Positions 1-64,000 of a stretch of DNA of 64,000 bases are shown one piece after another (the stretch's first letter is position 1; each line of letters starts with the position of its first letter). Both the position numbers and the translations under genes were made by a program. The stretch comes from Chthoniobacteraceae bacterium (GTDB lineage Bacteria > Verrucomicrobiota > Verrucomicrobiia > Chthoniobacterales > Chthoniobacteraceae): assembly GCA_947471505.1 (NCBI GenBank), contig CANIWM010000012.1, positions 15,867 through 79,866 of the forward strand, written 5' to 3'. The notes beneath the pieces were generated by a model. The model did not search any database, was not told where the DNA came from, and saw nothing but the letters and a program-made list of their open reading frames with translations.

Positions 1-111
1 GCTCGTGTCGTCGAGGTAGATGAAGTCGCAATGTACCACGCCAGAATACGCAGCGAGGATCGCGACGAATAACGACGCGACGATGAGCGAGACGCTCCGG
101 CGCTCCGGCAT
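1..111 (-). CDS. partial CDS: N-terminal 37 codons of a membrane protein that continues beyond the window start
   Basis: ATG at 111-109 (minus strand) stays open to the window edge and translates as MPERRSVSLIVASLFVAILAAYSGVVHCDFIYLDDTS with a hydrophobic helix. It is too short for the ORF track and only weakly supported. Confidence 0.3.
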   Translation of the reverse strand, partial: MPERRSVSLIVASLFVAILAAYSGVVHCDFIYLDDTS

Positions 112-224
112 TGCGTGATTGGGCTGCATTTCGGGGGAGGGCAAAAGCAGCTTCGGAGCCACGAGACATGGCGGGGACATTCCGGCATTTGCTTTTCTAA
201 AGCGGACTGTAGGCTCTGCGCACC

Positions 225-1106
225 ATGAAGACATCTCGCCGAACATTTCTCACTACGTCCATGACTGCTGCCGCTGCGCTGACTGCCCGGCTTTCCGCTG
301 CTGATGAGGCTGCGGGGTTGAAAGGGCGCATCCATCACTCCGTCTGCAAGTGGTGCTACCCGAAAGTGCCGCTCGAAGACCTGTGTGTGGCGGGCAAGGC
401 GATGGGGATGACGAGTATTGACCTCGTGGAGCCGTCCGATTTCCCCACTTTGAAAAAGCACGGGCTGACTTCTGCGATGACTTCCTTCCCCACCATCGCG
501 GGGCCGAAGGGCGAGAAAATTGGGAGCATCCCATACGGGTTTAATCGTCCCGAGCACCACGACTTGCTGATCAAAGCCTACGAGCCATTCATCGCGGCGG
601 TGGCGGATGCAGGGTTCACGAACCTCATTTGCTTTTCCGGCAATCGGAACGGGATGGACGACGAAACCGGGCTGAAAAACTGCGCCGAAGGGCTGAAAAA
701 GCTGCTCCCCATCGCTGAGAAACGCGGCGTGACGCTGGTGATGGAGCTGCTGAATAGCCGCGTGAACCACCCGGACTATATGTGCGACCGCAGCGATTGG
801 GGCATCGCACTTTGCAAAGCAATCGGGTCGGCGAACTTCAAGCTGCTCTTCGACATTTACCACATGCAGATCATGGACGGAGACGTGATCGCGCGCATCC
901 GCGCGGGGAAAGATTACTTTGCCCACTACCACACCGGCGGCGTGCCGGGGCGCAACGAAATTGATGACACACAAGAGCTGAACTACCCAGCAATCATGCG
1001 GGCCATCGTGGAGACGGGCTACAAAGGCCACGTCGCCCAAGAGTTCATCCCCAAGCGCGAACCGCTCGTGTCGCTCAAGCAGGCGGTGGGGATTTGTGAC
1101 GTGTGA
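225..1106 (+). CDS. sugar phosphate isomerase/epimerase (xylose isomerase-like TIM barrel, hydroxypyruvate isomerase-like) with Tat signal peptide
   Basis: 293-aa ORF whose N-terminus SRRTFLTTSMTAAAALTA is a twin-arginine signal. Its body has the xylose-isomerase-like TIM barrel signature with conserved His/Glu/Asp positions (ELLNSRVNHPDY..., HMQIMDGD, FAHYHTGG). Confidence 0.8.
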   Translation: MKTSRRTFLTTSMTAAAALTARLSAADEAAGLKGRIHHSVCKWCYPKVPLEDLCVAGKAMGMTSIDLVEPSDFPTLKKHGLTSAMTSFPTIAGPKGEKIGSIPYGFNRPEHHDLLIKAYEPFIAAVADAGFTNLICFSGNRNGMDDETGLKNCAEGLKKLLPIAEKRGVTLVMELLNSRVNHPDYMCDRSDWGIALCKAIGSANFKLLFDIYHMQIMDGDVIARIRAGKDYFAHYHTGGVPGRNEIDDTQELNYPAIMRAIVETGYKGHVAQEFIPKREPLVSLKQAVGICDV

Positions 1107-1155
1107 CGGGCTACCGGGCTTGCTCAAAAATCGAATGCCACTAAAGTAGCACTCG

Positions 1156-1413
1156 ATGCGAACGGAACTCGTCACCACACTGAAGCGCAAGACTAGCGAA
1201 ATCATTGCCGAGCTTGCATCGGACCAAGACCCGGTGCTCATTACGCAGCACGGGAAGCCTGCGGCGTATCTCATGGCAGTCGAGGCATTCGATACTCTCA
1301 ATCGTCGCCTCGGGATTTTGGAGGGAATCGCTCGCGGCGAACGAGCTGTGGACGAAGGCCGCGTCGTCACTCACGACGAGGCCAAAAAGCGGATGAAGCG
1401 ATGGTTGAGCTGA
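1156..1413 (+). CDS. type II antitoxin, Phd/YefM family
   Basis: 85-aa protein with Phd/YefM-like N-terminus (ELVTTLKRKTSEIIAEL...PVLITQHGKPAAYLMAVEAFD). It overlaps the downstream toxin gene by 13 nt. Confidence 0.75.
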   Translation: MRTELVTTLKRKTSEIIAELASDQDPVLITQHGKPAAYLMAVEAFDTLNRRLGILEGIARGERAVDEGRVVTHDEAKKRMKRWLS

Positions 1414-1718
1414 TCTGGACGGAGCCAGCCCTCCAAGACCTTGATGCGATTGCGGACTACATCGCACTGGATGACCTGCAAGCAGCACGGCGTCTTGTCC
1501 AGCGAGTGTTTGAGTATGTGGAGCAACTCATTGAGTATCCAGAAAGTGGCTCGCGCCCGCCAGAGCTGCGAAAATCTCGCTACCGCCAGATAGTCGAGCC
1601 GCCGTGTCGTGTATTCTACCGCTACGACGGTCAGCGAGTTCTCGTTCCTTACGTCATGCGTGGCGAGAGGCGGCTTCGCAAAGGTCGGCTTGCTAAACGT
1701 AACCGGGACGCTGCCTGA
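1401..1718 (+). CDS. type II toxin, ParE/RelE family
   Basis: 105-aa basic protein (IWTEPALQDLDAIADYIA...RVFYRYDGQRVLVPYVMRGERRL). The fold pattern and the overlapping upstream antitoxin are typical of ParE/RelE. Confidence 0.75.
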   Translation: MVELIWTEPALQDLDAIADYIALDDLQAARRLVQRVFEYVEQLIEYPESGSRPPELRKSRYRQIVEPPCRVFYRYDGQRVLVPYVMRGERRLRKGRLAKRNRDAA

Positions 1719-2731
1719 ACTCGCTCAACTTAAGATCCGCACTGATCGCCCAGGCGCACGCGCTTGGGTTCGGCGAATGCCGCATCGCTCCGGCGGGGGT
1801 GCCGCCGCACGCGGAGGCGTTTCGGGCGTGGCTGGCGGCGGGGGAGCATGGCGACATGGCTTGGCTGGAGCGGAATGCGGACCGGCGGACAAACCCGGAC
1901 CTTGTGCTGCCGGGCGCGAAGTCCGTGATCGTGCTCGCTTTGAACTACTGGCAGCGCGGCGAGCCGTCGGGGATCGCGCGGTATGCGTGGGGTGACGATT
2001 ACCACGATATTATAGACCTGAAGCTCGATGCGCTGGATGCGTGGCTGCAAACGCACGGCGGGCGGCAGCGGCAGTATGTGGATACGGGGCCGGTGCTGGA
2101 GCGGGATTTCGCGGCGCTCTCGGGGCTCGGCTGGCATGGCAAGAGCACGATGCTCATTCACCCGAAACTCGGGACGTGGTTCTTCCTCGCGGCGATTTTT
2201 ACCACGCTGGAGCTGCCCGCCGACGAGCCTGCGCGCGACCATTGCGGGAAGTGTACGGCTTGCATAACGGCGTGCCCGACGGGAGCGATCACTGCGCCGC
2301 AGCATGTGGATGCGCGGCTGTGCATCAGCTATCTCACCATCGAGAACAAGGGGCCGATCCCGGTGGAGTTGCGCCCGCTGGTGGGGCACCGGATTTACGG
2401 CTGTGATGCGTGCCTGGATGCGTGCCCGTGGAACCGCTTTGCGCAGGAGTCGCGGGAGGTGCGGTTTGCGGCGCGGGAGTTTGTGGGGATGCCGCTGAGG
2501 GACTTCCTCGCGCTGGACGATGAGGCGTTTCGCACGCTGTTCCGAGGGTCGCCGATTAAACGGATCAAGCGCGCTCGTTTCCTGCGCAATGTGTGTGTAG
2601 CGCTGGGTAACGTGGGCACGGTGGAGGATTTGCCTGCTTTAGAGAAAGCCGCGCGCGACCCGGACCCACTAATCGCAGAGCACGGGGCGTGGGGGGCGGA
2701 GAGGATTCGCGAGCGAGCAGCCACATTATAG
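1715..2731 (+). CDS. queG: epoxyqueuosine reductase QueG (start codon uncertain, non-ATG)
   Basis: Two 4Fe-4S ferredoxin motifs (CGKCTACITACP and CDACLDACPW) plus the conserved N-terminal block. Homology extends in frame upstream of the first GTG (1799) back to the TAA at 1700-1702 (LNSLNLRSALIAQAHALGFGECRIAPAGV aligns with QueG N-termini). The only candidate starts in the 1703-1798 stretch are CTG 1715, CTG 1742 and ATC 1745. Confidence 0.85.
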   Translation: MNSLNLRSALIAQAHALGFGECRIAPAGVPPHAEAFRAWLAAGEHGDMAWLERNADRRTNPDLVLPGAKSVIVLALNYWQRGEPSGIARYAWGDDYHDIIDLKLDALDAWLQTHGGRQRQYVDTGPVLERDFAALSGLGWHGKSTMLIHPKLGTWFFLAAIFTTLELPADEPARDHCGKCTACITACPTGAITAPQHVDARLCISYLTIENKGPIPVELRPLVGHRIYGCDACLDACPWNRFAQESREVRFAAREFVGMPLRDFLALDDEAFRTLFRGSPIKRIKRARFLRNVCVALGNVGTVEDLPALEKAARDPDPLIAEHGAWGAERIRERAATL

Positions 2732-2783
2732 AAGTCAGAACGAGCGGCATCGGTTGGCACCGTGCGTGCTTTTCTCAGATTGT

Positions 2784-4001
2784 ATGCTCTCATTTGCTTA
2801 CCAAGCCCGCGACCAAGCCGGGAAAACGATCTCCGGTGTCCAAGAAGGTCTTAACGAAGAAAACGCCGTCAATGCGCTGATGACGCGCGGCTTGATGGTG
2901 CTTTCCATCCAGCAGAAATCATCGGGGAAGATTGCTCGTGGCCCGATCAAAGTGAGCGAGACGGACTTAGTGTTGTTCACCCGACAGCTCGCTACGATGG
3001 TCGATGCGGGTCTCCCGCTCGTGAGCGGGCTCACGGCGCTCTTCGAGCAGGCGGACCCGCGCAAGCAAGCGGGCCTCCGCCGTGTCATCGGTGAAGTGAG
3101 TGCGCAGGTGCAGGATGGCGCGACTTTTTACGAGGCGATCATGAAGCATCCGACCGTGTTCAAGCGGCTCTATACCTCGATGGTAAAGGCGGGCGAATCC
3201 GGCGGAATGCTCGCCGAAGTGCTCGACCGGTTGGCTGGGTTCCTAGAGGCATCTGCTCGGCTGACGAAGAAGGTGAAGTCGGCACTCACTTATCCGGTTA
3301 TCGTGATTTGTATCGCGTTTGCGATTACGGCGTTTCTCGTGATCAAAGTGGTGCCGGTGTTCGGTGGTATCTTTGCAGACTTTGGTGGAGAGCTCCCTGC
3401 GCCGACGCAGTTTCTCATCGATGTGTCGGATTTCATCCGGGCGTATTGGTATTACATCGTCGGTGTGCTTATAGGGACCTTTTACGGTATCCGGGCATGG
3501 GTGAGTAGCCCGGCTGGTGCGGATACTTGGGACCGCTGGAAGCTGAAGCTGCCCATCTTTGGCCCGCTCATTCACAAGATTTGTATGACGCGCTTTGCCC
3601 GCACGTTTGCGCAGCTCATCCGCTCTGGTGTCCCGATTTTGGAAGTCATGCAGATCGTCGGCGATACCTCCGGCAACAGCGTGGTGACGAAGGCGCTGAT
3701 CGGTGTCTCTGTGGATGTGGAAAAAGGCGAACCGTTGACGGCAGCACTGAGCCGTCAGGCCATTTTCCCGCCGATGATGCTCCGCATGGTCTCCGCTGGC
3801 GAGAGCACGGGTAAAATCGACGCGATGCTGGAGAAAATGGCGGACTTTTGGGATGAGGAAATCGAGGCGACACTCTCCGCGCTCACTTCTCTCATGGAGC
3901 CGTTCTTGATCGTATTCCTTGGCGTGATTGTCGGCGGCATCGTCATCGCGATGTTCCTGCCGATCTTCAAGCTGAACGACGTCGTCTCATCGGCAAAGTA
4001 A
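2784..4001 (+). CDS. type II secretion / type IV pilus platform protein (GspF/PilC family)
   Basis: Two GspF repeats separated by TM helices, with typical N-terminus MLSFAYQARDQAGKTISG and conserved blocks VFTRQLATMVDAGLPL and LIRSGVPILEVMQIVGD. The internal ATG at 2784 was chosen over the ORF-track start at 2754. Confidence 0.85.
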   Translation: MLSFAYQARDQAGKTISGVQEGLNEENAVNALMTRGLMVLSIQQKSSGKIARGPIKVSETDLVLFTRQLATMVDAGLPLVSGLTALFEQADPRKQAGLRRVIGEVSAQVQDGATFYEAIMKHPTVFKRLYTSMVKAGESGGMLAEVLDRLAGFLEASARLTKKVKSALTYPVIVICIAFAITAFLVIKVVPVFGGIFADFGGELPAPTQFLIDVSDFIRAYWYYIVGVLIGTFYGIRAWVSSPAGADTWDRWKLKLPIFGPLIHKICMTRFARTFAQLIRSGVPILEVMQIVGDTSGNSVVTKALIGVSVDVEKGEPLTAALSRQAIFPPMMLRMVSAGESTGKIDAMLEKMADFWDEEIEATLSALTSLMEPFLIVFLGVIVGGIVIAMFLPIFKLNDVVSSAK

Positions 4002-4538
4002 GCCGCCCACACAAAGAAGCACCCCATAGGCGAGCCCTGCGAAAGCTGTGGCTCGCCACCGCTTATCCGAGGAAGTCACCCACGAAATCTGGTCCCGCAG
4101 TGTGTAAGGCATCCCGACCCAAAACATCCCCGCGATGAGCCACACATACGTCAGTGCCACGAGCAGAAGCCGTAGTTGCTCATCACGCATGAAGGCCGAC
4201 TCTAGCAGTGGTTCCGCAGCCATGAGGACCAGCCCGCCGAGCGCGCGCACGGCGAGAAATTCCTGCATGAATAGAATCGCCAATATTGCGGAAACGGGCG
4301 TCAAATACAGCACCAGACTGCGCCATTTATCGAACTCTCCGAGGTCGCTCACTTCCACGAGCCAGAAAAACCACGCAGCCAAAACTAAAGTGAGAATTAC
4401 GCCGGAAGGCTTATGTCGCGGAAAGCTACTAAGCCAACCCTTCACCGCCCCACCCTGGAGCATCGCGAAAAGATGCGAGGTGATGAGCAGCAGGCCGACC
4501 AGCAGCATCACGGATTTGAGCGTAAAGGAATAGATCAT
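3987..4538 (-). CDS. hypothetical integral membrane protein (about 4-5 TM helices)
   Basis: Minus-strand ORF. The internal Met start MIYSFTLKSVMLLVGLLLI is followed by several hydrophobic helices, and the longer N-terminal extension looks non-coding. No recognised family. Confidence 0.45.
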   Translation of the reverse strand: MIYSFTLKSVMLLVGLLLITSHLFAMLQGGAVKGWLSSFPRHKPSGVILTLVLAAWFFWLVEVSDLGEFDKWRSLVLYLTPVSAILAILFMQEFLAVRALGGLVLMAAEPLLESAFMRDEQLRLLLVALTYVWLIAGMFWVGMPYTLRDQISWVTSSDKRWRATAFAGLAYGVLLCVGGLLCR

Positions 4539-4622
4539 GGAAAAGGGGCGACATGCAACTTCCCCGGCCCCACTTGCGCAAGCACAACATTGCGCGAGCT
4601 TGCCAGCCGGGAGAGCCCGCAT

Positions 4623-5141
4623 ATGGTCCGCGCCCGCACGATGTATAAAACGAACGAAATTTTCGCCAAGATGCCGGCAACCGTTGCCGCACAACTATTC
4701 GCCCACCTCGCAGAAAAGGAGCCCAATCTCCTCAAAGCCACGGTGACAACCCTTTGCGAGCAACACAAAATCCGCCCGGTCTTCTTTGAACGAAAGCCCC
4801 GGACCGAGCGCTACGCTTGGATTCGCGAAGGGCTGGGCCGTAGTCGCAACGCCAACGTCGCAGCTCACATCCTGCAAATCTGGCTCGTCGGAGCGCACAG
4901 CAAGTTGCTCTGCGATTTCCTCGACGGCCTTGGCATCTCCCACGACGAACACGGCACCATCGAGGAGCTTCCTGCCGCGCCGGAAAAGGCGAAGATCGCC
5001 GAAGTCGTTACCGACCTCGTTTCCAAACACGACCCCGGCGTTGTGGCCGTGTATCTCCACGCATTTCAAGCAACCGATGAAAATGGATGGAGCACTCTGG
5101 AAGAGCTTCTCGGCGAAGATGAGAGACTGAAGCTTGGTTAG
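4623..5141 (+). CDS. hypothetical protein
   Basis: Likely start at MVRARTMYKTNEIFAKMPATV (the upstream extension is low-complexity and basic). Codon usage is consistent with neighbouring genes, and it lies convergent with the membrane-protein gene. No recognised domain. Confidence 0.4.
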   Translation: MVRARTMYKTNEIFAKMPATVAAQLFAHLAEKEPNLLKATVTTLCEQHKIRPVFFERKPRTERYAWIREGLGRSRNANVAAHILQIWLVGAHSKLLCDFLDGLGISHDEHGTIEELPAAPEKAKIAEVVTDLVSKHDPGVVAVYLHAFQATDENGWSTLEELLGEDERLKLG

Positions 5142-5154
5142 AACACCGAAGGGT

Positions 5155-8100
5155 TCAAAAGCCCGTTGCCTTCACCACCGCTGAGTCGCCGAGGCCGAAG
5201 TGGGCGGGCTCATACATTTCCTCCACCTTCGTCGGAGGGGCGGTGGCGGTGCCGGCGGCGCGGACTCTTGCGACGTAGCGCATCTGGTATTTGCCGCTGC
5301 TCCAGGTGTCGGTGAAATAGAGCACGCGATCGGCGCGGATTTCGCGGTGGCTCCACCATGCGTTCGCGAGGTGGTCGCCTTGCGCGGCGGCGGTGCGGAA
5401 CTCGGGGTTCACGGCCTCGAACGTCGCGGGCAGTGGGTCATCAATGACGACGTAGCGGCTGGCTTTGGGCACGGTGATGTCAATGGTCACGAGCACGCGG
5501 TCGCCGACGCGCGGATCGCCGAGTGGGGCGAGCGTGGCGTCGTCGTTGATGCGCTGATAGGTGCGCTCGATGGCGTAGCCGCGATCTTGCCTCTGCGTGA
5601 CGAGCGTCTTCGGGCGGGAGGAAATCGCGACTTGCGTGAAGATGAGCCCTTTCCCCGAAAGCTGGAGCGGCGTCTTGCCGGCGAGCGGCATTTCCTTTTC
5701 AAAAAAGCCGCCCTTTGCTGGCAGCGTGAACGGCGTGGGCGCAGCGCCATACGCGAATGTGGCGGAGGTTTCTTTGCGGCCTGCCTCGGTCTTGCGCACG
5801 TATTCGGCAAAGCCCATGAGCGCCCACACATTGCTCTGCGTGCTGCCCCAGTGGCCCCGCTGGCGCAGCGAAAGGAGGGTGTCGGCGAGTTCGTCGGCAG
5901 CGGGGGATTTTCCGCTGAGCTTCGTCCAAGCGAGCAGCCGGATGCCCTGTGCGCGGGCGGTGCTGCCGAACCAAAAGTCGGCCTCCACAGCCTTATCCTG
6001 CATCCGCATGAGCGAGTCGGCGGTCTTCGCGGAGCCTTTGCTTTCGAGGATTGCGAGGGCGAGTAAAGCGCGGCTTTCTTGCGTGAGCAGGTCGCGCTTT
6101 TTGCTGAGGACTTCGTGGTAAGCGGGCTCCGCGCGGCCCATGAGCGCGAGGGTGTAAGCGGCGAAGACGCGCTCGGAGAGGTGCCATTTATCGTCGGAGT
6201 CCGCCGCGCCACGCAGTGCTTTGCTGAGGTAGTCGCCGAGCCGTTTCACATCGGGAGCAGGCACGGAAAATCCCGCGCGCTCCGCCATGATGAGGCCCAT
6301 GCCACCATACGCGCTGGCCCATTGTTCGCTCCGGTTGCCGGGCCAGTAGCCGAGCCCGCCGTCGCCATTCTGCATGGAAAGAATGCGCGCAACCGCCTTG
6401 TCCACGAGGTCGGTGATTTGCTCTTCGCTGCGGCCCATGCCGGGGAGCATCGGGCGAAATTCGCGCAGCGAAATCCAGGGCAACATGCCGGAGGTCGTCT
6501 GCTCGATGCAGCCGTAAGGATAGTGCAGCAGCTCATGGACGCCTTCGCATAACTCAAAAATGCGCGAGTTCGAAAACCGCACCCGCACTGTGCCCACGCC
6601 TTCGAGCAAGGCTGGGTCAGCGTTGGCGAGGAGGTTTCCTTCGGTGCGGCCTACGAGCACTTCGCCGAGCACGGGCGTCGGCCACGTCACGTTCAGCTTC
6701 GATTCCGTGGCGTCGCGGAAAGCGCCTGCTGGGCTGGTGAAGTTCACCGTCCAAATCCACTTCGCCTCGCCGGGCTCCACGAACTCCACGGGGAAATCCA
6801 CGGCCAACGATCCGCCTGCCGGGAGCTTCACGGTGCGCTCATTCTCGGCGGCTTTCGCGTGTTCGTCGAAGAGCACGGCGACCTTCGCCTCGCCGTCCTC
6901 GGCGGTCGTATTGTGCAGCACGGCGCGGACGGTCATCGCGTCGCCGACGTTGGCGAAGCGCGGCGTGGACGGCTCGATCATCACGGGCTTGTTGATCTCA
7001 AACGCGCTCTCACCGCTGCCAAACTGATCGCGCAATGTCTGCGCCACGGCCATGAGCCGGTAGCGCGTGAGGCCGTCGGGTGCTTTGAAGGTCGTCGCGA
7101 TATTTCCATCGGCGTCCGTTTTCAGCGCGCCGTTCCAATACGCGGTGCCGAGGAAGTTCCGCCGCACGTCGGCCTCGCCGCCTTTCAGCCCGCCTTTTGC
7201 CGCGCCGACGAGGTAGCCTTTGTTTTCAAAGAGCGCGCCTTCCGGGTCGTCGGTGAGCATGTGCGAGAGCGAGATGCCGGTCGTCACGTCGAGCCGCAGC
7301 ATTTGCAGAAAATACGCCAGCACGTCCGGCGTCTGAAAGCCCATGAGGCTCAGCACGCCTTCATCCGAGGCCCAGAGCGTTACCTCCGCGTTGCGCACGG
7401 GCTTTCCGTCGTTGTCGCGCACTTCGCACACGACAGAGACTTCATCGCCGGGACGATACGCGGGTTTGCCGGGGCGCAAGTTCACGTAAAGTTTCGCGTC
7501 GGGCCGCGCGATGGCGAGCTGCGTGTAGCCTGCGCGAAACTCGGGCGATTTGTATTTGCGCGGGCTATCCTGCGCGCCGCGCACGATGATAACGGAGACG
7601 AAGACATTTGGCGCGTCGCCTTCCTCCACGGGGATGCGGATGCTCGGCGCATTGCCCTCCAGCGTGGTGACGAAATGCCGCTTCACATTCTCGCGCTCGA
7701 CCGTGACGAGCGCGCTGCCGCTGATGGGTGTCTTGATCAAAATCACAGCTTCCTCGCCGGGCCGGTATTCCTTTTTGTCCGGCACCAGCTCGACCTGCGA
7801 CTTGTTGCGGTAGTTCCAAGTGAGCGCGTCTTTTCCCCACACATGCACCGCCGTCGTGGTGATGACGTTGCGGCCCGTCGCATCCGTCGCGACGGCGGAG
7901 AGCAAGTAAAGACCGGGCTTCGCGACGGTAAATGTCGTGTCCTTCTTCGCGTCGGCGGCGAGCACCCAATCGCCCGCTTTCTCCACGAGCGGCTGTGTGC
8001 GCAACGTGGCTTGGCCGACGAATTGCAGCACTGGCTCGCTGCGGAAGTTCTCCGCTTCATCGGCATCCTACACACGGTTCGTCTGCCACTCGACGCGGGT

Positions 8101-10806
8101 GAGTTTCACCGTCGTCTCGATGCTGTCCTTCATCGGCTTGCCGTCGTTGAGCACGGCGATGACTTGGAGCGGCAGCGCATCGCCCTCGCGCAAAACCTCC
8201 GGCATCGTGCTGATGCCGAGGTAGAAGTCCGAGCTGTGCATCGTGAACGTCTGGCGCTCGGCGATGGTCTGCTGATTGAGGTCCGTGACCTCCGCCGTGA
8301 GGCGCACAAAACGCGGCTGCGGCATCGCGGTATTCAGCGGAATCTGCGCCGTGATGGTCGCCGTCCCGCCTTCTGCCAGCGCGAGTTTGCCTTGATCGGA
8401 GTAGTCGCTCTTGCCCGCGAATTTCTCGCGCAGCCGGTAATCATTCAGCGCCTCGGTGAAGAGGAAATCCTCGAACCCAGCGGGCGCAAATCGCTCGTCC
8501 TCCGAGCGCAGCGACCACGCGACTTGCGCCTTCGCCAGCGCCTTGCCCATATAATACTTCGCAGCCAGCGGGACGTTCAACGGTGCGCCGAGCATCGGGG
8601 ATTTCGGCGTCGCGAGCTTCACTTCAAAAGCGTTCGGCTCGTATTCCTCCACGCGGAAATGGTGAAGCACGCCCGCCCACTCGTCGTCGCCGTCGCCTTC
8701 CTCGCCTTCAAACAAAAGCTGCGCGCGGAAACCGCCGACGCCGTTCTTCGGCAGCACGACATCCGCCGCCACCGAGCCCATCGCTGAGAGCGCCACCTTT
8801 TGCGAAAAGACCTCCCGGTTGTCCGGCGAAAAGACACGCAGCGTGCCCTTCTTCCCCGCCGGGATGTGCGGATGGTCGGGAGTGTAATCGCGGGCGACGA
8901 CTTTGAGGTGAACGGTCTCGCCGGGCTTGTACACAGGCCGGTCGCTGAACATTGTGCCGCGCATCTTGCCGCTCTCCTCGCCGCCGAAATCGTAGATGTC
9001 TTCCTCGTCGCCCCACATATTGATGCGGAAGCGCCCGAACTCCATCTCATGCCGATCGCCGCCAAACGGCACGAGCTGCTGGTCGTCGCCGGAAGTCACC
9101 GCCAGCCACTCCGCGTTCTCCACTTTTGGCAGACGCGCCGTGCCATCCGCCGCCGAGGTCGCAGCGGCGAGCGATGCACCTTTTTCATCGAGCAGCGCGA
9201 ACTTCGCACCCGCGAGGGGCTTGCCGGTATTCAGCGAAAACGCCTGCGCGAATCCGCCCACGCTGCCCTTCCACACCACGCCGAGGTCCGTGACTTGCAC
9301 GAGCGCCTGCGAGCCCACGCGCTTCACGTTCGGCGCGAGTTTGGTGGGCTGTTCGGCGGTGAGGAAAACGGTGCCGCTTTTGCCCGGGCCGAGGATGTCG
9401 TCCCACTTCACGGGGATGATAAACTGCTCGTCGGTCTTCTGCTCGGGCGTGAAGTCTTTCGTCCAGACGATCTCGCCCGGCATCGCCGTGTCATCGACGC
9501 GCTGGAGCAGCTCGTCTTCATCCACGACCTCTTCGCGGTGATACTTACGATACGCTGCCAGTGCCGCCGCCGTCTGCTCGCGGGGCACGAGGCGCGCGGT
9601 GATGCGGAAATGCGCCGTATTAATCCCCAGCACGCGAAACTCCCGCGTGCCCGTCCGCTGCTGATGCGTGGAATACTCCTGAAAGTAGAGCCGCGACTTC
9701 ACCGGGGCAAAACTGAACGCCTTGCTCCACGCCTCCATTTTCTGCCCGCCGACGGATTCGATCCCCGCTGCCACGGACACGGTGTAGTCCTTTCCTAGCT
9801 CGAAATTGCCACTTACCGTTAGCGACGCATCGCTCCATAGCGACGCATCTAGCGTGAGCTTCATCCCCGGCGGCTCGGGCGAAACTTTTACCCACTGCGC
9901 GATGTTTTCCTGCTTCACCGTCTTGGCGAATGGTTTGGAGAAATCGAGCGTGAGGAGCTTGCCGGAGTTGATGAGATTTTCCGTTTTCACGCGCTCCACG
10001 GTGAATGCTTTCACTTTTCCGATCTTCACCTCGTAAGGCCCGGCAAGCTTGTAGCCGCCAGCCGAGGCGGGCAGTCCCGTCGCAGCAATGAGCGTCCAGC
10101 CTTCGCCCGGCGGGAGCTCCGTGACGGGCTGTACGAACACGTGATTTTTCTGTGCCGAGAGTAGAGCGTCCGCAAGTTCCTTCCCGTCCGTCGCGGTCTC
10201 GTGGGCGACGCGGAACGCATCTTCCCAAGCGAGCGTGCTTCGGTCGTCCGAGCGGTATTCTGGAAAGACGTGTTCGCCGCCTTTTTTTGGCGCCGCCTGC
10301 GTCACCCTTGCGGCGACTTTCAGCAGATTGGGGCCGAGAAACCAGATGTGCTCTTCGATAGCCTTCGCGTCCACCGGCGCGCTAAAAAGAAGACTTACTG
10401 TGGGCGACGCCGGAGCGTTTTCCGTATTGAGGTTCGCCGCCCAGCCCTTCGCTCGGAACGCCGGAGTCTTGAGCGTTTCTTGGAATGGCCCCTTCACTGC
10501 CTTGCCCGCCGCATCTTTCACATCGCCTCGCAGTCCGAGCTGGAACGTCGCTCCTTGCGCCGGAGCCTCCGTCGGCGTGAAGAGCCCGCTCTGAGTGGAG
10601 AGCCACTGCCATTTCCCGGCCACTTTGGGCTGGATGGTCAGCGGCGAGGCACCTTGCTTGCCGACGGCCTCCGCAGCGATCATCGGCTCGGGGAAGCGGA
10701 CCTCGAAAGCCGAGTCCGCTCGCCAGATTCGGCCTTCGTGAATGAGCGTGACCGGCGCGGCGACGACGGTGGTGGTGAGTAAAGAGAGAGCGGCGAGTAT
10801 TTTCAT
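5155..10806 (-). CDS. bacterial alpha-2-macroglobulin family protein (thioester-containing, YfhM-like), interrupted by one in-frame TAG at 8068-8070
   Basis: Two adjacent ORFs (8068..11031 and 5155..8031) lie in the same frame, separated by a single TAG plus 12 sense codons. There is an N-terminal signal peptide (MKILAALSLLTTTVVAAP) and the thioester motif YGCIEQTTSG in the C-terminal half. The total of about 1880 codons is typical of bacterial A2M. Confidence 0.85.
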
Positions 10807-11046
10807 GGCACTTTTACATACGAGGGTGACGCGCGGATCTTTCAGAAAATCTTTGCAGATAGCGAGACTCGTTTCCACCGATTCGGCTGATGCGCGGAGT
10901 TGCGGGCTTAATCTAGCGAGTCCCACCACGTTCGACCGAAAGAAGCCCAGGTCGATAGAAATCCGCATTTCGCTCCGCATCGGGGTAGAAATTGTTCGCG
11001 CAGACTCGCGCAGTCGCATACGCCCGCTCAAAGCTCCTGCATCTTC

Positions 11047-12153
11047 ATGAACTACATCTCCATCGCCGCATCACTTTTTGCCCTCTCCATTTTTGCCCGA
11101 GCGGAGGATAGACCGAAACTTCAAATCATCAACGGGACCAAAGAGCCGGTCGAAGTCTTCTGGCTCAAATCGGACACCGAACGTGTGCCATCGGGCACCG
11201 TCCGAGCCGGTCGCGACTTGGAAATCACCACAACGCTCGGGCACCGCTTCGCCATCGTCCAAGGCAAGACAAGCGTTACGGGGACGAGCCTCACCAAAGT
11301 CCAAGCCGTCCGCTTCGACCTCCCCAATATGGACGGAGTGCCCGCATTTTACACTCAGGCAGTGCGCGCCAGCGGCTTTCCCATCGTCGCCTCGGCAAAG
11401 GTAAATCCGTATGCGCTCAAGGAGGCTGCCTACATCGTGGACATGCTACTCGCCAAGCGCCCAGACGTGCGCAAAGCGATGATCCAAAGCGGGGCGCGGC
11501 TCTGCATCATGGCGCACGACGAATACACCACAGACTTGCCCGAATTCGAGCGCATGGGGCGCACGGGCGAGTCGGAGTTTCCCGGCGTCTCTGCGAAAGA
11601 TTTCTGGGACGCGCGGGCTCGCGGGACGGGCGGCAGCCAGCACGACCCGTTTTGCACATGCGCGGAGGAAAACGTGCTCGGCTACAAAGGCGACCCATAT
11701 TCGACAGAGTGCATCCTGATCCATGAATTCGCCCACAGCATCCACTTGCGCGGCCTCTCGAATGTGGACCCGACCTTTGATCCCCGGCTCAAAGAAACCT
11801 ATGACGCAGCGATGAAAGCGGGCCTCTGGCGCGGCAAATACGCCAGCGTTAATCATCACGAATACTTCGCCGAAGGGGTGCAATCGTGGTTCGACAACAA
11901 CCGTGAAAACGACCACGACCACAACCACGTCAACACCCGCGCCGAACTGCTCGAATACGACCCCGGACTCGCCGCGATGTGCCGCGAAGTTTTTGGCGAC
12001 ACCGAGGTGAAATATACCAAGCCCGCGACGCGCCTAACCGCCCACATGGCAGGCTACGACCCTTCCAGCACGCCCACGTTTGTTTGGCCGGAGCGGCTGA
12101 AAAAAGCGCAGGACGCCATTCACAAGCAGGCGCTGGAGCGGAATCGTCCTTGA
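11047..12153 (+). CDS. secreted putative zinc metallopeptidase (HExxH motif)
   Basis: Signal peptide MNYISIAASLFALSIFARA, HEFAH motif (ILIHEFAHSIH) and a downstream candidate third zinc ligand (HHEYFAEGVQSW). Family not identified. Confidence 0.55.
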   Translation: MNYISIAASLFALSIFARAEDRPKLQIINGTKEPVEVFWLKSDTERVPSGTVRAGRDLEITTTLGHRFAIVQGKTSVTGTSLTKVQAVRFDLPNMDGVPAFYTQAVRASGFPIVASAKVNPYALKEAAYIVDMLLAKRPDVRKAMIQSGARLCIMAHDEYTTDLPEFERMGRTGESEFPGVSAKDFWDARARGTGGSQHDPFCTCAEENVLGYKGDPYSTECILIHEFAHSIHLRGLSNVDPTFDPRLKETYDAAMKAGLWRGKYASVNHHEYFAEGVQSWFDNNRENDHDHNHVNTRAELLEYDPGLAAMCREVFGDTEVKYTKPATRLTAHMAGYDPSSTPTFVWPERLKKAQDAIHKQALERNRP

Positions 12154-12219
12154 TGAATTGCCTGTGGGCGGATGGCTGGTGGGTTGCAAATCGTTTTTGG
12201 CGCGTCATCCTCGGCGGTA

Positions 12220-12834
12220 ATGAAACTCACTGCTCGTCTCGCGCTCTGTGCGCTCGCTGCCCTCTCGCTCGGAATGTCGAGCAAACCGAAGGTGACTGTC
12301 CGTTTTCACGCCGAGACGAATCGGAATGATACGAGCAGCTTCGCCGTCCCCGTGAAGCTCAAGTATGGGCAGCGCGATGCGTCTATTGCCCGCATCCCGG
12401 AGTTCTCCGAGCGCAACATCAAGGCCATCTTCCCGTGGAAAACCGCAGATGGCACTTGGGGCTGCGCTTTTAAGCTGAACGACAGTGGGCGCATCCGGCT
12501 GGAGACGATGAGCAGCACGAACCACGGCTCGGCGATGGTGCTCTTTATCGGCACGAAAGCGGGGATGCACCAAGTCATTGATATGGTAATTGATCGCACG
12601 GTGAGCGACGGCATCATCTCCATCCCGAACGGGCTCACGGACATCGAGGTGCTGGTTTTGAAGAACCAATTCCCCGTTCTCGGCGAGTCGAAGGAGAAGA
12701 AAAAAGAAGCGTCCAAGCCGCAAGACCCCGTGGACTGGAAGATTGACCGCAACAGCCCTCCGCCGGCTGCGGAGGCTCCGCGCAAACCCAAGCGCCCCGA
12801 GCCAAAGCCGGAGCTGCCGCGTGTGGCGGATTGA
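12220..12834 (+). CDS. hypothetical secreted protein with Lys/Pro-rich C-terminal tail
   Basis: Start at MKLTARLALCALAALSLG (signal peptide). Stop is 4 nt before recF. No recognised domain. Confidence 0.5.
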   Translation: MKLTARLALCALAALSLGMSSKPKVTVRFHAETNRNDTSSFAVPVKLKYGQRDASIARIPEFSERNIKAIFPWKTADGTWGCAFKLNDSGRIRLETMSSTNHGSAMVLFIGTKAGMHQVIDMVIDRTVSDGIISIPNGLTDIEVLVLKNQFPVLGESKEKKKEASKPQDPVDWKIDRNSPPPAAEAPRKPKRPEPKPELPRVAD

Positions 12835-12837
12835 GCG

Positions 12838-13863
12838 ATGCTCACGACGCTGAAGGTCCGACATTTCCGCTGTTTCGAGCAGTTCGAGTGGGAGCTAGAG
12901 AGCGGGTCGAATTTCATCATCGGCCCCAACGCCCACGGGAAGACTTCGCTGCTGGAGGCCGCGTGTATTTTACTCCGGCTGCAATCGCCGCGCGTCGCCT
13001 CGCTGGCTCGCGTGGTGCAGCACGAGCGGCGGGGCTTTGTGGTGGATGGATATTTTGCGCAGCGGCACCTCCAGTTTTACTACGGCACGCAGCGCAAGAA
13101 GCTGGCGCTCGATAGCGTGGAGCAGACGAACAGCAAGGAGTGGCTCCAGCTCGGGCGCGTCGTGTGGTTTGGCAATGAGGACATCGAGCTGGCTCGCGGC
13201 GGGGCGGAGAAGCGGCGGAAGTTCCTCGATTTCATCGGCACACAGCGGGATGCGGGCTACCGCACCTCGCTCCGCGCATTCGAGCACGCGCTGCGTTCGC
13301 GCAACCATTTGCTCAAGCAGCCGTCGCAGCGGTGGCGGGAAATTGCGGCGTTCGATGGCCCGCTGCTCCAGCACGGCGACTATGTGCGCACGGTTCGGCA
13401 TAGCCTCCTCGCTGAGTTGCAGGCCGACGCCGATGCCGCGCATTTTGCCATCAGCGGGCAGCGCGAGAGTCTGCGCCTCGAATACGTTCCCGGCGACCAA
13501 GGGGACTTCGCCACCGCTCTCGCCGCTGCGAAAGTGGAAGACACCCGGCTCCGACAGACGACCGTCGGCCCGCATCGCGATGACGTGCGCTTTTTCCTCA
13601 ACAAACTCCCCGCCGACGATGCCAGCGAGGGCCAGCAGCGCACGCTCGTCCTCGCGCTGAAGCTCGGTGCCACGCGGCTGCTAGAGCGGCATTTCGGCAC
13701 GCCGCCGCTGCTGCTGCTCGACGATATTTTCGGCGAACTCGACCCCGCACGCCGCAACGCCCTGCTCGCCGCGCTGCCACCCGCTGCGCAGAAAGTGATC
13801 ACGACCACGCATCTCGACTGGATGCCGGAGGCAGGCGACGGGCGCGTGCTGAAGCTCGGATGA
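12838..13863 (+). CDS. recF: DNA replication and repair protein RecF
   Basis: Walker A GPNAHGKTSLLEA, RecF-typical length (341 aa), SMC-like signature region and Walker B LLLLDDIFGELD. Confidence 0.9.
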   Translation: MLTTLKVRHFRCFEQFEWELESGSNFIIGPNAHGKTSLLEAACILLRLQSPRVASLARVVQHERRGFVVDGYFAQRHLQFYYGTQRKKLALDSVEQTNSKEWLQLGRVVWFGNEDIELARGGAEKRRKFLDFIGTQRDAGYRTSLRAFEHALRSRNHLLKQPSQRWREIAAFDGPLLQHGDYVRTVRHSLLAELQADADAAHFAISGQRESLRLEYVPGDQGDFATALAAAKVEDTRLRQTTVGPHRDDVRFFLNKLPADDASEGQQRTLVLALKLGATRLLERHFGTPPLLLLDDIFGELDPARRNALLAALPPAAQKVITTTHLDWMPEAGDGRVLKLG

Positions 13864-13913
13864 TTTGCCGTTGCCGAATGATGCGGCTTAGATAGCATTA
13901 GTGGCGTCTCAAT

Positions 13914-14891
13914 ATGAATCCCACATCACTCGCCACAGCGCCCCGTGTGTTCACCCGGCGCGCATTCATCTCCACGGCAGCACTGCTCGCTGGCGGATGC
14001 TCGCCGGACCCCGTTCCTCGGCTTCGGATTGGGACGTTCACTTTCCCAGGCTACGAGCCTCTTTTCCTCGCGAGGTCGCTGGGGAAGCTGGATGAGAAGC
14101 GGGTGCAACTGCTGGAGTTCCCCACGGTGGCAGAGGCGCTTTTGGCGTTCAAAAATCGGGCGATAGACGGGCTGACGGTTACGCTCGATGACGTGCTGCG
14201 CCTCGCGCAAGCCGGGCACGAGCCGAGGATCGTGCTCATGCTCGACTACTCGGACGGCGCAGACGTGATCGTCACAAAGCAGACCACCGCCGACATTGAA
14301 GCACTACGCGGGCAGCGCGTCGGCGTGGAGACGAACTCGGTCGGTACATTTGTGCTCGCGCGGGCGCTGGAGACGAAAGGGATGAAGATCGACGATGTGC
14401 GTTCCATCTCTTTGCGGGCAGACCGAATCGAGGGCGCATTTCTTCGAGGGGAACTGGAAGCGGTGGTGACGTATGAGCCGTATCGAAGCAGGCTGATCGC
14501 TCGCGGAGGGCGAGAGATTTTCGACAGCCGCGCGCTCAACGGTGAAATCGCCGATGTGCTTGTGTTCCGGCGCGAGGGGATCGAAGCGCAGCGCGCAAAC
14601 ATCGCGCTGGCGGTGAAGGGCTGGCGTAGCGCGCTCGAATATATCCGCACCCAACCGAACGACGCTCTGGCGCGCATGGCTCCGCGCGAGGGGCTCTCGG
14701 CAGAGCAATTTGGCAAGGCGATCCAGTTGATCCATCTCTACACGAGCGACGAGAATCGGGCGTTGCTCTCGCCGGGAGATTCCGCATTGGCGGAGAAGCT
14801 GCGGAAGATTGCGGCCTTTCTCGAAGAGCAGAAATTTCTGCCGCCCGGTGTGGATGTATCGGTCCTGCGCGACGGGAGTTTTTCGCTATGA
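13914..14891 (+). CDS. periplasmic substrate-binding protein, NMT1/SsuA/TauA-like (ABC-type nitrate/sulfonate/bicarbonate family), probably a lipoprotein
   Basis: Signal with LAGGCS lipobox-like motif and a type 2 periplasmic-binding fold. The ORF overlaps the downstream sensor kinase gene by 4 nt (ATGA). Confidence 0.7.
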   Translation: MNPTSLATAPRVFTRRAFISTAALLAGGCSPDPVPRLRIGTFTFPGYEPLFLARSLGKLDEKRVQLLEFPTVAEALLAFKNRAIDGLTVTLDDVLRLAQAGHEPRIVLMLDYSDGADVIVTKQTTADIEALRGQRVGVETNSVGTFVLARALETKGMKIDDVRSISLRADRIEGAFLRGELEAVVTYEPYRSRLIARGGREIFDSRALNGEIADVLVFRREGIEAQRANIALAVKGWRSALEYIRTQPNDALARMAPREGLSAEQFGKAIQLIHLYTSDENRALLSPGDSALAEKLRKIAAFLEEQKFLPPGVDVSVLRDGSFSL

Positions 14892-17197
14892 AGTTTCCAC
14901 CACCACTTCGGATTTGGATTCCGCTCGCCGTCTTTTGCTTTGTCGCATTCGTAGGTTTTTTCGCTGCGATTTATGAGCGGAGGACGGAGGATCGCGCGAT
15001 TGAGGCGAGCACAAGAACGCGGGTACATGCGCTCGGCACGAAGGTGGCGTCCATGGCGTCGTTCCTCGTGGAGATGGATTCGCTCACGGGCGTGCGCCGC
15101 GAGGTGAGCCTTTCCGCGGCGCTGCCGGATGTGGAGCAAGTGACGGTGCTAGGGCCGGGCGATGTGGTGATGTTTGCGAACCGGCAGGAGCAGATGGGGC
15201 TCCCGCTGGCAAAGAGCATCGCAGCGCTGTACGCTGAACTGATCGCCCAAGCTCGCACATCGGGCGGCGGGCGCGTGGGGCTATCTCCAGACCGCGAGCA
15301 CATCATCGGCGCGTTCCCCTTTCCATACGTGAGTGCGGTAGCAGGGGTGAAGCAGGGCGGCGTCGGCGTAGTACTGCTGACCATCGATGTATCCACAGCG
15401 AAAGCGGTCGCGGCGGGTGCGACTCAGCGCCGGATGCTTTACAGCGGCCTGATCTTTCTCGGCCTTGGCGCGCTGATGGCGCTGATCTTTCACCGGATGC
15501 TGACGTCGCGCGTCCAGCATCTGGTGAAGACCTCCCAGCAACTCGCGACGGGCGACCTCTCGGCTCGCGCGGCGCTGGAAGGGGGCGATGAGATCGCCGA
15601 CCTTGGCCGCGCGTTCGACGACATGGCGGCGCAGCTAGAGCACCGCGATGCGATGCTTGTGGCGACGGAGCAGCGCTTCCGGCAGATCGCCGAGAACATC
15701 GAGGAGATATTTTGGTCATACGATCTACAGACGCATCGGATGCTCTTCGTCACGCCTGCGTTTGAGCGGATTCTCGGCGTCAAAATCGACCCCACAGTGG
15801 GTGCGAATATGCAGTGGATCGCCGCGCTGCATCCCGAAGACAAAGAGCGAGTCGCGGCGGCGTTTTCCGACGAGCAAAACGGGCGCGAGGAGATCGAATA
15901 CCGCATCGTCCGCCCCGATGGCACTGTGCGCTGGATGCGCGACCGATGCTTTATCATCCGTGGAAAAGGCGGCGCGGCAGAGCGTGTCGCGGGCATCGCC
16001 TCGGACATCACCGAGCACCGCTTGGCCGTGGAGGAAAAGGCGGCGTTCGACCGGAAAATCCAGGAGACCCAGCGGCTCGAAAGTCTCGGCGTGCTCGCTG
16101 GCGGAATTGCGCACGATTTCAACAACCTGCTAACCGGCGTGCTTGGCTACGCCAGCCTCTCGAAGATGAGCCTCTCTGCCACGGACAAAGTGCAGACCTT
16201 CCTCACCGAGATCGAAAATACCGCCGTGCGCGCCGCCGATTTGTGCAAGCAGATGCTCGCCTACTCGGGCAAGGGCCGCTTCGTCGTGCAGTTGCTGGAC
16301 GTGAGCGCCCTCGTCCACGAGACGACGCAACTACTTCACCTCTCCATCGCCAAGAATGTCGTCCTTCGGTTAAACCTCAGCAAAGACCTGCCGCCCATCA
16401 AAGCCGACCCCACGCAACTCCGCCAAGTAGTGATGAACCTCGTCATCAACGCCAGCGAAGCCCTCGGCGACAAGAGCGGCACCATCTCCCTCACCACCGG
16501 AATCGTCCGCGTAGATGCTGAGTATCTCGACAGCACCGTGCTCTCCGAGCGACTCCCCGAGGCCGACTACATCTTCATCGAAGTCGCCGACAACGGCTGC
16601 GGCATGAGCGCAGAAACCAAAGCGCGGATTTTCGAGCCCTTCTTCACCACCAAATTCACCGGGCGCGGCCTCGGCCTCAGCGCCGTCCTCGGTATCGTGC
16701 GCGGGCACCACGGCGCGATGAAGGTTTATTCCGAGCAGGGAAAAGGCACGATGTTCAAGCTCCTCTTCCCCATCGCAGAAGGCCACGCCGTGCCGCTCTC
16801 CGCGGTCGCCGACGGCGAATCTGCATTTCGCGGCTCGGGGTTTATCCTCGTCGTGGATGATGAGGAGACCGTCCGCACCGTCAGCGCCCGTTTGCTGGAG
16901 GCGCTCGGCTTCTCCGTCATCCTTGCCCAAGACGGCGGCGATGCCGTGGAGAAGTTCAAAGCCCGCCGCAGTGAAATCCGCGCCGTCCTCATGGACCTCA
17001 CCATGCCGCACATGAACGGCGAAGAAGCGTTCCGCCACCTCCGCGCCATAGACCCCGACGTGCGCGTGCTGCTCATGAGCGGATTTAGCGAACAGGAAGC
17101 CGTCAACCGCTTCACCGGCAAAGGACTCTCCGGCTTCATCGAAAAACCATTCCGCTCGGAATCCCTCCGAGCAAAACTGATGGCCATCGGGTTGTAA
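14888..17197 (+). CDS. hybrid sensor histidine kinase (TM-HAMP-PAS-HisKA-HATPase-receiver)
   Basis: N-terminal TM helices, PAS-like region, phosphorylatable H-box (IAHDFNNLLTGVLGY), HATPase G-boxes (DNGCGM, GRGLGLS) and a C-terminal receiver domain (LVVDDEETV...LMDLTMP). Confidence 0.85.
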   Translation: MKFPPPLRIWIPLAVFCFVAFVGFFAAIYERRTEDRAIEASTRTRVHALGTKVASMASFLVEMDSLTGVRREVSLSAALPDVEQVTVLGPGDVVMFANRQEQMGLPLAKSIAALYAELIAQARTSGGGRVGLSPDREHIIGAFPFPYVSAVAGVKQGGVGVVLLTIDVSTAKAVAAGATQRRMLYSGLIFLGLGALMALIFHRMLTSRVQHLVKTSQQLATGDLSARAALEGGDEIADLGRAFDDMAAQLEHRDAMLVATEQRFRQIAENIEEIFWSYDLQTHRMLFVTPAFERILGVKIDPTVGANMQWIAALHPEDKERVAAAFSDEQNGREEIEYRIVRPDGTVRWMRDRCFIIRGKGGAAERVAGIASDITEHRLAVEEKAAFDRKIQETQRLESLGVLAGGIAHDFNNLLTGVLGYASLSKMSLSATDKVQTFLTEIENTAVRAADLCKQMLAYSGKGRFVVQLLDVSALVHETTQLLHLSIAKNVVLRLNLSKDLPPIKADPTQLRQVVMNLVINASEALGDKSGTISLTTGIVRVDAEYLDSTVLSERLPEADYIFIEVADNGCGMSAETKARIFEPFFTTKFTGRGLGLSAVLGIVRGHHGAMKVYSEQGKGTMFKLLFPIAEGHAVPLSAVADGESAFRGSGFILVVDDEETVRTVSARLLEALGFSVILAQDGGDAVEKFKARRSEIRAVLMDLTMPHMNGEEAFRHLRAIDPDVRVLLMSGFSEQEAVNRFTGKGLSGFIEKPFRSESLRAKLMAIGL

Positions 17198-17201
17198 CAG
17201 C

Positions 17202-18014
17202 GTGCGCTTTTCCATCGTCACACCAAGTCTCCGGCAGCTCGATTGGCTCCGCCTTTGCGTCCGCTCAATCGAGGATCAGGCTGTGGAAAAGGAGCATTTC
17301 ATCGAAGACGGCGGCACTGGCCCCGAGCTGGAGGAATGGGTGCGCGGCCAGACGAAGGCGCAGCTTTTTGTCGAGCAAGACGGCGGCATCTACGATGCGC
17401 TCAACCGTGGCTTTGCGCGAGCCACCGGCGATGTGCTGGCGTGGCTGAACTGCGATGAACAATACCTCCCCGGCGCGCTCGCCGCCGTCGCCGCCGAGTT
17501 CGCGGCGCGGCCCGAGCTCGATGTCCTCCTTGCGGATAATCTCATCGTGGACAACACCGGCAGCTACCTCGCGCACCGCTTCTCGCTCATCCCCGAAGCC
17601 AGCCAATGCTGGTGGCGATTCCCCGTATCGAGTTGCGCCCTCTTTTTCCGCCGCCGCGTCTGGCAGCCTTTCGACACGCAGTGGAAGTCCTCCGGCGACT
17701 GGTGGTGGTTCATGGCGATGCTCCAGCGCGGGGCGAAAGTGGGCGTCCTCCGCCGCTTCGTCGCCACCTTCGGCGAGACGGGCGAAAACCTCGGACTCTC
17801 CCCCATCACCGCCACCGAGCACGCCGCCATCGCCGCCGCCCGTCCTTTGTGGGCGCGAGTTCTCGCCCCCGCCATCCTCATCCGCCACAAAGCCCGGATG
17901 CTCGCCTCGGGTGCCCATCGCGTAGAGCCTTTCGACTACCAAGTTTTCACCCGGACCAGCCCTAGCCGCCAGACGTTTCACGTAAAAAACCCCACCGCCA
18001 ACTGGCGGGCGTGA
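17202..18014 (+). CDS. glycosyltransferase family 2 protein
   Basis: N-terminal GT2 motif (FSIVTPSLRQLDWL...IEDGGTGP, DALNRG, and the D-x-D-like NCDEQY). Confidence 0.7.
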   Translation: MRFSIVTPSLRQLDWLRLCVRSIEDQAVEKEHFIEDGGTGPELEEWVRGQTKAQLFVEQDGGIYDALNRGFARATGDVLAWLNCDEQYLPGALAAVAAEFAARPELDVLLADNLIVDNTGSYLAHRFSLIPEASQCWWRFPVSSCALFFRRRVWQPFDTQWKSSGDWWWFMAMLQRGAKVGVLRRFVATFGETGENLGLSPITATEHAAIAAARPLWARVLAPAILIRHKARMLASGAHRVEPFDYQVFTRTSPSRQTFHVKNPTANWRA

Positions 18015-18190
18015 TTAAAACACGGTCCAAATGCCGCGAAGCGGAAAGTAGCTCGCGAGTCCCATCGCGGCCCTATGACTCCCGCGAAGCGGCACTTCTT
18101 CATTCGTGAGGCTTCGCCGTCGCAAAACGCCGCGAAGGGACTCGCGAGCTACTCTCTTGGATCACGTTTTGATCACGCCGCCAACTGGCG
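17995..18190. mobile_element. MITE/REP-like palindromic element (~170 bp) flanked by exact 13-bp direct repeats CCGCCAACTGGCG
   Basis: Direct repeats sit at 17995-18007 (the last codons of the GT2 gene) and 18178-18190. The interior has imperfect terminal inverted repeats (GCGTGATTAAAACACG / CGTGTTTTGATCACG), a 16-bp internal inverted repeat (GTAGCTCGCGAGTCCC at 18048-18063 and GGGACTCGCGAGCTAC at 18138-18153) and two exact CCGCGAAGCGG mini-hairpins plus a related CCGCGAAGGG motif. Confidence 0.5.
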
Positions 18191-18212
18191 ACGGTGAGCC
18201 TCCATCGTGGGC

Positions 18213-18248
18213 AAAAAAAGAGCCGGAGCCCTTGCGGACACCGGCTCT
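18213..18248 (-). terminator. intrinsic terminator of the 18270..18788 gene
   Basis: On the minus strand, an 8-bp perfect stem (AGAGCCGG/CCGGCTCT) with a 14-nt loop is followed by T7 (plus-strand AAAAAAA at 18213-18219). Confidence 0.6.
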
Positions 18249-18269
18249 GAGATATGGATCGGAGAAAAA

Positions 18270-18788
18270 CTAATCCGCCTTTTTAGCAGGCTTCGCGTCT
18301 TCTTTCTTCGCGGGTTTAGCATCGTCCTTCTTTTCTGCTTTTGGGCCGAACTTCGTGATCTTCACCACTTCATATTCGGTGCCGTCTGCATTCTTCTTGG
18401 TGCGGAGGCCAGCGACGGTGTCGCCAGCCTTGATGTCCTCGAACTTCGCAGCAGCGTCACCGTTTTTGATCTCGGTGGTCGCCGTCACGATATGTTTCAC
18501 GAGTTTGCCTTCCTTAGTTTTCTGTGTGAACGACTTCCCAGCAGCATCGATCTCGTCGGCGCGGGCGTTCATGGGTTGAGGCTTGGCGGCCTTCGCGTCG
18601 TCTTTCTTCGCGTCAGCGGCAGGAGCAGCGGCAGGAGCGTCGTCCTTCTTTGCATCAGCGGCTGGAGCAGCAGGAGCGGCTGGCGCTGCGGCTGGTTTAG
18701 CGGCTTCTTTTTTCTTCGCTTGCGCGAATGCGGAAGGCCCGACTGAGAGAGCGAGGCCGAGTGTGAGACTGAACAGGATTTGTTTCAT
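18270..18788 (-). CDS. secreted low-complexity Ala/Pro/Lys-rich protein
   Basis: Clear signal peptide MKQILFSLTLGLALSVGPSAFAQA, followed by repeats (KKDDAPAAAPAADAKKDDAKAAKP), then a small globular region. Own terminator downstream. Confidence 0.65.
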   Translation of the reverse strand: MKQILFSLTLGLALSVGPSAFAQAKKKEAAKPAAAPAAPAAPAADAKKDDAPAAAPAADAKKDDAKAAKPQPMNARADEIDAAGKSFTQKTKEGKLVKHIVTATTEIKNGDAAAKFEDIKAGDTVAGLRTKKNADGTEYEVVKITKFGPKAEKKDDAKPAKKEDAKPAKKAD

Positions 18789-19222
18789 GGGTTTGTTTGT
18801 TTGTTGTTTTGTGAGGCGCGCCAGCAGGCCCGGAGAGGGCGCTAATCTCGCGCCCGTCCGCTCTAGTCCCCGGTTTTTGGTGGGTCAAGCGAGAATCATC
18901 ACCGCGCACCGCATTTTTCCGCGGGCGATTCTCAGGGTTGCCGCCGCAGCGCCCCGATCCGATCCACCATCCTGGCAACAGTTGTTATCACCCCCCATTT
19001 ACGCCGAAGGCGTTGGGGTTCGGAAGGCTGAACCCTCCGGGTAAGAATCACGCTCATTGAGCGAGATTGGAAATCTCGCCTCCTCTGCGCTCGATTGCGC
19101 GGGCTATCCACATACGGCGGCCCCTCTACTTCACGGCATTTGTCCACTTTACCCTCCCGCTCTCTGTTAGCCGGCCGTGGAACGTCCTTGTTCCACGGAG
19201 AAATGGGCTTTTTCTCTGATGG

Positions 19223-19255
19223 CATATACTCATTCCGTCACAGAATGAGTATATG
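19223..19255. promoter_or_regulatory. perfect 13-7-13 palindrome CATATACTCATTC-N7-GAATGAGTATATG (candidate operator)
   Basis: Read directly from the sequence. The half-site GAATGAGT(A/T)T is the core of the downstream direct-repeat array. Confidence 0.5.
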
Positions 19256-19537
19256 CGGGGGCGGAATCTGTTTAATCTGCGAGTGGATGGGTTTAGGGCA
19301 GGATGGAATCTGCTTTGGCTGCGGCAGGATGAGTTTAACCTGCGAGGGGATGAGTTTAGGGCGGGATGAAATCTGTTTTGGCTGCGACAGGATGAGTTTA
19401 GAATCCGACGGAATCCATTTAGCCGCCAATCGAATGAGTTTAGGAAACGAGGGAATGAATTACGGAGGGAAACTCATGGGTATATTTTGCAACGGAATGA
19501 ACTGCATTTCCGGCGGAATGGGTTGTAAAGTAGTGCG
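19256..19537. repeat. array of about 13 degenerate direct repeats with ~21-bp period (core GGATGAGTTTAGG / GAATGNNTTTA)
   Basis: Includes two 63-bp higher-order copies at about 90% identity (19277-19339 and 19340-19402), each made of three 21-bp subunits. Located in an ~890-bp intergenic region between divergent genes. Confidence 0.7.
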
Positions 19538-19608
19538 AATAGTAGCGGGGCCGTCTCGGCCCCGAGCGACACTGTGTGTCGCAGGGGGCGGGACGCACCC
19601 TCTACTTC
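19538..19608. repeat. GC-rich multi-hairpin module (AATAGTAGCGGGGCCGTCTCGGCCCC...), copy 1 of 2 in this window
   Basis: Contains the hairpin GGGGCCG-TCT-CGGCCCC and the palindrome GCGAC...GTCGC. Copy 2 at 43958-44043 shares 26 of 27 nt (one extra C in copy 2) over 43958-43984. Confidence 0.6.
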
Positions 19609-19678
19609 CGCGCATTATTTTACCGCTCACCGCGCGCCGAGCGTGCAACGCGCAACTTCTTCCGGTAGGAGGCGGGGC

Positions 19679-20641
19679 ATGAAACTCATCGCGTCCGTCT
19701 TTTTCGCCACGACTTGCCTCGCTACTGCGCTGGATGCGCCCAAGTTTGACCGTAATGGGGCAGGGGAGATCACGGTGGCGGCACCGGAGGGTGCGCACGT
19801 TCGCTATACGATTGATGGGTCTGCGCCGGGGGCGAAATCAGGACCGTATCTCGCGCCTATTCGGCTCGCGACGGGCCGGAAGGTGCAGGCGGTTTCTGTG
19901 AGCGCGGACCGGAAGACGGTGAGCGAGCCCGCTGTGCTGGAGGTCGCGCCTGCGCCGGATGCGAAGCCGCTCCCTTCGACGCTGGTGCCTTGCACGCAGG
20001 ACCGGGATTTCCCCACTTACGATTGGGCGATCCGCCATGCGCAGGTGACGGAACTTACGGCGAAGAAGAAGGCGTCGCTGGTGTTCATCGGCGATAGCAT
20101 CACGCAGATGTTCGGCGGCGAACCGCATGATCGCGGGCAGCCGGGGAAGGCGGTGTGGGAGAAATTCTACGGGGCGCGCAATGCGACGAACTTGGGCTTT
20201 GGCTACGACTACGTGGAGAACACGCTGTGGCGTCTCCAGCACGGCGAGCTGGACGGCGCAGCGGCGAAGGCGGTGGTGGTGAACATCGGGACGAACAACA
20301 TGGGCAAGAATTCGCCGGAGGAAATCTTCGAGGGCGTGAAGGCGGTGCTCGGCGAAGTGCGGCGCAGTCAGCCAGCGGCGAAGGTGCTGCTCCTCGGCAT
20401 CTACCCACGCGGCGCGAAACCCGACGCGACCCGCGAGAAGGTGGCGAAGACCAACGTGCTACTTGCGACGCTCGACGGGAAAGACGGCGTCATTTTCCAA
20501 GATGTGACGGCGAAGCTCTTGGAGCCGGATGGGAGTATCTCGAAGGAGATGATGGGCGACTTTCTGCACCCCACGGCGAAGGGCTATGAGGTCATTGCAG
20601 ACGCGATCGAGCCTACGCTGAAGAAGCTGCTGGGGGAGTAG
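19679..20641 (+). CDS. SGNH/GDSL hydrolase family protein with N-terminal chitobiase/hexosaminidase C-terminal-like (CHB_HEX_C) domain
   Basis: Signal peptide MKLIASVFFATTCLATA, CHB_HEX_C-like stretch (HVRYTIDGSAP), GDSxT block (VFIGDSITQ) and a C-terminal DFLHPT block. Confidence 0.8.
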   Translation: MKLIASVFFATTCLATALDAPKFDRNGAGEITVAAPEGAHVRYTIDGSAPGAKSGPYLAPIRLATGRKVQAVSVSADRKTVSEPAVLEVAPAPDAKPLPSTLVPCTQDRDFPTYDWAIRHAQVTELTAKKKASLVFIGDSITQMFGGEPHDRGQPGKAVWEKFYGARNATNLGFGYDYVENTLWRLQHGELDGAAAKAVVVNIGTNNMGKNSPEEIFEGVKAVLGEVRRSQPAAKVLLLGIYPRGAKPDATREKVAKTNVLLATLDGKDGVIFQDVTAKLLEPDGSISKEMMGDFLHPTAKGYEVIADAIEPTLKKLLGE

Positions 20642-20644
20642 GGC

Positions 20645-20764
20645 GGGGCATTTGTGATTGGTGATTGGTGAATGGTGATTTGTCGCAAGCGCGCTTTTCG
20701 AGGGGCGTGAGAACCCGCTTGCGACTAATCACAAATCACAAATCACCAATCACGCGCACGCCCC
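20645..20764. repeat. 120-bp imperfect palindrome containing tandem GTGATTG-type heptamers; fills the intergenic space between convergent genes
   Basis: Left arm GGGGCATTTGTGATTGGTGATTGGTGAATGGTGATTTGTCGCAAGCG, 24-nt spacer, right arm CGCTTGCGACTAATCACAAATCACAAATCACCAATCACGCGCACGCCCC. Each arm carries four heptamer repeats. The element spans from stop codon to stop codon. Confidence 0.55.
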
Positions 20765-21048
20765 TACTTCGCCTGATCGGTCGAGGCGGTCGCGCCGGGC
20801 TCGGGCTTGGCGAGGAGCTGGCCGAGGACTTGGTAGAGGCGGCGCAGACCGCCGCCGGTCATGGCGATGCGGGTGTGGATGGGGAGTGTGGCGAAGCCTT
20901 GGCCTTGGTCGGGGATGAGGCCGCTGGAGAAGTCGAGATAGACTTCTTCTTGGCCGGTGGTGAGGACGACTTGGTTCGCGTAGCGCGCGGTCATGTCTTC
21001 GTATTTGACTTGGATTTTCGTCTGCTTTTTGTCGGATGGAGTTGCCAT
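20764..21048 (-). CDS. DUF3467-like small protein
   Basis: Motif KIQVKYEDMTARYANQVVLTTGQEEVYLDF is typical of DUF3467. Start chosen at MATPSDKKQTK. Confidence 0.55.
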   Translation of the reverse strand: MATPSDKKQTKIQVKYEDMTARYANQVVLTTGQEEVYLDFSSGLIPDQGQGFATLPIHTRIAMTGGGLRRLYQVLGQLLAKPEPGATASTDQAK

Positions 21049-21147
21049 GGGCGGAGGGATAAGCGGGGCGGCGGGAGTTTGCAAATGATCCGTGTTGAGC
21101 ATTTGCGATTGAAGAAAGTGCGGTTCTCGTGCGTCGTGTGTGGACCA

Positions 21148-21804
21148 ATGACGCCCGGTCGAAATATCCTGCTTTTTTTAATGTGCCTGCTCGCTCCGGT
21201 CGCGGCACAGCAGCCGAGGCCCGGCGAGGCGCGGACTTCGGCTTCGACGAACGATAGGGAGATCAATCCTCCGTTTGGCCTCGAATGGGCGGAGGACTCG
21301 AAGCGTGTGGAGCTGAAGATCGCTGCGGCGAAGCTGACGATTAAAGAGCGGCGGAAGGTGGATGGCCGCTGGGCGCTTACGGTCGTCGGCTTTAAGAAGA
21401 GCGACGCGGTGACGAAGCCGCCCGCGTTTCAGCAAGTGCTCTTTTATTTTAACGGGGGGAAGCTCACCAAAGACCGGGACGCGGATGGGAAGGCGTCCGA
21501 GCGAATCATCGGCGGAGTGCTCGTGGAGGTGGAGCTCCAGTATCAAGAGGAAGGCTGGCGCGAGCCGGACTACAACATCTGTCTCGGCGAGAAGCGCCAG
21601 ATGCTTGAGCGGAATTACGGCCCCGGTCAGCAGATGATCCGCGAGACGACGAACCTCCCCGACGGGAAGGGCACGCAGACGATGGTGGGCTACAAGTGGA
21701 ACAAGAATAACACTGCCGTGGACCTCGTGTATTTCACCGCCGAGGCGAAGGAGGAGAAGCACGTCTTCCACACGCTGAGCCTGCATTACAAGAAGTCCGG
21801 CTAA
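21148..21804 (+). CDS. hypothetical secreted protein
   Basis: Start MTPGRNILLFLMCLLAPVAAQQ (signal peptide). The upstream part of the ORF-track entry (20665-21147) overlaps the convergent gene and the palindrome and is not coding. Confidence 0.5.
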   Translation: MTPGRNILLFLMCLLAPVAAQQPRPGEARTSASTNDREINPPFGLEWAEDSKRVELKIAAAKLTIKERRKVDGRWALTVVGFKKSDAVTKPPAFQQVLFYFNGGKLTKDRDADGKASERIIGGVLVEVELQYQEEGWREPDYNICLGEKRQMLERNYGPGQQMIRETTNLPDGKGTQTMVGYKWNKNNTAVDLVYFTAEAKEEKHVFHTLSLHYKKSG

Positions 21805-21840
21805 GACGAGCGCTCCTTCGGGCTTAGTCCTACGTCACGT

Positions 21841-24192
21841 ATGAAAAACTCCATCCTTTGCACGTCGTTTGCCCTTTCCACTTTGGCCTTCGCGGGTTCG
21901 CCGAATAATTCACTCATCACGCCCGGCGCGGGTCAGCGCGGGACGGAGGTGGAGGTCGTCTTGAGCGGCGCTCGCCTGATGGATGCGCGGTCGCTCCTCT
22001 TTAATGAGCCCGGCATCGAAGTCGTGAGCGTGGCGGAGGCGGAGGCGGGGAAGTTTAAGGCGAAGCTGAAAATCGCCGCCGACGCACGGCTCGGCGAATA
22101 CGTCTTCCGCGCGGTGACAAGCTCCGGCATCGCGGATACGCGGCTCTTTTATGTAACGCCATACCCCGTGCAGAAGGAGGCGGATGAGGATAAGGCGGAC
22201 CCGTATAAAGTGCAGGCGGTGCCGCTTGGCGTGACGATCTACGGCTCGACGCCGGGGGAGGACCAGGACCATTTCGAGGTCGAGGTGAAGAAGGGCCAGC
22301 GGCTCTCGGCGGAGGTGATCGGCATCCGGCTTTCCACCCAGCAGCAGTATGATGCCTACATGACCATCACGAAGGCCGACGGCACGACGTTGGCGGAGAT
22401 GGACGATTGCGCGTTCACCCGGCAAGACCCGGCACTGAGCATCATCGCGCCGGAGGATGGGAAGTATCGCGTGATGATCAAAGAGACGACAAACAGCGGG
22501 AGCGGGCCGTGCAATTACCTCCTGCACATCGGCACGCATCCGCGCCCGTATGTCATCTTTCCCGGCGGCGGACAGGCGGGCACGGAGGTGAAAGTGCAGA
22601 TGCTTGGCGACGCAAGCGGGCCCTTTGAGCAGACGGTAAAGCTCCCTGCCGCGCCCGACACGCGCCTCGAAGTGATCGCGCAAAAAGACGGCCTCGCAGC
22701 GCCGCAGTCGAACTTCATGCGCGTATCCGCTTTTGGTAATGTGCTGGAAGCCGAGCCGAACAACGAAATCGCCAAGGCCACCGCCGCTCCGGGGCCGCTG
22801 CCGCTGGCGTTTAACGGAATCATTCAGGAAAAAGGCGACGTTGATTTCTTCAAGTTCACCGCCACGAAGGGCGCAGTGTTCGATTTCAAAGTTCACGCTC
22901 GTTCACTGCGCTCGCCGCTCGATTCCGTGCTCTCCATTCACGATGCGAAAGGCGGACAGCTCGCGGCGAACGACGACCAAGGAGGCCCCGATAGCGTTCA
23001 ACGCTGGACGGTGCCAGCCGATGGCGACTACTTCGTCGCCGTGAAGGATCAGCTTGGCCGTGGCGGCCCGCTCTTTACCTATCGCGTGGAGGTTTCGCCG
23101 CCGCAGGCGGGGCTCTTCGGCTACCTGCCCGACATGGTTATTAACAGCTCGCAAGAGCGCCGCGCCGTGCCAGTGCCCAAGGGCAACCGCTACTCCACGC
23201 TCGTCCGTGTGCGCCGAGCGGACGTGGGCGGCGACGTCATCGTAGAGCCTAAAGACCTCCCCGCAGGTGTGACTGTCGCGACGACGAATATGGACAAAAC
23301 CGTGGACACAATCCCGATGGTCTTCGAGGCCAAAGCGGACGCACCCACGGTGCAAAAGACCTTCACCCTTTTGCCCAAACTCGCCGAGCCGCCAGCCGGC
23401 TCGAACATCGTCTCCAAAGTGGACCATCGTGTGGAAGTCACCGAGAACGGCAACCAACGCTCTTATTACGGAGTAGATGAAGACACGCTCGCCATCGCGG
23501 TGACGGACGAAGTCCCCGTCACCCTAGAGCTTCACCAGCCCAAAGTGCCGCTACTCCAATCCGGCTCCATGAATCTGAACGTCGCCGTGAACCGCAAAGC
23601 AGGAGCCGACGGCAAACCGCTCTTCAACGGCCCCGTGCAAGTCCAGCTCCTTTACACCCCGCCGGGCGTCGGACAGCCGGGCGTCGTCACCATCCCCGAA
23701 GGACAAAACCAAGGTGCGATCACCATCAGCGGTCAAGGCAACGCACCGATTTCGAAATGGCAACTCGCGGTGAACGGCTCCGTGGACCTCGGCAAAGGCG
23801 CGACGTGGATCAGCACCGGCCTCGTGCTCATGGAAATCGCACCGCCCTTCGTAAACGGCACGCTCGTCCGCACCTACATTGACCAAGGCAGCGAGGGCGG
23901 CATGACGATGAAGCTCGACCAAAAGACCCCCTTTGAAGGCAAAGCGAAAGTCGCCCTGCTCGGCCTGCCCCAAGGCGTCACCGCCGAGGAGAAGGAAATC
24001 ACCAAAGACGACAAAGAAGTGCGCTTCGTCCTCAAAGCGGGGCCCGACGCCCAAGTCGGCCAGCACAAGACCGTCATCGCCTCGTTCACCTTGATAAAAG
24101 ACGGCGAGCCCATGACGAACACCATCGCAGGCGGCGGCATCCTCCGCGTGGACAAAGCAAGCGCCGCCCCGAAAGTCGCCGAAGCGAAGTAG
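21841..24192 (+). CDS. large secreted protein with pre-peptidase C-terminal (PPC)-like beta-sandwich domains
   Basis: Signal peptide MKNSILCTSFALSTLAFAG and repeated PPC-like blocks (EPNNEIAKATA...GDVDFFKF...; DQDHFEVEVKKGQRL). 783 aa. Confidence 0.65.
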   Translation: MKNSILCTSFALSTLAFAGSPNNSLITPGAGQRGTEVEVVLSGARLMDARSLLFNEPGIEVVSVAEAEAGKFKAKLKIAADARLGEYVFRAVTSSGIADTRLFYVTPYPVQKEADEDKADPYKVQAVPLGVTIYGSTPGEDQDHFEVEVKKGQRLSAEVIGIRLSTQQQYDAYMTITKADGTTLAEMDDCAFTRQDPALSIIAPEDGKYRVMIKETTNSGSGPCNYLLHIGTHPRPYVIFPGGGQAGTEVKVQMLGDASGPFEQTVKLPAAPDTRLEVIAQKDGLAAPQSNFMRVSAFGNVLEAEPNNEIAKATAAPGPLPLAFNGIIQEKGDVDFFKFTATKGAVFDFKVHARSLRSPLDSVLSIHDAKGGQLAANDDQGGPDSVQRWTVPADGDYFVAVKDQLGRGGPLFTYRVEVSPPQAGLFGYLPDMVINSSQERRAVPVPKGNRYSTLVRVRRADVGGDVIVEPKDLPAGVTVATTNMDKTVDTIPMVFEAKADAPTVQKTFTLLPKLAEPPAGSNIVSKVDHRVEVTENGNQRSYYGVDEDTLAIAVTDEVPVTLELHQPKVPLLQSGSMNLNVAVNRKAGADGKPLFNGPVQVQLLYTPPGVGQPGVVTIPEGQNQGAITISGQGNAPISKWQLAVNGSVDLGKGATWISTGLVLMEIAPPFVNGTLVRTYIDQGSEGGMTMKLDQKTPFEGKAKVALLGLPQGVTAEEKEITKDDKEVRFVLKAGPDAQVGQHKTVIASFTLIKDGEPMTNTIAGGGILRVDKASAAPKVAEAK

Positions 24193-24198
24193 GGCACT

Positions 24199-24891
24199 TC
24201 ATTTCCCCGTGACACGCCGGTAAAACCGAATCCCCTCAATCCTGCTCCCGTACTCCTTCAGCGGGTAAATGCCGCGTCCTTCCGCAGTGCCGGGGTCGCA
24301 CGTCAGATAGTCGTAGCCGTCCTTCCCACAGATGACCACGAAGTGAGTGCCGTCGGGCGATTTCAGCTTCGCGATGACGGGATTGCCTGATCGCAGATTC
24401 AGGTCAATCAGCATGTAGCTCGGCAAATCCTCGTAAGCCTTTTCGATCTTCCCCTCGCTGAGTTCCGCCGCCTTTTCCCACACGATCCAGCCATTTCCCA
24501 CGTAGCCATCATGTTCCGTGAGATACTGGTTCAGCCGCGCCGGGTCGGTGTCGAATCCGTAAGCCGCGAACACCATCGCCGCACTAGCCACCGCGCAGCC
24601 TTCCGCGCCGAGTGTGGCTTCGGTTTTGCCGAGTTTATCCGTGCGCCATCGCGCATCACTCTGGCGAAAGATGGGCACTTTCAGCTCCAGTCGAGGCTGC
24701 TGATAAAGCCCGCCGCTCGCTTCGCACGGAGCGACTGCGCGCCACTCTGCATCCCAGCGTTTCCAGCGAAACCACCCAAACACGATGCTCCCCGCTATGG
24801 TGATGAAAATCACGGCGAGCGTGATGCGCAGGCTCTTCTGCGCGGGTCGGCGATTCGGTGTAGGCTCTAGCATTTCTCTCACTCTGAACAC
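24199..24891 (-). CDS. membrane-anchored C39-like cysteine peptidase domain protein (Peptidase_C39_2/BtrH-like)
   Basis: N-terminal TM helix (ITLAVIFITIAGSIVFGWF), then QSDARW...GAEGCAVASAAMVFAAYG (catalytic Cys context) and THFVVICG (His). Last gene of the five-gene operon; overlaps the upstream gene by 13 nt. Confidence 0.6.
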   Translation of the reverse strand: MFRVREMLEPTPNRRPAQKSLRITLAVIFITIAGSIVFGWFRWKRWDAEWRAVAPCEASGGLYQQPRLELKVPIFRQSDARWRTDKLGKTEATLGAEGCAVASAAMVFAAYGFDTDPARLNQYLTEHDGYVGNGWIVWEKAAELSEGKIEKAYEDLPSYMLIDLNLRSGNPVIAKLKSPDGTHFVVICGKDGYDYLTCDPGTAEGRGIYPLKEYGSRIEGIRFYRRVTGK

Positions 24892-25829
24892 CGGAGCAGA
24901 ACCTTGCCAGCCCGCTTCGACTGCTGCGCGTGCGCGAGAGCCTGCGCGATTTCCGTGAGCGGATAGGTCGCCTCTATCGGTGTCGAGATGATGCCCTTCC
25001 GCAGAAGCTCGAATAGCTCATCGAAAAGCGCCGCGCGCTGCTCCGCCGAAGCCCGCGCATACCACCGCGTCACCCAAAAACCTCGCCACACGATGTCGTT
25101 GAAAATGAGCAGCCCATTGGGAACCTTGAGCGGCTGCCGAGCCATCGCGCCGTAAGTCACGATGGTCCCACCATCCGAGAGCCGCCCCGCCAGTCGCACC
25201 GCGCTATCGCCACCGACCGCATTTAGCGCCAGCCGCACCGGGAGCTCGCCCGGCTCATCCAAAAACACCGCATCCGCGCCCTCCGCCAACAGCTCGTCCA
25301 CCAACTCCGCGCGCCGCACCACATTCGCAGATCGCCAGCCGTAATGCCGACACATCTGGATGACACACCGCCCCACCGCCGAGTTCGCCGCATTTTGCAA
25401 AACCCATTCGTTCGGCTCCAGCCGCACAAACTCCCGCAACATGCACAGCGCAGTCGCCGGGTTGATCCGCAGCATCGCCGCCTGCGCGAGCGGAACATCG
25501 TCTGGCACGCGCACCAGCTCCGCCGCACAAACATTCCCCGCCTCGCGCCACGTGCCGAAACGATGCGGCAAGAGTACGCGCGTCCCCGCGTCGAATCCCT
25601 CGCCTGATTCTTCGACGACGCCTACACCCTCCACGCCCGGGACGCCGCGCAACTCAGGCCGCACGGGATATTTCCCCTCCAGCACATTGATGTCCGCAGG
25701 ATTGATCGGCGCAAAGAGCACGCGCACGCGCACGTCGCCCGGCGCAGGTGGTGCAAGCTCGACCTCGCAGCAGCGTGCGACTGCCGCTGGTTCACCGTGT
25801 TCGGAAAGGAGAATCGCTTTAGTTTTCAT
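24879..25829 (-). CDS. MDR-family zinc-type/quinone oxidoreductase (enoyl reductase-like)
   Basis: GroES-like N-terminal domain plus Rossmann NAD(P)-binding fold (LQNAANSAVGRCVIQ). Its start overlaps the stop of the giant upstream gene (TGATG). Confidence 0.75.
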   Translation of the reverse strand: MKTKAILLSEHGEPAAVARCCEVELAPPAPGDVRVRVLFAPINPADINVLEGKYPVRPELRGVPGVEGVGVVEESGEGFDAGTRVLLPHRFGTWREAGNVCAAELVRVPDDVPLAQAAMLRINPATALCMLREFVRLEPNEWVLQNAANSAVGRCVIQMCRHYGWRSANVVRRAELVDELLAEGADAVFLDEPGELPVRLALNAVGGDSAVRLAGRLSDGGTIVTYGAMARQPLKVPNGLLIFNDIVWRGFWVTRWYARASAEQRAALFDELFELLRKGIISTPIEATYPLTEIAQALAHAQQSKRAGKVLLRCSE

Positions 25830-28800
25830 CAGTCTTTCGAGGTCTGTTTTGCTTTGTCGGCTTCAATGAGCTCCCAAATCTGCCGGAGCGTCTCGGTAGA
25901 AATCGACACCTCCCGCAGTGCAGCACCCATATCCTCATTGGACGCTTTGGGCGGAGGCGGTGAGGATGGTGGCGTCATGAAAAGGGTGATCGGCTGCGCG
26001 AGGATGGGTGCGGGTTTGCTGAGAGCTTTTGCAAAGACACCGCCGAGTTCGCCGAGCGAGTCTTGCAGCGCGGTGAGTCGCTCGACAACCTGCACCATTG
26101 GGTCTTTGCCGTCGGCCCCCCGGAAGAGCTGGTTCTTGCGGAACGTCTTTTTGATTTCCTCCCAGCGTGCGGATTCCTCGGGCGTGATGGTGCCGGTGAG
26201 TTCCTTGAACTTCAGCAAGTTTGCTTCGGTGCCGGTGGTGAGCGTCTGCGCTTCGTTGCGGTAGTAAGTTTGCAGCAGCGATTCGAGTTCTGCATCGTTC
26301 ATCACGGGCGAGATTTTCTCCGCGAGTCGGCCCATGTTGCGGTAGCTGCCTTGCAGCTTGAATGCGGGCTCCGTGCGGAATGCGTCGGACTGCGCCGCGC
26401 TGCGGATGTATTCCTCGTTCACTCGCAGCACGACATCACGGGCGCGGATGAGCTTCTTCATCACGCCGAGAAATTCCGCCTGCTCGACAGGCGACCAATT
26501 GCTCTCAAAGTCCGCGCCTTCCGTGCTGCCAGTCTCGGCGATCTTGAGCACGGCGAGGATGTCTTGTTGCGAACGCGCAGCGAGCCGGGCGAGTGTAGGG
26601 TTCGATCCCGCTGCGTTTTCGAGGTAGCTGGATTTAAAAGCATCCGCGTGCGCTCCGACGACATCGCCGAGATTGTACGTGTCAGCACGATTCGCGAGCA
26701 TGTCGGGGATTTTGAACTTCTCGCCGCTCTCGGTGTACGGGTTTCCGGCCATCACCACGATGACCTTTTTGCCCCGCAAATCCCACGTCTTCGACTTGCC
26801 GCGCCACACGCCCTCGATGCGCCGCGAGCCGTCGCACAGCGAGATGAACTTCTGCAAAAACTCCGCGCTGAGATGCTGGATGTCGTCGAGACAGACCATC
26901 ACGTTGTCGCCCATCTCGAACGCGAGCCCGAGCTTCTCCATCTCATCGCGAGCCGCAGCATTCGGAGCCTCTGTCGGGTCGAGCGAAGTGACGCTGTGCC
27001 CAATCGCAGGACCGTTGATCTTCATAAACACGATGCCGAGCCTGCTAGCGACATACTCGACGAGCGTAGTCTTCCCATAACCCGGTGGCGAAATGAGCAG
27101 CAGCATGCCCATGCGGTCCGTGCGTTTCGCGTCGCCCGCCGCGCCGATTTGCTTCGCGAGATTGTCGCCCACGAGCGGCAGATACGCGGAGTCAATGAGC
27201 CGGTTGCGGATGAAACTCGTGAGCACCTTCGGTTTAAACCCATCGAGCTTCAGCCGCTCCCGCGCCGCCTCCAGCAGCGTGCGCTTTAGCGAAACGAAGC
27301 GTGTGTAAAGCGGGACGACGTTCGTTTCGTGGCAGCGCATCCGTGCGGAGAAATCGAGGTAGTCGAGCCGAAGCACGCCATTCGAGATGCGTGAGTGCGA
27401 GCCATTCATCCCGGCAAGTTCGCGCACCGCCGAGGAATGGATCGTCGCTGCAACCGTCGAGTTGCGCAGGGTAAGCGCCGCCGCCTCATCCAAAAAAAGA
27501 TGCTCACCCGCATGAGCACGCAGCCAATTCCGAATGAGAGAAAACTCAGCGTGCATGTCGGCGGATACAGCCTTGCGAGCGTCTTTGAAAGCACCCGCGC
27601 CAGCCCGCTCAACGAGGTGCGCGTGGAAGCTATCAACCAGCGTCACGGCCTCCGGTGCAGCCGGGAAAACTCCATCGCCGGAGAGGACGTGGAAAAGAAA
27701 CTCAGCCGCCGGTCCATCAAGTCCATTCTGTCCATCTCGTCCATAAACTGGATGGACGGCATGGACGTTATGGACGATCTCCCCCAACAGCTCCGCCGCC
27801 GGAGCCTGCTGCTCAAAGAACCGCCCCATCGCTCCAAAGCCTTTGAGCTTCGCCGAGAGCAGTGCCTTCGCCTCGCCGTCTGGCAGAGCCGCCCAAGCAA
27901 GCACCGCCTGCGTGCGAGCCTGCGTATCGTAGCGAAGCAGTCCGAGCGTGCGCCGCATTTCCACGACCGCTTCCACGATCTTTGCAGCGTCCAGATCGTG
28001 GACGCCCTTAATGTAGCCCTCGCCAAGCCGAGTCGCGGCGAACTCGGTTGTGGTGCAGGCGACCTCGCCTGCATCTGTCCTGACCGGCGACTCGCCGGAA
28101 CTTCGGGTGGGTCGCCCGTGCGACTGCTGCAGGCGAGTCGCCTGCGCCACTACCAGCCACGCCAGCCACTCGGCGCGATAAACCTCCGCAGTCTCTGAAA
28201 CGCTCTCCAAGCTCCACACAGCCTTCGTTTCCGCAAAGGCTGCATCCTCGATAGGCTCGAAGAAATTCGTCCCGGTGATGTGCAGGCACATCGCATCGCC
28301 GCGCTGAACGATGGTGAGGTCCAGCTCCTGCGTGTTGACCAAAAACTGATGCCGCCCGAGCTGAATCGCGCCGCTGCCTCCGGCAAATAGATCGCGCCGG
28401 TCCTTGAATTGCCGCACCGCATCTTCACGGATGGTTTTCAGTCGGCTGCCGAGGTCGTCGGCCTTCGTGGAATCGCCGAGCGCGACCAACTGCGCGGTAA
28501 GGTCGCGCACTTTCTCCACCATCATATCGCTGGCGAAGTAGGCGTTGATTTCATCCAGCCCCGGCAGGCTATCCGCACGGTGCTTGATGCCCTTCAGGAT
28601 GCGCTCCGCCGCTGACATCAAGCCATTCGCACGACGATTGCGGGCTTCGATGAGTTCGAGTTTACGAGACTCAAAAGCCCCGGCAAAAGCGGTGCGCTTG
28701 TCCGCTAGTTCGCCGACAAATTCCTCGAAGTCCGCAAACCGCGCTTCGAGTTCTTCGACCTGAACCATCAGCTTGTTTAGGAACTCATCGCACTTCTCCG

Positions 28801-30910
28801 GCGTCGCGCTGAGGTCGAGATAGTTTGCGAGCGCCTGATCCAGCAGCCGCTGCTGGGACGCAAATTCCGCCACCGCTTCCGTGCCGCGCAAATCGCGGAT
28901 GCGCTGCCGCAGCCCCGACCTCGCCTGATTCAGCGTGGCGTAAATGCCGGAGACGTCTTCGATTATCAGCGTCGTCTCCGTGGCGTCGGAGATTTTGAGG
29001 TTGCCGACCGTCTCCACTAGCAAATCGAGGTCTTTGGCTGCGGCGGCGATTTCCTCGTCGAGCTTCTGCGCATCCGCGACCTTCGGCATCTTCGGAACCG
29101 TTTCGCGCAGGATGGAAACCTTGGCCCGCAGTGGGTCGAGCGACTGCGGCGCGAGGAGAAATTGCACCGTGCGCTCAGCCAGCGCGGTGCTCGTGGCGGC
29201 GACCTCCTGCTCTGTTTTATCCACGAGTGCAGCGTCCACGTAGCGCAGTTCCCTGAGCGAAATCAGCTCGCCTCGCGCTGACCGTAGCGCCGCCAGCTTC
29301 TCTACAAAGTGCCCGATTTGATCAAAAGCCTGCGTCTGCAGCGCCCGCAAAATCGCTGTCGCTTTTTCCACCACGCGCTGCGTCTCGGTCGCGGTGTTGA
29401 GCTTGATCGCCGTGACCTTGTCAAACTCCGCCAGCGCCGCTGCCGCCGTCTCTTTAATCGCAGCCAGCGGTTCGCGCAGCGCAAACGCTTCGGCACGGTC
29501 CAGCCAGAAATACGTGTCGAGGATGTCCGTAGTTCGCTTCACCAAATCGAGGTAGAGCCCAGCGTAGCTGTCGTCCTTGCCGAGCAGCGTCAATATTTCA
29601 CCGCACTCGGCCATTGCTCGCACGACGGTCGGATTTCCGAGTTTAAAAAGGTAGCTGTCGTTCTTCGTCGGCGGTTGCCAATCCGCGCCGACGAAAGGCG
29701 TCTGCCAAATCTGCACGACGTGGTGTCTCTGCGGCTCCGGTCCAGCGCGGAAGACCGCCAACTCGCCGCCCTCGAACAGCGAAAAACCGTGACAGATGAG
29801 CGGCGTATCGCACTGCCGGGCGATGACGTTGTAGCCGAACAGCACGTAAGTCCCGCTGTCGCGCTCGTAGAACACGAACAGCGTGTCTTCGCCGTTGGGC
29901 GAGGCGATGCGCTTGTGGAAAACGAGCCCTTCCAGCGCCGTCTCGAACTCCTTGTGCTCGCCGCTTTGCAAGTAGTAGCCGCGTGGGTGGATGATGCCGT
30001 GACCGTCCGGCAGCAACACGCACGCCTCCTCAAGCGAATCAATGCGCAGCACCTCGCGGAGCTTTTCGTTGAAGACCAAATAGCGCGTCTTTTTTTCCTG
30101 ATACGGGCGGATGCGCAGCAGGATCAAATTGCCCAGCGAGGCGTGGAAAATCTCCGCGTCATCAAGCGTTTGGTCGCGCTGCTCGACGGGCTCGGAGTAA
30201 ATGCCAGCGCCGCTCGCCGTGTTATCCTCCACTTTCACCGTGAGGTCGCCGCCGACGCACTCGACGAACACCCGGTCCTCGATGCTGATGTGCGGATGCT
30301 GCCCCGCGCGGTGCTGCTCGCGCGTCGCGCGCTTCCACTCAAATTCGTGCTGCGGCGGGTAGAGATATTCGTGGTCGAACCGATTGCCGAGATACCGCAC
30401 CGGCGAGCCATCGCAAAGCCACTTACACGTCTTCACGTCCGTCACCGTCTTGCCCACGCGAAATTCCATGAACATGTGCGGCCCACGCACCGAGAGCTTC
30501 GAGAGCGCCGTGCCTTTGTAATAGCGGTAGAGCGACTTGAAATCCGCCTCAAATTGAGCATCCGCCAGCTCATCCAGCGGAAGTGCGGAAAAGGCGCGGT
30601 CCTTGTACTGGTAAAGTGCGAAGACATCCGCAAGCTGCGTCTCACTGCGCAGCCCAAGTTGCACATTGTAGCCAAAAACAAACCGTCCACCGCCGATGTG
30701 GCGCATGTCGCGAGGCGTGCAACTATTCTCCGTCGTGAGCCGCTCCGTAGCCACTAACGCTGTCGGTATCGCGCCAAACACATCCTGTCGCGAGGCGTTC
30801 AATTTCCCGAGTCGTTCGCGCAGCTCGGAGCCGTGCGAGTTCAGCCGGGCCCGAAGGATTTCGTAGGTGCCTTGCTCGAGTTTCTGCGGCGGAGCGTCGT
30901 TATCAGCCAT
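25829..30910 (-). CDS. giant (1693 aa) protein with a single C-terminal AAA+ ATPase module (AAA_5 / MoxR-McrB-dynein-like); N-terminal ~1300 aa uncharacterised
   Basis: Walker A LLLISPPGYGKTTLVEYVA, Walker B VMVCLDDIQH, sensor-1-like VVMAGNPYTESGEKFKIPDMLANRADTYNL. Long coiled-coil-prone segments. One uninterrupted ORF with consistent codon usage. Confidence 0.8.
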   Translation of the reverse strand: MADNDAPPQKLEQGTYEILRARLNSHGSELRERLGKLNASRQDVFGAIPTALVATERLTTENSCTPRDMRHIGGGRFVFGYNVQLGLRSETQLADVFALYQYKDRAFSALPLDELADAQFEADFKSLYRYYKGTALSKLSVRGPHMFMEFRVGKTVTDVKTCKWLCDGSPVRYLGNRFDHEYLYPPQHEFEWKRATREQHRAGQHPHISIEDRVFVECVGGDLTVKVEDNTASGAGIYSEPVEQRDQTLDDAEIFHASLGNLILLRIRPYQEKKTRYLVFNEKLREVLRIDSLEEACVLLPDGHGIIHPRGYYLQSGEHKEFETALEGLVFHKRIASPNGEDTLFVFYERDSGTYVLFGYNVIARQCDTPLICHGFSLFEGGELAVFRAGPEPQRHHVVQIWQTPFVGADWQPPTKNDSYLFKLGNPTVVRAMAECGEILTLLGKDDSYAGLYLDLVKRTTDILDTYFWLDRAEAFALREPLAAIKETAAAALAEFDKVTAIKLNTATETQRVVEKATAILRALQTQAFDQIGHFVEKLAALRSARGELISLRELRYVDAALVDKTEQEVAATSTALAERTVQFLLAPQSLDPLRAKVSILRETVPKMPKVADAQKLDEEIAAAAKDLDLLVETVGNLKISDATETTLIIEDVSGIYATLNQARSGLRQRIRDLRGTEAVAEFASQQRLLDQALANYLDLSATPEKCDEFLNKLMVQVEELEARFADFEEFVGELADKRTAFAGAFESRKLELIEARNRRANGLMSAAERILKGIKHRADSLPGLDEINAYFASDMMVEKVRDLTAQLVALGDSTKADDLGSRLKTIREDAVRQFKDRRDLFAGGSGAIQLGRHQFLVNTQELDLTIVQRGDAMCLHITGTNFFEPIEDAAFAETKAVWSLESVSETAEVYRAEWLAWLVVAQATRLQQSHGRPTRSSGESPVRTDAGEVACTTTEFAATRLGEGYIKGVHDLDAAKIVEAVVEMRRTLGLLRYDTQARTQAVLAWAALPDGEAKALLSAKLKGFGAMGRFFEQQAPAAELLGEIVHNVHAVHPVYGRDGQNGLDGPAAEFLFHVLSGDGVFPAAPEAVTLVDSFHAHLVERAGAGAFKDARKAVSADMHAEFSLIRNWLRAHAGEHLFLDEAAALTLRNSTVAATIHSSAVRELAGMNGSHSRISNGVLRLDYLDFSARMRCHETNVVPLYTRFVSLKRTLLEAARERLKLDGFKPKVLTSFIRNRLIDSAYLPLVGDNLAKQIGAAGDAKRTDRMGMLLLISPPGYGKTTLVEYVASRLGIVFMKINGPAIGHSVTSLDPTEAPNAAARDEMEKLGLAFEMGDNVMVCLDDIQHLSAEFLQKFISLCDGSRRIEGVWRGKSKTWDLRGKKVIVVMAGNPYTESGEKFKIPDMLANRADTYNLGDVVGAHADAFKSSYLENAAGSNPTLARLAARSQQDILAVLKIAETGSTEGADFESNWSPVEQAEFLGVMKKLIRARDVVLRVNEEYIRSAAQSDAFRTEPAFKLQGSYRNMGRLAEKISPVMNDAELESLLQTYYRNEAQTLTTGTEANLLKFKELTGTITPEESARWEEIKKTFRKNQLFRGADGKDPMVQVVERLTALQDSLGELGGVFAKALSKPAPILAQPITLFMTPPSSPPPPKASNEDMGAALREVSISTETLRQIWELIEADKAKQTSKD

Positions 30911-30964
30911 TAGAGAAAATTCGAGAACCAGCGAGTGAGTAGCGGGAGGCTTGGGCGTACATCG

Positions 30965-33037
30965 TTAGGCCTTTTTCCCCGCCGCCGTAAGGGGTTTCTC
31001 CGCGAGGCCGAGGCGGTGGGCTTGGCCGAGCAGCATGGTGAGCAAGCCTTTGGTTTTACCATCTTCGGCGATGTCGGCCATTTTGCTGAGGGCGGCCGCT
31101 ACGCTGAGGTTCTTCACATCTTCGCTCGTGAGGCCAAATTGACTTACGAACCCTTTGAGCTGCGTGTGGAAATACTCGGGGTCGCTGTTGAAGAATGTCT
31201 CTTTTATGTCGGTGAGAGTGGCGCTGCTGCTTACGAGTTTGTCGAACGATTTGCCGGCGGTGACTGCGCCAGTGATTCGGTCGAGGAAGGCCAGGTCGCC
31301 GCCGACGATGTCGATCTTCGCGTGCTTGAGGGCTTCGCTGACGACGGTGGCTTGGCTGCTCGCGATGTCGCCTTGGGTCTTGATTCCGGCAAGCTCAATG
31401 TCGCGCTCCTTGTTGAGGCGGAGTTTGAATTCCTCGTGCTCTTTGCCGACGGAATCGAACAGCTTCATCGCGGCGGCTTTTTTGGTAATTCCCTCAGCTT
31501 CGGCACTTGCTTTGAGCTGCATGACTTCCGCTTCGGCGGTGCCTTGATCGCGGACGGCGCCAGCTTTGGCTTGCTGGACTTGCGCTTCGGCAAGTCCGGC
31601 AGCAGCAGCGGTCGCGGTTTCGCCAGCGGCAAGGGAGATTTTCGCTGCGGACATCTTACAGGCTGATTGCTCTTCGGCGTCCGCGAGGATCAGCATTTCT
31701 TTGGATTTGCGGTCGGCGGCTTCGCGGGAAGCATCGGCGCGGGTGACGGTGGTCACGCGGTCTTGCTCGGCTCGCAGTTCAGCGGCCTTCTTCGCGGCCT
31801 CCGCTCCTTTGATGTCCTTGATGAGCACCTGCTCGGCTTCTTGCTCGGCGGCGGTGATGGCGACCTTCTTTGCACGGTCGGCAGTGGCGAAAGCCTCGGT
31901 GTCCTTAATACGCTGTTGCTCGACGACGACGGTTTTCTCCACTTCGAGACGTTGGCGGATCACGTCTTGGATCGCTTTCTTCTCTGTCTCGACGGCCTTC
32001 TCTTTATCGATTTGTGCTAGGGTCACGATGCGCTCGCGTTCGGTGACTTCGATTTGCCGGTCCCTCTCCACGCGCTCTTTCTCCACGGCGTCGGTGCGCT
32101 CTCGGTTTCGGGACGCGACGATTATTTGGCGGTTCTTGTTTTCCTCGGCGATTTGCAGTTCTTCCTCCACGGCGATGCGGGCCTGTTCGCCTTTGAGTCG
32201 GCCTTCTTCTTGTACTTTTTTCGACTCTGCATCTTCCCGGGCGGTGATGCTTGCGATCTCGCGCTTCTGCTTTTGCTCGGCTTCGGCGAGTTGCTTCTGC
32301 ATTTCCAAAATAGCCTCGCGGCCCTCCACGTTTTGCTTGGTGATTGTCTTCTCGCGCTCGTTGTCGATCTTGTTGGAGAGCACCTTTTGTGTGGCCGTTA
32401 GCTCGGTGATTTTCTTGATGCCTTCGGAGTCCAGAATGTTGTCGGGGTTAAGCAAAGACAGCGGCGTCTGTTCCAGATAATCAATCGCCACATCGTCGAG
32501 CACGAAGCCGTTCAAGTCCGTGCCGACGGTTTTCAAAATGCCCTCCTTCAGTTTGTCGCGGCTGTTGTACAGCTCGACGAAGTGGAACTGCCGCCCGACC
32601 GTTTTCAGCCCTTCGGAAAACTTTGCGTCGAACAATTCGATGATCGCCACCTGCGATGAAGCACGCTCACAGCCGACGGACTGTGCGACCTTTAGCACGT
32701 CTTCGGGCGTTTTATTTACTCGGACAAAGAACGCCACTTTGATGTCGGCGCGCATGTTATCCATACAGATGAGGCCGTTTTTTCCCTGCCGGTCGATCTC
32801 CACGCGTTTGACGGAAATATCTATCGTCTGGCAGCGGTGGATGACGGGAAAGACGACCATTCCTGAAAAGGAAACCTTCGTTCCGCCGACGCCGTTGCGG
32901 ACGAGCGCCTGACCTTGGTCCACCTTGCGGAAGCAGGTGAGAACGGTGAATAAGCCGCCCGCGACGATGAGGACGAGGGCGATGACTGAGACGTAAGCGA
33001 CGCTCTCTCCGAGCGACGCTGCAAGTAGTGTAATCAT
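30965..33037 (-). CDS. flotillin family protein (SPFH/band 7 domain, YqiK-like) with long coiled-coil C-terminus
   Basis: N-terminal TM helix, SPFH domain (QGQALVRNGVGGTKV...), then a ~300-aa Glu/Ala/Lys-rich coiled coil and a flotillin C-terminal region. 690 aa. Confidence 0.85.
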   Translation of the reverse strand: MITLLAASLGESVAYVSVIALVLIVAGGLFTVLTCFRKVDQGQALVRNGVGGTKVSFSGMVVFPVIHRCQTIDISVKRVEIDRQGKNGLICMDNMRADIKVAFFVRVNKTPEDVLKVAQSVGCERASSQVAIIELFDAKFSEGLKTVGRQFHFVELYNSRDKLKEGILKTVGTDLNGFVLDDVAIDYLEQTPLSLLNPDNILDSEGIKKITELTATQKVLSNKIDNEREKTITKQNVEGREAILEMQKQLAEAEQKQKREIASITAREDAESKKVQEEGRLKGEQARIAVEEELQIAEENKNRQIIVASRNRERTDAVEKERVERDRQIEVTERERIVTLAQIDKEKAVETEKKAIQDVIRQRLEVEKTVVVEQQRIKDTEAFATADRAKKVAITAAEQEAEQVLIKDIKGAEAAKKAAELRAEQDRVTTVTRADASREAADRKSKEMLILADAEEQSACKMSAAKISLAAGETATAAAAGLAEAQVQQAKAGAVRDQGTAEAEVMQLKASAEAEGITKKAAAMKLFDSVGKEHEEFKLRLNKERDIELAGIKTQGDIASSQATVVSEALKHAKIDIVGGDLAFLDRITGAVTAGKSFDKLVSSSATLTDIKETFFNSDPEYFHTQLKGFVSQFGLTSEDVKNLSVAAALSKMADIAEDGKTKGLLTMLLGQAHRLGLAEKPLTAAGKKA

Positions 33038-33729
33038 GATTGTGGTAGTGGATTGGCTGTGATGAAGAAGATGCGTTTGTCCCCGTCCTCGCGTACGATT
33101 ACGGCGAGGTCGCCTTTTGTGAGCACGGCATCGTTGAGCGTGCGGACGTTGATCAAAAGCGAAGCGCCGTTTGTGGAAATCTCCGCCTGACCAAACTCCG
33201 GCGTGGCCTCCATCGAGACGATGCGGCAGTGCTGGCCGGTGACTTCTACTTTCTCATCATACTGCTTGTTGAGTAGTCGGAAGAGCGGCTTCAGCGGCAT
33301 CGTCGCGTAGCGGGTAATTACGGCGGAGATGCACACATTTATTGCCAGAAAGAAGGCGGTCAAAATCACGGAGCCTCCTGTCCAATAAGCATTGGCGAAG
33401 ATGCCAAAAGCCCACATCGCCAAGATGAGGACGCTCAAGACGACCATCACGGGCACGTCGCCGAGGTTGACGAATTTCAGCACATTACCGTACCACGATC
33501 CGCTGTCCGAGTGGTGCCCGTGGTGATGGCCTTCGACGTTGTGGTGCATTGTGTCCACATCGACTTCGTGGTCAATGTGCGCGTCGTGGCTGACATCGAG
33601 GTCTGCATCCGGGTGCGGGCCACCGAGAGCACCCAACGCGACGAGTAACCAATAAAGCATCACGAGTACGAGCATCACGGTGAAGGGCAGGTTCACTAGA
33701 CGAAAAGATTCGTGCAGCAGCTCGTTCAT
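33034..33729 (-). CDS. NfeD/YqiJ-like membrane protein (TM helices plus C-terminal OB-fold) with His-rich loop
   Basis: Start MNELLHESF. Two or more TM helices and a C-terminal beta-barrel segment (GQAEISTNGASLLINVRTLNDAVLTKGDLAVIV). Stop overlaps the flotillin start (ATGA), the canonical NfeD-flotillin pairing. Confidence 0.65.
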   Translation of the reverse strand: MNELLHESFRLVNLPFTVMLVLVMLYWLLVALGALGGPHPDADLDVSHDAHIDHEVDVDTMHHNVEGHHHGHHSDSGSWYGNVLKFVNLGDVPVMVVLSVLILAMWAFGIFANAYWTGGSVILTAFFLAINVCISAVITRYATMPLKPLFRLLNKQYDEKVEVTGQHCRIVSMEATPEFGQAEISTNGASLLINVRTLNDAVLTKGDLAVIVREDGDKRIFFITANPLPQS

Positions 33730-33875
33730 AGCTGGAACGCGGATGTTTGGAGGTCGAAGTTCATGTTTTACCGATGCAAGCTTCCTGCCTTTAGCGCGGC
33801 AACCACAAATGGAAACTAGTCGGCGGTAGATTCTTCGATTTTCAAAGCGCCCCGTCTCCGAGTAGCGTGCGGGCA

Positions 33876-35159
33876 ATGACCGCAACTCTTCTCAAAAATG
33901 GCCGCATTCTGGACCCTGCAAACAAGCGCGACGAGGTGGGCGACTTGCTCATCGTCGGCGATAAAATCGCGCCGCTCTCGGCACTGGCGGGGCTGGCTGA
34001 AAAGCCCACGGTCGTTGATTGCACGGGGCTGCTCGTCACGCCGGGGTTGATTGATTTGCACGTCCATCTGCGCGAGCCGGGGCAGTCTGCCAAGGAGACG
34101 CTTGCGACAGGGACGGCTTGCGCGGCGGCGGGTGGTTTTACGTCGGTCGTGTGTATGCCGAACACGTCGCCCTCGGTGGATAGCGCGAGCGTTGTGACGT
34201 GGATTATCGAAAAAGCGAAGACGGATGCGGTGGTGAATGTATTCCCGACCGGCGCGCTGACGAAGGGCATCGCGGGTGAGGAACTCGCGCCGATTGGGGC
34301 GATGAAAAAGGCGGGCATCGTGGCGCTTACGGATGACGGCCACTGCATCCAGAACCACGAAATCATGCGCCGCGCTTGCGAGTACGCGCGGATGTTTGGG
34401 CTGACGGTGATGGACCATTGTCAGGACTATAATCTTGTCGGCAAGGGCGTGATGAATGAAGGCCGCGTCTCGGCGGAACTCGGCTTGCCGGGCTGGCCCG
34501 CGATCGGGGAGGAAATCATCGTCGCTCGGAATGCGCTGCTTGCGGAGCTGACGGGTACGCCGATCCACTGCCAGCATCTCTCCGCTGCCGGGAGCGTGCG
34601 CATTCTGCGCGAAGCGCGGGCGCGCGGCGTGGCGCTGAGTGGGGAGATTTGCCCGCACCATATCGCGCTGACAGATGAGACGATTCGGGGGTTCAACACG
34701 AACTTCAAAATGAACCCGCCGCTGCGCTCGCAGGAGCATGTGGAGGCGCTCATCGAGGGGGTTGCGGATGGCACTATCACAGTGTTGGCGTCGGACCACG
34801 CGCCGCATTGTGGGTTTGAGAAAGAGGTGGAGTTTGACCTCGCGCCTTTTGGAATTCTCGGACTGGAGACGGAGTTGGGGCTCTTCCTCGACATCCTCGT
34901 CCACAAGCGCAAAGCCATAGACCTCGCGCGGCTGGTCGAGCTTTACACCATCAATCCTGCGCGCCTGCTCGGGCTGGATCGCGGGACGTTGAGTGAAGGG
35001 GCGGCGGGGGATGTGACGGTCATCAATGCCGGGCTGGAGTGGACGGTGGATAAAGAGCAGAGCGCCTCGCGCAGCAGGAATAATCCGTTCCACGGATGGG
35101 AGCTGAAAGGGCGAGCGGTGAGGACGATTGTGGGTGGGCGGACGGTGTGGAGCCTGTAG
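33876..35159 (+). CDS. pyrC: dihydroorotase
   Basis: Metal-binding HVHLREPG, DxH motif, amidohydrolase fold and the conserved catalytic Asp block (VLASDHAPH). Confidence 0.9.
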   Translation: MTATLLKNGRILDPANKRDEVGDLLIVGDKIAPLSALAGLAEKPTVVDCTGLLVTPGLIDLHVHLREPGQSAKETLATGTACAAAGGFTSVVCMPNTSPSVDSASVVTWIIEKAKTDAVVNVFPTGALTKGIAGEELAPIGAMKKAGIVALTDDGHCIQNHEIMRRACEYARMFGLTVMDHCQDYNLVGKGVMNEGRVSAELGLPGWPAIGEEIIVARNALLAELTGTPIHCQHLSAAGSVRILREARARGVALSGEICPHHIALTDETIRGFNTNFKMNPPLRSQEHVEALIEGVADGTITVLASDHAPHCGFEKEVEFDLAPFGILGLETELGLFLDILVHKRKAIDLARLVELYTINPARLLGLDRGTLSEGAAGDVTVINAGLEWTVDKEQSASRSRNNPFHGWELKGRAVRTIVGGRTVWSL

Positions 35160-35174
35160 CTCTGGGCAGAGAAA

Positions 35175-35203
35175 AAGCCGCTCGGTGAAGAGCGGCTTTC
35201 TCT
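35175..35203. terminator. bidirectional intrinsic terminator between pyrC and the convergent response regulator gene
   Basis: Perfect 10-bp stem AAAGCCGCTC / GAGCGGCTTT with a 6-nt loop, followed by a T-run on the minus strand (TTTTTCTCT) and a weaker U-tract on the plus strand. Confidence 0.6.
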
Positions 35204-35232
35204 GGGTTTTGGGTATTGTAGGGTGAAGTGCC

Positions 35233-35619
35233 TTACGCGGCTTGCTCGGCTGCTTTGGGGGCTTGGTTCAGCACGCGCATGAGGGCGGAGTAGATTTCTG
35301 ATGGGCCGAGGCCTTTGCTGACGTAGCCGTTGGCTCCGGCCTTGCGGGCGGCTTGCATAGCTTCCTCATCGTAGCCAAGGCCGGTGAACATGACGATTGG
35401 CACGAGAGAGAATTTCTCCCGAATCATCGAGATGAGTGAGAGTCCGTCGATTTTCGGCATCCCGATGTCGAGGATGATGGCGTCGCACGGATTGAGGTCG
35501 AGCCAGCTCAGTGCTTTAGTTGGGTCGGTGAGTGAAGAGCATCCGTGACCTTTACTGCGGAGGTAAGTGGTCAGGAAGCGATTAAGTAAGCGATTGTCGT
35601 CAACAACTAGGAAGTTCAT
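35233..35619 (-). CDS. single-domain response regulator (CheY-like receiver)
   Basis: Receiver-domain residues: acidic pocket MNFLVVDDN, phospho-acceptor DAIILDIGMP and conserved Lys in GYVSKG. 128 aa with no output domain. Confidence 0.8.
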   Translation of the reverse strand: MNFLVVDDNRLLNRFLTTYLRSKGHGCSSLTDPTKALSWLDLNPCDAIILDIGMPKIDGLSLISMIREKFSLVPIVMFTGLGYDEEAMQAARKAGANGYVSKGLGPSEIYSALMRVLNQAPKAAEQAA

Positions 35620-35693
35620 CGGTATGGGCGTTTAGTTTTCGCTTACAATAGCAACGCGTGTGCCACTGACTCCCAAGTTTTCCACGACGGGAT

Positions 35694-36248
35694 TTAGAAA
35701 ATGAAAAAGCCCAGCGCGACCGCAGCGAATGAAGCTCCGGCAAACCGCACCAGCGGTGTGCGAGTTGTGCCGAGTGCCAATCCTGCCGTGTGGAGCGCGG
35801 CGCTGGAAATTACCATCCCGACTCCATAGAGCGCACCCATCGCATTCGCAGGAATCTCAGCCCCGTGTGCTGCTCCGTGAAAGAGTCCACACACTGCCGC
35901 AAAGCTCACCGCGACTGGCAGCGAGAGACGCATCGCAACGGCGAGGACGGTTCCCAGCAGCAGCACGCTCAGTGCGACGCCGTGCTCCACTCCAGGAATC
36001 GCAGGCCCCACAAACCCTACCGCTAATGCAGCCACAAATGCCGCAGGTACCGCCCAGCGAGCGCGCCCTCCGAGTTGTGCGCCGAGCAGCCCGATTGCCA
36101 GCATTGCGAGGAGGTGGTCCGCACCGAGGAACGGATGCACCGCTCCGGCAGAAAGGTCCACGATTCCATGCCCAGGATGCGCTTGCACGGTGGCGGGAAT
36201 TGCGAGTGCGATGATGGGCAGCGCCCGGCGGATGAAGTGTGTTGTCAT
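35694..36248 (-). CDS. HupE/UreJ family metal (Ni/Co) transporter accessory protein
   Basis: Signal peptide followed by HPGHG immediately after the cleavage site, and Gly/Ala-rich TM helices with conserved His (LFHGAAHG). Start chosen at MTTHFIRRAL. Confidence 0.7.
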   Translation of the reverse strand: MTTHFIRRALPIIALAIPATVQAHPGHGIVDLSAGAVHPFLGADHLLAMLAIGLLGAQLGGRARWAVPAAFVAALAVGFVGPAIPGVEHGVALSVLLLGTVLAVAMRLSLPVAVSFAAVCGLFHGAAHGAEIPANAMGALYGVGMVISSAALHTAGLALGTTRTPLVRFAGASFAAVALGFFIF

Positions 36249-36316
36249 AGCTGGAGTAGAGTCTGAAATGCTGGGGTAACGCAACTTCTTGATGTGGACG
36301 TTCGTTCGTCTGGAGT

Positions 36317-37612
36317 TCACCGCATCGCCGCTTCGATCTCGTCGGCTTCGAGGGGGATTTTGCCCATCAGATTGACGGGGCCTTTTTCGGTGACGAGGAC
36401 GGTGTCTTCGAGACGCACGGCCATCTCTTCTTTGGGGATGTAGATGCCGGGCTCCACCGTCATCACCCAGCCTGCCTGCATGGGTTTTGTCGTATCGCCG
36501 ACATCATGCACATCGAGGCCGATGGGGTGGCCGAGGCCGTGCATGAAATACTTCTTCACTGCTGGGTTTTCTGGGTCTTGTTTCTTCACATCCTTGGGCT
36601 TTAAAAGGCCGAGCTTCAGCAGCTCTTCCGTCATCTGGGCTTCGGCAGCTTTTTGCCAATCCTTCGGCAGCACGCCGGGCGCGAGCCGCTGAGTGCTGGC
36701 GCGGAGGACTCGGAGGACGGCGTCGTAGATGGAGCGTTGGCGTTTGGAAAATTTGCCGTTCACCGGGATGGTGCGCGTCATATCGCTGGCGTAGTTCGCG
36801 TAGCCGGAGCCCACATCAAGGAGAAGGAGTTGCCCGTCTTTGAGCGGCGCGACGTTTTCCTGATAATGGAGGCAGCAGGCGTTTTTGCCCGCCGCCACGA
36901 TGGGCTCGTAGGCAAAGCGGGCGCGGTTGCGGATGAATTCGTGGGCAAACTCGGCTTCCACATCGGTCTCGGTTTTTCCGGGTTTCGTGAACTTGAGCAC
37001 GCGTTTGAACGCTTTGCCCGTCAGGCCGCATGCGCGCTGGATGACTGCGATTTCCGCCGCACTTTTGACCACCCGGCACTCGTGTAGGAGCGGCGCGAGG
37101 CGGCGGTAGGTATGCAGCGGATAACGGCGTTGCACTTCGCGGATAAACCGCTCGTCGCGCGTTTCCACTTCGCAGGATGAGCGCTTGTGTTCGTTGCTGT
37201 TGATGAAGACGTGATCGGCCTCGCAAATCATCCGCCGTAACATTCCCCAGAAGTCCTGCGACCATTTGATCTGCGTCATGCCCGTGAGCTTCTGGGCCTC
37301 ATCCTTGCGAAGTTTGTGGCCCTCCCACAGCTCGTTGTGTTCATTCCCCTCGCGTAGGAAAAGAACCTCACGCATCTTCTCGTCATCCGCATCTGGGAAG
37401 AGGACGAGGATGCTCTCCTCCTGTTCCACGCCGGTGAGGTAAAAGAGGTCGCTGTTGGGGCGCATGAGGATCGAGCCATCGGCGTTGGTCGGCAAAATGT
37501 CGTTTGCATTCACGATCGCGACGCTGCGAGGCGGCAGCAGTCTCGCGAGGCGGGCGCGGTTTTCGGTAAAAAGAGATGGCGGAAGTGGATCGTGTCGCAT
37601 CACGCGATTCAT
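36317..37612 (-). CDS. pepP: Xaa-Pro aminopeptidase (M24B family)
   Basis: Creatinase-like N-terminal domain plus pita-bread fold with metal ligands (DVGSGYANYASDMTRT, HGLGHPIGLDVHD and a terminal Glu pair). Confidence 0.85.
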   Translation of the reverse strand: MNRVMRHDPLPPSLFTENRARLARLLPPRSVAIVNANDILPTNADGSILMRPNSDLFYLTGVEQEESILVLFPDADDEKMREVLFLREGNEHNELWEGHKLRKDEAQKLTGMTQIKWSQDFWGMLRRMICEADHVFINSNEHKRSSCEVETRDERFIREVQRRYPLHTYRRLAPLLHECRVVKSAAEIAVIQRACGLTGKAFKRVLKFTKPGKTETDVEAEFAHEFIRNRARFAYEPIVAAGKNACCLHYQENVAPLKDGQLLLLDVGSGYANYASDMTRTIPVNGKFSKRQRSIYDAVLRVLRASTQRLAPGVLPKDWQKAAEAQMTEELLKLGLLKPKDVKKQDPENPAVKKYFMHGLGHPIGLDVHDVGDTTKPMQAGWVMTVEPGIYIPKEEMAVRLEDTVLVTEKGPVNLMGKIPLEADEIEAAMR

Positions 37613-38274
37613 GCAGGGCCGCCGCGCCGTTGTCCAGCCATGCGGCGGGAAAACGAACTTCCATGCCAGCGGCGCCCATTATTCGATGGCCCATACGATT
37701 CCGCTTGTAGCTGTGTGCGCGAGGACGATGATTCGCGTTGCCAAAGTCGCGTTTCTTCCACAAGGCGCGACACGGGGGACCCAATTGAGGGTGCGCAGGT
37801 CCAAACTGCCACCAGGGGCGCAGGTAGCCAGCCAAATGGCTGCCCGGTGACTTCCTTCACCGAGCCCGTCAGCTAACTCCGTCGGTATAGGGAAGGTGTC
37901 CTAGGGACGCCGTCCGCGGCACTCGCTGCGTACGGGGTCAACCGATGCCTGCAACATCATATTGCTTACTGGCATCGGCGGAAAAATACGCCGGCGGTGT
38001 CCGTTCGCGCACAGACACATACTACATACAGAAAATGAGACATCATCGTCGTGGCCTGCTTGCCGCAGGCTTCATCATCGCCGCATCCACCGCCGACACC
38101 GTTTGGCTTGCATGGGCACAACCTCAAATCGCTACCGGCCTCGCGCTGGATCAGGTCAACGGCGGAGCGCCTGCGTGGCGCGAGCTTCTCGCGTGGCAGG
38201 CGACTCATCAATGGCCGCACTTTGTTGCGCAGGCCGTTGTCGCTGCCACTATTGCGTGGTGGATTCGTCCTATC

Positions 38275-39329
38275 GTGCTCACGTTTCTTCGGGCGAAAAG
38301 CGCGAAGAAAAAGCTGCTCCCGCTGCTTCTCGCAGCCAGCACGCTCGCGGGCTGTGTGAAATCCTACGACAAGCCCGAATACGTCGAGATTGATACCAGC
38401 GAGACGGGCTTCCTCATCCCGCTCGAAGGCAACACCGCCGACCAAGCGAAGTTTGAGAGCGTGGACTACCTCCAAGCTCGGAAAGTCGCAACGAAGCGTG
38501 TGCAAATCGTCCATCGCTGGAACCAAGAAGGTCGCCTCTCCAGCACAGGCCGCTGGTTCCCTACCGTGCGCCTCGTGAAAGTGAACCGCTCGCCCATCAC
38601 GCGCGAGTGGACTGCTGAGGGCAAACACGTCACTGGCGACAAAGCCATCTGGATCGAAAGCGCGGACAGCGTGGGCTTCAGCATGGGCTTCACCTGCACC
38701 GCGTTCATTGATGAAAAAGATGCCGCCACCTTCCTCTATTGGTATCCGAGCGGCAGCCTCGCCACCGTCATGGACGGCGAAGTGCGTGGTCGCATCCAGC
38801 AAGGTGCCGCCGAAGTCGCCGCCCGCTACCCGCTCGACGGGCTGCGCGCCAAAAAACAGGAGATCGTGGACGCTGTAAGACGGACATCACCGCCTTTTTC
38901 ACCACACGCGGTATCACTATCACCACCGTCGGCATGTTCGGCGGAATGACCTACGAGAACCCGGCCATACAGAAGTCCATCGATGAAACCTTCATCGCCC
39001 AGCAGCTCAAAGTCGTCTCCGCAGCGAAGTTTGAAGCGCAGCAAAAAGAGAACGAAATCATCGAACTCGCCGCCAAAGCGAATGCCGAAAAAGCCCGGCT
39101 CGAAGCCAAAGGCAAAGCCGAAGCCCGTCTCGAAGAAGCCAAAGCGGAAGCCGAAGCCATCACCCTCGTCAATAAAGCCGTCGCCAACAGCGGCCCCATG
39201 CTCATGCAAATCCGCCAGCTCGAAGTCGAAAAAGCGCGCGTAGAAAAATGGGACGGCCAATTCCCGCACACGATGTTGGGCGCGAATCCAAACATCCTCT
39301 TCGCCCCTCCGCAGGCCTCTGCGAAGTAA
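38275..39329 (+). CDS. SPFH/band-7-like lipoprotein, reading frame broken by a 1-nt frameshift near 38873
   Basis: GTG 38275 begins MLTFLRAKSAKKKLLPLLLAASTLAGC (lipobox). Homology continues from frame 1 (...KKQEIVDAV) into frame 0 (KTDITAFFTTRGITITTVGMFGG...coiled coil AKAEAEA...). One extra A in GTAAGACG would restore the frame. Confidence 0.55.
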
Positions 39330-39443
39330 TGAACCCGCAAGTCCGGTTCGGGAGGAGGGGCGGCGCAAACCAATGCGCCGTCCCTCCTTAATCTTGCTCG
39401 TTCATCGCTTTGGGCCGCTTATCTATCGCGCACGAAGTTACCG

Positions 39444-40721
39444 CTACTGCGTGACGGAGATTGTGTGCTTTACGGGCACGAGCGCCTTGCGGGAATCGCT
39501 TTCGAGCTGTGCCTGCTTCTTGCCGAGATACGTCTTCACCGTGGTGAGCGCGGCGCCAAACTCCGGCGCTTCCTTCGCCTCGGCGTCGTAGTTGCGGAAC
39601 TTGGTGACGAAGTCTTTGATCATTCCCGTCTCGTAGCCCTGCTTTTTGCCGACGGCGTTCATGTAGGTCTTGAACGGGGCATCGAACGGCGTCGCGGCGA
39701 ATTCTGCCGCGAGGTTCACGCCCGCTGTGAGTTGCTCGCGGGTGAACTCCTTTGTCTCCGCGCCCCAGGTCACCTTCGCTTTTTCTCCCGTGAGGTTTTT
39801 CACCTTCAGCGTGAAGCGGTTCAGCTCGTCGTTAAATGGGAGGAAGGCTGTGATGCTGCGCGTGCCGCCGGAGGACTTCGCATCGCCGTCGAAGCAGAAC
39901 GGGTAACGCTCGCTCTCCAGCTCCACGGTTCCCGCTGCGCTCGTGAGGACTTTGTGCCCTTCGCTCGCGGTCGCCGCGCCTTTCATATCCACGGAAATCT
40001 CGCCGATTTTTCCATCGCAGCCGAGGCCCTTGAGAAATGCGTAGGCCATGATGAGCTGGCCGTTCGCGCCCGGATGCACGCCGTCGCCGCCGCACACATC
40101 GTAGTTTTCGCCGAGGGCCGCTTTGCCCTTCGCCATGGCATCAATCATCGGCTGATGCACGTCGGCGAATGCTTTGCCAAACTCGGTCGCCAGCTTTTTC
40201 CCGATGCCGCCCAGCTGTGCCAGATTGTCGTTGTAGCCGTCTGCGGCGTTCAGCTTCGAGCCCTCGCCGCCGAAGTTCGGGCGGACGAAAAACTTCGTGT
40301 CCACTGCGCCCGGTGTGCCGACGACGACGTTCTTCGCGCCGACGGTGTTGAGCTTCGTGACGATGCTGCGCATGGCGTCCTCGTAGCGTTTGCCGATGGT
40401 GGCCTCAAAGGGCCGATAGCTGCCGTCGTTCATGCCGTAGCAGAGCGTCGCGGTCGTCGGGTTGAAAACGGACAAATCATTCTCCAGCCGCGATGCAAAG
40501 CCTCCCGCCGTCTCCCCGCTCCAGCCAAACTGAAACACCCGAATGTCCCGCCGCCCCGCGCACGCCACGAGATACGTCTCCATGAATTTGGAATACATCT
40601 TCTGCTCCGTGATCGAGTCGCCGACGATGGCGAGCCGACCATTGGGCGGGAGTTGCGCTTCACCAGCGGCGAAGGCGAAGGGGCTGAGGACGAGTGTGGC
40701 GAGAATAGCGATTTTTTGCAT
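39444..40721 (-). CDS. secreted SGNH/GDSL hydrolase family protein
   Basis: Signal peptide MQKIAILATLVLSPFAFAAG, GDSIT block (LAIVGDSITEQ), a GGDGVHP block and a C-terminal beta-sandwich extension. Confidence 0.75.
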   Translation of the reverse strand: MQKIAILATLVLSPFAFAAGEAQLPPNGRLAIVGDSITEQKMYSKFMETYLVACAGRRDIRVFQFGWSGETAGGFASRLENDLSVFNPTTATLCYGMNDGSYRPFEATIGKRYEDAMRSIVTKLNTVGAKNVVVGTPGAVDTKFFVRPNFGGEGSKLNAADGYNDNLAQLGGIGKKLATEFGKAFADVHQPMIDAMAKGKAALGENYDVCGGDGVHPGANGQLIMAYAFLKGLGCDGKIGEISVDMKGAATASEGHKVLTSAAGTVELESERYPFCFDGDAKSSGGTRSITAFLPFNDELNRFTLKVKNLTGEKAKVTWGAETKEFTREQLTAGVNLAAEFAATPFDAPFKTYMNAVGKKQGYETGMIKDFVTKFRNYDAEAKEAPEFGAALTTVKTYLGKKQAQLESDSRKALVPVKHTISVTQ

Positions 40722-40855
40722 AGCGGCGGAATGACCGCGCCGACTGCGGGACGTTAGTGGGGGAATCACGAATGACGAATCCGCCGCGAATTTCGTCATC
40801 CGCAATATGTCCGATTGACCGCACAGCCGTCCACCGCTACGGCACGCGACGCACT

Positions 40856-42130
40856 ATGAAACTCACTGCATTCCTCGCCACACTCATCATCTCCGCCAGC
40901 GCCTTCGCACAGGGCGATGCGCCTGCCGGATTCACCGCACTTTATAATGGCAAAGACCTCACCGGCTGGCGGGGCGGCGACACTGCCGACCACCGCGCCT
41001 ACGCCGCGATGCCTGATGCCAAGAAGGCCGAATGGACCGCCGACATGAATAAGCACTGGAAAGCCGATGGCGGCGAATTGCTCAACGACGGTCACGGCAA
41101 ATACGCCACGACGGAGAAAGAATACGGCAACTTCGAGCTGCTCGTAGAATACAACATGGCCCCCAAGGGCGACTCCGGCATCTACCTGCGCAACGTCCCG
41201 CAAGTGCAAATCTGGGACCACACCGACGACGACAAAGGCGCGCTCGGTCGCACGAAAGGCAGCGGCGGGCTCTGGAACAACAGCCCCGGTGCTCCCGGCA
41301 AAGACCCGCTCGTCCTCGCAGACAAGCCCGCTGGCGAGTGGAACAAATTCCGCATCATCATGGTTGGCTCGCGCGTCAGCGTTTGGCTGAACGACAAACA
41401 GACCGTCGATCACGCCATCCTCGAAAACTACTACGACCGCAAAAAGCCCGTTCCTGCCAAAGGCCCCATCTGCCTGCAAACTCACGGCGCACCGATTATG
41501 TGGCGCAACATTTTCATCCGTGAAATTGGGAGCGAAGAAGCCAACAAGATCGTCGCCAGCAAAGGCGGCGAAGGCTTCGCTTCGATCTGGAACGGCAAAG
41601 ATTTCGACGGCTGGGGCGGCCCCGTGGACCAATATGAAGTCGTGGACGGCGCAATCCGCTGCATCGCTGGAAAAGGCGGCACTATTTACAAAAAGGAAGA
41701 ATACGCCGACTTCGTAGCACGCCTCGAATTCAAGCTCCCGCCCAACGGCAACAACGGTCTCGCCATCCGCTACCCCGGCGAAGGCAACACCGCCTATGTC
41801 GGCATGACGGAATCGCAAATCCTCGCCGACGACTACAAAGGCATCGACCCGCGCCAAGCCCACGGCTCCGTCTATGGAATGATCGCCGCCGAGCGCGGCT
41901 ACCAGCACCCCATCGGCGAGTGGAACTTCGAGGAAGTCACCGTCAAAGGCTCGACGATCAAAGTAGAACTCAACGGCACCGTGATCCTCAACGGCGATGT
42001 GTCGAAAGTGACCGAGTTCATGGCCAACTCCGCGCACCCCGGCAAAGACCGCAAGAGCGGCTTCTTCGGCTTCGCAGGCCACAGCGACCCGGTGATGTTC
42101 CGCAATATCAGCATCAAGAAGTTGCAGTAG
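40856..42130 (+). CDS. secreted protein with two tandem DUF1080 (3-keto-disaccharide hydrolase-like, LamG-fold) domains
   Basis: Signal peptide MKLTAFLATLIISASAFAQ. The DUF1080 signature occurs twice (ALYNGKDLTGW...EWNKFRIIMVG...LQTHGAPIMWRNIFIRE and SIWNGKDFDGW...EWNFEEVTV...FAGHSDPVMFRNISIKK). Confidence 0.8.
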   Translation: MKLTAFLATLIISASAFAQGDAPAGFTALYNGKDLTGWRGGDTADHRAYAAMPDAKKAEWTADMNKHWKADGGELLNDGHGKYATTEKEYGNFELLVEYNMAPKGDSGIYLRNVPQVQIWDHTDDDKGALGRTKGSGGLWNNSPGAPGKDPLVLADKPAGEWNKFRIIMVGSRVSVWLNDKQTVDHAILENYYDRKKPVPAKGPICLQTHGAPIMWRNIFIREIGSEEANKIVASKGGEGFASIWNGKDFDGWGGPVDQYEVVDGAIRCIAGKGGTIYKKEEYADFVARLEFKLPPNGNNGLAIRYPGEGNTAYVGMTESQILADDYKGIDPRQAHGSVYGMIAAERGYQHPIGEWNFEEVTVKGSTIKVELNGTVILNGDVSKVTEFMANSAHPGKDRKSGFFGFAGHSDPVMFRNISIKKLQ

Positions 42131-42169
42131 TCCGCGCCGCGAAAGAACCGTTCAGTTCCTTTTCAAAGC

Positions 42170-45100
42170 ATGGCGCATCGCGTGGATTGTCCCGCCATGC
42201 TCCGTCAAACACTCCTCGCCGTCACACTCGTCACAACGTCCGCCCTTGCGCAAAAGGCGGACCCTTTTGCCGAGGGCGTGCGGACTACAGAGCCGCTGGC
42301 ACCTGCTGAGCAGCGGGCGAAATTCAAGCTGCCGCCGGGCTTTGAGATTCAGCTCGTCGCTGCGGAGCCGGATTTGCGCAAGCCGATGAATATGGCCTTC
42401 GACGCCACGGGGCGGCTGTGGGTGTCGGAGTCGCGCGAGTATCCTTTCCCCGCGAAGGAAGGTGCGGAGTTGCGCGATAGCATCCGCATTTTCTCGGACT
42501 TCGGGCCGGATGGCAAAGCGCGGAAGATGGAGGTCTTTGCCGACAAACTGAACATCCCCATCGGGCTCTATCCATTTCGCACGGCGGATGGTCATTGGAA
42601 GTGTGTCGCGTGGGCGATTCCGAATATCTGGCTCCTGGAAGACACCGACGGCGACGGCAAAGCCGACAAACGCGAAGTGCTCTTCGGCCCGCTCGGCTGG
42701 GAGCGCGATACGCACGGCAACCAGGCGAGTTTCCGGCGCGGGGATGACGGGTGGATTTACGCCACGCACGGCTTTAACAACAACTCGATCATCAAAGCGC
42801 GCGACGGCTCCACCATCACGCTCAACAGCGGCAATGTGTATCGCTTCCGCCTCGATGGCTCGCGCGTGGAGCAATGGACCTCGGGGCAGGTCAATCCCTT
42901 CGGACTCTGCTGGGATGATCGCGGCAATTTGTTCTCCGCCGACTGCCACAGCTCGCCGATTTACCAGCTCTTGCGCGGCGGCGTGTATCCCAGCTTTGGC
43001 AAGCCGCACGACGGCCTCGGCTTCGCCCCGCAGACCATCCAGCACTCGCACGGAAGCACCGCGATTTGCGGGCCGATGATGATTCGCGACACGTCGTGGC
43101 CCGCCGATTTGCAGGGCCACATGCTCATTGGAAATGTGATGACCTCCCGGCTCAATCACGACCTCATCGAGTGGCACGGCTCGTCGTCGAAAGGCAAAGA
43201 GATGCCTGATTTCCTCACGAGCGAAGACCCGTGGTTCCGCCCCGTGGACCTGCAATGGGGCCCCGACGGCGCGCTCTACATCGCCGATTTCTATAACCGC
43301 ATCATCGGCCACTACGAAGTCCCGCTCACGCACCCCGGACGCGACCGGGAGCGGGGGAGGATTTGGCGGGTGGTGTATAAAGGGAAAGAGGGGAAAGGCA
43401 CGGCGCAATCCGGCAGCGGCAATATGATATCCGAGGGTATTATTTCTGAATCCGGCGATGCGAATCCTCAATCCGGGGACGTGAATGTTAAACCCGGCAA
43501 CGTGAATGTTAAGTCCGGCAATGCGAATGTTATAAACGGCGCGAATGTCGGTAAACAATGGTATGCGAATGTTAAATCCGGCAATGCGAATATCCAATCC
43601 GGGAACGCCAATATTAAACAGTTGGACGCGAATCCTGAACCCGGCGTGTATAATTTTAAACAGTTGAGCGTGAATATTCAATCCGGCGACTCCACTTCTG
43701 AACCTGAAAACGCTCAATTTGAACCTGAAACCTCTGTCGGTCAGAGAATCATATCGCTCTCGGAAGGCGATATAGGAGCGGGGCTTTCCCAAGCCCCGTA
43801 TGCGCCGAAGGTGCATCCAAAAGCGTCGCCTACTCTGTTGCGGTTCGTTTTAGGGAACCCCTCCGGGGCTCACGGGGCTTTGGAAAGCCCCGCTCCTATA
43901 CGCCCGTCCGGCGAATTGGCGCTGCACCTCATCGCCACGACGCCGGAGCCTGCGCCCAATAGTAGCGGGGCCGTCTCGGCCCCCGACTGCGACCCTGCGG
44001 GTCGCAGTGCTACGAGCCTTGGGGCCGGGACGGCCCCACTACTTTCGCCCTCGATGAGTGTCGCGCTGGCCACTTCGCTGCCGAAGGAGGAACAGATCGC
44101 CGCTTTGATAAAAGAACTCGGCTCGCCGAACCCGACGCGGCGGTCGCTGGCGTTGAATGAATTGTGTGATCGGTGGCCAGACGAAGCGCGAAAAGTGATC
44201 CCAGCGTCGGTTGATGCAGATCCGTTTCAGCGTGCGAATCTACTGTGGGTCATCAACCGCGGGGGACGCAATATGCCTGGTAATACGGGAATTATCGCCA
44301 GACGTGCCGAGCACCCTATGGTCCGCAGCCAGATGTTGCGGGTGGACGCGGAGGCGCTTGCCTCGTGGAAACCGGAACTCAAAAATGCACTCGCAAAAGG
44401 TGCTCCGAAAGAAGAGTGGCAGAAGCTTTCGGGCCTTATCTTTGGAAGACTCTCGGAGCTTCAGCGCGCCTTGGAAGACAGTGACGCAGTCGTTCGCCGG
44501 ATTGCCACGGAAGCACTCGCGATTTACCCGTCAGAAGGAAACTTCCTTCCCCTCCTACGTCTCCTCCGCACAACCGACAAAGCCGACGACCACCTCATCT
44601 ACTCCACCCGCGCCTCGCTGCGCGAGCATCTCCGCGATGCGGAAGTCGTGAAGCAGCTTAAGCTCGACGCTTTTTCCCGCGAAGACCTGCAAGCGATCAT
44701 GGACATCCTCCCCGCCGTCCCCGGCGAACATGCGGCGCTGCTGCGGCTCGACCTTTTTACGAAGCTCGACGCGCCCGCTGCCGAAGTCGCCAAGCACTTT
44801 CCCAGCATCATCAAAAACGCCCCCGCCGACCGGCTCAACGACATCGCCGCGCTGGCGCAAAAGAAGATGCCCGACGATGCCGCCGCGCTCTCCGCGATCC
44901 TCACCGCGCTCGACCAGCGCGGTGTGCCGCCGGGCGATGCGCTCCGCGAATGGGCGGCGGCGCTCGTCCCACGGCTGCTCGCCGCAAAGGCGGGCGGGTG
45001 GTCCATCCGGTCCATAGCGTCCATCCCGTCCACCGAAAACCCCTGGACCCTGCAAGACCGCAAGAGCGCCGATGGCGAAACCGCCCGCCTGATGAGCAGC

Positions 45101-46384
45101 TTCCCCAAAGGCGAAAAGCTCACCGGCATCCTCGCCTCTGCGCCGTTCCTCGCGCCGGAGCGCCTCCGCTTTTACCTCTGCGGCCACGATGGCACTCCGC
45201 CGGGACCGGTGGGCAAAAAGAACAGCGTCCGCCTTGTGGATGCAGCCAGCGGTGCCGTGCTCCGCGAAGCCGCGCCGCCGCGCAACGATGTGGCCCAGCG
45301 CATCGAGTGGGATTTGGCCGACATCAAAGGGCGGTGCGTCCTTTTCGAGGCGACGGATGGCGACCCCGGCAGTGCGTATGCGTGGCTGGCGTTTGGCCGC
45401 TTCAAGCCCGAGTTGCCGGAACTCGCGCTGGGGGAAGCCGCCTCGCAAAAAGCCACCGCCGCCGACATCGCAGGACGCTTCAAACTCACAGCGCGTCACG
45501 ATGCGATCCTAGCGCTGTTCAATGAGCGGACGGCGGACGTGGAATCGCGCGCGGCTGCGGCGCGGGCGCTGATTTCGTTTCAAGATGATGCTGCCGTGAA
45601 AGGGCAAATCGCCACAGCCCTCGCCAGCGCCGACGAGCCCGACGCTCTGCGCGAAAAACTCGCCGTCGCACTCAGCGGCGTCGCCAGCCAAGCCGTCGCC
45701 AATGCGATGCCCTCTGCCTCCACGAAGCTCCAGCAATCTTTCTCTGCCGCGCTTTCTGCAAATCGCGAAGGCACTGTTGCGCTTATCGTTGCAGTCGAGA
45801 GCGGCAAAGCCTCCCCGCTCGTCCTGCGCGACAAAGCGACGGTGGATCGCCTCAAAGCCAACGCGAAAGACGACGAGCTAAAACGCCTCGAAGCCCTGCT
45901 CGCCAAACTCCCGCCCGCGAACATCGAAGCCGACAAACTCATCGCCGCACGCCGCACCGCTTTCACAAAAGGCGACGCCGCGAAAGGCGCGGTCGTTTTC
46001 ACAACGAACTGCGCCGTCTGCCACCAGATCGGGCAGAAGGGCAACCTCGTCGGCCCGCAACTCGACGGCATCGGCGGGCGAGGGCTCGACCGCATTTTGG
46101 AAGACCTCCTCGACCCGAATCGCAACGTGGACCGCGCATTCCGCCTCAGCATCGTCACGCTCAAAGACGGCGGCGTAGCCAGCGGACTCCTGCGCCGCGA
46201 GGAAGGCGGGCAGATGGTCCTCGCCGACATCACCGGAAAGGAAAGCAGCATCCCGCAAGCGAACGTCGCCAAGCGCGAAGAGAGCGACACCTCGCTGATG
46301 CCGCCCGCATTCGGCCAGACGATCCCGCCCGCAGACTTCAACGATCTGCTCGCATACCTGCTCTCACAGCGCCCGACAAAGTAG
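42170..46384 (+). CDS. PVC-type membrane-bound dehydrogenase domain / HEAT-repeat / CxxCH cytochrome c protein (1404 aa) carrying an in-frame repeat-element insertion
   Basis: N-terminal signal, a beta-propeller-like dehydrogenase domain (DATGRLWVSE, GRIWRVVYKG), a central low-complexity insert (43405-44043), HEAT-like repeats, and a C-terminal heme motif CAVCH with conserved downstream Met. Confidence 0.8.
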   Translation: MAHRVDCPAMLRQTLLAVTLVTTSALAQKADPFAEGVRTTEPLAPAEQRAKFKLPPGFEIQLVAAEPDLRKPMNMAFDATGRLWVSESREYPFPAKEGAELRDSIRIFSDFGPDGKARKMEVFADKLNIPIGLYPFRTADGHWKCVAWAIPNIWLLEDTDGDGKADKREVLFGPLGWERDTHGNQASFRRGDDGWIYATHGFNNNSIIKARDGSTITLNSGNVYRFRLDGSRVEQWTSGQVNPFGLCWDDRGNLFSADCHSSPIYQLLRGGVYPSFGKPHDGLGFAPQTIQHSHGSTAICGPMMIRDTSWPADLQGHMLIGNVMTSRLNHDLIEWHGSSSKGKEMPDFLTSEDPWFRPVDLQWGPDGALYIADFYNRIIGHYEVPLTHPGRDRERGRIWRVVYKGKEGKGTAQSGSGNMISEGIISESGDANPQSGDVNVKPGNVNVKSGNANVINGANVGKQWYANVKSGNANIQSGNANIKQLDANPEPGVYNFKQLSVNIQSGDSTSEPENAQFEPETSVGQRIISLSEGDIGAGLSQAPYAPKVHPKASPTLLRFVLGNPSGAHGALESPAPIRPSGELALHLIATTPEPAPNSSGAVSAPDCDPAGRSATSLGAGTAPLLSPSMSVALATSLPKEEQIAALIKELGSPNPTRRSLALNELCDRWPDEARKVIPASVDADPFQRANLLWVINRGGRNMPGNTGIIARRAEHPMVRSQMLRVDAEALASWKPELKNALAKGAPKEEWQKLSGLIFGRLSELQRALEDSDAVVRRIATEALAIYPSEGNFLPLLRLLRTTDKADDHLIYSTRASLREHLRDAEVVKQLKLDAFSREDLQAIMDILPAVPGEHAALLRLDLFTKLDAPAAEVAKHFPSIIKNAPADRLNDIAALAQKKMPDDAAALSAILTALDQRGVPPGDALREWAAALVPRLLAAKAGGWSIRSIASIPSTENPWTLQDRKSADGETARLMSSFPKGEKLTGILASAPFLAPERLRFYLCGHDGTPPGPVGKKNSVRLVDAASGAVLREAAPPRNDVAQRIEWDLADIKGRCVLFEATDGDPGSAYAWLAFGRFKPELPELALGEAASQKATAADIAGRFKLTARHDAILALFNERTADVESRAAAARALISFQDDAAVKGQIATALASADEPDALREKLAVALSGVASQAVANAMPSASTKLQQSFSAALSANREGTVALIVAVESGKASPLVLRDKATVDRLKANAKDDELKRLEALLAKLPPANIEADKLIAARRTAFTKGDAAKGAVVFTTNCAVCHQIGQKGNLVGPQLDGIGGRGLDRILEDLLDPNRNVDRAFRLSIVTLKDGGVASGLLRREEGGQMVLADITGKESSIPQANVAKREESDTSLMPPAFGQTIPPADFNDLLAYLLSQRPTK
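43405..43735. repeat. tandem 21-nt repeats (GAATGTTAAATCCGGCAATGC family) encoding SG(N/D)ANV(K/Q) heptads inside the 42170..46384 CDS
   Basis: About 12 degenerate 21-nt units. Locally AT-rich compared with the flanking sequence. The period is a multiple of 3, so the host reading frame is preserved. Confidence 0.6.
43958..44043. repeat. GC-rich multi-hairpin module, copy 2 of 2 (inside the CDS)
   Basis: AATAGTAGCGGGGCCGTCTCGGCCCC shared with 19538-19563 (26 of 27 nt). Contains hairpins GGGGCCG-TCT-CGGCCCC and GCGACCC-TGC-GGGTCGC. The outer stem is AGTAGCGGGGCCGTC / GACGGCCCCACTACT. Confidence 0.6.
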
Positions 46385-46402
46385 GCGCACAGACCCACTG
46401 CC

Positions 46403-47461
46403 ATGCCTGAACCAACACCACGCCTCCACTCACTCGACGCCCTGCGCGGATTCGACATGGCGCTCATCATCGGTCTCGGCGAGCTGCTTCGCGCCGTGGC
46501 GAAGGCTGCGGGTGCGACGGCGGTCGCCGGGCAGTTTGAGCACGCAGAATGGGAAGGCTTTCGGATCGAAGACCTCATCTTCCCGCTCTTCGTATTCATC
46601 GCCGGAGCCTCGCAGACTTTCTCGCTGCCACGCGCTGCGAGCCAGCTCGGGCGCGGTGGCGCTGCGCTGCGGCTGGGGAAAAGGTGCGCGCTGCTTTTCC
46701 TCATCGGCGTTCTTTATAGCGGCGGGCTCAGCAAAGGCTGGGACAGCGTCCGGTGGCTCGGCGTGCTCCAGCGCATCGCGCTCGCCAGCCTCGGTGCCGG
46801 GCTGCTCTCGCTGTGGCTGAAGCCGCGCGGCCTCGTGGCTGCGGCGGTCGCTCTGCTGGCAGGATACTGGGCGATGCTGACTTTCACGAACGGCGGCACT
46901 TTCGCCGAAGGCGCAAACCTCACGAACCAGTTCGATGCGCGCTGGCTTCCAGGGCGTAAGTATAATGGCGACCACGACCCCGAGGGAATCCTTAGCACAC
47001 TCCCCGCAGTCGCCACCGCGCTGCTCGGCGTGCTGGCCGGGCGTTGGCTGCAAAGCCCCGCAGCGCCCGCACGAAAGGCCGCGATGCTCGCAGTCGCAGG
47101 AGTGGCCATGCTGGCGCTCGGCTGGGCGTGGAGCTGGCAATTCCCGGTGATCAAGAAACTGTGGACTTCCAGCTTTGTCCTCGTCGCGGGTGGATGGAGC
47201 GTGCTCGTGCTCGCGCTCTTTTACTGGCTGGTAGAACTCCGCAACTGGCGCGCGTGGACGACGCCGTTTGTGTGGATCGGAATGAACCCCATCACGCTTT
47301 ATCTCATCGTGAATCTCGTCCCGCTCCGCCCCATCGGCATGCGATTCACCGGCCCTGTTCCAAACAGTTCGTGGGAATGGCTACCGCCCGCCGTGGGCTT
47401 CGCGCTGCTGCTGGCGGTCGCGCGCTTCCTCTACAAGCGCGGCATCTTTCTGCGGGTCTGA
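46403..47461 (+). CDS. acyltransferase-like polytopic membrane protein (DUF5009 / DUF1624, HGSNAT-like)
   Basis: N-terminal LDALRGFDMALIIG motif typical of the family, about 9 TM helices, 352 aa. Confidence 0.6.
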   Translation: MPEPTPRLHSLDALRGFDMALIIGLGELLRAVAKAAGATAVAGQFEHAEWEGFRIEDLIFPLFVFIAGASQTFSLPRAASQLGRGGAALRLGKRCALLFLIGVLYSGGLSKGWDSVRWLGVLQRIALASLGAGLLSLWLKPRGLVAAAVALLAGYWAMLTFTNGGTFAEGANLTNQFDARWLPGRKYNGDHDPEGILSTLPAVATALLGVLAGRWLQSPAAPARKAAMLAVAGVAMLALGWAWSWQFPVIKKLWTSSFVLVAGGWSVLVLALFYWLVELRNWRAWTTPFVWIGMNPITLYLIVNLVPLRPIGMRFTGPVPNSSWEWLPPAVGFALLLAVARFLYKRGIFLRV

Positions 47462-50418
47462 ACTGCGAGAGCCACGGCACCGAGCCCCCCGAGAACGCTG
47501 AGCCAGAGAGCCTTGGTGAGCACGCGCGACCAGTAGGAAAACTCGACGACGTAGCTCCCGGCGGACGGGATGCGCACGCCTCGGAAGGCGTGGTTGACGC
47601 GGAAGGCTTCGGCGGGTTGGCCGTTGAGGGTGACGCGGATGTCGCCGTCGAACCACGCCTCTGTGAGTGCAACGACGCCGGACGCTGGGGCATCGAGTTC
47701 AAAGCGCGTGCTGTTGGTGCGGAGCGCGTAGTTCTTCGCAGCGACGACGGTGCCGCTGCCGTCGCTGGGCGTAGCGTCTTGTATGGCGACGAATGGGCCT
47801 GTGGACTCGTTCACAAGTTGCGCGAAGTCGGCGACGGTGTGGTAGGCGAGTAATCGGTCGGTGAAGAATGCGCGCGGCCATGCGGTGGGGCTTTCCCATG
47901 CTTCGAGGTCGGCGGAAAAAAGGTGGCGGTAGCTGGCGGGCGGCGTCTCTCCGCGCGGGGCGAGGAAGTAGCGGTTATTGAGCAGGTCCGTCCACTTTTG
48001 CGTCGCCTGCATCGTCTCGGTAACGATGAGGGTGCGCCATTCCCATTGGCGCTTGATGCCTGCTGCATCCACGAGTTCGTGGAGCCGCCCGGAGGTCAGC
48101 GCGTCGGCGCTGGAGAAGTGCTCGATGCGGAGCGCCGCCGAGTATCCGGGGATGAAAGCGCCGCCAATTCCATGCACACGCGAGGGCTCGGCGAGCAGCG
48201 GGCGCAGACGCTCGACTGCGGGCGAGGGCACGGTGAAATCGGGCCGTGGCTGAGGGTTCGTCACGTAGTAGTCGAACTTTGTCTCAGTCCACTGCGCGTG
48301 GCGAAAGAGCGCGACGCTCCCGATGACGGCGAGGGTGCAGCTTGGGATAAAAGCGTTCGATTTCACCGCCCACGGCAGCGCCGCGACTGCCGCGAGCAGC
48401 AGCACGGAGCACACGGCGAAGAAGGGGCTCGGCTTGCCGAAGCCGACTGTCGCTGCGAGTTCCGGCGGCATGTTTGCCTCGGGCAACGGCCACATCCAAT
48501 AGACCGCGACGAGTCCCGCGAGCAGCGCGACGTAGAGCACCCACTCGCGGCGGGCGGGCTTTGCGCTCCAGCCGAGCCCGGCAAAGACGAGCGCGTGGAG
48601 CAACAGGATGCAGGAGAACGTGTTCCCGACATGTGAGATGTTCGCGACAAATGGGATGCGCCGAATGACCTCCGCTGGCACGAGCCCGAAGGCCAAAGCG
48701 AACGGCACCACGGACGAAAGCGCCAGCGCCCGGACGAGCGGCGCGCGCCACAGCTCTCGCCAGCGCGCCACGCCGATGAGCACGCCGCCGAGCACGAGCA
48801 CGTTGGCGGAGGGGTCGGTGAACCATTCGCCGAACTTGATGCGCTGGTAGAAGAGATCGTCGAACAAGCCGATGAAGTGCCCGAGCCCGATCTGGAAAAT
48901 CGGCGGCTTTTCATACGTGGTGAACGACTTGCCGAGCGCGTCCAGAAACGTGAGCCAGAACGGGGCATTCACCAGCGCAAACACGAGCCCGCCCGCGCTT
49001 CCGCCCGCAAACCGCCAGCCCCAGCCCGCGCCCCGCTGGAGCAGGATGAGGAGAGCGCCGGTGGTGTTCAGGAAGACGATCAGCATCGCCGATTCTTTCG
49101 CCGTGCCGGAGTGAAACACCGCCGTGCAAGCCAACGCCAACGTCAGCGCCCAGCCTGCGATGCCTCGGCTTCCGCGAGCGGCGGCGATTTGTTGCCAGCA
49201 CAGCAAAATCCACGGCGAGTAGCAAACGGTGATGTTTGCCGGATGGTTAAAGCGATACGCGAAGAACCCGAGGAACGCGGCCCCGAATGCCGCACCCGCA
49301 GCTACCGAGAAACGGCGCGTCGCCGTCCACGCACACAGCCCGATGCCGAGCGCGAAGAGCCAGCGCGCGAGGAGGAACTTCACATCCCAAGCCCACGCCG
49401 CGCCATTCGCCGCAATCGGCAGCCAATTGAGCGGATCGCCCATCATGCTCAGTCCCTGCCCGACGAACGTCGCGCCGCAGGAGTTGTAGCGGTCCCACAG
49501 CGGGAAGTCGCCGCGCTCAAAGACGGCCTCGTGCGCCAGCATCGAGTAGGGCCGATGGCCGACTTGCATCACCACGACATCGGAGCCCTTGAACTCCTCG
49601 GTCTTCGCGGTGGGGATGCCGGGAATCGGCGGCGACTTGCCATAAATCCCGTGCCCGCCCGTGCTCGGGGAGAGGAAACTCTTGCCGAGAAACACAACGG
49701 GGAAACAGGCAAGCATCACCGCCAGCGCCGCGACGATAGCGAGCGATTGAACGGGGCGCGCTTCGGCCCGTCCGCAGAGCGCGAGAATCCGCTGCCACGC
49801 AGCGCCCAGCGCCTGTTCCCAGACATTGCCGATGGCAACCAACAGGAGCGTCAAGACTCCCGCTATCGCCAGCAATCCGCCGACGGAAATTGCTCGGCCA
49901 GACTCAAACGTCATCCCTTTTCCCAAAGTGAGAATGCACCGTGGGGCGGTCGCTTCCGAGCCAGCGTCGGTCCATCCCGATGCGAGCGCCTTCGGCTCGA
50001 AGCCTCGCTCGAATTGCCACGCTTCGGGCGGCGCTTCCCACAGCACATCGCCGTCTTGCGAAATCACCCGCGCCCGCCCGAGCGAGACTTGCGCCGGGCA
50101 GTCCACGACGATGAACCAGAGCTGCGAAAAGGTGCCAGCAGGCAAGCGGTGCCGGAGGGTTTGCGAACCAGCGATCACCTTGCAATCGGAGGTCGCGCGA
50201 TTGCGCATCTCCGGGCCGTTGGCGCTACTCAGAAGGCTAAAGCCCTCGTGCGAAGACCGCACGGGGACTTCCACCCAGACCCAATCTTCGCTCGGCGAAA
50301 ACGGAGGCCATCCGAAGAGCACCGTGAGCAGTACAGCAATGAGCACGCTCGCAGGGAGGAAGCGTTTTAGTTTGGTCGGGCTGAGCATCGGACGGGAGGA
50401 TAGAAGCTCCTGTGCCAT
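47431..50418 (-). CDS. large polytopic membrane protein, YfhO/GT-C-like (putative membrane glycosyltransferase)
   Basis: 995 aa, 12 or more TM helices in the first ~650 aa followed by a C-terminal soluble beta-rich domain, an architecture typical of YfhO-family proteins. Its 3' end overlaps the upstream convergent gene by ~30 nt. Confidence 0.55.
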   Translation of the reverse strand: MAQELLSSRPMLSPTKLKRFLPASVLIAVLLTVLFGWPPFSPSEDWVWVEVPVRSSHEGFSLLSSANGPEMRNRATSDCKVIAGSQTLRHRLPAGTFSQLWFIVVDCPAQVSLGRARVISQDGDVLWEAPPEAWQFERGFEPKALASGWTDAGSEATAPRCILTLGKGMTFESGRAISVGGLLAIAGVLTLLLVAIGNVWEQALGAAWQRILALCGRAEARPVQSLAIVAALAVMLACFPVVFLGKSFLSPSTGGHGIYGKSPPIPGIPTAKTEEFKGSDVVVMQVGHRPYSMLAHEAVFERGDFPLWDRYNSCGATFVGQGLSMMGDPLNWLPIAANGAAWAWDVKFLLARWLFALGIGLCAWTATRRFSVAAGAAFGAAFLGFFAYRFNHPANITVCYSPWILLCWQQIAAARGSRGIAGWALTLALACTAVFHSGTAKESAMLIVFLNTTGALLILLQRGAGWGWRFAGGSAGGLVFALVNAPFWLTFLDALGKSFTTYEKPPIFQIGLGHFIGLFDDLFYQRIKFGEWFTDPSANVLVLGGVLIGVARWRELWRAPLVRALALSSVVPFALAFGLVPAEVIRRIPFVANISHVGNTFSCILLLHALVFAGLGWSAKPARREWVLYVALLAGLVAVYWMWPLPEANMPPELAATVGFGKPSPFFAVCSVLLLAAVAALPWAVKSNAFIPSCTLAVIGSVALFRHAQWTETKFDYYVTNPQPRPDFTVPSPAVERLRPLLAEPSRVHGIGGAFIPGYSAALRIEHFSSADALTSGRLHELVDAAGIKRQWEWRTLIVTETMQATQKWTDLLNNRYFLAPRGETPPASYRHLFSADLEAWESPTAWPRAFFTDRLLAYHTVADFAQLVNESTGPFVAIQDATPSDGSGTVVAAKNYALRTNSTRFELDAPASGVVALTEAWFDGDIRVTLNGQPAEAFRVNHAFRGVRIPSAGSYVVEFSYWSRVLTKALWLSVLGGLGAVALAVQTRRKMPRL

Positions 50419-50445
50419 TTGGGAGTACGGAATCAGTCCACAGTA

Positions 50446-52562
<2,117 letters not shown>

Positions 52563-52587
<25 letters not shown>

Positions 52588-55500
52588 TCCTTGGCCTTTC
52601 ACTCGCTTCGTTTTCCACGCAGGCGGCGATCACTTTTACCGGCGTCGCTGACAAGACGAAGTATATCGACACGCTCACGTTCACCGTCGTTGCCGACAAC
52701 ACGGCGAACACGACCACGACTGCGACGCTCGATGGAGTCTCTCTTCCTGTGGGCGTGGCGAGGACGCTGAACCAGCGGTTCGAGCGGTCCTTCCACCAAA
52801 TCGTCGCCACGAGTCGCGACAACACGACAAATGCGGTCGTCGATACAAAGACCGTCCGCTTTGTCATTCGCGATACGGAGCGTATGGCGGGCAGCGATCC
52901 CGGCTCGGAAGACGGCATCCCGCCGCACACGCCCTACAAGACGGTGAATGACGCGCCGTCGGCCTTTGCCGGGCAGACTTTCAAAGTGATCGCGCCGGCT
53001 GCGTGGCCTGTGAATCTCCCGGTGCCCATGGCCGTGAAACTTGTGAATGGCTCGAACGAAACCGTGCGGCTGAATGGGCTCGTCACGTTCAGCGGATTCT
53101 CCGGCACCACCGCGCAATTGCGTCGCGGATGGGGCTCTGTCGTGGCTCCGGCAAAGACGACCGCAGGCGCGGTTTCCGCAGGTGGTGCAATCGCGGGGCT
53201 CACATCCAGCCCGACGATCAATATCGAAGCGGCACCGGTCTTCACCGATGTCACCGGCACGATTTCGGCAAATACGACGTGGCCTGCAAATTCCCGCATC
53301 AACATCCCGTCAGGCGGGCTCACGGTCGCTGTGGGCGCGACGCTTACCATCGGTGAAGGCACCATCGTGAAAGTCTATACCGGCAACGGAACCGCGGGTA
53401 CTGCGGCGGAAATTACCGTCAACGGCTCGATGCTTATCAACGGCACGGAGACGAATCCCTGCGCGTTTGTCCCCGCCACGCCCGGCGGACTTTGGGGCGG
53501 CATCGAGCTGCAAAACTCCGCCGCGCTCGTTGATGCAAAATGGACGCTCTTTCACAGCTCCGGCGAAGAGCAAAACTGGTTTGGCACCCACAGCGGCTAC
53601 ACCACGCACAAAAACCAGCAGGCACTCTTCATCAACGCCGGCACCCTCGCATCCGGCGCGCTCACAGGCTCCCACGTGAAACTCACCGACTGCTTTTGCT
53701 TCAGCCTTGGCGGTCAATTGATGAACTCGAAAGCCCGCACCTGGGTGGACTTCACCCGCGTACTCGTTCAGCGCGCCGTCACCTGCGGCGAGCAGAACGA
53801 TTGCAAAGTGACCATCGACCGCTCGGCGCTCATGGAATTCCCCGGTGAGACAGAGACATTTGCCGACGCTGATAATGACGCCATCTATCTCACCAGCGGC
53901 GACCTCTCTATCACGAACACCATCATTGGCTTTACCAAGGACGACGGCGTCGATAGCGGCGGTAACGGCGGTGCCAGCCCGTTTGGCACCATCGACCCGG
54001 CGAGCGGCACCACCACCACCCGCTACGTCTCGACGAACAACTGGTACGAAGGCACCTACCACGAAGGCAATTCCCTCTCCGGAACGCGCAATGTGTATTT
54101 CACTGGCTGCGTCTTCCTGAACTGCGGCCAGGGCGTCGAGGACGGCTACAGCTCCTCGGGTACCACCGACGGACCCAATGCCATCGTGGACAACTGCCTT
54201 TTTTCAAACAACATGGTCGGCGTCCGCTGGGGCGATAACTACGGCAACAACTACTCTTACAACGGCTCGATGGAGGTGAAAAACTCCCTGCTCCTCAACT
54301 CCCTCTACAAAGACGCATTCAGCGGCGAATGGAACACCGGCACCGCCCGGGCCTACGATTGGGTTTACGAGACCACGGCGACCAACACGTTCGGAAAACA
54401 ATACTTCAACGTCCACGACAACCACATCTCCCAGCCCGACGCCCTCCATCATCCGACGAACACTACGTGGAACCCTGCAAACCCGGTGCACAACGCGCTC
54501 ATTGAGCCCTTCATGCCCGTGCCCGGCTCGAATGTCGGCGTCGCTATCTCTACCTTCCAGGCAACGCAAAGCGACACCTCGGCCTACGCGGGAACATTCA
54601 CCGTTCGGCTCAGTTCATTCAGTTCAAAGCAAGTCGCAGTCGGCTGGGCCGTCTTCGGAAAAACTGATCCGCTCGCGGAAGCGGAAACTTCGCTCGCCAG
54701 CGGCACGCTCACATTCCTGCCCGGCGACACGCTGGAGACCTTCACGGCGACCGTTGCAACACCGGGCAACTACGGCCTCATTCGCGTGGCGCTGGGAAAT
54801 CCGGTCAATGCGGAAGTCACCGGCGAGCAAGTTTATATAAAGCTTCCGGCGGGTGCTGTCGCGACAAACTACTTTGTCTATGGATCCGGCGGGAAGCCAT
54901 CTACCAGCACTGTTGGGACTCTTGGTTCCGCATGGAAAGCGAAGACGGATTTTACCTCCACCACACTCGCTGCTTTCGTCACAGCTAGCGGCACGACATG
55001 GAAGAATGAAGGCTTCGATGACTCTTCATGGGCCACCATACGAACCCAAACAGGCTTCGGCGACGACGACGAAAACGAGCCCTACACCGTCGTCGATTAC
55101 GACACTGCCACTGTCGGCACTCAAATCGGACCAGCCGTACTATTCCGGCAAACATTTACCGTTCCGTCCGTCGCCGCGCTTGCGAGCGTCACCGGGGAAG
55201 TGAAATCCGATGACGGCGCGGTAGTGTATATCAATGGCACCGAGATATTCCGAAGCCCGAACGTCGCCGCGTCGCTCACCGCCTACGCCACAGTAGGCAT
55301 CGCAAGCGCCCCCGCGGACAATCTTACTGCGGCGCTTACAGTCCCTCTCAACCTGCTGCACAACGGCGTCAACACGATCGCCGTTTCGGTTCACCAATAT
55401 AACAACACCACCAGCGACTCCACTTTTGACCTAAAGCTCACTGGCAGCCCTGCCGTTAGCACGCCTCCGCTCGTGCTCAATTTCGGCAAATCCGGCAGCC

Positions 55501-55643
55501 AGCCGGTGATGTGGTGGTTTGGCCCGAACGACGTCCTCGAACACTCCACCGACCTCACCAACTGGTTCCCTATGCCCGTCACAGGCAGCCCCGTCAGTAT
55601 CGTCCCCAGCGGAACGAAGGAGTTCTTCCGTTTGAAACGGTAG
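52563..55643 (+). CDS. giant secreted protein: right-handed parallel beta-helix region plus C-terminal jelly-roll domain of the type shared with the downstream CotH gene
   Basis: Signal peptide MRSTTLLSILGLSLASFSTQA. Gly/Asn/Thr-rich beta-helix repeats (NNMVGVRWGDNYGNNYSYNGS...). The C-terminal domain contains W..T..GFGDDDE and HQYNNTTSD motifs. Confidence 0.65.
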
Positions 55644-55768
55644 ATCCCGCGAACAGATTGAGGCTTCCGGGGTGCTGTAGAATAAACGAACAGTGACGAA
55701 CAGGTGACGGAATAGAGGTTGCTGGCCGGGGTTCTGTCGGTATGGTTCCACGCCAAACTTCACCCGTC

Positions 55769-58700
55769 ATGATCCAGAAATACCTTAAGATTATCGCGCT
55801 CTTTGCGCTCACGACTCTCGCCTCTGCCAATCCTCTCATCACCGAGTTTATGGCGGATAATAAGGGCTCCATTACTGATGAAGATGGGGCTTATTCGGAC
55901 TGGATCGAGGTCCACAACCCCACGGCCACGCCGATCAATCTGAACAACTATACGCTCACGGATACGCTGAACGATCCAGCCCCGTGGCGCTTTCCGGTTC
56001 AGACGCTTGCGCCGGGAGACTTCATCGTGATCTGGGCGTCTGGTAAGAACCGCTCGACGGCTGGCGCACCGCTCCACACAAATTTTTCACTAGCGAAAGG
56101 CGGGGAGTATTTGGAGCTGGCGCTGAACCCGCTGCCGAGCGGACCGAAGACGGTTTTGCAATCTTGGAACCCGTATCCGTCGCAGGCGGAGAATGAGTCT
56201 TACGGCATTCAATTTACGATCGCGACGCTCGTGGCGCAGGGCGCGTCGTCGAAGTATTTTGTGCCGACGAGTAACAGCGTGGATGCGACTTGGCGGGATA
56301 CAGGCTTTGTGGACACGTCTTGGACGACGGGCACTACGGGCATCGGCTTCGGGCTGCAGGTGCCTGGGATGACGGTGCGGCAGGTTTTTAAAAACGGAAC
56401 GATTGGTGGGCTCACGGATACGGATGCGCTGCTCGCCGCGCCGACGGGATCGCCGTTGATTTTATCGGATACCACGGTCATCGCGCAGACGGTGAACTAT
56501 CTCGGCAACGGCGGCGACGGGCACTATGGCTTGAATGCAGTGCCGCCACTCGGGACGGGAGAGCACTACGTGATGCGGGTGACGGGGACTTTCAGCACAA
56601 CGGCGAGCGGCTACCACACTTTCGGGATTAACTCGGATGACGGGGGACGCATCCGCGTGGATGGCGGCACGGTGATGACGGACGACACTGGGCACGGAGC
56701 AGCGGACCACATGGGGAACGTTTTCCTCACGGCGGGCTCGCACACGTTTGATGTGGTGTTTTTCGAGATGACCGGCGGTGATGAGCTTGAGTTCTACTAT
56801 GCGCCTGGGCTGCTTTCGACGTGGAGCACGACGATGAAGCTCGTGGGCGATACGGCCAACGGCGGCCTAGCCGTCTTTACCACGCCGCCGAGCAACGGGG
56901 GCGGGACGGTGGTGGCGACGAATGTGCAGGGTCCGATGCTAAACTCGCGGACTTCGTGCTACGTCCGCACTCCGTTTACGGCGGCAGGTCCGGGCGCTTA
57001 CACGGCGGCCTCGCTGAAGATGCGCTACAACGACGGGTATGTGGCATATTTGAACGGGACGAAAATCGGGGAGAAAAATGCGCCCGCGTCGCCCGCCTTC
57101 AACTCCGTAGCGACAGCGACGCGGACGGATGCGCAGTCGCTCACGCCGGAGGCGATCAACGTCTCGGCGTATCTGCCGGGTCTCATCAATGGAACAAACG
57201 TGCTGGCGCTTCACGGGATGAATGTCACGGCGGCCAGCGCGTCGTTCCTTATCCTGCCAGAGCTGGTCGTCGGCACAGCCAATCCCGGTGCGCAGAACGT
57301 GTATTATGACCTCGCGAAGACGACGCCGGGCGCGATCAACGGCGCGTATTCTCTGCTCGGGAAAGTCGCGGATACGCAGTTCAGCCATGTGCGTGGCTTT
57401 TATACCTCGCCGTTTAATCTCACGATCTCCTCGCTCACTTCCGGCGCGGAGATTCGCTACACCACGGACGGCTCCACGCCGACGGCCAGCAATGGCACCG
57501 TCTATACTACGCCTATCGCCATCAGCGCCACGACCGTCATCCGTGCGGCTGCGTTCAAGACTGGCTACGAGGCGACGGATGTGGATACGCAGAGCTACCT
57601 CTTCCTCAACGACGTGATCACCCAGTCATCCACCGGCTTGCCGCCCACGAACTGGCCCGCCACCAGCGGCACCGGGCAGGTGCTCGACTACGGGATGGAC
57701 CCGGACATCGTGAACCACACGGACCCGAATCTCGGCGGCGCGACCTCCGTGAAGAACGCACTCACCGCCGTCTCCACGATCTGCGTCACTACCGATTTGC
57801 CGAACCTCTTTAATATGAACGGCGGCACGACCGGCATCTACTCCAACCCCGGCAGCCGTGGCTTCGCGTGGGAGCGGCCTGCATCCATCGAGATGATGAA
57901 TCCGCCCGACGCGCTGCATCCGAACGGGACGAGCGAATTTCAAATCACGGCGGGCATCCGCATTCGGGGCGGCTACTCCCGCTCGACGGACAACCCGAAG
58001 CACGGTTTCCACCTCTTTTTCCGCAACGACTACGGCGATGGGAAATTGAAGTATCCCATGTTTGGGCGGCACGGCACAGAGGAGTTCGACCAGATTGATT
58101 TTCGCACTTCGCAGAACTACTCGTGGAGTTTTGGCGGCGATGGAAATAACACTTTTCTCCGCGAGGAAAGCACGCGCCTCGCACAGCGCGACATGGGCCA
58201 CCAATACGGGCGGCTCCGCTACTTCCAGCTCTACATCAACGGTATCTACTGGGGCCTCTACAACACCGAGGAGCGCACGGAGGCGAGCTTCGGCGAGACG
58301 TATTTCGGTGGCGCGAAAGACGATTACGATGTGGTGAAAGGCGAGCAGGATTCCGGCTACGTCACCGGCGTCACCGATGGGAATCTCACCGCTTGGACGG
58401 ACCTCTGGAACAAGTGCAAAGCCCACCTCGCCAGCCCGACGAACGCGAACTACTTCAAGCTCATGGGCCTCGCCAGCGATGGCGTGACGCCGACTGCGGA
58501 CCCGACACTGCTCGATGTGGACGACATGATCGACTACCTCATGCTCACTTTCTGGACGGGAAATCTGGACGGCACGACGAGCGCATTTCTTGGCAACAAC
58601 AACGCGAACAATTGGTTCGGGATGCGCAATCGGCTCGGCACGAAAGGCGGCTTTCACTTCATGGCGCACGACTTCGAGCACACGTTCTTCAACGTGAACG

Positions 58701-60814
58701 AAGACCGCACCGGCCCCTTCACCACAGCGGGCTACTACGACAGCATCACCTACTCGAACCCGCTCTACATGCACCAAGACCTCAGCGCGAATGCCGAGTA
58801 TCGCATCCGCTGGGCCGACCGCATCCAGAAGCACATGTTCAACGGCGGCGCGCTGACGCAGACGGCGTGGAACAATCGCATCAACGGCATCGCCGCCATT
58901 GTGGACCAGACAATCATCGCCGAATCCGCACGCTGGGGAGACGCGAAAGTCGCCACGCCACTCACGAAAGCAAACTGGCTCACCGCACAGGCATATCTCA
59001 CCGGCACCTACGTCCCGCAACGTGGCGCAGTCGTCCTTGCACAGCTCCGCGCCGACAATCTCTACCCCGCGCTTGATGCACCGACGATTTCCCCATTTGG
59101 CAGCTACCAAAACAGCGGTGTGGAAGCCGTGATGAGCGCGCCCGGCGGCGGCACGATCTATTACATGGCAGACGGCTCGGACCCACGCGAAGTCGGCGGC
59201 GCAGTGAAGGCTGGCGCGCAGATTTACACCGCCAGCACGACGACAGATGTGCTGCTCCCATTTTCTGCGACCGGCTGGAAGTATCTCGCCAACGGAACCA
59301 ACCAAGGCACCGCATGGCGAGCGGTCGGATTCAACGATACTTCATGGACCACTGGCACCGCCGAACTCGGCTATGGTGACGGCGATGAGGCGCCACCCCA
59401 AGTTCCTTTCGTGGATGTGGACCCAGGCACCGCTGGAGTGCAGAAAAACGCCACGACGTATTTCCGCAAGACATTCACCGCAACGAACATCCCCAAAATC
59501 ACCAACCTCGTGCTACGCGTGGAATACGACGACGCCATCGTGGTGTATATCAACGGCGTATTCGCGGGGCTCGCTGGAACCATCAGCAACAATCCGACGT
59601 TCGATTATTACACGGGCAACGCGATTGAGGACACGACCCTCGACATCCAAATCCCATCGTCCCTGCTCGTCGAAGGCACAAACACCATCGCCGCCGAAGT
59701 CCACCAAGCCAACAACGGCAGCTCCGACATCAGCATGAACCTCAGCCTCACTGCCACGCGCTCCGCAGCCGCGACTCCGCTCTTCCTCACCGGCGGCGGC
59801 GTACGCTCGCTGAAGACCCGCGCCAACAACGCCGGCACATGGAGCGCGCTCACGGATGCCACGTTCCTTTTGAACACCGAGCCCGCCAGCACCGCGAACC
59901 TCGCCGTCACGGAAATCATGTATCACCCCGCCAATCCGAGCGTCGCCGAAATCAACGCGGGCTTCGTAGATTCCGACGATTTCGAGTATCTCGAACTCAC
60001 CAACATCGGCACCAAATACGTGGACCTCGAAGGCGTGTATCTCTACGGCCCGATTGACTTCAACTTCACCGGCGCACTCACAGGCCGCACCCTCGCCCCC
60101 GGCGCTCGCGTGCTCATCGTCGCGAAAAAAGCCGCATTTGAAGCCCGCTACGGCACCTCCCTCCCTGTCGCAGGCAGCTACAGCGGCAACCTCAACAACG
60201 CTGGCGAAACCATCGGCATCTATACGCCCACCGACGGTACCATCCGTAGCTTCGCCTACACCGACCTCGCCCCGTGGCCTACCGGCGCAGACGGCGCGGG
60301 CTACAGCCTCATCCGCAAACTCCCCAGCGCCACCCTCGCTGCCGATGCAGACGCCACGAACTGGCGCACCAGCCTGACCACCGGCGGCAATCCCGGCACG
60401 AGCGACGCCTCACTTTTCACCACATGGAAAACAGCGAACGGCGTCACCGTGAACACCGCCGACACCGACGGCGACGGCCTCAGCAACGCCCTCGAATACG
60501 CCCTCGGCGGCAGCAACACGACGATGGACGCCGCCAAAGCGCCCACCGTCGCCGTCACCCCGCTCACCGTCGGCGCGACGACCAGCAACTACCTCGTCGT
60601 CATCTACACCCGCCGCGCCGGAGCCGATGATGTGACTTACACCGTCGAAGGCAGCGACCTCGCCGGGACGTGGGATGCAGCCGCGACCACCATCCACAGT
60701 ATCATCCCCGGACCCGGCGGAACCGAGACCGTCATCGTCCGCAGCACGAACCCATATCCCGAAGCGGGCGTGACGAAGAAATTCTACCGAATGAAAGCAG
60801 TCATCGCCCCATAG
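55769..60814 (+). CDS. giant secreted lamin-tail-domain / CotH-family (atypical kinase) protein
   Basis: Signal peptide MIQKYLKIIALFALTTLASA, N-terminal LTD (NPLITEFMADN...WIEVHNP), repeated jelly-roll domains, a CHB_HEX_C-like domain (AEIRYTTDGSTPT), a CotH core (LRYFQLYINGIYWGLYNTEER...FHFMAHDFEHTF) and a second LTD near the C-terminus. Confidence 0.8.
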   Translation: MIQKYLKIIALFALTTLASANPLITEFMADNKGSITDEDGAYSDWIEVHNPTATPINLNNYTLTDTLNDPAPWRFPVQTLAPGDFIVIWASGKNRSTAGAPLHTNFSLAKGGEYLELALNPLPSGPKTVLQSWNPYPSQAENESYGIQFTIATLVAQGASSKYFVPTSNSVDATWRDTGFVDTSWTTGTTGIGFGLQVPGMTVRQVFKNGTIGGLTDTDALLAAPTGSPLILSDTTVIAQTVNYLGNGGDGHYGLNAVPPLGTGEHYVMRVTGTFSTTASGYHTFGINSDDGGRIRVDGGTVMTDDTGHGAADHMGNVFLTAGSHTFDVVFFEMTGGDELEFYYAPGLLSTWSTTMKLVGDTANGGLAVFTTPPSNGGGTVVATNVQGPMLNSRTSCYVRTPFTAAGPGAYTAASLKMRYNDGYVAYLNGTKIGEKNAPASPAFNSVATATRTDAQSLTPEAINVSAYLPGLINGTNVLALHGMNVTAASASFLILPELVVGTANPGAQNVYYDLAKTTPGAINGAYSLLGKVADTQFSHVRGFYTSPFNLTISSLTSGAEIRYTTDGSTPTASNGTVYTTPIAISATTVIRAAAFKTGYEATDVDTQSYLFLNDVITQSSTGLPPTNWPATSGTGQVLDYGMDPDIVNHTDPNLGGATSVKNALTAVSTICVTTDLPNLFNMNGGTTGIYSNPGSRGFAWERPASIEMMNPPDALHPNGTSEFQITAGIRIRGGYSRSTDNPKHGFHLFFRNDYGDGKLKYPMFGRHGTEEFDQIDFRTSQNYSWSFGGDGNNTFLREESTRLAQRDMGHQYGRLRYFQLYINGIYWGLYNTEERTEASFGETYFGGAKDDYDVVKGEQDSGYVTGVTDGNLTAWTDLWNKCKAHLASPTNANYFKLMGLASDGVTPTADPTLLDVDDMIDYLMLTFWTGNLDGTTSAFLGNNNANNWFGMRNRLGTKGGFHFMAHDFEHTFFNVNEDRTGPFTTAGYYDSITYSNPLYMHQDLSANAEYRIRWADRIQKHMFNGGALTQTAWNNRINGIAAIVDQTIIAESARWGDAKVATPLTKANWLTAQAYLTGTYVPQRGAVVLAQLRADNLYPALDAPTISPFGSYQNSGVEAVMSAPGGGTIYYMADGSDPREVGGAVKAGAQIYTASTTTDVLLPFSATGWKYLANGTNQGTAWRAVGFNDTSWTTGTAELGYGDGDEAPPQVPFVDVDPGTAGVQKNATTYFRKTFTATNIPKITNLVLRVEYDDAIVVYINGVFAGLAGTISNNPTFDYYTGNAIEDTTLDIQIPSSLLVEGTNTIAAEVHQANNGSSDISMNLSLTATRSAAATPLFLTGGGVRSLKTRANNAGTWSALTDATFLLNTEPASTANLAVTEIMYHPANPSVAEINAGFVDSDDFEYLELTNIGTKYVDLEGVYLYGPIDFNFTGALTGRTLAPGARVLIVAKKAAFEARYGTSLPVAGSYSGNLNNAGETIGIYTPTDGTIRSFAYTDLAPWPTGADGAGYSLIRKLPSATLAADADATNWRTSLTTGGNPGTSDASLFTTWKTANGVTVNTADTDGDGLSNALEYALGGSNTTMDAAKAPTVAVTPLTVGATTSNYLVVIYTRRAGADDVTYTVEGSDLAGTWDAAATTIHSIIPGPGGTETVIVRSTNPYPEAGVTKKFYRMKAVIAP

Positions 60815-60828
60815 CGAATGCCAGCGGG

Positions 60829-60859
60829 TCGTAGCTGCGACGAGGGCGTCGCAGCTACG
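60829..60859. terminator. bidirectional terminator hairpin between the CotH gene and convergent purN
   Basis: Perfect 13-bp stem CGTAGCTGCGACG / CGTCGCAGCTACG with loop AGGG. It overlaps the last codons of purN. Confidence 0.5.
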
Positions 60860-61445
60860 TCACTTCACCCGCAGCGATGCGGCGCAGCACTTCGGGATAA
60901 AGGCGATGCTCTTCCACTTGGATGCGTGCGTGCAACGTAGCGGCAGTATCGTCGGGTAAAACGGGCACTTCAGCTTGGGCGATGATCTTGCCGGTATCCA
61001 TGCCAGCGTCCACGAAATGCACCGTGCAGCCGGAGCGCGTGGCTTTGGCTTCGACGGCTTGCCTCCACGATTCCAAGCCGGGGAATGCAGGAAGCAGTGA
61101 AGGGTGAATATTGATGATGCGGCTCGGAAATGCGTCGAGCAGCGGCGGCTTGATCATCCGCATGTAGCCCGCAAGCACGACAAGCTCCACTCCGGCATCG
61201 CGCAGCATCGCGGCGAGGCGCGCTTCGTCTTCCGGCTCCAGCTTGGTTTTAAACCGCCCCGGCGCGATATACTCTGCGCGGTAGCCGCGTTCGCGAGCGA
61301 GTGTGAGGATGCCGGCATCCTCGATGTCGGAGGCGACGACGCGCACCTCCGCGTCGAGCGTGCCCGCCGCGATAGCGTCCGCGATGGCGCGAAAGTTAGA
61401 GCCTTTGCCGGAGCCGAGAATACCGAGTTTGAGCGTGGATGACAT
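60855..61445 (-). CDS. purN: phosphoribosylglycinamide formyltransferase
   Basis: N-terminal LGILGSGKGSNF, formyl-transferase catalytic block IINIHPSLLPAFPG and conserved Asp (HFVDAGMDTG). Confidence 0.9.
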   Translation of the reverse strand: MSSTLKLGILGSGKGSNFRAIADAIAAGTLDAEVRVVASDIEDAGILTLARERGYRAEYIAPGRFKTKLEPEDEARLAAMLRDAGVELVVLAGYMRMIKPPLLDAFPSRIINIHPSLLPAFPGLESWRQAVEAKATRSGCTVHFVDAGMDTGKIIAQAEVPVLPDDTAATLHARIQVEEHRLYPEVLRRIAAGEVT

Positions 61446-61513
61446 GCGACTTCGTTCCCTATTCAGACAAGGCTCGTCTGAACACAAGATTGTGCATACG
61501 AAGTCGTGGCATC

Positions 61514-62683
61514 ATGTCCGACGGCTTCGACGAAGAACTCCGCGATCTCCGCGCACGCTCGCTTTTGCGGCGACTGCGCACTTTCGACTCGCCCCAGCAG
61601 CCCGCAGTCTCGCAAGGCGGGCGGCAGCTCGTGAACTTCTCCTCGAACGACTACCTCGGCCTCGCCGCGGAGCCCGCACTGCGCGAGGCGGCGAAGGCGG
61701 CGATTGATCAATTTGGCGTCGGCAGCGGCTCCGCGCGGCTCGTCTGCGGCACCCTTTCGCCGCACACGCGGCTCGAAGACACGCTGGCAAAGTTCAACGG
61801 GACGGAAGCCGCGCTGGCCTTCTCCTCCGGCTACGCGACCGCCGTCGGCACACTCACCGCGCTGGCCCGCGAGGGCGACGTCATCGTGCTGGATAAACTC
61901 TGCCACGCCTCGCTCATTGACGGTGCGAAACTCAGCGGCGCAGCCCTCCGCGTCTTCCCACACAACCATCTCGGCAAGCTAGAGAGCCACCTCGCCTGGG
62001 CACGCGAGCACGCACCGGAAGGTCGCGTCATCGTCGTCACCGAAGCCGTCTTCAGCATGGACGGCGACCGCGCCCCGCTGGCAGAAATCGTCGCCATCAA
62101 AAAACGCACCAACGCCCTCCTCATGCTCGACGAAGCGCACTCCATCGGCGTCCTCGGGCACCACGGGCGCGGCCTCGCGGATGTCCTGCGGCTGCACGGA
62201 GACGTGGACATCCACATGGGCACGCTCAGCAAGGCGCTCGGCGTCTCCGGCGGTTACATCGCTGGTTCCCGCAAACTCATCGAGCTATTGGTGAACCGCG
62301 CTCGCAGCTTCATCTACTCCACCGCGCCACCGCCCGCCATCGCCGCTGCAGCGACCGCCGCCATCGAGTGGCTCATGGGCGACGCAGGCGAGCAACGGCG
62401 CGAGCTACTCTGGCGAAATCTCGCCCGCCTCGGCGACAAACTCCCCCGCGCTCTCCTCGGCGAACGGCGCATCCAGAGCGCCATCGTCCCCATCATCTTG
62501 GGGGAAAGTGAACGCGCGCTCGACGCCGCCGAGCGTCTCTCCGAGGCCGGGTTCGTAGTCCCCGCGATCCGCTACCCCACCGTAGCAAAAGACGCCGCCC
62601 GCCTCCGCATCACCGTCTCCGCAAAGCACACCGCCGAGCAAATTGATGCCCTGTGCGCGGCGATGGAGCGGCTGGTGATTTGA
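61514..62683 (+). CDS. bioF: 8-amino-7-oxononanoate synthase-like PLP-dependent acyltransferase (BioF / Kbl family)
   Basis: Alpha-oxoamine synthase family: NDYLGL, PLP-lysine context GTLSKALG, SxxYSTA-like block FIYSTAPPP. BioF versus Kbl cannot be resolved from sequence alone. Confidence 0.75.
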   Translation: MSDGFDEELRDLRARSLLRRLRTFDSPQQPAVSQGGRQLVNFSSNDYLGLAAEPALREAAKAAIDQFGVGSGSARLVCGTLSPHTRLEDTLAKFNGTEAALAFSSGYATAVGTLTALAREGDVIVLDKLCHASLIDGAKLSGAALRVFPHNHLGKLESHLAWAREHAPEGRVIVVTEAVFSMDGDRAPLAEIVAIKKRTNALLMLDEAHSIGVLGHHGRGLADVLRLHGDVDIHMGTLSKALGVSGGYIAGSRKLIELLVNRARSFIYSTAPPPAIAAAATAAIEWLMGDAGEQRRELLWRNLARLGDKLPRALLGERRIQSAIVPIILGESERALDAAERLSEAGFVVPAIRYPTVAKDAARLRITVSAKHTAEQIDALCAAMERLVI

Positions 62684-62687
62684 TCGA

Positions 62688-63149
62688 CTACGCGCCGAAG
62701 CAATGCCAAGCGACCACCGCAAGCGTCGCGAGCACTAGCAGCAGCACGATAGGCGAGATGCCGCTCTTTTTCGCAGGCGATTGGGAAGGCTCCGGCGCTT
62801 TCGGCCCTTCGCTCGATTTCCCGATTTCCGTCGGAGGCACCTTGGTTTCAGATTTTGCGGCCTCCGCAGGCTTCGCCACGTCGGTGACCTTTACCGGCTT
62901 TGGCGCATTTTCAGCAGAAGCACCACTGCCGTCGCGCTTGCGCTTCTCAAGCTCGATCTTGCGTTCGAGGTAGGCTTTCTGCCGCTTGGCAAAATCCGCC
63001 ATCTCGTCCTTCGGCACTTTCGCCCCAGCTTCGTTGATTTGCTTGCGGAGCTTCTCGATGGCTGTCGCCTCGGTTCGGAGGTCGGCTTCCGTCTGAGCGA
63101 AGCTCTGGGTCGTTGAATCGGTGGATTTAGGCGCGGCGAGGACATTCAT
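62688..63149 (-). CDS. hypothetical tail-anchored protein (coiled-coil plus C-terminal TM helix)
   Basis: 153 aa. The charged, coiled-coil-prone N-terminus ends in GISPIVLLLVLATLAVVAW. Confidence 0.45.
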   Translation of the reverse strand: MNVLAAPKSTDSTTQSFAQTEADLRTEATAIEKLRKQINEAGAKVPKDEMADFAKRQKAYLERKIELEKRKRDGSGASAENAPKPVKVTDVAKPAEAAKSETKVPPTEIGKSSEGPKAPEPSQSPAKKSGISPIVLLLVLATLAVVAWHCFGA

Positions 63150-63280
63150 TCGATAAATGTGAAAACGGTTCTACAAACTCCAAGCAGCCTACGAGCCGGG
63201 CAAAATCTTTTTTGCTTCCTTGCTGGGTCCCGCAAATTGTGGTGAATACGGCGTCCACACCTCCCGACCAATCAGACAAC

Positions 63281-63949
63281 ATGAAAAATCTCGTCCTTTC
63301 ACTCATTCTCACCGCCGCCATCGCCCAAGCTCAGAACGCTCAACCGCCGACTCCGCCGGTTCCGCCGACCCCTGCACCCGCGCCTGCCGAGCCTGCGCCT
63401 GCCGAGCCTGCCCCACCGGCGATTCCACCGCCGACGCCAGCAACGCCAGCAACCCCAGCGACTCCTACTGCCACAGGAAAAGTCGAGAAGCCAAAACCTC
63501 TGAGCCCCGGCGACCAGAAGTTCGCGAAGAAGGCCTCTGAGGTTCTCCAGTATCAAATCAAACTCTCCGAACGCGCAAAATCTGCCGTCAAAGAGGACAA
63601 GGAACTCGGCGACTGGGGTACCAGTAAAGTGAAAGAATTCACGGAGAAATGGACGCCTTTTGCCACCATTTGCGGCAAGTATGGCTACACCGACGTGGCG
63701 ACCGACATCACCAAAAAGGAAACCGCCGAGATCGCCAAGCTCAGCAAATCGAAGGAAAAAAAGTTCCGCGAAGACTACCTCGAACTCTTCATGAAAGAAT
63801 CGAAGGACGCCTTGCGCGATATGGAGAACGCTCCGAAGATGGTGCAAAACGCTGAGTTGAAAGCATGGGCAGAAGCCTTTGTGGGAATCCTCAAGGCCAA
63901 CGCTCCGGAGATTGAAAACAAGTACAAGGACGAGAAAAAACGGAAGTAA
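63281..63949 (+). CDS. secreted DUF4142-like protein with Pro/Ala/Thr-rich linker
   Basis: Signal peptide MKNLVLSLILTAAIAQAQ and PAPAEPAPAEPAPP repeats. The C-terminal helical domain (DQKFAKKASEVLQYQIKLSERAK...NAELKAWAEAFVGILKANAPEI) resembles DUF4142. Confidence 0.55.
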   Translation: MKNLVLSLILTAAIAQAQNAQPPTPPVPPTPAPAPAEPAPAEPAPPAIPPPTPATPATPATPTATGKVEKPKPLSPGDQKFAKKASEVLQYQIKLSERAKSAVKEDKELGDWGTSKVKEFTEKWTPFATICGKYGYTDVATDITKKETAEIAKLSKSKEKKFREDYLELFMKESKDALRDMENAPKMVQNAELKAWAEAFVGILKANAPEIENKYKDEKKRK

Positions 63950-64000
63950 CTCGCCGCTAACTCGCCCCCGCACTCACCGCCCGCAACAGTTCGCTGTAGC

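Follow-up and report, generated by a model that had tools for sequence, protein, structure and literature searches.

GTAG-type REP hairpin doublets and a 21-nt minisatellite in frame within the inter-domain linker of a PVC-type heme-binding CxxCH protein

Correia elements are small elements with inverted-repeat ends that are abundant in Neisseria and occasionally lie inside ORFs; their terminal repeats are 26 bp long, the target duplication is TA, and they contain an IHF site. The BOX elements of pneumococcus and the MIRU elements of mycobacteria are small elements of modular or tandem build that combine hairpin-forming modules with short units (45 bp in boxB, 46-101 bp in MIRU) of varying number; in-frame read-through of MIRU units is possible. 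Rickettsia palindromic elements (RPEs) occur as single insertions of ~100-150 bp; they are reportedly palindromic repeats inserted in frame in protein-coding genes, translated, and apparently tolerated at permissive sites (Ogata et al. 2000, as cited in PMC3733652). Among genomes with GTAG REPs inside genes, that of the verrucomicrobium Opitutus terrae has the largest number (Di Nocera et al. 2013, PMC3733652). In-frame REPs are found within known genes, including replication and repair genes, and form intragenic tracts of typically 20-30 aa, with a maximum of 43-82 aa; degenerate tags are also reported, and RPE-4 and RPE-6 are themselves CGTC-type REPs (PMC3733652).

The read-through of repeats within a gene is a real and already known kind of event, and a case similar to the Rickettsia RPEs is present in the 64,000-nt stretch of contig CANIWM010000012.1 analyzed here (hereafter, the window). 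The host gene (42170..46384, + strand), delineated from the ORF list, Pfam, NCBIfam, homologues and an AF2 model, is an uninterrupted ORF of 1404 aa encoding a PVC-type heme-binding CxxCH protein; database gene callers place its start at Met 42197. The protein contains a DUF7133 beta-propeller (aa 45-404 by Pfam/NCBIfam), followed, 3' of this domain and the linker, by a HEAT-like alpha-solenoid and a C-terminal cytochrome-c domain (aa 1268-1399). It has 7974 homologues. Between the propeller and the solenoid, at 43400-44048, lies an in-frame tract of ~650 bp that consists of a 21-nt minisatellite and GTAG-type REP hairpin doublets, in agreement with the initial reading of this DNA, made from the sequence only, which placed in-frame repeats inside a dehydrogenase/HEAT/cytochrome c gene. 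That reading also recognized the long linker, at ~210 aa; measured from RIWRVVY to IKELGS, it spans ~240 aa, compared to ~20 aa in typical homologues (e.g., P0009-P0011, P0020 and L054). The AF2 pLDDT drops below 50 exactly at residues 409-625, which are flanked by the confidently modeled propeller and solenoid. The ~220-aa linker encoded by the repeats is accordingly modeled as disordered, and this low-complexity stretch should not be annotated as a domain. Two predicted tryptic peptides, SGNANIQSGNANIK and ASPTLLR, are encoded within residues 409-625.

The 5' part of the tract is the minisatellite (43400..43735, +), characterized by TRF, phased listing, composition and folding. TRF calls the array at 43449-43618, and a codon-phased listing resolves 16 consecutive 21-nt units in perfect register from 43400 to 43735, more than the ~12 originally counted; the consensus, AATgTTAAATCCGGCGAcGCG, encodes the heptad N-V-K-S-G-N-A. 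The array is AT-rich (GC 0.44-0.46, against up to 0.70 in the palindromes) and unstructured (fold z = +2.7), so hairpin density is a property of the 3' half alone (z = -10.9). A folded heptad-repeat domain was considered and is ruled out by substitutions that are neutral with respect to codon position and by a pLDDT of ~25-35 over the array-encoded heptads. A homologous array occupies the same place in the orthologue L026 and is found at the start of L036; with a PWM derived from the coding array, no further copy was detected at any non-orthologous locus in the DNA examined. There is no copy-number polymorphism among the three full-length members of the P0001 cluster, which are near-identical strains. 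That the array is an inserted element is suggested only by its absence from most orthologues, its aberrant GC content and the existence of intergenic period-21 arrays in the clade. Because these intergenic arrays also have a period of 21, the period itself is not a product of coding selection. As a multiple of 3, it makes the array frame-neutral, nothing more, and to this extent alone the proposal that the period explains the preserved frame can be retained.

The 3' part includes three inverted-repeat elements. I1 (43761..43910, +; inverted repeat and motif matches) is a 150-nt palindrome with 65-nt arms (43761-43825 and 43846-43910), in which two REPs of a second type, (A/T)AGGAGCGGGGCTTTCCNAAGCCCC, form an inverted pair, with hairpins at ~43772-43799 and ~43872-43899. 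Its tag is AGGAG, that is, a degenerate tag with GGAG in place of GTAG. The same doublet is intergenic in L034 (2137-2274), and I1 itself is found in L036 and is missing from L026. The small inverted repeat I3 (43907..43947, +; inverted-repeat search and alignments), TCCGGCGAATTGGCGCTG / CATCGCCACGACGCCGGA, belongs to an older linker segment (translated as ...LHLIATTPE...) that the orthologue L001 also has. I2 (43956..44048, +; inverted repeat, indel against L001, REP census) is a 93-nt (31-codon) insertion with a GTAG-REP doublet. The left REP, AGTAGCGGGGCCGTCTCGGCCCC (43961-43983), and the inverted right REP (44021-44043) are 23-nt arms with 91% complementarity that form one larger hairpin around an inner hairpin, GCGACCCTGCGGGTCGC (43989-44005), and are translated as SSGAVSAP and GAGTAPLL. 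All four palindromes quoted in the initial reading are present: GGGGCTTTCCCAAGCCCC (43780-43797) and GGGGCTTTGGAAAGCCCC (43874-43891) in I1, GGGGCCGTCTCGGCCCC (43967-43983) and the inner hairpin in I2. The region 43741-44060 folds at -193 kcal/mol (z = -10.9 versus dinucleotide shuffles). Neither 43300-44100 nor 19000-19700 scores at the gathering threshold of any Rfam family; across the whole window, Rfam matches a c-di-AMP riboswitch alone, away from both loci.

In the REP unit of I2, an AGTAG tag is followed by GGGGCC-GTCTC-GGCCCC, a GC stem of 6 bp closed by a 5-nt loop. A copy of the I2 doublet is intergenic in the window itself (19541..19606, strand not assigned; blastn, pattern matches and fold): 43958-44007 matches 19538-19584 at 88%, with an identical layout of left REP, inner hairpin GCGACAC/GTGTCGC and right REP, as was anticipated for the module shared with the 19.5-kb locus. 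The source genome is represented by the 64-kb window alone, with 2 REP loci. In public genomes, the I2-type REP was found in 51 genomic stretches, compared to ~1 expected by chance (our rough estimate), and 49 of the 51 belong to six Verrucomicrobiaceae MAGs; five of these MAGs carry 4-15 stretches each, as counted in fragmentary assemblies by exact pattern matches only. All I2-type copies carry AGTAG ahead of the stem, and most copies are inverted doublets with GTAG outside. The stem is perfect in 58 of the 61 units. Its two variants are related by the exchange of C:G for G:C, a compensatory change, and one-sided changes are absent within the clade. Most copies are not inside long ORFs, many are at contig ends, and some form part of a longer, ~190-nt element that is bounded by terminal inverted repeats of its own, CCATCTTCCACAAATAAAGAGACGGGAGAA. 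The reading frames of the I2 REPs are reused in other genes, so that peptides of the SSGAVSAP...GAGTAPLL type recur in unrelated proteins of the clade; in particular, an in-frame doublet lies inside PriA of L025, with Pfam domains on both sides. A metagenome scan with the REP pattern yielded one short contig. None of three patterns (REP, I1 and array) had a match in scans of viral sequences, which leaves no sign of a phage origin.

By hairpin, tag and dispersal alike, these elements belong to the GTAG-type REP class, which supports the initial interpretation of the hairpins as selfish elements in that they are members of a dispersed repeat family. As in the published GTAG REPs (PMC3733652), the hairpins are short and GC-rich, with a 6-bp stem and a terminal GTAG; they form inverted doublets with GTAG outside and spacers of 20-100 nt, like the 'HH' dimers of that study; their copies are scattered, intergenic for the most part and specific to a lineage, and one genome holds several families; and some copies are in frame in known genes, here PriA. 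Unlike the published cases, the translated tract is ~220 aa long and combines two REP families with a 21-nt minisatellite, and one family is tagged GGAG rather than GTAG. The families found here are new at the sequence level and restricted to the Verrucomicrobiaceae clade. The resemblance extends to REPIN-RAYT systems (Bertels & Rainey 2011, PMC3116915; TnpA-REP work, PMC8266576), in which two inverted REPs likewise form a larger hairpin as a non-autonomous unit, stems are conserved through compensatory changes and copy number within the lineage is high. In contrast to those systems, the inner spacers are variable and contain extra hairpins, and no cognate RAYT or Y1-transposase gene was detected in the 0.46 Mb of DNA searched (HUH + YxxxNP regex, and tblastn with an approximate E. 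coli RayT query). By analogy with other GTAG REPs, transposition would have been carried out by a RAYT-type single-strand transposase.

The parallel drawn initially with RPEs and Correia elements applies to the in-frame mode of insertion, not to family membership. As with RPEs, the ORF contains in-frame insertions without a counterpart in orthologues (the 93-nt indel against L001; the ~20-aa linkers); the tag, in contrast, is GTAG or GGAG instead of CGTC, the host lineage (Verrucomicrobiaceae) and the sequence are unrelated, and the tract is a mosaic with a minisatellite. The element thus works like an RPE and is not a member of the RPE families. I1 and I2 have terminal inverted repeats, as in the MITE/Correia type, but the 26-bp terminal repeats, TA duplication and IHF site of Correia elements were not found, nor was any sequence similarity. 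Short tandem units accompany hairpin-forming modules as they do in BOX and MIRU, although the unit sizes differ, there is no sequence relation, and the arrays of this clade share the 21-nt period and mostly not the sequence.

Taken together, we consider it probable, at roughly 0.8, that non-autonomous repeats of the organism's own lineage colonized the inter-domain linker, were kept in frame and are translated as a disordered linker. The colonizers would be two kinds of GTAG-type REP hairpin doublets, i.e., REPIN-like miniature elements, and the 21-nt minisatellite. Given that the site lies between two independently folding domains, extra residues would be tolerated there. Variants with a frameshift or a stop would all be lost to purifying selection, which preserves the HEAT and cytochrome-c domains encoded downstream. 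Only in-frame, stop-free versions would survive, to be translated as a disordered linker of ~220 aa that is presumably neutral for the function of the protein. The REP hairpins themselves would evolve by rules that operate at the level of nucleotides and structure, namely hairpin maintenance and/or homogenization with other copies, and not at the level of the protein.

The substitution pattern bears directly on this scenario. By codon position 1/2/3, the array shows 22/21/24 differences and the palindromes 5/9/10, compared to 2/1/15, 98/67/184 and 106/61/213 in the flanking domains, and the amino acid sequence of the linker is not conserved among orthologues, as it would be in a linker maintained for its residues, the outcome that the initial reading had set against itself. 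There is no codon-level constraint on the insert. Identity to L036 is nevertheless 91.7% in the palindromes against 74.6-80.5% in the flanking coding DNA; this excess without codon bias, the extreme predicted structure (z = -10.9) and the compensatory covariation of REP stems would all fit palindromes that are kept for a role at the RNA or DNA level, either as an mRNA-stabilizing or ribosome-pausing structure or as a gyrase, IHF or nucleoid-protein site of the kind proposed for REPs elsewhere. The same pattern arises, however, when dispersed REPs undergo gene conversion or are acquired at a later time, and the absence of I1 from L026, of I2 from L001 and of both from L002 shows that no single structure is required by the gene; such a role appears unlikely.

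In the frame of the gene, the insert contains 0 stops, compared to 2-15 in each of the other five frames, and after dinucleotide shuffling an open frame is recovered in 1/5000 cases for the window and 7/5000 for L001. The frame is kept open by selection. This result, ~2 in 10,000 under shuffling, weighs against the view that the insert is an intergenic spacer or pseudogene scar between two genes, one for the N-terminal dehydrogenase and one, translated separately, for the HEAT/cytochrome-c part. An ATG at 44053 does follow the last hairpin doublet, and substitutions in the insert are non-coding-like; yet this Met is not conserved (it is absent in L002 and L056), no Shine-Dalgarno-like sequence precedes the ATG, and homologues with the same architecture are single ORFs of ~1150-1250 aa. 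As to an assembly chimera, the other outcome held against the initial reading, the identical insert is found in three full-length variants of the P0001 cluster (P0001, P0121 and P0124; 8 contigs together), and the insert is also found in the orthologues of two other species-level MAGs (L026 and L036), so that the join is not an assembly artefact. Two genes or a chimera can be considered highly improbable.

The alignment of orthologues suggested at the outset gave the predicted result: most homologues have ~20 aa at the junction, and L001 lacks exactly the 93-nt (31-codon) I2 doublet, with a clean junction. The comparison of I2 with the intact site of L001 permits, without requiring, a 5-nt CGCCC duplication, on a single empty-site comparison. 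L001 carries a different 21-nt array and a third GTAG REP type, and at this junction L002 and L055 hold palindromic elements of other kinds. Judged by flanking identity (94-95%), L002 is the closest relative, yet it is devoid of the array, I1 and I2, while more distant genomes share these modules; either loss and replacement in L002 or recombination is therefore required. Rather than the single insertion of ~640 bp originally proposed, the insert is a mosaic of at least 4 modules with different histories in a hypervariable linker, and, because it is common to three species-level genomes, it is not recent. The persistence of the insert across at least three speciation events and the retention of an open linker (50-255 aa) in every close orthologue could indicate a selected functional spacer or tether, e.g., a flexible periplasmic linker setting how far the propeller stands from the heme domain, that grew by duplication in place, with the likeness to repeats being secondary or the result of exaptation. 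Linker length and sequence, however, are unconstrained (many homologues have ~20 aa, and the longest linkers reach 255 aa), substitutions are codon-position neutral, the hairpin units have identical counterparts among the intergenic REPs, and the modules differ between orthologues, so we regard a spacer of this kind as quite unlikely. Read as linker colonization by repeats, the locus is a clear and well-controlled case of selfish or neutral genomic repeats written into a protein: filled and empty sites are both available, different elements occupy the same linker in sister lineages, and a single segment evolves by nucleotide-level rules even as selection preserves its translatability. With this case, the range of intragenic GTAG REPs comes to include Verrucomicrobiaceae, as well as a composite tract far longer than those reported earlier.

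Directly 5' of the intergenic REP doublet in the window, there is another period-21 array (19210..19510, +; TRF and lag scan), with units GTTTAnnnnnnnnnnGGATGA and a super-period of 63. It shares the period with the coding array and is unrelated to it in sequence; the coding-array PWM has no match there. This array shows no enrichment of promoter- or terminator-like sites. A CsrB-like GGA sponge RNA is not supported, with 14 GGA against ~7 expected and no CsrA in the DNA examined. In 426 kb of DNA from the Verrucomicrobiaceae group, nearly all tandem periodicity is at 21, 42 or 63 nt. The arrays number ~19, with 7-17 units each, and are for the most part intergenic and mostly unrelated in sequence; in an all-against-all comparison of consensus units, the orthologous pair alone is clearly related. 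A literature search for 21-bp arrays in Verrucomicrobia found nothing. It is conceivable, if doubtful, that the coding array is one case of a clade-wide class of repeats defined by unit length and not by sequence. Such a class would imply phased protein-binding arrays (21 nt being two helical turns) or a repeat-generating mechanism linked to the REP machinery, with one array captured and translated inside a gene. Several of the period-21 arrays are 20-200 nt away from REP doublets, and some combine a conserved core of ~11 nt with a variable part of ~10 nt and a junction motif in which RATGA abuts STTT.

The host ORF (42170-46384, + strand) is unbroken in the ORF listing of the window and encodes a 1404-aa protein with Pfam DUF7133 (aa 45-404) and cytochrome c (aa 1270-1316) domains; by NCBIfam, it is a PVC-type heme-binding CxxCH protein with the TIGR02604 N-terminal domain and the TIGR02603 heme domain (aa 1268-1399). 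As the sequence-only reading proposed, this ORF contains repeat sequence in frame between the dehydrogenase domain and the HEAT-like repeats, and the coordinates given there lie exactly between the end of DUF7133 (...GRIWRVVYKG) and the first helices of the HEAT-like region. In the AlphaFold model of residues 1-900, based on an alignment of 42 sequences, a beta-propeller (58-403) and an alpha-solenoid (639-899) are confidently predicted, and exactly residues 409-625 between them show pLDDT below 50, so that the repeats are predicted to occupy a permissive, disordered inter-domain linker. An antisense ORF (42152-43816, - strand, 554 aa) overlaps the host gene and extends across the array; since its frame is the only other one that is open there, this ORF is almost certainly spurious.

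The insert starts with an array of 16 successive 21-nt units (43400-43735, + strand) that are in codon phase and contain no indels; the tandem, in-frame arrangement had been recognized correctly but the units were counted as about 12. The consensus, AATgTTAAATCCGGCGAcGCG, is translated as N-V-K-S-G-N-A. The inverted repeats of the insert are I1 (65-nt arms, 43761-43825 and 43846-43910), the small I3 (43907-43947) and the 93-nt doublet I2 (23-nt arms, 43961-43983 and 44021-44043, 91% complementary). All four palindromes quoted from the sequence alone are found in the window. The hairpin-dense, GC-rich sequence is the 3' half (43741-44060; predicted fold of -193 kcal/mol, z = -10.9 compared to dinucleotide shuffles; GC of 0.70 in the palindromes). 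The array has less structure than shuffled versions of itself (z = +2.7) and a GC of 0.44-0.46. The module thought to be shared with the 19.5-kb intergenic locus is indeed shared: positions 43958-44007 and 19538-19584 are 88% identical, and the layout is alike in both copies. A period-21 array is located directly upstream of the intergenic copy; the PWM of the coding array does not recognize it, so the two arrays are alike in period, not in sequence. The inner hairpin of I2 (43989-44005) reads ACCC-TGC-GGGT in the window vs ACCC-GCA-GGCT in the orthologous loci L036 and L026 (alignment A3, columns ~316-340), a difference that looks like loop inversion, a signature of hairpin-templated switching.

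Both I2 and the 19.5-kb copy contain AGTAG followed by GGGGCC-GTCTC-GGCCCC, with an inverted copy at the other end; each unit thus consists of a 6-bp GC stem that carries a GTAG tag, and two units in inverted orientation form a doublet whose tags are outermost. These hairpins match the defining features of REPINs (PMC3116915) and of the GTAG-tagged REPs, with their 'HH' dimers, that Di Nocera et al. catalogued; such REPs are strongly enriched in the verrucomicrobium Opitutus terrae and, when intragenic, usually add 20-30 aa, with a maximum of 43-82 aa (PMC3733652). A degenerate 23-nt pattern, searched in 185,579 species represented by one genome each, matched 51 stretches, with about one expected by chance by our own estimate; 49 of these belong to six Verrucomicrobiaceae MAGs, namely GFS_3520 (15), OTE_70_metabat_418 (13), GFS_12560 (10), GL117_UP_concoct_203 (6), a 'Prosthecobacter debontii' MAG (4) and OTE_58 (1). 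Many matches are at contig ends, as expected for assembly-breaking repeats. The stem is perfect in 58 of the 61 units, and its two variants, GGGGCC/GGCCCC (n = 50) and GGGGGC/GCCCCC (n = 8), are related by a compensatory swap; within the clade, one-sided changes do not occur, although the scan pattern permitted them. The doublets hold one or two inner hairpins, which are variable, and those of one subfamily lie at the centre of a larger palindromic element, about 190 nt in length (L007, L008, L009, L016, L018, L034, L046, L053), with its own terminal inverted repeats (CCATCTTCCACAAATAAAGAGACGGGAGAA ... TCTCCGC.GTCTCTTTATTTC.GGAAGATG). The doublet I1 belongs to a second REP type, (A/T)AGGAGCGGGGCTTTCCNAAGCCCC, which is also found between genes in L034.

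The GTAG tag leaves two of the three frames open, and the frames used in the host gene (SSGAVSAP, GAGTAPLL) reappear in other intragenic copies of the clade. A second intragenic case is the PriA helicase of MAG GFS_12560 (L025, 3689-5968, - strand), where an in-frame doublet (...VVGASRPHEPQGSSVIDGAGTAPLL...) immediately precedes the Walker A motif and is flanked on both sides by Pfam domains (PriA, helicase). A conserved ORF of the GH5/CBM type, about 900 aa long, contains a single unit (...GAETAPLL...) at the identical position in three MAGs (L024, 1172-1194; L044, 1544-1566; L031, 139-161).

Among 7974 homologues of the host protein, the junction is usually about 20 aa long (e.g., ...VYRGSNGEAQLLNPALPNDVAG-LLEELGS in L054) vs about 240 aa in the window; a long linker had been anticipated, but at about 210 aa. 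The closest orthologues show this site to be a hotspot. In L002 (P0002; flanks 94-95% identical), the junction holds a single palindrome, different from those in the window, that is 150 nt long, has arms of 44 nt and starts with GGTAGGGTGGGCGTCCCGCC; in L055 (P0006), it holds another palindrome, whose ends read AAGGAGCGGCGACATT. L001 (P0005) has the I3 segment together with a period-21 array unlike that of the window and a GTAG REP of a third type (AAAGTAGTCAGCGACTT...) but lacks I2, its gap being exactly 43956-44048, 93 nt or 31 codons, so that the predicted absence from orthologues is borne out. L036 (OTE_70) has the array end, I1, I3 and I2 as in the window (91.4% identity over 455 nt), and in L026 (GL117), I2 and a homologue of the array are present but other sequence replaces I1. 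The tract is thus a mosaic of modules with separate gains and losses, and part of it has persisted while at least three species-level genomes diverged. L002 is the closest relative, yet the array, I1 and I2 are missing from it and present in more distant genomes, which requires replacement in the L002 lineage or recombination. An assembly artefact, which the sequence-only reading had considered, is ruled out by the P0001 cluster, in which three full-length variants of the protein, together found on 8 contigs, carry the identical insert. The view of the insert as a selfish in-frame element is supported; more precisely, GTAG-type REP doublets and a 21-nt minisatellite are clustered in frame within a hypervariable linker between two domains, as a mosaic rather than a single insertion. 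Events of this kind are known; this one is exceptional in its length and composite make-up, and filled and empty sites document it well. In the orthologue P0008, another variable linker of the protein (alignment A1, columns ~1230-1290) contains a further in-frame insert, about 65 aa long (...GFGVRGLDPALT...SKSGVEPPHSKA...), which looks like a different translated repeat element.

Differences at codon positions 1/2/3 number 2/1/15 at the DUF7133 end vs L026, and 98/67/184 and 106/61/213 in the C-terminal region vs L036 and L026, respectively. The corresponding counts are 22/21/24 for the array and 11/8/11 for 43701-43955, both vs L026, and 5/9/10 for the palindromes vs L036; in these comparisons, the amino acids that the insert encodes show no detectable selection. 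The palindromic part is 91.7% conserved vs 74.6-80.5% for the adjacent coding DNA, which indicates maintenance at the level of nucleotides or structure, later spread, or homogenization with REP copies elsewhere. Read in the gene frame, the insert is free of stops, whereas each of the five remaining frames has 2-15 of them, and only 1 of 5000 dinucleotide shuffles remains open (7 of 5000 for the unrelated L001 insert). Selection thus acts only on the openness of the frame, which would keep the downstream domains translated.

In the best explanation, by analogy with other GTAG-REP/RAYT systems, the doublets would have been mobilized and inserted into a tolerant linker, in which the minisatellite landed or expanded; purifying selection on the remaining protein would let only in-frame, stop-free versions pass, leaving the repeat tract as a passenger that forms a disordered spacer in the predicted product. 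No RAYT-like ORF was found in the 0.46 Mb of DNA searched. A 5-nt target-site duplication, CGCCC, at the I2 insertion site is possible but ambiguous.

The period-21 arrays are the only part of the locus that known biology does not explain, with a modest chance of being something new; we found no literature on such arrays. In a lag-autocorrelation scan of 426 kb of DNA from this Verrucomicrobiaceae clade (lags 6-69), tandem periodicity is almost confined to 21, 42 and 63 nt (10, 12 and 9 segments), all other lags yielding 0-1 segments each except for lag 69 (6 segments). About 19 arrays of 7-17 units each were found, among others at 19210-19510 in the window, L034 2519-2754, L045 246-542, L017 1382-1577, L018 1839-2126, L006 2851-3199, L020 420-616, L048 4643-4868 and L001 980-1212. 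Most lie outside long ORFs, so coding does not account for the period. The consensus units of the arrays mostly bear no relation to one another; nevertheless, six of the eight best matches of the intergenic-array PWM are in other arrays, with the junction motif RATGA|STTT in common. Several arrays are 20-200 nt from REP doublets (L034, L045, L017, L018 and 19.2-19.6 kb of the window), an association that the common intergenic location of both may explain. An open frame (19095-19682, + strand) spans the intergenic array and REP doublet and overlaps the downstream start (ATG at 19680) by ATGA; this frame may have arisen spuriously from the repeats or may represent read-through of the MIRU type. 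The only Rfam family matched in the window is the c-di-AMP riboswitch RF00379 (37729-37902, + strand; 48.5 bits, full-length match).
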